Below the pieces are notes generated by a model. The model ran no database searches, had not been told where the DNA came from, and worked only from the letters and a program-made list of their open reading frames with translations. From Adineta vaga (taxonomy: Eukaryota > Animalia > Rotifera): a stretch of DNA of 64,000 nucleotides. How positions within the stretch are numbered: the first letter of the stretch is position 1; each line of letters begins with the position of its first letter. Below, one piece after another: positions 1 to 64,000 of this stretch. The DNA lies in assembly GCA_021613535.1 (NCBI GenBank), contig CP075493.1:14632001-14696000 (forward strand). The letters are read 5' to 3'. Made by a program: the position numbers and the translations under genes.

Positions 1-26648: not shown

Positions 26649-27068
26649 GTTTTTTATTCGAATGCATCAGTTTTTTCTTGTTTATATTTCACCTGGTGTT
26701 TTTTAAACTATAACTAATTGTACAAATGCGAAAACGTGTCACTTTTTTGTTATGTGTAATTTGTGAAATGTGATAAATCTATTTTTTGTAAATTTTTTTT
26801 ACGAAACTTCTTTCTGGACATGTGTAATTTCTCTTATGTGATCATGAAAACTGAAAATAAAATACAATGGAACCACAATATGCGTAAAAAGTTCTCGATA
26901 AGGAAGCCGTAGAAATAAGCAATTTAAGAGAAAAAAACCGGCGGTTAACCGCGAGAAACCGGCAAAAACCGCGGAAAACCGGCGGTTTTTAGGCGGTATA
27001 CTCTTCAGTTCTACGATCGGTCTACCGCCGGTTAACCGGCGGTTTTTATGCGGTTCGTAGCACATGGG

Positions 27069-27360
27069 GAGATATCTGTTGCATTATTATTGACTATATT
27101 TGTTTGATCAATATGTGTATTATTAGATTTATTATTTACACTCGTTATTGTTTTGTTTTTAGTTTCAATTAATGATTTAATAAATGCATCGATCTTTTGA
27201 TTATGATCTGTATTTGAAGATGAAGAACTATTTCTATTAGACTTTTGTCGTTGTTCAATATTATTGTTGTTATTGTTTTTATTTCTTTTATTATTATTAT
27301 TATTAGAATAAATAGAAGAAGATTTCGATGATTTATCTTTACGTTCTTTTGTTTCTTTGA
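27069..27360 (-). mobile_element. Inverted Penelope copy, 5' part (separated by the CACTA insertion)
   Basis: Reverse complement of 29691-29982 (KETKERKDKSSK...NNATDIS). Confidence 0.92.
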
Positions 27361-27652
27361 CCTTATAAGAAGATGATCTTTTGTTAGTATAGTATAATCG
27401 TGTTGATGTGAAATAATTTGAATGATTGATAAATGAAGACATAAGATAGAATGGTAAAATACTCATTTTTTCTGGTTCGAATAAAAAAATCGATAAATAG
27501 CTCTTAAACGAATGAAGTTAAACTTATCATGGTAATATAAATTAAAGCCTTGTAAGGTTGTTTATAAAGATTCTGATTGGCATATAGAATAGCTGTTTTG
27601 TTTTCTTTCTTTGGTCCTTTCTCTTGCTTTCTATATGAATCATTTAACATCT

Positions 27653-27692
27653 GGTCTTGAAAATGAGGTGTTAATCCTCGAAACGTCGACGA
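27653..27692 (+). ncRNA. Variant minimal type I hammerhead ribozyme in the 5' pLTR
   Basis: gtc-TTGAAAA-t-GAGG-tgttaat-CCTC-GAAAC-GTC-gac: stem I GTC/GAC, C3U/G8A core, stem II, palindromic ACGT stem III, GUC cleavage triplet. Confidence 0.72.
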
Positions 27693-27805
27693 ATATTGTC
27701 AATTTTTTTTCTTTTGTAAATTAATATTATTTATTCAATAAATCATAATCATTGAAATAAATAATTATTTATTAATTTTAATTAAAATTTAAAATTAAAT
27801 ATCAA

Positions 27806-30800
27806 ATGAAAAAATTTAAAGCTGCTGTAATAATGATTAAGTTTATTCTCAAAATATTGCCCATAAAGAAATGGAATTATATTCAAATAATAGGGCAGCA
27901 ATATGGGTCTGTGATTGGAAAAAATGTATTTTTCTATGGCAAGCACCAGCTCAAGATGTCAAAGATTAAGCTGGACTTGGATTTTTTACGAACATGTAAA
28001 CGAGAAAAATTAATTCCAAAATTCGTTCAATTTAAGATCCCATCGACGCATCAACATCATCGACGGGCTATTAATAGTTGTTACGAACAAATGTTACTCA
28101 ATGAATTAAAGCAGAAGAAAAGTGAGTTATCTCGTTTGTATCGTATAGACAGAAATTGTAAGACGTTGTTAAATCTTGACCTGAATCATTTATATGTATG
28201 TAGATTAGAGAGAATTATTAATAAGTTGGTACTATTAAAAGAAACAAAAATCAGGAAAACTCATGTAAGAAAATTAAATAATTTACGTAACAAACAAAAT
28301 CCAAAAACACAATCAGTTAAATCTATTTTATCGCCAATAACTAATTTATCAAAGAGAATTTTAACAGATAAAGAAATAAATATATTAGAAAATGGTTTAA
28401 ATTTTGTTTTACCAGATAACAAATTTGATGAAATGTCATTCATAAGTAATATTGAAACTTTTTTCGTTGAAGTATTAGGTCATTGTACTGACAAAAAGGA
28501 TTATGAAGAAAAAGATGCGGATGAAGAAATAAAATATAATCTATCACCAATTCAATTGCAATATGCTAGTAAAATCAGATCAGTTTGTAATCATTTTCGT
28601 AAGAATGCTAATAAGATAATAAATATACATAAACATGAAACTATTCAATTTAAAAACATTTTGAAAAATCTTTCTAAGGACAAATCAATATTAATCACAA
28701 AGCCAGATAAAGGCAAAGGAATTGTACTAATTGATAGAGAAGAATATAATAATAAGATGCTTGATTTATTAAAAGATTGTAATACATTTAAAATCATTGA
28801 ATGTGATGAAACTATAATACAAGAAGAGAGATTGATACGTAAATTAATACAGTTGAAAAATGAAGGTTTTATAAGTGAAAAAGAATATTATGTTTGTCGA
28901 CCAAGAGGCTCTCAACCAGCTCGAATTTATGGTTTACCTAAAATTCACAAACAAGGAGCACCTCTTCGACCGATTGTGTCAGCTTCAGGAACATTCAATT
29001 ATAAATTAGCAAAGTTATTAGCTACTAAACTTGATCACTTGAGAAGAAACGATAGAATAATTAAAGATACTTTTACATTTGTTGATGAATTGCTTACATT
29101 GAAATTTGATAATTCTCAGATAAAAATGATGTCATTTGATATAACGAGTTTGTTTACCAATGTTCCACTAGATCGAACGATTGAAATTATACTTGATAAA
29201 TTGTATGGATTGCAACACACATGTACTTATAGTGATAAAAAACGTGATGATTGGTGTAACAAATGTAAAAATAGATTTGAAATGAAATATCTACTTGAAA
29301 CATCAACTAAAGAAACTAATTTTACTTTCAATAATAAAATTTATTCACAAATCAATGGTGTAGCCATGGGGTCTCCACTTGGACCTTTATTCGCAGATAT
29401 ATATGTCAATCATTTAGAAGATAAACTAATGTCACGTTTGAAAAATAATGGTTTATTGTATTGGAGAAGATTCGTTGATGACACATATGCTATAATAAAG
29501 AAAGATGCTAATGTCGATAAGATAATTGATATATTAAATAGTTTCGATAATTCTATAGTTTTTACTTTCGAAGAAGAGAAAAACAATTCATTACCATTCC
29601 TCGACATAAACATCACTAGAATACCTAATAATATCATAACCATTAATAAAAACAACGGATCTAATGACAAGCCAATCAACAATACACCCTTCAAAGAAAC
29701 AAAAGAACGTAAAGATAAATCATCGAAATCTTCTTCTATTTATTCTAATAATAATAATAATAAAAGAAATAAAAACAATAACAACAATAATATTGAACAA
29801 CGACAAAAGTCTAATAGAAATAGTTCTTCATCTTCAAATACAGATCATAATCAAAAGATCGATGCATTTATTAAATCATTAATTGAAACTAAAAACAAAA
29901 CAATAACGAGTGTAAATAATAAATCTAATAATACACATATTGATCAAACAAATATAGTCAATAATAATGCAACAGATATCTCGACTAATAACGTTAACAC
30001 CAATCCATCTATCAGACATAATAATAGAAAATTGTTTTCAAAGTTAATAAAAGATTCAGATAAAAAATTGATTTCTAATTTTGACAAGATGATTGATATT
30101 AATTCGAATGATCTCAACATTATTCCAGACAACGAAATTTTACGTGAATCTAAATCAAAAGATAATTGTACATATAATTGCAACTATACAACAACTAACT
30201 CTTGTAACACATCGAATAGAAAGGACATTATTAGTCAAAATTCGACATCCAACATGTATATAAATCAACCAACAACACATACAGATATCATTGAGAATGA
30301 TAGCTCAAATAATACAACATTAATTGATTCAAATAATCGAATTGATATCATACCAACAAATACTAATAGAATAACTAATCTAAAGAATAAAATAAAAAAT
30401 AATTCAATAATAGATATTGATAAAAGTATTAATTTATCTCCAAATTCAAACGTTGATAATAATACCAATATGAATTCAATAGATCATAACATATGTTCAA
30501 ATAATAGAATTTTGCATCAATCTAAATCAAATGTTATATACAGATATAATTCGAACAATAGAACAACTAATTTTTGTAATACATCAAATACAAGTGACAT
30601 GAATGTTCATAATTTGATCTCCATTGTATATATAAATCAACCAACAACACATACAGATGTCATTGAGAATAACAGTTCAAATAATACAGCATTAAGTGAT
30701 CCAAATAATCAAATTGATATCATACCAACAAATATTAATATAACAAGTAATCTAAACAATAGATTAGAAAATGAATCATTATTAGATAATGATAAGAGAA

Positions 30801-32305
30801 TTAACTCAACCAATACAAATTCTAAGCTAGATAACACTATCAAACATAAGTTGAAATCATATAAGACAGTTACTTTTAATCTAAATAATATTCCATTGAA
30901 TAATTCAAATATAACACATATAAATAATGTTATTTTAAATAAAATTCAATCAAACTATAATATAAATCAATCTTCAATGGTATACATGAATAGTTTAAAT
31001 AATAATCCATTAAATACAACAGTTGATCGATCAAATAATTCATTAGATTTAAATACAATCAATACTAATTTATTAACACATTACATAAACTTAAATGAAA
31101 ATGAATCAACAACTCATTTTGAAACAAAATCATTGAATAATTCTTACATTTTCTCAAATAATAATCTATCGAGTAATTCACCTATTGAATTTAATAATAA
31201 CCATAACATTAATACATCTAATACACCTAACTGTTCATCTGAAATTAAAAGATCAAATACCATTACCACTGATAATAATTCATACCATATATCTAATTCA
31301 TTTTCTACAACAATTTATCGAAAACCAACATATACAGGATTATTAACTAAATGGAAATCATACGTACCACACTCATATAAAATTAGTACTATCAGTTGTA
31401 TGATTTACAGAGCTATAAGAATATGTTCTTCATATAAACAGATGCATGAAGAATTTAAATTTATTGAATTTATCAGCAGTCTAAATGGTTATCCTATTAA
31501 TTTTGTAAAAGCTCAAATACGAAAAACACTTACTAGATACATAGAAAAAAGTAATTCAATACAAACACAAACATCTAATGATAAATCTATAAATAATAAA
31601 GATAATTTAGCAAAGAAAAAAAGAATTATTTTAGACATACCATTTATAGGTGAACCATCTAATGTATTAAAAAAGCAGATATCTAAAATAACAAAAGTTA
31701 TAGATCCAGACATTTCATTTCAGGCAATTGAAAGACCACCGATAACACTAGCACGTTATTTTCCAATAAAAGATCAAATACCTAATTTACTTAAATCTAA
31801 TGTTGTATATAAATTAAATTGCTCTAATTGTGATGCTAGTTATATAGGTAAAACTTGTAGACATGTTAAGAAAAGATTTCTAGAACATGGAGCAGAATTT
31901 GATAAAACAACTATAACTAATACTGTCTCTAGTGATGTAACTGTTAATTCTATTACATTAAGACGATCAGATAGAAATAAGAATAAAATTATACAATATT
32001 TTCATAAATCAACAACTGATATAACTATTCCTGAACCAATCAAACAAACACATTCAGCAGTAAAGCAACATGAAAATACTAATAATCATAAAATTGATTG
32101 GAATAACTTTAAGATCATAGCTAGAGACAACAAAAACTATAATTTATTAATAAAAGAATCATTATTAATTAATAATTTCGAACCATTACTTAATAGAACA
32201 ACTACTTCAGTTCCACTTATAATTTTTCCTGAAGGTCTACAGACATATAAACCTAAGGTCAAGATAAAACCAGCGTTAGATCAATCACCATTGGTCGTTG
32301 TCTAA
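27806..32305 (+). CDS. Penelope-like RT plus GIY-YIG endonuclease with a ~560-aa Asn-rich insert
   Basis: KPDKGKG, YGLPKIHK..PLRPIVS, SFDITSLFTNVP, GVAMGSPLGP, RFVDD, LPFLDI, YRKPT; NVVYKLNCSNCDASYIGKT; intact 1499-aa ORF. Confidence 0.97.
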   Translation: MKKFKAAVIMIKFILKILPIKKWNYIQIIGQQYGSVIGKNVFFYGKHQLKMSKIKLDLDFLRTCKREKLIPKFVQFKIPSTHQHHRRAINSCYEQMLLNELKQKKSELSRLYRIDRNCKTLLNLDLNHLYVCRLERIINKLVLLKETKIRKTHVRKLNNLRNKQNPKTQSVKSILSPITNLSKRILTDKEINILENGLNFVLPDNKFDEMSFISNIETFFVEVLGHCTDKKDYEEKDADEEIKYNLSPIQLQYASKIRSVCNHFRKNANKIINIHKHETIQFKNILKNLSKDKSILITKPDKGKGIVLIDREEYNNKMLDLLKDCNTFKIIECDETIIQEERLIRKLIQLKNEGFISEKEYYVCRPRGSQPARIYGLPKIHKQGAPLRPIVSASGTFNYKLAKLLATKLDHLRRNDRIIKDTFTFVDELLTLKFDNSQIKMMSFDITSLFTNVPLDRTIEIILDKLYGLQHTCTYSDKKRDDWCNKCKNRFEMKYLLETSTKETNFTFNNKIYSQINGVAMGSPLGPLFADIYVNHLEDKLMSRLKNNGLLYWRRFVDDTYAIIKKDANVDKIIDILNSFDNSIVFTFEEEKNNSLPFLDINITRIPNNIITINKNNGSNDKPINNTPFKETKERKDKSSKSSSIYSNNNNNKRNKNNNNNNIEQRQKSNRNSSSSSNTDHNQKIDAFIKSLIETKNKTITSVNNKSNNTHIDQTNIVNNNATDISTNNVNTNPSIRHNNRKLFSKLIKDSDKKLISNFDKMIDINSNDLNIIPDNEILRESKSKDNCTYNCNYTTTNSCNTSNRKDIISQNSTSNMYINQPTTHTDIIENDSSNNTTLIDSNNRIDIIPTNTNRITNLKNKIKNNSIIDIDKSINLSPNSNVDNNTNMNSIDHNICSNNRILHQSKSNVIYRYNSNNRTTNFCNTSNTSDMNVHNLISIVYINQPTTHTDVIENNSSNNTALSDPNNQIDIIPTNINITSNLNNRLENESLLDNDKRINSTNTNSKLDNTIKHKLKSYKTVTFNLNNIPLNNSNITHINNVILNKIQSNYNINQSSMVYMNSLNNNPLNTTVDRSNNSLDLNTINTNLLTHYINLNENESTTHFETKSLNNSYIFSNNNLSSNSPIEFNNNHNINTSNTPNCSSEIKRSNTITTDNNSYHISNSFSTTIYRKPTYTGLLTKWKSYVPHSYKISTISCMIYRAIRICSSYKQMHEEFKFIEFISSLNGYPINFVKAQIRKTLTRYIEKSNSIQTQTSNDKSINNKDNLAKKKRIILDIPFIGEPSNVLKKQISKITKVIDPDISFQAIERPPITLARYFPIKDQIPNLLKSNVVYKLNCSNCDASYIGKTCRHVKKRFLEHGAEFDKTTITNTVSSDVTVNSITLRRSDRNKNKIIQYFHKSTTDITIPEPIKQTHSAVKQHENTNNHKIDWNNFKIIARDNKNYNLLIKESLLINNFEPLLNRTTTSVPLIIFPEGLQTYKPKVKIKPALDQSPLVVV

Positions 32306-32441
32306 CCCTATAAAAATTTATAGTTTGGACTTCACCCTTGGTTGCATATCTATCTGAATTTTTCTGAATATTCATACAGCAAGATAGTCTTTTCTCGTTT
32401 TTTATCATTTGTCATTGGTCAATTAATGTGACATATAGAAC

Positions 32442-32482
32442 TTGTCTTGAAAATGAGGCGTTAGCTGTCGAAACGTCGACGA
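32442..32482 (+). ncRNA. Variant minimal type I hammerhead ribozyme in the 3' pLTR
   Basis: ttgtc-TTGAAAA-t-GAGGC-gtta-GCTGTC-GAAAC-GTC-gacga; same core, different stem II. Confidence 0.7.
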
Positions 32483-32670
32483 ATATTGTCAATTTTTTTT
32501 CTTTTGTAAATTAATATTATTTATTCAATAAATCATAATCATTGAAATAAATAATTATTTATTAATTTTAATTAAAATTTAAAATTAAATATCAAATGAA
32601 AAAATTTAAAGCTGCTGTAATAATGATTAAGTTTATTCTCAAAATATTGCCCATAAAGAAATGGAATTAT
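32444..32670 (+). repeat. 3' pseudo-LTR, direct repeat of 27654-27880 including the first 25 codons of the ORF
   Basis: Identical downstream of hammerhead stem II through ...gaaatggaattat. Confidence 0.9.
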
Positions 32671-32682
32671 GTAACTTACATT

Positions 32683-33800
32683 ATTCCAGATCATCTTGAA
32701 TCAAAGTTAAAGTTTATTTAGACATCAACAACGATCGTTGGACACATATGCAATAGCAATCATGATAGAAGAATATGCAAATACAATTTCAATAGCTTCT
32801 TATACTGGAAGTTCGACAGATTGTGAGTTGAAGAGCTAAAAATCTTCTAGAAATGTTAATATCGTCAAACGATATAAGAACAATGAATAAATGCTCATAA
32901 ATTGATATCCTTCAATTGTTATTGGTTCTCTTCCTCCTCGACATTAACTAACAACTATTCAATTCAAGGGGGAAAAATCTCAATGCGGCATTCCGGTAGT
33001 CTGGTGCCTTCCCGCACATTCCCATCCATTCCCAACTATTTCTAACTGGCTTGTTGAAAACTAAAACCGGGAATTGCTTTTCAGCTTATTATTTCATTAT
33101 TCGATGGATATTAAGACAAAGGGTAGAATTTTAAATCAACACAAGGTACTCTGGCGTATTCGAACAAGTTCTCTTGCATTCCCGCGTATTCTCAGGCATT
33201 CAGAATGCCCTCGAATGAGATTTCCCCCCCTTGATATATAGGTTATGAAGTATAACAAGAGATATTCATAGTGGACGTTCTTTCATGAAAGTATTATTTT
33301 TCCATTGTTTTTTTTTCTATATAGAATTGTTCAGCATGCAAATAAATCAATATTTATATCGATCATTTCAAACATACATGCACATCAATTATGTTAAGTA
33401 GCGATTTATGTTCACTTCTTTTCTAACTTTAAGTAATATTACCTCGAATGTTTCAATGCTAAACGGATCATACCTTGTGAACGTGATCTTTTTTCCTTTC
33501 TTTTCTTTCCTTCGTAATATACAGCGAAAATCAATTAAAGAACGAAACAATCATTGTTATATTAGGGATGGTTTTCCAGAACATTTAAGATCAAAATTAA
33601 AGTTTATCTGGACATCTGTAAGATGTACAAGAAGATATAATCAACGATCATTGGATACATATGCAATGCCATTTACAATAAAAAAGTTAAAGAAATTATG
33701 GAAATGCAATTCCGATAGTTTCTTGTATTGGAAGTGTAAGAGATTGTGAATTAAAAAGAGTTAAAAACCTTTTAGAATTATTAATCTTGTCAGTTGATGT
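32683..33800 (+). pseudogene. Two diverged tandem copies of a host gene 3' fragment (32683-32890 vs ~33573-33810); the first is the Penelope target
   Basis: ttccagatcatcttgaatcaaagttaaagtttatttagacatc vs ttccagaacatttaagatcaaaattaaagtttatctggacatc; the first copy has stops and deletions; product unknown. Confidence 0.5.
32964..33234. mobile_element. ~270-bp MITE-like element
   Basis: Imperfect ~30-bp TIRs tcaagggggaaaaatctcaatgcggcattc / gaatgccctcgaatgagatttcccccccttga; no clear TSD. Confidence 0.65.
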
Positions 33801-33850
33801 CAAAACAATAAACAAATTATAATCAAATAAAATTTATTTATAAAAAAAAG

Positions 33851-34147
33851 TTAATTTGGAGATAAATGCACAGTTGGTTTACGATTAGGATCACCATTAC
33901 CAACATTTAAACTTTGTGGGTTCACCCTTGGTCCTAAACTTGATAGACCTCCAGGTGGAGCTTCGGTTAATTGATAAATTCCACTTGTTGGAGCAGGAAC
34001 ACCATCGGCAAAAAAGAATTCTATATTAGCAGGAAGTGGATCAACAGGAGGTTGATATCCTTCGAAACAAAGATATAACAGTTAATAAGAAATTTCTTCA
34101 GCTCCAAAACAAGCACACTTACCAGCTTGCTGTTGACAACAATCCAT
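33851..34147 (-). CDS. 77-aa Pro/Gly-rich microprotein, 2 exons (absent from the ORF track)
   Basis: MDCCQQQAG|YQPPVDPLPANIEFFFADGVPAPTSG...HLSPN*; phase-1 intron 34060-34122 (GTAAGT...AAG); AATAAA just downstream. Confidence 0.65.
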
Positions 34148-35350
34148 TTTGATGCTGAAAATAAAAATAAAAATATATGCAAATGATCGTATTTTAATAT
34201 AAGAGAAGCGCGTGACAACCATTGATGGGTAGCAAAAACAACAACAATAAATGCATAGAGAGTAAGAGAAAAAGCGATTTGAATATGCATATTATCGTTT
34301 GTTATAGAAGAAAGAAATCAAAACAAACAACAAGTGAAGGATTTGTTATCGATGTGTTTTTTTAATTATTCTTTCGAAGGTTTTTGTGAGGATGAAATAA
34401 ACACATTCAGAGTGCTTTTTACTTTATTTTGCTCTTTCACATGAATATCAGTTCATTTTCTTAAACGGCCTTGAAAGTAAAAAACATAAATAAATAAATT
34501 ATCATTTTTTATCTATATTATTTTCGATGTCCTTTTTCGTTCCTTACTTTGCAAAATGAAATACTGTTCTCTTTTATTCATATATGAAGATTATTATCAT
34601 CATTTAATTAATAACATTCACTAATTCTTTGCAGGATTATTTCACCAACATATGTCTTGGAACTCATGTAAACGTTGGTAAATATCTGAGAACACACCGC
34701 CCACTGCCAACAATACAAATGAAAATAATAAAATGATGCAATCGAGAAAAATATGAAAAATGGACATCATAGAAGAAGATTATCATGAAGACATAATGAT
34801 AAAGAGAAGAAAACACATTTCGCAGAAAGGAGAATATAGAAGAAGAAAAATACACACACACTCTCTTCTTCAAATCAGCTTTCTTAACAATTAGTTTTAA
34901 TATCATTGTAGACAATAGGATTCAATGTTTTGAACTTTGAATCGATGAGCTCTGGCTATATCAATAGTTAAAAAGTGTAAACGAAATGTATTTTAGTCAA
35001 TCGTAATCTAAGTAGTTTTACATCACTTTAACTTTAATTTTCATAGTACAGATGCGAAAAGTATCTCTATTCAGATCAAATTCAAGTCTTTAACAGTAGA
35101 CTTTGAGGCTGAGAACGGGAATATTCCACGATTGCACAATTTTTGTTTATTAATAATTGTGTATGTTAGAACAAGAAAAACAATACCATTAAAGTTTTGA
35201 ATGTTAATTTATTGATTGCAGTGTCTACAGATGCGTGGATCATATTCATGAGGAGGAAGTCTTTGTTCAGCATTGTTTGGCAACGGAAAAGGATTATCTT
35301 GAAGATTCGGTTGTTCACAATCGTCAGAAACATTTAAAATGTTGTAACAT

Positions 35351-36388
35351 TTACCACCTGCGTTGCACGTTGCGAACAACTATTTCACGTTTTTTTTCTT
35401 CAACAAAGACAACAATCTGATCCGGTGGCAATGACAGTTGAGCAAACTGTTCGGTATTTCTCTCACTACCTTTCTTCATAGATTCAGCCAATTCAAGCTG
35501 AACACTTTTGCTCGGAGCATTTAAGGATTTTTCGACTCTTTCAGTGGTTTGTTTAAATTTCATCTGTTGTTGTTTCCAATGCTCATTAAACTTTATAATC
35601 TTCGAGCTATAATATGGCGTTGTTTCATTTGTTTCCATCGGTAAACTCTCTTGCTCTATTGGAGATGATCGTCGAGGAGGTAAATTGATTATTTGTCTTC
35701 GAGAATTTTCTACTTCTTGTAGTTGTGCTAATAGAGCATCTTGATGATGTTTACTTTGTGATTTTAATTGAGCAATTTCATCTGTAATTAATTGAATATC
35801 ATGTTTCTTTGTGTGTAGAGCAGGCTCACATTGTTCAACAATCTCATATAGACGATCATGCATAAACATCTTATATTCATCCGAAGTATTATGTTCAAAG
35901 AAACAGATACGATCTACATCAACTTTAATGAGTTCACTTAATAGATGAGCTGTGTTAGCTTCATATTGTTCAGGTCGTTCAGATGGAATTCCATTGACAA
36001 TAATAAATAACGATTGATGCTCAAATGCATATGCATCATTGATATGTAGAAAAGCAACTACATCTTCATCAGGTATTCGACCATTGCGATGTCCAAAAAC
36101 AAATATAACAATCGAAAGAGAATGTTGTTCAAATGCTTTCATAATTTCCTCTCGATTTTCATCGACTAATTGTTGATTAGCTTCGATTAAGCCAGGAATA
36201 TTTGCTATAGCATAAATACGATCTCCATTCTTGCTCGACATGTCTTTCCATTCTGTACGTCGTGTCACTGATCGAGCTGAAAATTTACTTTCAAATGCTT
36301 GATCATCATTTAATAGACGATTAGCCAAGAAGATCTTTCCAACTCCACTATTACCCAATAGAATGAGTCCACAAAGGTTTGTTGCCAT
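35351..36388 (-). CDS. AIG1/GIMAP-like GTPase paralog B with a degenerate P-loop
   Basis: GLILLGNSGVGKI, SARSVT, IANIPGL, GRIPDED; coiled-coil tail; a second frame stays open to a TAA at 35209, so a frameshift is possible. Confidence 0.8.
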   Translation of the reverse strand: MATNLCGLILLGNSGVGKIFLANRLLNDDQAFESKFSARSVTRRTEWKDMSSKNGDRIYAIANIPGLIEANQQLVDENREEIMKAFEQHSLSIVIFVFGHRNGRIPDEDVVAFLHINDAYAFEHQSLFIIVNGIPSERPEQYEANTAHLLSELIKVDVDRICFFEHNTSDEYKMFMHDRLYEIVEQCEPALHTKKHDIQLITDEIAQLKSQSKHHQDALLAQLQEVENSRRQIINLPPRRSSPIEQESLPMETNETTPYYSSKIIKFNEHWKQQQMKFKQTTERVEKSLNAPSKSVQLELAESMKKGSERNTEQFAQLSLPPDQIVVFVEEKKREIVVRNVQRRW

Positions 36389-36485
36389 AGCAAAACTTTC
36401 TCTATCTAAAATGTTCAATTCAGAAAATAAATGTATTCTTAACTAACATGATGATTTATTTTTATTGTTAAAAAGAAAAAAATAA

Positions 36486-38352
36486 TCAATGCTTTGCTAA
36501 ATAATTTGAGATTGTTTGTTGAACAATCTGAACAAGTTCTTCAAAACGAGCACGATCTGTAGAACCTGGGGTAACAATATCATCGAAACTGGCATCGATT
36601 TCCGTAGCACATTGTCGCCATAGAAGATGAAGAAATTTGAACATTCGCGGGCAATGAGCCAAATTAGGAAACATATCGAAAACACAAAATTCATTGGCAT
36701 GATAAGTATGTCCAGAGTCGAGGACAATATTGTAAACCTTGAGCGATGGATCAGCTTTAATACAAGTCAATTGATTAATTGATACGGATGATGGTCGATT
36801 TTGATCAAGAGATTGTAGTTCCATGTTAATACGTAATGGTTTAACCAAATCACGAAGAGATGGTTCTTCATCTTCACTAGCTTGTGGATCGATAGCTGCC
36901 ATTGTTCTACATATTTAAAAAGATATGCACATAAAGATGTCTTTCGTTATTTGTACAAAGCATATATGAACTTACCCATTCGTTGTTAGAAACACATGTT
37001 CTGAGGTGAAAAACGGTGGGATGTTATTAATACCATATAGTGATCGACCATGAAGTTGTTCAATATCAACGAATATTACCGTATGACGTTCACTATTAGC
37101 ACCTACAACTATATCACCAATCTGAATCTTTTCTATAGGCTTGTCAGTACCATCATCCATACGAATCATAGTTCCAGCAGTGAAACACTAAACCATATAT
37201 AAGATTAAGAAAATGATCTAATGATAACTTACACTAGAGGACTCTGTCTGATAGATAACTTCAGGTTTACGATTTGAAAGTTCTTCAAGCTTAGCCCGCA
37301 GTTCATTTTGCGCTTCGATTGATCTTTGTAATTGTTTTTTAATCTCATTCGCTTCATTTTTGTTCTTATTTTCTAGTTTATTTTCCAATCGCTCATGTTC
37401 TGTTTGCATGTCTTTGAGTTCTTCTTCTAAACGAGACAATTGCTCAGCATGTGCTTGTTCCATCTGTTTCATCTGATCATTTTGAGATTCACGCATTTTT
37501 TTAGTTTCGACAGTTTGTCGTTCAATAATCCGATGAAACTGATCGCTTTCATCTGTTTGACGAGCAACGAATTCATCATATCGTTTTTGATGCTGACGAA
37601 TTTCTTCTTGAAAAAACTTCTTGTTCTGTTCGAATGCTTTGGTCATTTCTTCAATTTGTTGTTTCAATGCAGCAACTTCATCAACTCTTAAATGAATATC
37701 TTGTACTTTCATATGTTTAGTTGGTGTTAATTCAACAATAGCACGTAACAATTGTTCTTTTAAAGCTTGTCGTTCTTTTGAATTGCCTCGATCGATTTGA
37801 TTAAGAAAACAAACACGTTCAGGAGAAACAGAAATTTGAATGATATCTTGGATCATAAGCATCACTTCTCCTTCATAATTCGATGGTCGATCTTCGGGAA
37901 GACCATTTACAACTAAAAGAAGTGATTTGATATTCAAAGGATATGCCTTATTAATAGCTGTAAATGCGACAACATCTTCATCACGTATACGACCATTTTG
38001 TTGACCAAAAACATAGATAATTAATGAATTTGGTCGTTTAGAAAATGCATGGTCAATTTCACATTTATTAACATTAACACGAGCCTTAAAAAAAGATGCA
38101 ATGAAAACAATGTTTTCAAGCAATGTTAAGACTTACTTGATCAGCTTCGATTAGACCTGGAATATTAAATATAGCATAACGATGATTTTCAAATGTGATT
38201 TCTTTAAATTCAGTTCGATGTGTAACTGATCGCGGAGAAAATTCATGTGTGAATACGTCTTCACCCAAAAGAACATTGCCCAAGAAACTTTTACCAACAC
38301 CACTATTACCAAGAATAATTAAACCATATTGACTCTCATCAGCAGACGACAT
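36486..38352 (-). CDS. AIG1/GIMAP-like GTPase, coiled coil, Hint domain and helical tail (566 aa, 4 exons)
   Basis: Exons 38352-38137, 38084-37233, 37187-36976, 36906-36486 join in frame through GTAAGT...AG introns; GNSGVGKS; CFTAGTMIRMDDG..KPIEKIQIGDIV; FTSEHVF; VYNIVLDSGHTYHANEFCVFD. Confidence 0.88.
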
Positions 38353-38467
38353 CACTAAAGTTTAATAGAAAAAAAAGACAATCGTTAACTAACTATAAGG
38401 ATATCCATGATTTTACGCTTTTTATTATCATCCAGATTAACGCATTAAAGCGTAAAAGTAAATATAG

Positions 38468-39368
38468 TTGGAAAAACAACAAAAAGAAGATGTTGAAACA
38501 TTTCGAGTGATGCATCGAGCATTTGCATTCTCTTCCGATTCATTACTCATCATTGTCAATGGATTACCTACTAGTCGACCGACTACATATGATGAACTAA
38601 CTCGAAAGACATTGATTGAATTACTTGATATGAAATCTTGTCAAATCTGTTTTATTGATCATCTCAAGTCATTTGATCAACATTTAATCGATGCTATTCT
38701 ATCTGTTCGTCCTCGAAAATATATCAACAATAATGAAATTTGTTTAATAAACGATGATATTCATCAATTAAAGACTAATTACGACGAACTTTATATTGCA
38801 ATGAATAACGAACGAAACGAACATGATGATACTATTATACAAATAGAACGAAACTATGAAGTGGCTGAACGGTTATCCGGTAAGATAAATTTCATTTTAA
38901 TCGAATAAATAAATCTTTAACTTTTCAGTATTACAACGGTTATTTTGTGAAGCTAAATTTAGTCTTCGTCAATTAAGTGCATTAAATGAACAAAAAGAAC
39001 ATTATAATAACATTATTGAATCCTGGCATGCAGAAGAAATCGGCTATGAAGACAATCCTACTTCCAATCATTATCAATTAGCTATTCGAAACAAAGAAAG
39101 TATTCAGAAACAAATATCGGAGAATGTAATTAAGCAACGTTCTACATCCGTTGTTCTTGATCGATGTCGGAAAGATATTGAACAAACATGTTATGAACTT
39201 GAACAGATCTATAATGAAAAATTCGATTCGCAATTGGAACTCGTACGAGAATATTCGAAACTTTTTGATGATTTACGATATGATTCATTGATTAAGAATG
39301 TTCGACGTGATTTTCTCAATGATTTGTATATTTTCAATTGTCAACATTTTCTTTGTCAGGATAAATAA
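38468..39368 (+). pseudogene. 5'-truncated AIG1-like GTPase paralog C (no G1-G3), 2 exons
   Basis: EDVETF...SLLIIVNGLPTSRP aligns with paralogs A and B; second exon 38929-39368 is open and coiled-coil-like; no room upstream for a P-loop exon. Confidence 0.65.
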
Positions 39369-39559
39369 AAGCGAGAGTATCTATTCATCATGAATGCTTA
39401 TATCAAGTCGACGAGTAAACATTTCTGCTCTACAAATATTGTAAAATTGCATATAAAAGTTCATGCAGAAAAATCAATTGTTAAAGTAAAGGTTTTGGTC
39501 AATTAAAATAATATATGTATAAATTAATTTCAAATTGTTAGAATTTCTGTTAGTTGAAT

Positions 39560-40290
39560 TCAATCGGGTTCATCTACAGCATACGAGAGTCTCGTCAATG
39601 AAGCTAATATGAATGATTATTTGTTATCACATTGGGAATCTTTTAATTAACATTTTCTTACGGCTTTCGATGCAGGTTCATCTGATCTCTACATACCGTC
39701 AAGTAAATGTTCATCGACTTGTAGTATGTTGTCAATTCAATAAATATACATCATCGGCGTCAACAACATATATTCCCAATGTAAAAAAGTTTATTATTAC
39801 ATATGCTGATGGTCCTATAGAGCAAAGGAACGTTTTAATATTCATACTGTGACGATAAGTATCAATATTATTGTTCTGACGAGTTATATACCGGTATATG
39901 GATGATGATATTCTAGAACTCGCTTATCCAAATTTAATAACAGATGGTGAAAAACCAGTTTTCTACAATATGTGGTCTCATAAAGTCTCATTTCTGAACT
40001 TACGTTTATTTTAACTATTTTATTCTGTCTAGATTAACAGTTGAATCGACCGTTATAAGTTCAACATTGATCATTGGATCTACAACACAAGTTGAAGTAT
40101 TGAATGTTGCTTCGGGTGGAAGTTATGGTTCATTCAGTGGATTGGTATGAATTTCTTTTTTTTTGGAAGTCTCTTCTTTAAACAAGTGTATTTATTTTAG
40201 TATACAGTTAGTTGTTCAATACATACACTTTCGTCTTTCCCCTAATGTTATATTCACCATTGGTGGTACCGAGTTCAATTTAACACCATT
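39560..40290 (+). pseudogene. Pepsin-like (A1) aspartic protease remnant
   Basis: FDAGSSDL, NKYTSSASTTY, FIITYADG, DDILELAYP...PVFYNMW, STLIIG, YTVSCS...FPNVIFTIGGTEFNLTP scattered over frames with stops. Confidence 0.75.
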
Positions 40291-41205
40291 ATGGAACAGC
40301 TAAATCAGCAAACGCAACTGCAACAACTGCACAACAGATGGCTACAATAATAAAAAGTATTCATAGTCATTTTGTCCATTACCATGTCTTACTGGATCCT
40401 CTCCATAATTTCCATATGCTTTCATTGCTAAACAAAAGTTCTACAATATAGATTTGTTTGTATGTTACATAAATGAAAATTCATTATTATAGTAATTAAG
40501 ATAGACTGAAAAAATAAAGAGAAATGATCAAACCGACAAGTCTATATATATTACTGTACTACCAACTAGTTTATTTGCTCTCAATGTACTTTTAACGAGG
40601 ACGAAAAAGTTCATCACTATTGGATACGATCGTTTCTTATATACGTTTATTTCTTTCTTTATTGATTGCAAATGATGATTTAAAAGAACCTTCATCCACA
40701 GAAAAAAGTATATATGACGAATTATACATAAACATTCTTTCTTTTAACTTTACAATCTATTATAATCGATAGTGTAAACTATTTCGGCTTGATCACGATG
40801 TCGATGATCTTTTTATCTTTCAACAAAACGCAATGTTATTTTATTCATTTATACTGTCATTCAAATCTTTTTGATATTAATCTAAATATGCTTCAATGAT
40901 TTTTAACATTAAAGAATAATTGTATATGACTTTGATGAATTGAATTGAAGCATTTGATTTTCTTTTATAATTTTAATGACATTCGTACTCTTCCGTTGTA
41001 GAAAAGAAAGTAGTTATTTTTTTTCAAAGATGTCATTTATAAAATAGAGCATCTTTATAACTGCGTCATTTCTAGAGCATCATCGGATATATAAAATGAT
41101 TTCATTTGTATACTTTCTTTAATCGTGCTATTGTGATTTTACAATTCTTTTTTTTTACAAAATTTGAATTATTAACTGTATAAGAACATTTTTTCTTCAT
41201 CAGAA

Positions 41206-42135
41206 ATGGCATCTTCAATAGTACCAACAACAAATTCTTCAATTAGTTCTGCAAATTATACTATTATTGCTCCAATATCAATGGCATTTGCATTCATCGC
41301 TATTGTCATAGCATTTTTCATTTTAATCTTAGTTTCTACAACAAAACAATTACATACAGTTAGTCATCTATTAACATGTAATACATGTTTATCATCGATC
41401 TTATATTGTACTGTTCAATGTAATAATTATATTTATCTTTTATTTATTCCATCAAATACAAGTGATGTATCATGTCGATGGCGTGGTTATTTTGGATATA
41501 CATCTATTGTTGCTGTTATTTATTCATATCTTTTACAAGCAATATCGAGATTATTTTTTACTATTTTATCAGTTAAATATCGATGGATAACTTCATTTGA
41601 AATACATTTCTATATGATTTTTATTGGATGGATTCTTGTATTTATTATTCCATTACCAGCGATTTTAACACATGATATTTATTTTCGTGAAGGTTTTCTC
41701 TGTTGGATACCAAAGAAATATATGTTACATGTTATTTATACAATTATTATGTATTATTTAATACCAATCTTCTTGATTATTCTTATTTATGTTTTAATCT
41801 ATAGATATATTCATTATCGTGTAGGAAATAATTTAATTGTACAAAACAATGTAAAATGAAAAAATCGTGATTTCGATGTATTTCGTAATATAATCATTTT
41901 ATTTAGTATTTACATACTTGGAGCAGTTCCATCGACATGTTATATGTTAACAGGTATCGAATTATTCTATTCAATTGGAATTATTAGTGTTTCATTTGCA
42001 GTGATGGTGGAAAAATTTGTTTCATTATTAATTGATCGAGATATTCGAAATATTTTAAAGAAACACTTTTGTCATCGTAAAACGCGAGTTACACCAATTC
42101 GAGTCCATATTGGTACGGTTGCACAAAAGATGTGA
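41206..42135 (+). pseudogene. Rhodopsin-like 7TM receptor with one in-frame TGA (41857-41859)
   Basis: TM1-5 in the 217-aa ORF (CRWRGY, QAISRLF); the same frame continues KNRDFDVFRNIIILFSIYILGAVP through TM6-7 to 42135. Confidence 0.8.
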
Positions 42136-42626
42136 AATATGAGTGAAGACGTAAAATTCACTGAAAACGACATTTCTTGTCCCATTATATTCTTATTACA
42201 GTTGTATTTAGTGTAAATGATATAGTGAATAAATTTGAAAAAGAAAATGGAAACATAATTAATAGATGTGGTGTGAATAGAAATGAATAGGGGAGTGGAT
42301 CCTCAAGATCAAATAGACGTTATAATTATAATCATCTAATCACCCAGCTGATTGAAAAGATAGAACGTAAGAGAGAGTGAATTTTTCTTTTTTTTTTCGT
42401 GTTCGTGTAGAACGCAAGAAAACGTCGGGATCGAAAGGGTTAAAAAGTTTTTTCAATATTTTCATATGGTAATCACTATTCTTATATCTATATTGTCGAG
42501 TACAGGCGAAGAAAAAAGTTGTGTATTGTGTCTTTTTCTTGAATATATAGAACGAAAAAAAACACGATTATTTTTCAACTCAACTAAAAAGAAAACGTGC
42601 TTTATTACGCAGATATATACTTGATA

Positions 42627-44103
42627 ATGTCTTCACCGGCAAACAGTAACAATGTAGTTGGTCATGTAGCATCCGGATGGGAGAGTGTACGTACAGTTTT
42701 CGAACAAAATCTTATCGATGGTATTGAAATTGGAGCAAGTTTATGCATTTATCATCGAGGAGAATGTGTAGTGAATATAACTGGTGGCTGGCAAGACGCA
42801 AAAACAAAGAAAGAGCCATATACACCAGATAATCTTCAATTTGTTTTTTCAGTATCAAAAGGAATTGCGGCTGCAGCTGTTGCGCTATGTGTGGAGAAAG
42901 GATGGATCGATTATCAGACGCCTGTTGCTCATTATTGGCCCGAATTTGGTGTCAATGGAAAGCAGGTATGTATATTTCTGTACCATGAACCAATATTTAC
43001 GAAAATTTTCTTTTCATAAATTTTATCAAAGGACATATCAGTGAGTGATCTCATAGCTCATCGAGCTGGTTTACCATGTTCTGAAGAAGATCTTACACTT
43101 GATGATGTATTCGATTGGAAGAAAATAACTTCATTATTAGCGGCTCAAAAACCTTATTGGAATCCTGGATCAGGACACGGTTATCATGCGTATACAGTTG
43201 GATTTCTAGTTGGTGGATTGATTGAACGAGTCGATCCACAGCATCGTTCTTATGGTCAATTTGTCCGTAACGAATTGGATTCCGAATTCTATGTAGGAGT
43301 GCCTGACGACAAAGTTGAAGCACGTGTTGCTCCTCTCATTGAAAAAGAAGTAAGAAAGAATATTTTAAATCTTATCATCTCTAAATTGTTCTAAAGTCTT
43401 CTGCACAATCTCTTGCGTATAGAGTATTGAGAAAACGCATTGAGCAGCAGTAATTATCGTTAAAATGTCTGTTTCTTGTTCTTTTTTTTAAGAATAATAC
43501 ACCTGGCGTAAGTTTTCCTCCGATGCTACCAATGATAGAAAGAGCTTTAACATGCAGTGGTGCTTTTTCTATGCAATCACCCAGTGATAAGAATTACCAA
43601 TTCAATGACCCTCGACTACATCGTGCTGTAGTGCCTGCTGTCAATGGTATTTCGAATGCTCATACTCTAGCACGAATTTATGCTTTGCTAATCGATGATA
43701 TTAATGAAAATGGTGAAAAGAAAAAATGTCTTCTAAGTAAGAAAACTTTGGCATTGGCAACCGAAAATGTAACACCGAAAAATGAGGTGGATCAAATCAT
43801 GTTTGGCTTAGTAACAACTTTTGCAAGAGGAGGATTTCAATTACATGATGATTTTTTCAATGTACTAACCGAAGATGCATTTGGTCATAAAGGTAAGATC
43901 ATAATGAGATTATCATACAGTTAGATATGAAGTACATTTTATTGTTATTAGGCGCAGGTGGTAGTGTTGCTTTCGCTTCACCTTCACATCATCTAACTCT
44001 CGCTCATGTTTGCAACCAATTAGACTTCAGTATGTTAGCGATCGATCCACGAACTATTCGATTTTTCGAACCAATCAAAAATATACTCAAAGAAAAAAAC
44101 TGA
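42627..44103 (+). CDS. Beta-lactamase-family serine hydrolase (EstB/class C-like), multi-exon
   Basis: FSVSKG (SxxK), HRAGL, WNPGSGHGYHAYTVG, PAVNG, FGHKG-AGGS; spliceosomal introns. Confidence 0.9.
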
Positions 44104-45213
44104 TCTCGTAAATATGGCAAAACATATAGACGTAATAACATACAAGCAAACAAATCTATTTTATTCTATTGATTTATTTTTTCCCATGCTTGAATTCTAA
44201 CATTACATAATAATAATAAAGTTAAGCGCATTTCATGTCTCAAATGTTTAGCAAGATAACTTATGTTTAAGATACATAAGTCAAATTTGCCTTCAATCAA
44301 TAGAAGAAAACGCATTGAAATAATGTATCGTAAACTTTATTTTAGAATTCATTCATATCTTTGCAATGAGAAATAAAACAATTATTCAAGACTAGGAATT
44401 TTGTGACCAATTGATCAGTTTATCAATATTGATATTTTAAGTCGTAGAAAGCAACAAATCGATGTTAGATTGTAGATGAATACATCAAAACTTATACTCA
44501 TCTATTCTATTTTTTGTAATAAAGAATAAAACTATTAAACATTTTTGAAACCTTGAAATCGCATAAGTAGTCATTTTCTCTATCTCAGCAACGCATGGCT
44601 TATCAAATAATATTTGCAATGTCCATGAAGAATATAAACACGAATATTTGTTTTTGTCATACCTGAATGCGTGTAGTGAAGGTTTTTTTCTATTTTATTT
44701 GTATGTCTTCAAGTCAAATACACATTCCCACTCAAAACATGCATAAATGAATAGGAAATTATTTGCTGTGGTAAATGTAACGTTTCCAACGTGACGTTGA
44801 ACTTCATTGGTAAGTCGAGAATAATACAGATAAATTGGCATACCCCATTGTGCTTGTCTTTCGTTTGAAAACATTGAAGAGAATGCTGATAATTCTACGA
44901 CATGAATATTTGTTCGAATTATACAAAAATTATTACTATAATTTACAGTATATTCCTACATTTTTATAGTTGTTGTTCTTAAATGAAAGGAATCTCGAAA
45001 ATCTATATGTTATATTGCTATAGAGAATACAAATGCTATGTTCAATCTAGAGACTGGATTATCATTAGTATAATCTGAACGAAATATAGCCTATCTTATT
45101 CATTGTATTCAAGCAGAAAACATTTCATATTTCTTCTTCTTACCTATTTTAGATTATTTAGCTTTTATTCCAACAATAATAAACACAAAGAAAGTCACAT
45201 ATTCATCTTTAAA

Positions 45214-47107
45214 ATGAATCCTCAGAGTATTCGTGAACGAGTTGTACATGCCAAAGGGTAGTTACATATAATTTATTCTTTAAGAAAAAATGTAGATCAA
45301 TTTGAAAATTGTTGTCTAGTATCGGTGCTTTGGGTGTATTCGAAGCGACTGATGATATTTCGGACATCTGTAAAGCTAAAGTTTTCAGAGTGGGCCAAAA
45401 AACTCGTGTTCTCGCTCGGTTTTCACTCGGTGGTAAGAAAGATGAGATACTGAGTAGAAGATAAAGTATGGAAAAAGAATTATTTCTTTTCTAGCTGATG
45501 GTAGCACTCCTTCAGACACAATTCGTGAGCCACGTGGTTTTGCAGTCAAAATGTATACTGATGAAGGTCTATGATCTCATATCTTTCAATAAAACTAATA
45601 TTTGTCTATAATAGGTATTTGGGATTTAGTTGCCACCAGTTCACCTGTATTTTTTATTCGAAATCCGGTTCTAGTATGAACTTATACTTGTACATATTGG
45701 ATGTATTTCATTTGATTCGTTTAAGTTTTCTGACTTGGCTCGCGCACAAAAACGTAATCCACAAACAAACATGAAAGATCCAAATATGTTCTGGAGCTTT
45801 GTGGCGAACAATCCTGAAACTGTACACCAAGTACGTATAATCGTCTTTTATTATTTTTTTGTCACCTTTGCCCGACATTCATCGATCTAGACCATTCTAA
45901 TTAATTCCGATCGTGGTGTACCTGATAGCTTTCGATTCATAAATGGTTATGGTTCACATACATTCAAAATGATCAACGACAAGAACGAATATGTCTGGGT
46001 AAAATTTCATCTTCGAGTAAATATTAATTAAAAATGTTTGCTTTGCATTTAAAAATCAATCGTTTCTTTCCAATAGTGTGATCAATACATTAAGAGTTTA
46101 GGTTCAAAAAAAGTGAAATTAATGCCAAATGAACAACCAAATTTTACTGCAGCTGATTTATCCAATGCTATTGCAACCAAAAATTATCCGAGTTGGACAC
46201 TCTACATTCAAGTAAAATATGATAATATTCTTTTGAACTTTCTTCGCACACGAATATGTTATATTGGTTGCTAAGGTAATGACTGACGAGCAAGCCAAAT
46301 TATGTCCATTCAATGCGTTTGACATGACCAAAGTATTCTCGCAAAAACTATATCCTCTTTATAAAGTAGGCAAATTGACACTGAACGAAAATCCAACCAA
46401 TCATTTTTCTCAAATTGAACAAGCGGCTTTCACTCCTTCCAATTTGCCACCTGGTATCGATGTATCATCTGATCAAATATTGCGAGTAAATTCATCTGAT
46501 GTATTACATAGTACACTCAATTAGATAATTCCTTTTAGATGCGTATATCTGCATACATCGATGCACAGACACGTCGGCTCGGTCCAAACAATCGTCTTAT
46601 TCCTGTCAATAATCCAGAATCAAATAATAATTTCAGACAAGGTAGTGATCAATGAAATAATTTCACGAAAACAGACGCCGCTAACTTTAAGTCGTTTGAT
46701 TTGTAATTGAAACTATATCTATTGCGTTTAATTAATAGATAGTTCTGCAGTACATCATAACAATACTCAAAACGAATCTGCAGTACCCAAACAAACTGTT
46801 CATATCAGAACTAGTAATACTAAGCCTGATGTTGTACACGGGAATATGCCATTTGAAGATGATTTTTACCAACCACGAAATTTCTATAGGGTATACATTT
46901 TATGTGAATTATATTCTTCTAAAATGCTAAGTTGTTCACTGTTTGTAGCATGTATTGGATGACCAAGGTCGCGCTAATTTGATCAACAATATTGCTCGAA
47001 GTTTATCACAATGTACGGACAAAAACGTAATACATCGCACATTGAATCTTCTATCTAATGTGGATAGCGATTTTGGACGCTCATTAGCGTCGAAAATTAA
47101 CTTCTAA
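45214..47107 (+). CDS. Catalase-related heme protein lacking the N-terminal arm, ~12 exons
   Basis: [62 protein letters not shown]. Confidence 0.88.
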
Positions 47108-47470
47108 TACAGCTTGTTTAATTCCCATCTTCCAAATCAAGACACTATTTCTTGGAGTTCGACAGTCATTTAATTATCTTACAATACAAAAGTTTATCAA
47201 TACATAGTTTTATACTTTGCATAATATTTATTCGAATAATGATTGTTTTGATTAAAAAACTATGAGCAATTAAAATAAAGCACTGAAGTTCGTATAAAAT
47301 CATGCGCAATATCTTGAATATAGATAAGGTACAACAAAACAATGATATAAAAAAATTGCTTGTCCTCAATTTGATTTATGTAATGTCAGATATAAATATT
47401 ATTCAAGTTTTTAATTTTGATTGTTGGATTAATTTCTTTCAAAGATATATGCTTTATTGAAACGATGAAA

Positions 47471-47535
47471 TGAGGGTGTGGGTATGGGTGCGATCGAAGT
47501 CAGCAACGGCATCCTGCGACATATTCACACCCTCG
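47471..47535. repeat. Telomere-hexamer palindromic element, copy 4
   Basis: tgagggtgtgggtatgggtg ... atattcacaccctcg. Confidence 0.7.
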
Positions 47536-47895
47536 AAACAAAATATATTTTCAGGTCATTTTCAAAACTTTTCGGACATTTTTCATGTAATTATTTATTT
47601 TTTATTGAATAAGTTTTTTTGCTCCAAACTTATTTCATTACACATAAAAATAATAGTGCTTATTTAAGGTTTCCAAAATCTATTAAAATTTACCTTGTCT
47701 TTCAAGATGAGAACTAATTTTACATTTTCAAGAGAATATTTTTACACAGCAATATTATAATTTTCGTCTGTGTTTGAGAATACGAATAATTTCATTATTC
47801 TTTTGTTGAACTTCATGTATAATGCAAAGAAATCTAAAAAATACACTGTATACTCAACACGAACTTCATCATTCGTAAACTACAATTGAATTACA

Positions 47896-49679
47896 ATGGT
47901 CAAAATAATTTGTGTGAACAAGAACGAGTTATTAGATGAATCAAAGAAGGTGGATATAGAATTTTATTTTATTTAATTATTTTCATATATATATATATCT
48001 TTCCGCAGAAACGAATGAATAATTTTGATGGATCATCTACAGTAAAGGTAAACTCACCCAAATTTGCAAATCATGTGAGTTCTGGACAATTGTCTTCAAA
48101 TGATTCTATGAACAAAGCAAGAACGAGTACTACATCAAAAGCGTTAGAACCAAATTTTAAGGTGATTATCATGAGGAGATTTTTTTACTTATATAAAAAG
48201 AAAAAATACAAATTTTGCTCAATGTCAAATTGTATATAGGATATTCAGATACAAAAAAGTGCCAGTATAATTAATAGATCAATCGAGCCAAGATCCATAT
48301 CTGATGAACAGATAAAACGTCGACGCCGTCGAAGGTACGTTTCTAATAAATATTTTTATTTTATTGTTTTATTGTATGTAGATCTATCCCACCTTCATGG
48401 TTGAAACTATGTTGCTGTTCTCTAGCAAGTATTATTCTGATTACCCTTCTCTTGTGTGGTGCGATTGTTGCAGGTTTTCTAACCAAATTGCCTAAAGGTA
48501 AAGACATTAACAGAAACATAGTGCTATGGAAGTTATTCTTGTAATTTTTTTAAAACCACATATTTTGCATTGTCAAGGTCGTCAGACTATTGCGCTTGTC
48601 TATGTCACTACAACAACTTCTATGACATCATCTAGTTTAACCACCTCATTTTCAACTACTAGCACAACTGTAAGCACATCAACAAGTACCCCAACAACAA
48701 CATCGGTTACAAACTCAATGGTGACGACAACTACTTCTGCTGGTGAGATTCTTATCAATGAAATTAGATTTTATTGTTCTTTTTTTCATATTTTAATTAT
48801 AGGCACCACTACGACGCCCTTCAATTCCAGTGAGTAAAGATTTGTATATAGTTTATGAGCAAATATAATCAATGTCGCTCAAATAGTTTATGGATATGGA
48901 CGTCTTTTGTTTTCTTAACGTCTAACTCCCCGCATAAATTTTATTCTACCCTTCCGTCAATCCTTTTTATCTATGTTTCGCTATAGATATTGTAGAGACT
49001 GAAGGAATAACAAACAGACATTTTTCTCATAGCACTTAATCAGAATTTATTGATCAATGGTAATGGTGAAACTGGTCCTTGCGAGACAGGCGGTAGTGTT
49101 ACACATCCAACAGGATGGAACTATAATGGAACAATCACTCAAATATCTTATAATAATCCTACATATGGAGATCTTACACATTCAGATCCTGGACCTAGGT
49201 AAATTTTATATTTTATATTTGTCCTCATTACATTTATTTTTTACTTCTCTTCAGTAATCGTGGTAATTGTTATTTTTATGGACAATTGTCAACTGTTACT
49301 TCAATGTGGCAAACAGTAAATTTGACAAATACTATTGATCCTCTTCTTATTGATACTTCTGCTGTTAAATTTAATCTGTCAGCATGGATTGGCGGTTGGA
49401 GTTATCAAAATGATAATGCTCGAGTTTCAGTAACTTTTACTAATCAAGCAAATCAGAAACTAGGGAATACAAGCAAATCAGAAACTAGGGAATACAACAA
49501 CAATTGGGCCAGTATATGCTGCTGATCGAAACAGTACATCAATGTTACTTTTTCGTCAAGCTACTGGATTTGTACCAGTGGGCACTCGTTCTTTTACAGT
49601 ATTGGTTACCATTATGTGTACAGATCCAACTTCGAATGATGGCGATGTCGATAATATAGGAATTTATTTCTTTCAATAG
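47896..49679 (+). pseudogene. Single-pass membrane protein with Thr/Ser stalk and C-terminal beta-sandwich-like domain, frameshifted by a 25-bp duplication
   Basis: TM segment at ~48410-48485; TTTSMTSSS stalk; NLLINGNGETGPC...; removing one copy of 49445-49469 restores the frame to TAG 49679. Confidence 0.65.
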
Positions 49680-49807
49680 TAGAACAGAACTATCCAAATA
49701 TTTTCACTATATGATTTGATACAAGTAATTTTTCTATCCAAAAATAATAATACACGGTAGAGGTATGAAAAGAATTGTTTCTACAGATCTAGTTTATCTA
49801 TGTATTT

Positions 49808-49860
49808 TCTTGGGAGTGTAATGATAAAAGATGAAGTATTCACATCCACACCCTCAAGAT
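49808..49860. repeat. Telomere-hexamer palindromic element, copy 5
   Basis: tcttgggagtgtaatgataaaa ... cacatccacaccctcaagat; spacer resembles copy 2. Confidence 0.7.
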
Positions 49861-50121
49861 AGTTTTCTAATGAAAATATGAGAATTGAAAAAGGATAAAT
49901 TCATTCATTGAACACTTTTCCATCAAAACACTCGAACATATATATGTAACTTTGATAAAGTTGCTGCAATCGAGCGACATCTGCTCAGTTATTCTTTCCA
50001 AGGATTGTCTTCATTTATCCAATGGACGATTGAATGAATATAAACTTGTATCGAACAAACAACACTCGAATTGATTTTCTTATTTATCAGAGACTTTTCA
50101 ATATTTAGATAATTAACATAA

Positions 50122-51643
50122 ATGACTAAGAAATTTCGTTGTGGTCGATTGATGTTAACTAAAGCAGGTCAAATAAAAAAAGTTGACCTTGGAAATGGTG
50201 GTGGTACACGTACATGTGATGAATCTGATGATCATATGACTTTCGATGATGTTCATAATCAACTCCTCATGGTTTTTTCTTTGGGTAATCTAATCAAATG
50301 AAATAGTTACGTTCGATGATATCGTTTTCTTTCTAGAGAATAAAAAACATCAAACATCATTATATGATTTTCAACTTCAACCACTCGATCGTAAACAATT
50401 TAAAACATTAAATGATTATAGGAATAAATATGGATTGAACAGAAATAGTACAGTGTTATATATATGTACATCTGACATAGATAACGATGCACCAAGAGAA
50501 CTGGTCACGGAAAATCCTAATAGTTCAATCACTATTGTGAAAAATGAACCAGATCCTATTCCAGAAGAAATTCAAATAACACAATCTGAATCATCATCTG
50601 GTAATTGATTTCTTTAATATTGATATCTCGATTGATCTTTGTCCTTTAGAATATTCATTTATCGATCATAGTAATGATATAATGAAAAATATGCGTGAAT
50701 TAATCAACCAAAGTCCTTCTAATAAAATCTTAATTGAATTATTTGACAAGATCTGTTTGATTCATGGTTATGTTTTCTCGATTGTTGTTCCTCTAGAAAA
50801 TCAACGACACAATGAACAATTGAATGAATCAGAAGTGTCACTCTATTTGAGCAAGTTAAAGAAGATTTATACAATTTTTCTAAAGACTCAATCATTACTT
50901 TATCGGAATATCGCTAAATTCAGTCATATGCCATTATTTTCAACCATTCAAAGTGCTTTTTCTCAATTTTATACTAATATCAAGGTAGATCTTTCAATCT
51001 GATTTAATTTTGAAAAAAATAACCTTCGCTAATTCTTTTTTTAGCTTGTTCGTAGTCGGTGGATGAAATATATGGAAAAAAAAGAGAGTAATAGTGAACT
51101 GAATATCCTTTCATCTTCATTAACTGTGTCAGATATTAAATCAACACTTAATGATGATCAGAAAAAAAATCTGATAGATTCATCATCTGAACAATTAACG
51201 GGAAAAGAATTGAAAGAAAAGATGAAAGCATTTCGACGAGTAAGTTTAGTTCGTCTACCGCAATATTAGTTTTATTTCTTTCATTTTAGCTTTTGGATCG
51301 TTTACGTAGTTTATCAAGCTATGTTTCTAAACGTAAACATTTATCATCATTTCGTGAATTTATTTTAAGTTCGATGGAAAAAATCAAATCTTTACGATCA
51401 GATGTGGATTTACTTGATGAATTATCAATTTGTAATGGAAAAAAAGTGTTATTAACAATTAAAAATGAATTTAGTAAAAAAATTGAGGAAGCACAGATTA
51501 ATCAATCAACATCTATGTTGGATCAACTAATTCACAACGCGTGTAAAAATACATTACGAGATATAAGATTTTTATTAACAACACTTTATAGTTATCAAAT
51601 GAAAATATATCATGAGAAACAAGAAAATATTACAAACTATTGA
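50122..51643 (+). CDS. Uncharacterised 5-exon protein
   Basis: MTKKFRCGRL...GNGGGTRTC; open exons separated by ~50-bp GT-AG introns; helical C-terminal part. Confidence 0.6.
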
Positions 51644-51907
51644 TCCAAGATTGAATTAGATTCATGTATAATGTATTGTTTCCAGTCAATGTTCATTTTT
51701 TTCTGTTATTTTTCTTTTACTTTTTACAGAATAGACAAAGATCTATCGCTGAAGTGTTTTGAGAAAAATGATCTAAATTTTTTCGATATTTCTTACAATT
51801 CAAACGAATGGTGTGCAGGCAAGAGGATTTAGATCATCATTTGATAACATCGATTGGTTTTTTCTAATCACTTTTTAAAATTCGTGAGTTTTATAGAACG
51901 ATGTGTA

Positions 51908-51987
51908 TCTTGAGGATGTGGGGTGGGTGTGGGTGTGAGTGCGAGATAAATGAAACAAATATAACCACACCCACAATCCAGCCTACA
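51908..51987. repeat. Telomere-hexamer palindromic element, copy 6
   Basis: tcttgaggatgtggggtgggtgtgggtgtg ... ccacacccacaatcc between convergent genes. Confidence 0.7.
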
Positions 51988-52197
51988 TGTAGTTTTAAAT
52001 TCTCTACAAAATGGCCGAAAACAGATTAGGAATCAGGAAAGAAGGTAAGACCGTTCTTCAATAAAACTAAATACGAATAATGAACAACTTTTCGAAAATG
52101 AATATTTATTGAGAATATACAGATTTTAACAAAAAAAAAGTTTAAAATAAATGAAGTTCAAATGTTCGGAGACAAGATAATCGAAACAAAAATAATA

Positions 52198-55100
52198 TTA
52201 AGCAAAAACATCAACACTATAACGATCAAGTGAAATTTCTTCCAAGATTTTACTTGCTTCTTCTTCATTAGTTTGTTTCATTTCTGCAATGATCTTAATA
52301 AAACATGTCTTCACTGATGCACCTAGTTTTCTAGCGCTACCACATGTATAAAACCGTGCACCATCAGAATACAATTTAGCAATTTCATTTCGATCTTCCC
52401 AAAGTAAATCTTGAACATATTTTCTACCATTCGTTTGTTGACGAGAGAAAACATGTCGGATCTCTACTGCACCAACCTTAGACCATTTATCCAATTCATC
52501 AAAATATAAACAATCTTCAGTTGTTCGACAACCATAATAAAGAATTGTCCGTCCAATTTCTCTTCCACATATTAATTGAGCTGCTCTTTCTTGAATAAAT
52601 CCACGAAATGGTGCAATACCTGTTCCAGCAGCAATCATTACAATTGGTATTTTTGTATCTTCAGGTGGCCGAAATCGAACATTACTTGTTCGAATACAAC
52701 AATTGATTTTATCTGATTGTTTCAAATTCGAAAGATAATTTGATGCAACACCATAATATTGTCCAAATCCACTTAATGATGGACTATTAATCACATCAAT
52801 TGTCAATGTAACTACTCCGGAATTCCATAAAGGTGAAGATGAAATACTATATTGACGAATACGAAGTGCAGGAAGCATTCGAAGATATCGTGGAAATGAA
52901 AGTTCACAAGAAGGATACAATTCAAGAATATCGAAGGTACTAATACGTTTGTCAAGAATATCTTTTTCATAAGATTCTCCAGCAAGATTTCTCATACTTA
53001 TTTGTTCTTTTTCATTTTGACATAATGCGGAAAGAATTTCAATTTGTTTTTTACTTATTGGTTGAGCTAATTCAACATAACCACTTAAAATATCAAATGT
53101 ACTAATTGGATAATTCGTTGGAAAGAATGTATCAGTTGATGAAATAATTTTAACATGAGTATCACTTGATAAATTAAATCGTTTAAGAATTCGAGAAACA
53201 ATTTCAATGGGATTCGTGGGTAAAACAGCAAGATAATCTCCAGTTCGATAAGTTTGTTCTTTGGGTAATTGAATTTCTAAATGTCGTTTCATTGGTCCAA
53301 GTTCATTTGCTTCAACTAAAATTTCATTTTTTAAAACAATACCAAAATCTGTACTTTGTCCAAGATTTCTTTTTGTATTAACAATTTCAATAGAAAGTTT
53401 TTCATCACTGACAACATCGGTATTTCCAGTATCTTTTCGTAATGTTCGAAATAGATTTTCTTTCCAACTTTCGAATGCACCAAAAAAATCACCTGCAGCA
53501 TCACCAGCACCACGTTCAATAATTCGTGTACCGCCCATATTTGCAATCATTTGATCAATGTAAGTTGGAATTTTATGATATGTATCAACCCAATCACGAT
53601 GGCCAGCTCCAAATACCGCATAATGTATCGGTAATTCAGGTTTTGTTTCAAGATAAGCAACAAATTGTTTAGCATTTTCACATGGTTTACCTTCATATGA
53701 AGCAGTGATGATGATAACAGGTTTATCAGTTGGAAGACATCCAACAGCAGAATCTAGAGTAGCTACAGTTGCATTATAACCATACAGAGGTGCTTCAGAT
53801 GCTAATGTATCTGCAAATGATTGACAAGATCCTGAATTACTACCAAAAAGAATACACATTGGTCGAAGATGTTCTTTATTAGTTTGTTTATCTGTTTTTT
53901 CTGGTATTTTTTCTGATTTTTTAATATTTGTATTAAGCGCAAAGCCGACTTGTTGCCGTGATCGAACTCGTATTTTAAAACCATCTGGTTTAATTGTTAA
54001 AATTTCTTTAATACGAAGATCATACGATGGATCAACAAATTCCATATTAAAATGTTTAAGTATAAGTGCAAGAGCAAGAAGACTTTCTTGCCATGCAAAA
54101 GGTCTACCGATACAAGCACGTTGACCATTACCAAATGGTTTCCAGGAATTTGGTGGAAGTTTTTCAAATCCACCATTTAACATTCTTTCCGGAAGAAATT
54201 CATCAGGTTGATTCCAAATTTTTGGATCGCGATGTAATTGAGAAAAAAGAATAAATATCACATCATCTTGTTGAATTTCATAATTACCGGGAAGTATGAT
54301 ATCACCTACTTTTGATTGTAAGCTAATCGCCGGTATTGTAGGTTGTAAACGAAGTGTTTCTTTTAATATTGCATCGATGTATTTTAATTTACTTAGTGTA
54401 TCAACTGTGATTTCATTATATGAATCGACTTCTGCTTGTGCTTTTTGTAAAACATGTGGATTCTTAAGAAGATAGTAAAGAGTAAATGAAAGAAGGCCAG
54501 ATGTTGTTTCATGACCAGCAACTAAAAATGTCACCATTTGATAACGAATATTTTCATTCGATAGTTGATAACCCGTATCAGGATCTTTACCATTAATCAT
54601 TCGATTAAGTAAATCATTGACATCATTTGGATGTTCTCGTCTTTCTTGAACAATTTCATCACATAGTTGATGAAGACATGCAATATCATTGTGATAACGA
54701 CGTTTAGTTTTCATCATAAGTGAATTTTGTATAGGTAATCGTTGGGTACGTTTATTACTTTCGATGAGAACGTTGACCATTGCATCAACAAAACGATGCA
54801 TAGACTTTTGATAAAAACTATTAAATCGATAATTAAAACTACATAAAGCAATCGTGTCTAGAGTTAAACGTGTTAAATTATCACAAACATCAATTTCTTC
54901 ACCAGCAAATCGTTCCCATCGAAGAATAAGTTGTGAACATATATCCATCATAGCCGGAAACATATCTCGAATTGCTTGTGGTCCGAAAGCAGGCATCAAA
55001 ATTTTATGTGCAAGTTTCCAATTTGGTTCTGATGTTGATGCTGTAACCAGTCCATCACCACCTGCAGCTCTCAATTCTTGAGTAATTGGATCAATAGTTT

Positions 55101-55305
55101 TATCAAATTTCGTTTCATCACATAGAACATTGACAATTTCTTGGCTTGATACGATCACAAAATTTTCATCAAAAATAGTTAATCGATAAATATCACCATA
55201 TAACTTTTGTAATCTTTCAAAAGAGTCAAAAGTATGATCAGGATCGATTTCTCGCAAATTTCCAATTAAAAAAGTTTTTTTCGGTTGTGGAATTGATTTG
55301 CTCAT
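52198..55305 (-). CDS. Self-sufficient cytochrome P450/NADPH reductase fusion (CYP102/CYP505-like), intronless
   Basis: AGHETTSG, ETLR, FGNGQRACIG; FMN motif FGSNSGS; RQYSISSS; AAGTGIAPFRGF; C-terminus RYSVDVFA. Confidence 0.96.
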   Translation of the reverse strand: MSKSIPQPKKTFLIGNLREIDPDHTFDSFERLQKLYGDIYRLTIFDENFVIVSSQEIVNVLCDETKFDKTIDPITQELRAAGGDGLVTASTSEPNWKLAHKILMPAFGPQAIRDMFPAMMDICSQLILRWERFAGEEIDVCDNLTRLTLDTIALCSFNYRFNSFYQKSMHRFVDAMVNVLIESNKRTQRLPIQNSLMMKTKRRYHNDIACLHQLCDEIVQERREHPNDVNDLLNRMINGKDPDTGYQLSNENIRYQMVTFLVAGHETTSGLLSFTLYYLLKNPHVLQKAQAEVDSYNEITVDTLSKLKYIDAILKETLRLQPTIPAISLQSKVGDIILPGNYEIQQDDVIFILFSQLHRDPKIWNQPDEFLPERMLNGGFEKLPPNSWKPFGNGQRACIGRPFAWQESLLALALILKHFNMEFVDPSYDLRIKEILTIKPDGFKIRVRSRQQVGFALNTNIKKSEKIPEKTDKQTNKEHLRPMCILFGSNSGSCQSFADTLASEAPLYGYNATVATLDSAVGCLPTDKPVIIITASYEGKPCENAKQFVAYLETKPELPIHYAVFGAGHRDWVDTYHKIPTYIDQMIANMGGTRIIERGAGDAAGDFFGAFESWKENLFRTLRKDTGNTDVVSDEKLSIEIVNTKRNLGQSTDFGIVLKNEILVEANELGPMKRHLEIQLPKEQTYRTGDYLAVLPTNPIEIVSRILKRFNLSSDTHVKIISSTDTFFPTNYPISTFDILSGYVELAQPISKKQIEILSALCQNEKEQISMRNLAGESYEKDILDKRISTFDILELYPSCELSFPRYLRMLPALRIRQYSISSSPLWNSGVVTLTIDVINSPSLSGFGQYYGVASNYLSNLKQSDKINCCIRTSNVRFRPPEDTKIPIVMIAAGTGIAPFRGFIQERAAQLICGREIGRTILYYGCRTTEDCLYFDELDKWSKVGAVEIRHVFSRQQTNGRKYVQDLLWEDRNEIAKLYSDGARFYTCGSARKLGASVKTCFIKIIAEMKQTNEEEASKILEEISLDRYSVDVFA

Positions 55306-56518
55306 GACGATTGTTTACTAGATAGTAATTAACTATTGTATAGGATTTGATCTAAATTACAAACAAATCAACAAAATTTAATACAATACTTGCTTCTATA
55401 CAAATATATATGAATGCTATATCTATACTCTAAGCTGATTGTTTTCAAGTAAAAACGATTTTTTCATTAGCAAAAATGAACAACTTACTTGATGTCCTTT
55501 TGATCAAAACTTTATTGAAAGTAAATTTTCATTTATTGTATTACAACGAACATCGCTGTCTTTATATCTGTTACCTTTTTTTCCGTTCTGTTCGTGTGTG
55601 TCACAAAATAAATACCTCCATGTAATAGGTACATATGCAGAATACGTCTGCAGCATACGTCCGCGGAATACGTGCGAAAAGTACGTTTACATTTTGAAGT
55701 AAATTAAAGTTGGCAGAATTATTTACTAATTTAGGAATATTTAAAGAATCTTTGAAAAATTCTAATCATACAATTGCAAACTACAAATCAGTTGGAATGA
55801 CTTTGAATCTTTTATAGATATAGACATAAGAACTCGATATTCTTCCTGACTTTTCCATACAAAATTGTACGAGTAACAAATGAAAATATCTATCAGTAAC
55901 TAATGTATTTTTATTTTAAAATTCTTATTAAATAAAATTCTGCACAATTCTACATTTATCACAATTATTCATCAATTAATTCTTATTGTTCTTATAAGAA
56001 TACATACTATCCATTAGAAAATGTTAATAAATTTATTTATCATATTATATAACAGAATGAAGAAAAAAGTAATCACTTTTTTTTTCGTTCTGTAATAGTC
56101 AATCATAAGTTACATGTGATCCAATAGCATTCGAGAAAAACGTATACACGTAAGTATTCATTGAATTTTATTTTTTTGAGTAGAATATGAAACAGAGAAA
56201 TATGAATTTGTTTTCGATCATTTTTGAGCTCATCAGTTGATAAAATTGTCATCAAAAAATGTTAAAGAATCAAACATATACATCGTTTTTTCATAGCATG
56301 TATGTTTTTTTAAGTTTTATCACGACATACTATTCTCCTTCTCGTCATTCTGTTCTTATATATAAAACATGACAGAACACAAAAAGAAAATAGTAAATCT
56401 CTGTTTTTCATCCTTTTTTTCATGCCTTATTCATAAACACAAAAAATTTTAGTATTCTTCACACAAATTTGTTCTGTGTTTTTAGAAAGATTGATAAAAA
56501 TTGAATCTTTGAAAGTAA

Positions 56519-58298
56519 ATGGCTACTGATCATATACTTACAAAAATTGATCAAAAGACTAATATAATCATTCTAACAGAAAATAATGAATTATTAAATA
56601 CAATTATTTCTATTATTGAAAAAGCAAAGAATTGTGATGAATTATCAAACGTCACAAAACATATTGTAAGTGTTTTGAAAACACATCTAAATGGTATTAA
56701 GTGTAAAATCGTATTTTTTTAGACTACGGAATCTAATGAACAGAAAACACAAGTATCCTATAAACGTCGTAAAGCTGATTTAACTTGTGTAGTATGTAAT
56801 GATAAATGTTCTGGTTACAATTTTAATGTCATTTCCTGTGAATCATGTAAATCATTCTTTCATCGAAATATTTCACAAAACTTAGTAAATTATTAGTTTC
56901 TTGGAAATTATCACGCTGCTCTTCATTTTTGTAGGATGATTTAAAGTGTCTAACTAATTCTGACAAATGTGATATAAAATTTCAAAACAGACGCAAAATG
57001 TGCAGACGTTGTCGACTTGCGAAATGTTTATCAGTTGGTAATTATGATTGGAATATGAATATAATAAGATTATATTTATTACTTGATTGTGTATAGGTAT
57101 GAAATGCATGTCTTCTGCAGACCAGAAGTTAAATAAACAACGACAGATAGAAGAAAACAGACGATCAACTAAGAATGAAATTAATACTCTCACACAAACA
57201 AGTTTTACAAATGCTTCTCTTGAAAAAAATGAACTATTGATCAATGAACAAACTACAATCTTAGCATCAGAAATAGTAAGTCATTTCCAAGACATCTTGA
57301 TAATTGAAATATGATCTAAAGAGAAGAATTTTTCGAAAACGAGAACTTATAGACTCTTATAAGATTTCAAAGATCTCAAGTTTATTTCGTTTAGTAAGAG
57401 AATAAGAACAAAAGCAGCTTTTCGTCAGTTATACATTTTCATCCTATTCTCTAAGGAATCTACTATGGAACAACTTCACACTACTGACTTATCTCCTATT
57501 CAAGAAAATATACCAGTTTGTCAACAACACTCCCTCACTTTTGATGAACACAATCTTCTCAATTCAATTCAAATTTCTTACGAAAAAAATTTTCGATTCT
57601 CAACAATCCAAAATGATACATCTGTGTTCGATCGTATAATCGATCGACGTTCCGGTTTACTTTATACAGCTTCACTCTTTTACGATATCAGTTTGAAAAT
57701 CATTACATTCATTCGAAGTATTCCTGAGTTTGAATTACTCAATGAACAAGATCGATTTATATTAGTTAAATATAATTCTCCGTTGGTATTTTTCATGCGT
57801 TTATGTCTACATTACGACATGCAAAAGGATCTTATTATTGATTGCCAAGCTGAAAACGAAGAACGCGCTATGCTTTTAAAACAATTATCATATTATTGCT
57901 TTGGAGATCCATTGGAATTATTATCGACTGAAGTATTGCGTTCGATCAAAAAGATTACTGATGATGATCCAAATATTTTGCAATTAATGTTAATTATATT
58001 AACATTTGCTAAAAGTGTGTCAGCCGAAGATATTGTACTAAACGAACAACCGATTCTTGTGAACAGCAAACAAGTCTATGAGATACAATCAATCTATACA
58101 AATCTTCTATTTCGTTATATGATAGAAAAATATTCTACTTATAATCAAGCAATACGTCATTATTCACAATTAATACAAAAAATACTTCAAATGCAAGTGT
58201 TGATACGAAATTACCAAGAATTTTTACATGAACAATTGACTGGTACAAGTGATGATGAAGTTAATCCTATTATCAAATCAATTTTACGTTTATGTTGA
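56519..58298 (+). CDS. Nuclear receptor, NR1-like (HR96/DAF-12/PXR group), multi-exon
   Basis: [42 protein letters not shown]; LBD signature [21 protein letters not shown]. Confidence 0.88.
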
Positions 58299-58480
58299 AA
58301 AACCATTCAAGACTTAAAATATTTTTAACTCTTGATGAATGCCTTTGTATTCCATTGGGCATACTTTCGCTTAAATAAAAACATTTCTTATGTCATATTA
58401 AAGTTTCGCGTATAATATTCAATACTTTTTATTGATATTGAACAAATCAATAAAGCATTTTCAATAAGTTCAACAATTGA

Positions 58481-58527
58481 TTGAGGGTGTGGGTGTTGAA
58501 TAAGTTGATACATCCACACCCTCAAGA
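58481..58527. repeat. Telomere-hexamer palindromic element, copy 7 (best preserved)
   Basis: TTGAGGGTGTGGGTGT (58481-96) / ACATCCACACCCTCAA (58510-25), 15/16 complementary. Confidence 0.8.
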
Positions 58528-58875
58528 ACGGAAGGATCAACATGTTCAAATACATATGATACTGATGAGGAGGTATTTTCAACCTTGTGTAAACATATAA
58601 TTCGTTTCAATCTTATATACATGATGCAGCAAGATGCACTAGAAAAAAACCATTAGCAACATCCAAATAACTTCTCAACTGTTGATTTAAAAAGAATAAT
58701 CTTCAGTGCTTTTTTTTTAACCTCACAAACCCATCCTCAACTTCGTCCACATTGTATTTGAAAATTTAAATGTTGTTCGTTTATTATTTAGTTTATCGTA
58801 TTATATACAAGTTTTCAAGAAGAGGTAGTTTTTATACGTCAGACCATGAAAAAAGTCTTGCTTTGCTAATATTCA

Positions 58876-60077
58876 TTAATACAGTTCAACACTGTTGAAA
58901 TAACTGCTATCGTTGCTCCCACCAGTCACCAAAACTGTCCCATTTGATAATATGGTTGCTGTATGATCGGACCGTGCAAAACTCATGTTTCCAATTATTG
59001 CCCAATTGCCTGTGATTGGATCATACAATTCAGCGCTCTGGATATAACTACCAATATCATTTCCGCCAGTCACCAAAACTGTTCCATTTGATAATATGGT
59101 TGCTGTATGAGAAGATCGTGTAGTAGTCATGTTTCCAGTCATTGTCCAATTACCTGTGGATGGATCATATAGTTCAGCGCTCTTGATATAGCTACCTCCA
59201 GTCACTAGTATTTTCCCATTTGATAATATGGTTGCTGTATGACGGGATCGTGCAATACTCATGTTTCCAGTTATTGTCCAAATACCTGTGGATGGATCAT
59301 ATAGTTCAGCACTATTCAAAGAATTACTGCCATTATATCCACCAGCTACTAAAACTTTTCCATTTGATAATATGGTTGCTGTATGACGGGATCGTGCAAA
59401 ACTCATGCTTCCAGTTGGTTTCGAAGCTAAAGAAGTCAAAGAATAGAGAGCAAATTTCTTTTTAAAATAATTTCGAACTAAAAAATCAAATGATTCGAAG
59501 ACTTTATTGAACTTTTGTCTATTCTCTTGAGAACTAGATGTTAAACTAATCATAAGTCGTCTATTTTGTGGATATAGATAGATGCTAATCTCAATGATTG
59601 ACGAAGTCATATTTACTTCATTCACCCACATCTAACATACACATACTTTGAATAGTGCTCATTGTTGTCTGTATTTCTGCTTGCGATGACATCATGGTAG
59701 TAGGACAATACATATTCGCCTCTATGAGATAAGAATTATTTATACGCTATAATAAGAACAAATTTACCTCCATTTTTTCGATAACAAATAACACTCGCTC
59801 GAGTATTTCCAAATGGTTGAATATTACCTGATCGACAGTATTCACCAAACATCGCGCAAATTTTATCATCATGAAAATAAACAGCTGTTTGACATTTAAT
59901 CTCGTGCACACATTGCCAAATACAAGATTGAATCGATGGATCGATTGTCAATGTGACATTCGGAAGAGTGGCACAAGTAGAATTAGGACTATAGAATGAA
60001 GATCGATGGATTTCAGTTATTATAATTGCATTGATGGTATAGGTAAAAAGATAAGTCAAAAGAAAATACATTCTCAT
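58876..60077 (-). CDS. Secreted PAN/apple plus Kelch-repeat protein, multi-exon
   Basis: Signal peptide; CIWQCVHEIKCQTAVY...C; four (T/I)G(S/N)M..(A/T)RS.HTATILSNG.(V/I)LV.GG...S(A/V)ELY repeats that are near-identical at DNA level. Confidence 0.85.
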
Positions 60078-61020
60078 TCGCAGTTACTTTACTAATACCA
60101 GAAATTGAGAAATGCCATTAAAAGGAGTTTCAAACAAGAACATTCATTTTTGTTCTTTCTTTCTTAACAATCGATGAAAAATCAAATTTTGAAAACATTT
60201 CCCGTTTTTCTATAAATAAAAGAAATAGTCTTGACTCTCTTTTCCGAGTTCTATTCAAACAAGAAAATTTCTATGAGAGTTTGTATCAATATTGTCTTAA
60301 CATACATGATCGTCCGATTGTTACTTAATTTATTTAAGAAATTATGACATTACAATATTTACCATAAAAATCACATACTTCCTGTTTGTAGGAAACATTA
60401 ATTTAGCAGAGATATTCAATTGTTTTGTTTTGTTTTTAACAAAGAAAATTTCAAATATTTATTCCAGTTTCTAAAGATGACCATAATGATTATAGATTGA
60501 ATAACATTCTCATCCACTTAATCGAACACATCTGTCAATTGAAACAAAAATACATTTTATCATCAATTTGTCTGATGAAAAAAGTGGAAATAGAAGATAA
60601 TTAACTTTTATATGAATGTATCATTTTCTAAAATTCAAACGAATTGATTTATTCGTTATTATGAAACGATTTAACAGTCATAATGGATATAATCGCATTC
60701 AATAGTGTCAAACTCGGATATTGAATCCAAGTACTTATTCAATTATTCAGTCAATTCACAGTTATTGCCTACACCCACCCTCAATCTAGGCAATTCCAAT
60801 TTCGATAAACATATCGACACTCGATATATTCTCTTTTCTTTCGTTCTATAATAATATATAACACGAGAATACAGACTTCTTCGCTGAAAATTTCTAAACA
60901 CGTGGTTAGTAAGTTAAAATAAAACGTTTTCTTTACTTTTCGTCAGTTACATCTTGTATTCTTCATATGGTTAGTCGACAGTTGAAAGTGTAAATAAAAC
61001 ACATATTACAGATTTTTACA

Positions 61021-62942
61021 ATGAAACAAATTAAACGTCAGCGAAGTGATAGTTTTGATGAAAACGACCGAAAACGATTTTTAACAATGGCAAGGTATGC
61101 GAGTATGTGAAACAATTTTACATAGAATTCTAATTAAATTTTTTAGTGTAACACAATTCAAAGATCTTCCTAATGAACTTATTTATGAAATATTTAATTA
61201 TCTTGATTTTTATCATGTTTATCAAAGTTTTCATAATCTTAACTTTCGATTTCAATCATTTTTTCTCGATTCAACTGTTCCATTAAAAATTAATCTCTTC
61301 TCAATGTCCAAAACAACATTCCATGATTATAATGAAGATATAATTATACCCAATCGACAACAAATTCATGTTCTTCGTATATCGAATTATTTTATGTTTG
61401 ATAATCATACATTTGCTTTATCCTATACAACTTCTCTTCGAACACTTATCATCGAAAATATTCGATCAATAAATGTGATAAATATTCTTCATCAATTAAT
61501 ATCATTATCAAATCTTTCTTCATTAACTATTTCTACTTTTGATGCTATTGAAAATATCGATTTCATTTATGAACAAATCTTTCGTTTATCAACATTAAAA
61601 TATTTGAAATTATCATTGAAAAGAAACTATCCAAGAAATATCATACCAATAACTATCAATGAATATAGTTCAATTGAACATTTAATTATCGATCATGGAG
61701 TTGATTTTAATGAATTAACTGCAATATTATCATGTACTTCACGTTTACGTCATTTGGCAGTTCTCTTATGGCATAAAAATGATTTTAGATTAATATCTCC
61801 TTGTCATGTATTAAATTATTTAACACATGTGTCTTTAAATTTATGTAGTGAAATCAAATTCGATGATTTAAAAATGTTTTTTATTAATTATAGTCCATTT
61901 GTTCAAGTACTACGTGTTAATGTTCATGAAGAATATATCGATGCTAATAAATGGAAACAATTATTATCTTCATCTTTACCAAATCTACGTATTTTTGATA
62001 TTCATTGTGAAATGGGTTCACAATTAGTTTATTTTAATAGAAAAAATATTGAAAAACAAATGAATCTTTTCAATTCTTCATTTTGGACTCAACGACAATG
62101 GTTTTTTGAATATCATCTTCATTTAGTCGATGGTTTTAATCATAGTATCTTTCGTTCAACAAATCCATACAGGTTATTAAGACAAATAGTTTCAATAATA
62201 TAATCATAAATATAGATTTCGTTGTTTTTTTCTTTCTAGACGAAAGAAATATAATTTATGTAATGAATCGATTCAAGTAACTAACAACAATCATTTTCAA
62301 ACAGTTTTCAAATCAGTTGATCATGTTCATATTATAAATGAAAAGGCACTTAATCAATCTATGTTTTGTTTTCCATATGTTAATAAACTTACTCTTGGAT
62401 GGAAACTTTCTATACATTCTTCAACATCGATTATTAGTAAAATTCATCGTATTTTACCTTTAAAACAAATTCAAATTCTCAAAATTGAATATAATCGTTT
62501 AGGTTTTCAAATAATGTGTGAATTATTATCTTTCATGCCTAATCTTCGTACATTAAAACTTCGATCAATAATATTCGAAAAAATTGATAAATTATCTATT
62601 GAACAAAATGAAATATTTCAATTAATATCGAAAACAAATTTAATTCAGCATGTTATTCTTAACGAACAATGTACATTACAGAAGCTTGAATTACTTCTGA
62701 AATTAGTTCCACGTGTACAATGTCTTCAATTATCTATACAATTAGATGATATGGAAATGATATTAGAATTTCTATTGAATAAGAATAATAAAAATACTCG
62801 TCATTTAGTCTTATTAGGTTTTTTATCTTTAGAAGAATGTTATTTTCGTTATTTAAATCAATTGATTAGATCGAAAACTTTTTTATATGACTTTAAAATA
62901 ACTTATGCTGATTATGATAATGTATTATATATGTGGTGGTAA
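61021..62942 (+). CDS. F-box/LRR-like protein of an expanded family, 3 exons
   Basis: FKDLPNELIYEIFNYLD F-box; LRR-like strands; FWTQRQWFF motif; introns at ~61095-61146 and ~62173-62239. Confidence 0.85.
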
Positions 62943-63079
62943 TAGTCAATGTACATTTAAGAGATAATAATGATTTTTGTTTTTTTTTCACGTGTACTTT
63001 TTATTATAAATAAAGAAGATATTTCGAAAGTTGTTCATTATATAGTTAGTTTTGATGACGCCAACAATAGAACGGCTGC

Positions 63080-63130
63080 TAGGGGTGAGTGTTCTTCTTT
63101 TCTTCATCCCTACATCCACACCTATCCTTC
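63080..63130. repeat. Telomere-hexamer palindromic element, copy 8 (degenerate)
   Basis: taggggtgagtgt ... acatccacacctatcc downstream of the F-box gene. Confidence 0.5.
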
Positions 63131-63313
63131 GATATATACATGACGCATGATGATTCATATATCAAATAGAAACACGTGCGTTATATGTTTTTTTTTATGG
63201 CAAGATTCAAACAACGAAAGAGAATAGAAAGAATTGCGCAAGAATATGACATGCAGAGAAAAAGGTATAAATTGAAACAAAAAAATATATATCGACAGAG
63301 TTCTTCTATAGCC

Positions 63314-64000
63314 ATGGACAAATCTGACGATTATTCAACATTGCCAAATAAAGCTCCAGATAATTTTGAATTAAAAGTTTTCGACGATATTTCCAACTAC
63401 CAATCAACTATTGAACATCTCAATTTTGATTTTGGATCAATTGAAAAGAAGACACATCTACATTTTTCTCTTATTAATCATCTTATAACAGATTTAGAAT
63501 GTCAACATTATATCAATGAAAGTGAACGAGCTGGATATACACCATTGAATGGTTATCAAACATCTTATCGTTCGAATGATCGTGTCACGATTGTTTCTTC
63601 TTCACTAGCTGATCTCTTATTTAAACGTCTATCATCGTACTTCCCCGATACAATTCTTCATCATAGTGAACAATGGCAACCTATTGGACTGAATGAAGTC
63701 TTTCGATTTTGTCGATATGGTCCTGGTGGTGTTTTTGGTGCACATCGTGATTCACATTTCTCTCGTTCGTCAAATGAACGAAGTTTCATCACAATTAATA
63801 TTTATTTGAATAAGACTGATGGTGGATGTACACGATTTCTTGATCCAAAATCTGAAGAAGTTATTTTTGCATGTCAACCCGAAGCAGGAAAAGCTCTTGT
63901 CTTTCGACATAATGAATATCATGATGGTGATATTCTTCAATCAGGTCAGAAATATTTGATGAGAACAGACTTAATGTATCGATTAATACCTGGAAATACT
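63314..64000 (+). CDS. 2OG-Fe(II) dioxygenase (P4Hc-like), runs off the window end
   Basis: YRSNDR, GLNEVFRFCRY..GGVFGAHRD (HxD), TINIYLN..GGCTRF, GKALVF.HNEYHDG, KYLMRTD; no intron seen. Confidence 0.9.
   Translation, partial: MDKSDDYSTLPNKAPDNFELKVFDDISNYQSTIEHLNFDFGSIEKKTHLHFSLINHLITDLECQHYINESERAGYTPLNGYQTSYRSNDRVTIVSSSLADLLFKRLSSYFPDTILHHSEQWQPIGLNEVFRFCRYGPGGVFGAHRDSHFSRSSNERSFITINIYLNKTDGGCTRFLDPKSEEVIFACQPEAGKALVFRHNEYHDGDILQSGQKYLMRTDLMYRLIPGNT

Follow-up and report, generated by a model that had tools for sequence, protein, structure and literature searches.

The 64,000-nucleotide stretch of Adineta vaga DNA analysed here (the window) raises the question of whether a GTPase of the AIG1/GIMAP type has been joined in a single polypeptide to a self-processing Hint domain, and what the lineage and the probable activity of such a domain might be. 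The action of the GIMAP/AIG1 GTPases is poorly understood, and many of them rely on a C-terminal membrane anchor. The gene that prompts the question lies on the minus strand, between an ATG at position 38352 and a stop at 36486, and was originally predicted to consist of four exons that form one fusion ORF for a GTPase, a coiled coil, a Hint domain and a helical tail.

Spliced contigs bear out this arrangement. Four coding exons and a 5'UTR exon, all of them on the minus strand and separated in every case by GT..AG introns, make up the gene, and its 1701-nt CDS specifies a protein of 566 aa. The 5'UTR exon (38417..38474) is linked from 38417 to 38354 in contigs of the runs X1 and X2, in which the 5'UTR intron at 38355-38416 is skipped; it carries a short uORF (ATG ATA ATA AAA AGC|TGA), the stop of which overlaps with the main ATG in the spliced form. 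Coding exon 1 (E1, 38137..38354, with the ATG at 38352-38350, 72 codons and a joint at 38136 in three runs) encodes the P-loop GNSGVGKS, switch I and a G3-like NIPG. The first part of exon 2 (E2, 37681..38084) supplies the remainder of a divergent AIG1/GIMAP-like G domain, and the second part (37233..37680) a charged helical region of ~144 aa that runs to ...QTESSS356. The phase-0 intron that comes next (45 nt, 37188..37232) coincides exactly with S356|C357, the predicted site of cleavage. Exon 3 (E3, 36976..37187) encodes the N-terminal half of the Hint, with the catalytic codons for Cys357 at 37187-37185, Thr417 at 37007-37005 and His420 at 36998-36996. The C-terminal Hint half with blocks F and G (VYNIVLDSGHTYHANEFCVFD) comes from the first part of exon 4 (E4, 36675..36906), in which the Asp504 codon at 36677-36675 occupies the intein Asn position, and the 62-aa tail (M505-H566) from its second part (36489..36674). 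The stop codon (36488-36486) and a short 3'UTR with AATAAA occupy 36443..36488, and a contig of run X11 extends to 36443.

Contigs from X1 and X2 (study P1) and from X11 (study P5) lack exactly the introns at 36907-36975, 37188-37232 and 38085-38136, and one contig of 1746-1760 nt covers the gene from the GTPase through the tail. The junction 37233>37187, which was to be checked, is used in contigs of these three runs from two studies and is absent from the DNA run X9, where an unspliced contig across 36562-37636 keeps its introns. The RNA nature of X1, X2 and X11 is presumed and is supported by their intron-less contigs; splicing was read at the level of contigs, in which minor isoforms such as intron 2 retention are invisible. 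The GTPase-Hint fusion is thus confirmed as a real, transcribed, single ORF. Public annotations of bdelloids nevertheless appear to split the gene, in that the equivalent of E4, the last exon, stands in Rotaria records as a 138-aa protein of its own (P0155, P0158), and the introns that flank E3 reach 0.9-1.7 kb in some species; on these grounds one might suspect a gene-model artefact, with a GTPase that is terminated by the stop at 37218 and a Hint that belongs to a pseudogene or to another gene. Such an artefact is exceedingly improbable and, for the A. vaga genome, already refuted: the exons are all joined at canonical splice sites within single contigs of the three runs and not in the DNA run, E3 has no start codon ahead of Cys1, and the reading frames are open in all of the orthologs.

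Searches were made with each exon on its own. The GTPase part is recognized through E1, which matches Pfam AIG1 (PF04548) at 5.6e-9 (36.1 bits against a cut-off of 27); E2 alone has no Pfam match, and we call the G domain divergent for that reason. An intron-less ortholog (L016:364-1152) matches GIMAP4 (3lxx) at 1.5e-10, in addition to GIMAP7, GIMAP2 and GIMAP5, and the first part of exon 2 shows 42% identity to the neighbouring AIG1-type gene. This tandem neighbour (35351..36418, minus strand) encodes an AIG1-type GTPase without a Hint, and keeps its synteny with the fusion gene in other bdelloids; in Adineta steineri, A. ricciae and Rotaria its orthologs go by the name "AIG1-type G domain-containing protein". 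When the 355-aa neighbour was used as the query for a public full-length AIG1-Hint model from bdelloids, only the neighbour's own orthologs were returned, a result that leaves the absence of such a model unproven. A canonical G1 P-loop of the form GxxxxGK[ST] is present (GNSGVGKS, residues 15-22), together with a non-canonical G3 (NIPG opposite the DTPG of GIMAP4 and GIMAP7) and no clear G4 with its specificity Asp (the FTRKDD of GIMAP4 aligns with FNN---LP). Hydrolysis of GTP by the rotifer protein is uncertain on account of these departures in G3 and G4, which are the same in the orthologs and in the neighbouring AIG1-type gene.

The helical region of ~140-144 aa contains 0 Gly and 1 Pro, is 41% charged and has a 3.6-residue periodicity, as judged from composition and periodicity; its length differs among the orthologs. 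No signal peptide, hydrophobic N-terminus or TM-like segment was found in the protein, whose maximal Kyte-Doolittle 19-mer value (1.32) falls at the P-loop strand, and the P-loop begins as early as residue 15. Both the hydropathy scan and the position of the P-loop agree with the original prediction of a cytosolic protein lacking a signal peptide, and we regard the rotifer fusion protein as cytosolic on this evidence from its sequence.

The Hint domain occupies residues 357-504, with the junction ...QTESSS|CFTAGT at 356|357 and Ser356 at position -1. E3 matches three Pfam families: Hom_end_hint (PF05203) with an E-value of 1.4e-7 and 32.2 bits against a cut-off of 32.1, Hint_2 with 2.5e-5 and Hint with 8.5e-5. 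The Cys1 nucleophile and the block-B TxxH had been described as intact, and they are: T417 and H420 are in place within the block-B motif FTSEH, and C357, T417 and H420 (C1, T61 and H64 of E3) are invariant in 7 orthologs of 54-67% identity and are kept in the paralog described below. The Thr at B:7 and the His at B:10 are the residues that activate the N-terminal scissile bond (PMC4031507). At its C-terminus the Hint reads ...HANEFCVFD and ends with D504, as expected from the claim that the His-Asn of inteins is replaced here by Phe-Asp. Asp504 (D77 of E4), at the intein Asn position, and the Met at +1 do not vary among 27 sequences, while the position of the penultimate His holds Phe in the rotifer gene and Phe or Ser across the family. 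Position 4 of block F is Asn as opposed to the usual Asp, a trait common to the whole Hint clade, including members that keep ...VHN.

The original prediction went further and assigned this Hint to the Hedgehog type, and here the evidence points elsewhere. E3 has 893 library matches at E<=0.001, and in 58 of the 150 best of them the C-terminal half of a Hint repeat aligns with E4, ending at residues 76-78; relatives in this clade end ...TYxANxxLVHN. In hhalign comparisons the E3 family aligned with the bacterial and metagenomic Hint clade over all 70 columns (score 180, E 7.6e-39, probability 99.96%), as against a score of 41.9 over 31 columns with the Hog modules of the same genome, and a locus search found three bacterial loci. 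The bacterial relatives come from Flavobacteriales, Mucilaginibacter and a Bdellovibrionales MAG (50% identity over 68 residues). The profiles PF13403 and PF01079 both fall below their cut-offs on E3, the latter with 22.7 bits against 29.7 and over profile positions 13-53 only, and PF01079 has no match on E4; when the whole genome was scanned with PF01079, the fusion gene gave 22 bits and more than 40 Hog modules gave 35-147 bits. Against PDB sequences, E3 produced weak matches to PI-SceI and Hedgehog (E 0.05 to 0.5) and one spurious match to a repeat protein. By these sequence comparisons the rotifer Hint is assigned to a bacterial/metagenomic intein-like clade, and not to Hedgehog/Hog. Asp397 (D41 of E3) was considered as an equivalent of Hedgehog D46 and was rejected; all of the orthologs have it, but it is not conserved beyond them, in the paralog and the clade relatives.

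The tail had been predicted as a helical stretch of ~60 aa, and it proves to be 62 aa long and helical in a low-confidence AF2 model of E4 alone (pLDDT 61, a poor value), with helices at 86-99, 108-111 and 116-138. It is the best-conserved segment of the E4 alignment (dN/dS about 0.17), is present as a single copy in the genome, is characterized by the motif MFPNL..YPRMFKFLHLLWR.CA..D..FDD..TP..DR.R, and holds an amphipathic basic/aromatic helix with a hydrophobic moment of 0.55. An identity with the SRR/ARR of Hedgehog was suggested by a P-R-aromatic likeness seen by eye and by a cluster of rotifer PF01079 fragments at 0.86 (below the threshold of 0.9), but this candidate is rejected by hhalign, in which the tail family matched 12 rotifer Hog C-termini or SRR/ARR with a probability of 0.13%. 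Among the Atlas clusters there was none at 0.9 or above for the tail, and the E4 profile found chance matches only among PDB sequences.

The exon order E1-E2-E3-E4, the phase-0 intron before Cys1 and the Ser at -1 recur in five other full loci, and a sixth locus (L020) comprises E3-E4 alone; an intron at the position of S356|C357 is found in all of the orthologous loci examined. Among the orthologs dN/dS is about 0.11-0.37 for both Hint halves and the tail, with synonymous divergence saturated. We take the gene to be, most probably, specific to the bdelloid rotifers. The sole paralog (G000:C1:15332476-15335443; L003:3477-6443 plus a P-loop exon at L003:2644-2850) is located 0.64 Mb from the fusion gene and couples the same Hint module to a perforin-like domain. 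It resembles the fusion gene in its P-loop GTPase-like N-terminus, in the junction ...SSG|C, in a Hint from the same clade, 40% identical to E3, and in a helical tail with a first helix of similar pattern. It differs in the MACPF pore-forming domain and poly-Pro linker that stand between GTPase and Hint, in a tail of ~150 aa and in the Arg-His that it has in place of Phe-Asp. The model of the paralog Hint (pLDDT 89-97, residues 1-160) matches BIL2, inteins, a bacterial BIL domain and Hedgehog HhC in Foldseek. The 989-aa protein P0097 was considered for the paralog because of its fitting length, but it is an unrelated Gly-rich Hint protein.

Fusions of AIG1 GTPases to Hint domains had been thought to be undescribed, an assumption that the literature contradicts. 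They have been published for GmGIN1 of Glomus mosseae (Requena et al. 2002, via Burglin 2008; PMC2362128), for four AIG1/GIMAP transcripts of Acropora millepora with a C-terminal Hint given as pfam01079 (PMC3723955), for one AIG of Biomphalaria glabrata with "hint/hedgehog" (PMC7053062) and for (CARD+)AIG1+HINT proteins of amphioxus, in which a CARD is often added (PMC12373286). We found no report in the literature of a biochemical test of Hint cleavage or of the attached group for any AIG1-Hint fusion. GmGIN1 shares with the rotifer protein an N-terminal AIG1/IAN-like GTPase, a C-terminal Hint-based autoprocessing domain and the lack of a signal peptide, and is presumably cytosolic for this last reason. 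Its autoprocessing domain is, however, a true Hog domain, which has motifs J, K and L and a BLAST match of 7e-18 to Hedgehog (PMC2362128), whereas the rotifer Hint is of another clade, scores under the PF01079 cut-off and precedes a tail unrelated to SRR/ARR. The coral, snail and amphioxus fusions have the same domain order and belong, like the rotifer gene, to lineage-specific, tandemly expanded families of immune-type GTPases; they are reported from sequence only, and a tail of the rotifer type is reported in none of them. As judged by its sequence, then, the rotifer gene differs from the published fusions in combining a bacterial-like Hint with a conserved tail of its own. No AIG1-like GTPase was detected in the 4 kb upstream of any of 36 Hog-type Hint modules of the genome, on either side of the ten best Hog loci or among 235 other retrieved proteins. 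Since no GTPase adjoins those 36 modules, the rotifer fusion looks independent, and fusions of GTPase and Hint would have arisen at least twice, from different Hint lineages, which argues for a functional reason and against accident.

Apart from these fusions, the rotifer Hint can be compared with the Hedgehog and BIL domains. HhC (1AT0) likewise has Cys1 and TxxH, lacks both a +1 nucleophile and a terminal Asn, and continues beyond the Hint for 60-70 aa, and the likeness would extend to the release of the N-terminal domain via a thioester if the rotifer Hint cleaves. Hedgehog is secreted, has Gly at -1, and uses D46 and the SRR for cholesterol; the rotifer protein, by contrast, is predicted to be cytosolic, with Ser at -1, no conserved D46 equivalent, a tail unlike the SRR and weak sequence and profile similarity to Hog. 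The BIL domains and BIL2 (6Y75/6TMM) are also non-intein Hints that cleave or transfer the upstream polypeptide in the absence of a +1 Cys, Ser or Thr, and the nearest sequence relatives of the rotifer Hint are bacterial or metagenomic. Those relatives keep the terminal His-Asn and often occur in tandem arrays or at the extreme C-terminus, in contrast to the rotifer family with its Phe-Asp, conserved tail and GTPase fusion.

The reading that we favour, and consider reasonably probable, is that the gene encodes a GIMAP-like GTPase joined to a bacterial intein-like autoprocessing Hint and a 62-aa tail, and that the protein undergoes Cys357-dependent cleavage at S356|C357. Protein splicing is excluded because the +1 residue is an invariant Met; Hint domains lacking a +1 nucleophile, such as those of Hedgehog and BIL2, cleave off or transfer the upstream part (PMC8616854). 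Thr417 and His420 would strain and activate the Ser356-Cys357 peptide bond, and an N-to-S acyl shift at Cys357 would generate a thioester that holds the GTPase-helical part (~40 kDa). Water or another nucleophile would then resolve the thioester and part the GTPase from a Hint-tail fragment of ~24 kDa. The conserved tail probably sets the fate of the thioester (which nucleophile, where and when) or works with the Hint after cleavage. We infer from the sequence both that cleavage happens and what resolves the thioester. Features that speak against this reading are the Asn at F:4, the lost penultimate His, the poor model of E4 and, on the side of the GTPase, the departures in G3 and G4.

The most serious competitor, though we think it rather doubtful, is a catalytically silent Hint that serves as a folded interaction or regulatory module in a protein that works uncleaved. 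The loss of His-Asn and the Asn at F:4 would fit such a role, and degenerate, non-cleaving Hint-like folds are known, for example in the AXH-type Pfam matches of the relatives; on the other hand C1, T and H, which are needed only for activation of the N-terminal bond, have stayed invariant in the face of saturated synonymous divergence and are kept in the paralog as well. Given cleavage, a Hedgehog-like transfer might ensue, in which the tail recruits a lipid or sterol whose hydroxyl attacks the thioester and leaves a lipid-anchored GTPase, in replacement of the C-terminal TM anchor of many GIMAPs. By analogy this would suit a Hint without a +1 nucleophile that is followed by a conserved tail of ~60 aa where Hedgehog has its SRR/ARR, the amphipathic basic/aromatic helix of that tail, the lack of a TM segment in the rotifer protein and the existence of Hog-type AIG1-Hint fusions in other organisms. 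We judge it unlikely all the same, as the rotifer Hint is not of the Hog type, the tail shows neither a likeness to the SRR/ARR of its own genome nor a PDB sequence match or an Atlas cluster at the thresholds given above, and Asp41, the possible mimic of D46, is confined to the orthologs.

Cleavage at the C-terminal side is a little less likely still; in this case Asp504 would cyclise and free the 62-aa tail peptide, alone or along with N-terminal cleavage. The invariance of Asp504 in the 27 sequences speaks for it, as do the observations that Asp or Gln can stand in for Asn in step 3 of inteins, that ~5% of functional inteins do without the penultimate His and that BIL domains cleave at both ends (the last cited in the review PMC4031507, which reports the other two). 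It is opposed by the Phe or Ser at the penultimate position and by the Arg-His of the paralog, which has no Asn, Asp or Gln at this site, so that the Asp504 feature is not common to the small family. A conjugation like that of BIL2, by which a lysine of a target protein would attack the thioester and attach the GTPase covalently without ATP, seems very unlikely. It is prompted by the top structural neighbour of the paralog Hint, which is the BIL2 of Tetrahymena BUBL1 (E 2e-7), and by the isopeptide bonds that BIL2 makes to its substrates (PMC8616854); the Foldseek ranking is shallow, however, inteins and Hedgehog being no more than three orders of magnitude behind in E-value, and BIL2 moves a small ubiquitin-like domain and not a GTPase of 40 kDa.

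The favoured reading, cleavage at S356|C357, can be approached through the rotifer gene as a compact case (566 aa, no signal peptide, a conserved tail) for testing Hint processing of a cytosolic immune-type GTPase. A broader and distinctly speculative idea, to which we give a low probability, is that AIG1/GIMAP GTPases have captured Hint domains repeatedly, and each time independently, as a means of attaching themselves covalently, in one shot and without ATP, to a membrane lipid or target protein, and that the bdelloid tail is a new adduct-recognition region. The captured domains would be Hog-type in Glomeromycota, corals, molluscs and amphioxus, and BIL-like, bacterial and perhaps horizontally acquired in bdelloids. 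If this were true, a cytosolic MACPF pore-former would be armed or anchored by the same means in the paralog.

The AIG1-Hint fusion gene on the minus strand of the window is real, expressed and conserved. Its coding sequence of 1701 nt (566 aa) is distributed over four minus-strand coding exons, E1 (38354-38137, with the ATG at 38352), E2 (38084-37233), E3 (37187-36976) and E4 (36906-36486), with GT..AG at every intron. When the sequence was re-read, the four-exon splicing and all of the peptide strings of the original prediction proved correct, namely ...QTESSS356/C357FTAGT, FTSEH with T417 and H420, ...HTYHANEFCVFD504 and a 62-aa tail ending in AKH. Because the 45-nt intron before Cys357 is in phase 0, the exon boundary coincides with the exact predicted scissile bond, S356/C357. 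The 37233>37187 junction, on which the proposed fusion hinged, is joined in single contigs of 1746-1760 nt from sequencing runs X1 and X2 (study P1) and X11 (study P5), which omit precisely 36907-36975, 37188-37232 and 38085-38136; the RNA status of these three runs is an automated guess, and the contig-level data are compatible with minor isoforms. A contig from the DNA-like run X9 is unspliced over 36562-37636. A 5'UTR intron (38355-38416) is also spliced out in X1 and X2, and the spliced 5'UTR contains a 5-codon uORF (38417-38432 plus 38354-38350) whose TGA stop overlaps the main ATG (TGATG) and which may have a role in translational control. The predicted lack of a signal peptide was borne out, since the P-loop starts at residue 15 and the 5' region of the gene contains no upstream in-frame start; a transmembrane segment is likewise absent, as the top Kyte-Doolittle 19-residue window reaches only 1.32.

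Public collections contain 26 homologs of E4 with 51-74% identity, including those of Rotaria sp. Silwood1 and Silwood2. We compared six ortholog contigs (L015-L020), five of which (L015-L019) carry the exon order E1-E2-E3-E4, the short contig L020 carrying E3-E4 only. The same AIG1-type neighbour, a tandem gene without Hint (window 35351-36418, minus strand) with named orthologs in Adineta steineri, A. ricciae and Rotaria, lies downstream in L015, L017 and L018; L019 has an antisense E2-like match at this position, and L016 and L020 stop short of it. An AG acceptor lies immediately 5' of Cys1 in all six contigs, position -1 is Ser in every ortholog locus with a readable E2 end, and residues C1, T61 and H64 of E3 are invariant (7/7 orthologs). 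In an alignment of 27 E4 sequences, the Asp that takes the place of the intein Asn is invariant, as is the Met after it, and the most conserved stretch is the tail, DMFPNL..YPRMFKFLHLLWR.CA..D..FDD..TP..DR.R. Values of dN/dS lie between 0.11 and 0.37 in the two Hint halves and near 0.17 in the tail, dS being close to saturation. Such patterns indicate purifying selection on the domain, including exactly the residues required for N-terminal bond activation. The public annotation of Rotaria presents E4, which encodes the C-terminal half of the Hint and the tail, as a protein of its own, a 138-aa "unnamed protein product" (P0155 and P0158), and because the last exon is annotated separately the fusion appears to be missing from those protein sets. 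The introns flanking E3 measure ~1.3 and ~1.7 kb in L017 (Rotaria sp. Silwood1, GCA_905331535.1, CAJNZB010000406.1) and 45 and 69 nt in the window gene.

The Hint domain had been described as Hedgehog-type, an assignment that is ruled out by profile comparisons. A PF01079 scan of the source genome (100.8 Mb, 6 contigs) gave 60 matches, from at least 40 Hog-type modules with scores of 35-147 bits; the window locus stayed below the cut-off at 22 bits. Aligned by hhalign, the E3 family reached a score of 180 over all 70 columns with a bacterial/metagenomic clade, versus 41.9 over 31 columns with this genome's own Hog modules. E3 matches the Pfam families Hom_end_hint (32.2 bits, cut-off 32.1), Hint_2 and Hint, and E4 searched alone has no Pfam match. 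An exhaustive phmmer search with E3 against 1.84 billion representatives returned 893 hits, the top ones being bacterial or metagenomic Hint domains, often in tandem arrays, with 44-57% identity (those with names are a Flavobacteriales MAG and Mucilaginibacter); a Bdellovibrionales MAG shares 50% identity over 68 residues. The closest Hint relatives, P0001 (Flavobacteriales MAG, MBL4703729.1) and P0002 (Mucilaginibacter angelicae, WP_377022980.1), are giant bacterial proteins of 5-7 head-to-tail Hints, each ending in VHN with the next Cys directly after it, and one of them is annotated "homing endonuclease". In a joint alignment the clade relatives end ...TYxANxxLVHN, the window family ...TYHANEFCVFD and the paralog described below ...TYIANDYVCRH; these endings indicate that the bdelloid proteins go back to a Hint of intein-like or BIL-like type, with loss of His-Asn and gain of a tail. 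The loop motif DPQASEDEEPSLR at E4 residues 5-21 (36843-36893, minus strand), nearly invariant among bdelloids, matches GWKS.DP.AT..ENP.L, which is clade-wide in bacterial-like Hints, and is therefore a clade signature, not a new insertion. An origin of this Hint in bacteria, through horizontal transfer, would be plausible for a bdelloid. The Hog-type modules themselves (e.g. loci L004-L013) amount to an expansion of Hog in a rotifer that resembles the one in nematodes, with tandem pairs at C1:15037258 and 15038902, C2:1118981 and 1120278, and C6:9613033 and 9614893.

With E3 as the query, the genome yielded only the window locus and one paralog, 0.64 Mb away (C1:15331643-15335443, plus strand; L003:2644-6443). 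Its upstream exon encodes the P-loop GLTGAGKS, and a 989-aa ORF (15332476-15335443) encodes, in order, DTPG..., MACPF (4.5e-15), a poly-Pro linker, SSG/C, a Hint with 40% identity to E3 and a ~150-aa tail. A model of this Hint, with window-family fragments and clade relatives as alignment rows, has a pLDDT of 89-97 over residues 1-160 and a helical, low-confidence tail. Foldseek ranked BIL2 of Tetrahymena BUBL1 first (2e-7), followed by the Prp8, DnaB and RecA inteins, a Clostridium BIL, Hedgehog 1AT0 (6.5e-5) and a Vint domain. The two genes of the source genome that combine a GTPase with a Hint carry the same Hint clade, and the 4 kb upstream of 36 Hog-type modules contained no GTPase. A dynamin-like ORF (L003:7524-9392, minus strand) adjoins the paralog.

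The belief that AIG1-Hint fusions were undescribed has to be abandoned. GmGIN1 of Glomus mosseae resembles the rotifer protein in joining an AIG1/IAN-like GTPase to a C-terminal Hint without a signal peptide, but its Hint is a bona fide Hog domain (Burglin, PMC2362128); four Acropora transcripts combine AIG1 with a C-terminal pfam01079 Hint (Weiss et al., PMC3723955), and a 2025 study of amphioxus reports AIG1+HINT and CARD+AIG1+HINT (PMC12373286). Our searches of one literature library found no mention of such a fusion in bdelloids and no biochemical test of any AIG1-Hint protein. New elements of the rotifer case are the lineage of the Hint, its tail and the sister gene with a MACPF domain, the architecture itself being already known.

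Beyond domain identity and residue conservation, we infer the steps of the mechanism. The thioester is hydrolyzed in BIL domains and esterified to cholesterol in Hedgehog. In BIL2 it undergoes aminolysis by lysine (PMC8616854). The N-S acyl shift is driven by Cys1 with Thr B:7 and His B:10 (PMC4031507), a set that is intact and conserved in the window protein, and Cys357-dependent cleavage at S356/C357 is the outcome we somewhat favour, its result presumably governed by the tail. The main alternative, a catalytically silent Hint, seems rather unlikely beside the conservation of that set. Protein splicing requires a +1 Cys, Ser or Thr (PMC4031507) and is excluded because the +1 residue is Met. 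Additional cleavage at D504/M505, whether a sub-case or a rival of cleavage at S356/C357, is quite doubtful. C-terminal cleavage requires cyclization of Asn, rarely Gln or Asp (PMC4031507), and the terminal residue here is an invariant Asp lacking the helper His.

Two further proposals, each a sub-case or a rival of the favoured cleavage, concern the fate of the GTPase. The lipid adduct of the original prediction, for which Hedgehog is the precedent, is unlikely, though less so than the second cut at D504; hhalign found no similarity of the tail to the SRR/ARR of rotifer Hog proteins (probability 0.13%). Conjugation of the GTPase to protein through the thioester, as the BIL2 chemistry would allow, is the least probable of these outcomes. 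The tail occurs once in the genome; a PDB sequence search gave no relative of it, and nothing in the Atlas resembles it at >=0.9. The AF2 prediction for E4 by itself, from 27 sequences, is poor (pLDDT 61), with helices at E4 residues 86-99, 108-111 and 116-138, the first of which is amphipathic (hydrophobic moment 0.55) and basic on its polar side.

The designation of the N-terminal part as a GIMAP-like GTPase holds for family and fold and not necessarily for enzymology. In domain searches made exon by exon, E1 matched Pfam AIG1 above the cut-off (5.6e-9), and an intron-less E1+E2 ortholog (L016:364-1152) matched GIMAP4 in the PDB (1.5e-10), then GIMAP7, GIMAP2 and GIMAP5; the P-loop aligns well with those of GIMAPs, but NIPG occupies the DTPG position and the G4 motif is not conserved. 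The 144 residues preceding the junction are 41% charged, contain no Gly and have helical periodicity. A third AIG1-like gene fragment (window 38468-39248, plus strand) stands head to head with the 5' end of the window gene in divergent orientation, has 27-36% identity to the G domain of its neighbours and is represented by a transcript contig of its own, from which the intron 38879-38927 is spliced out.
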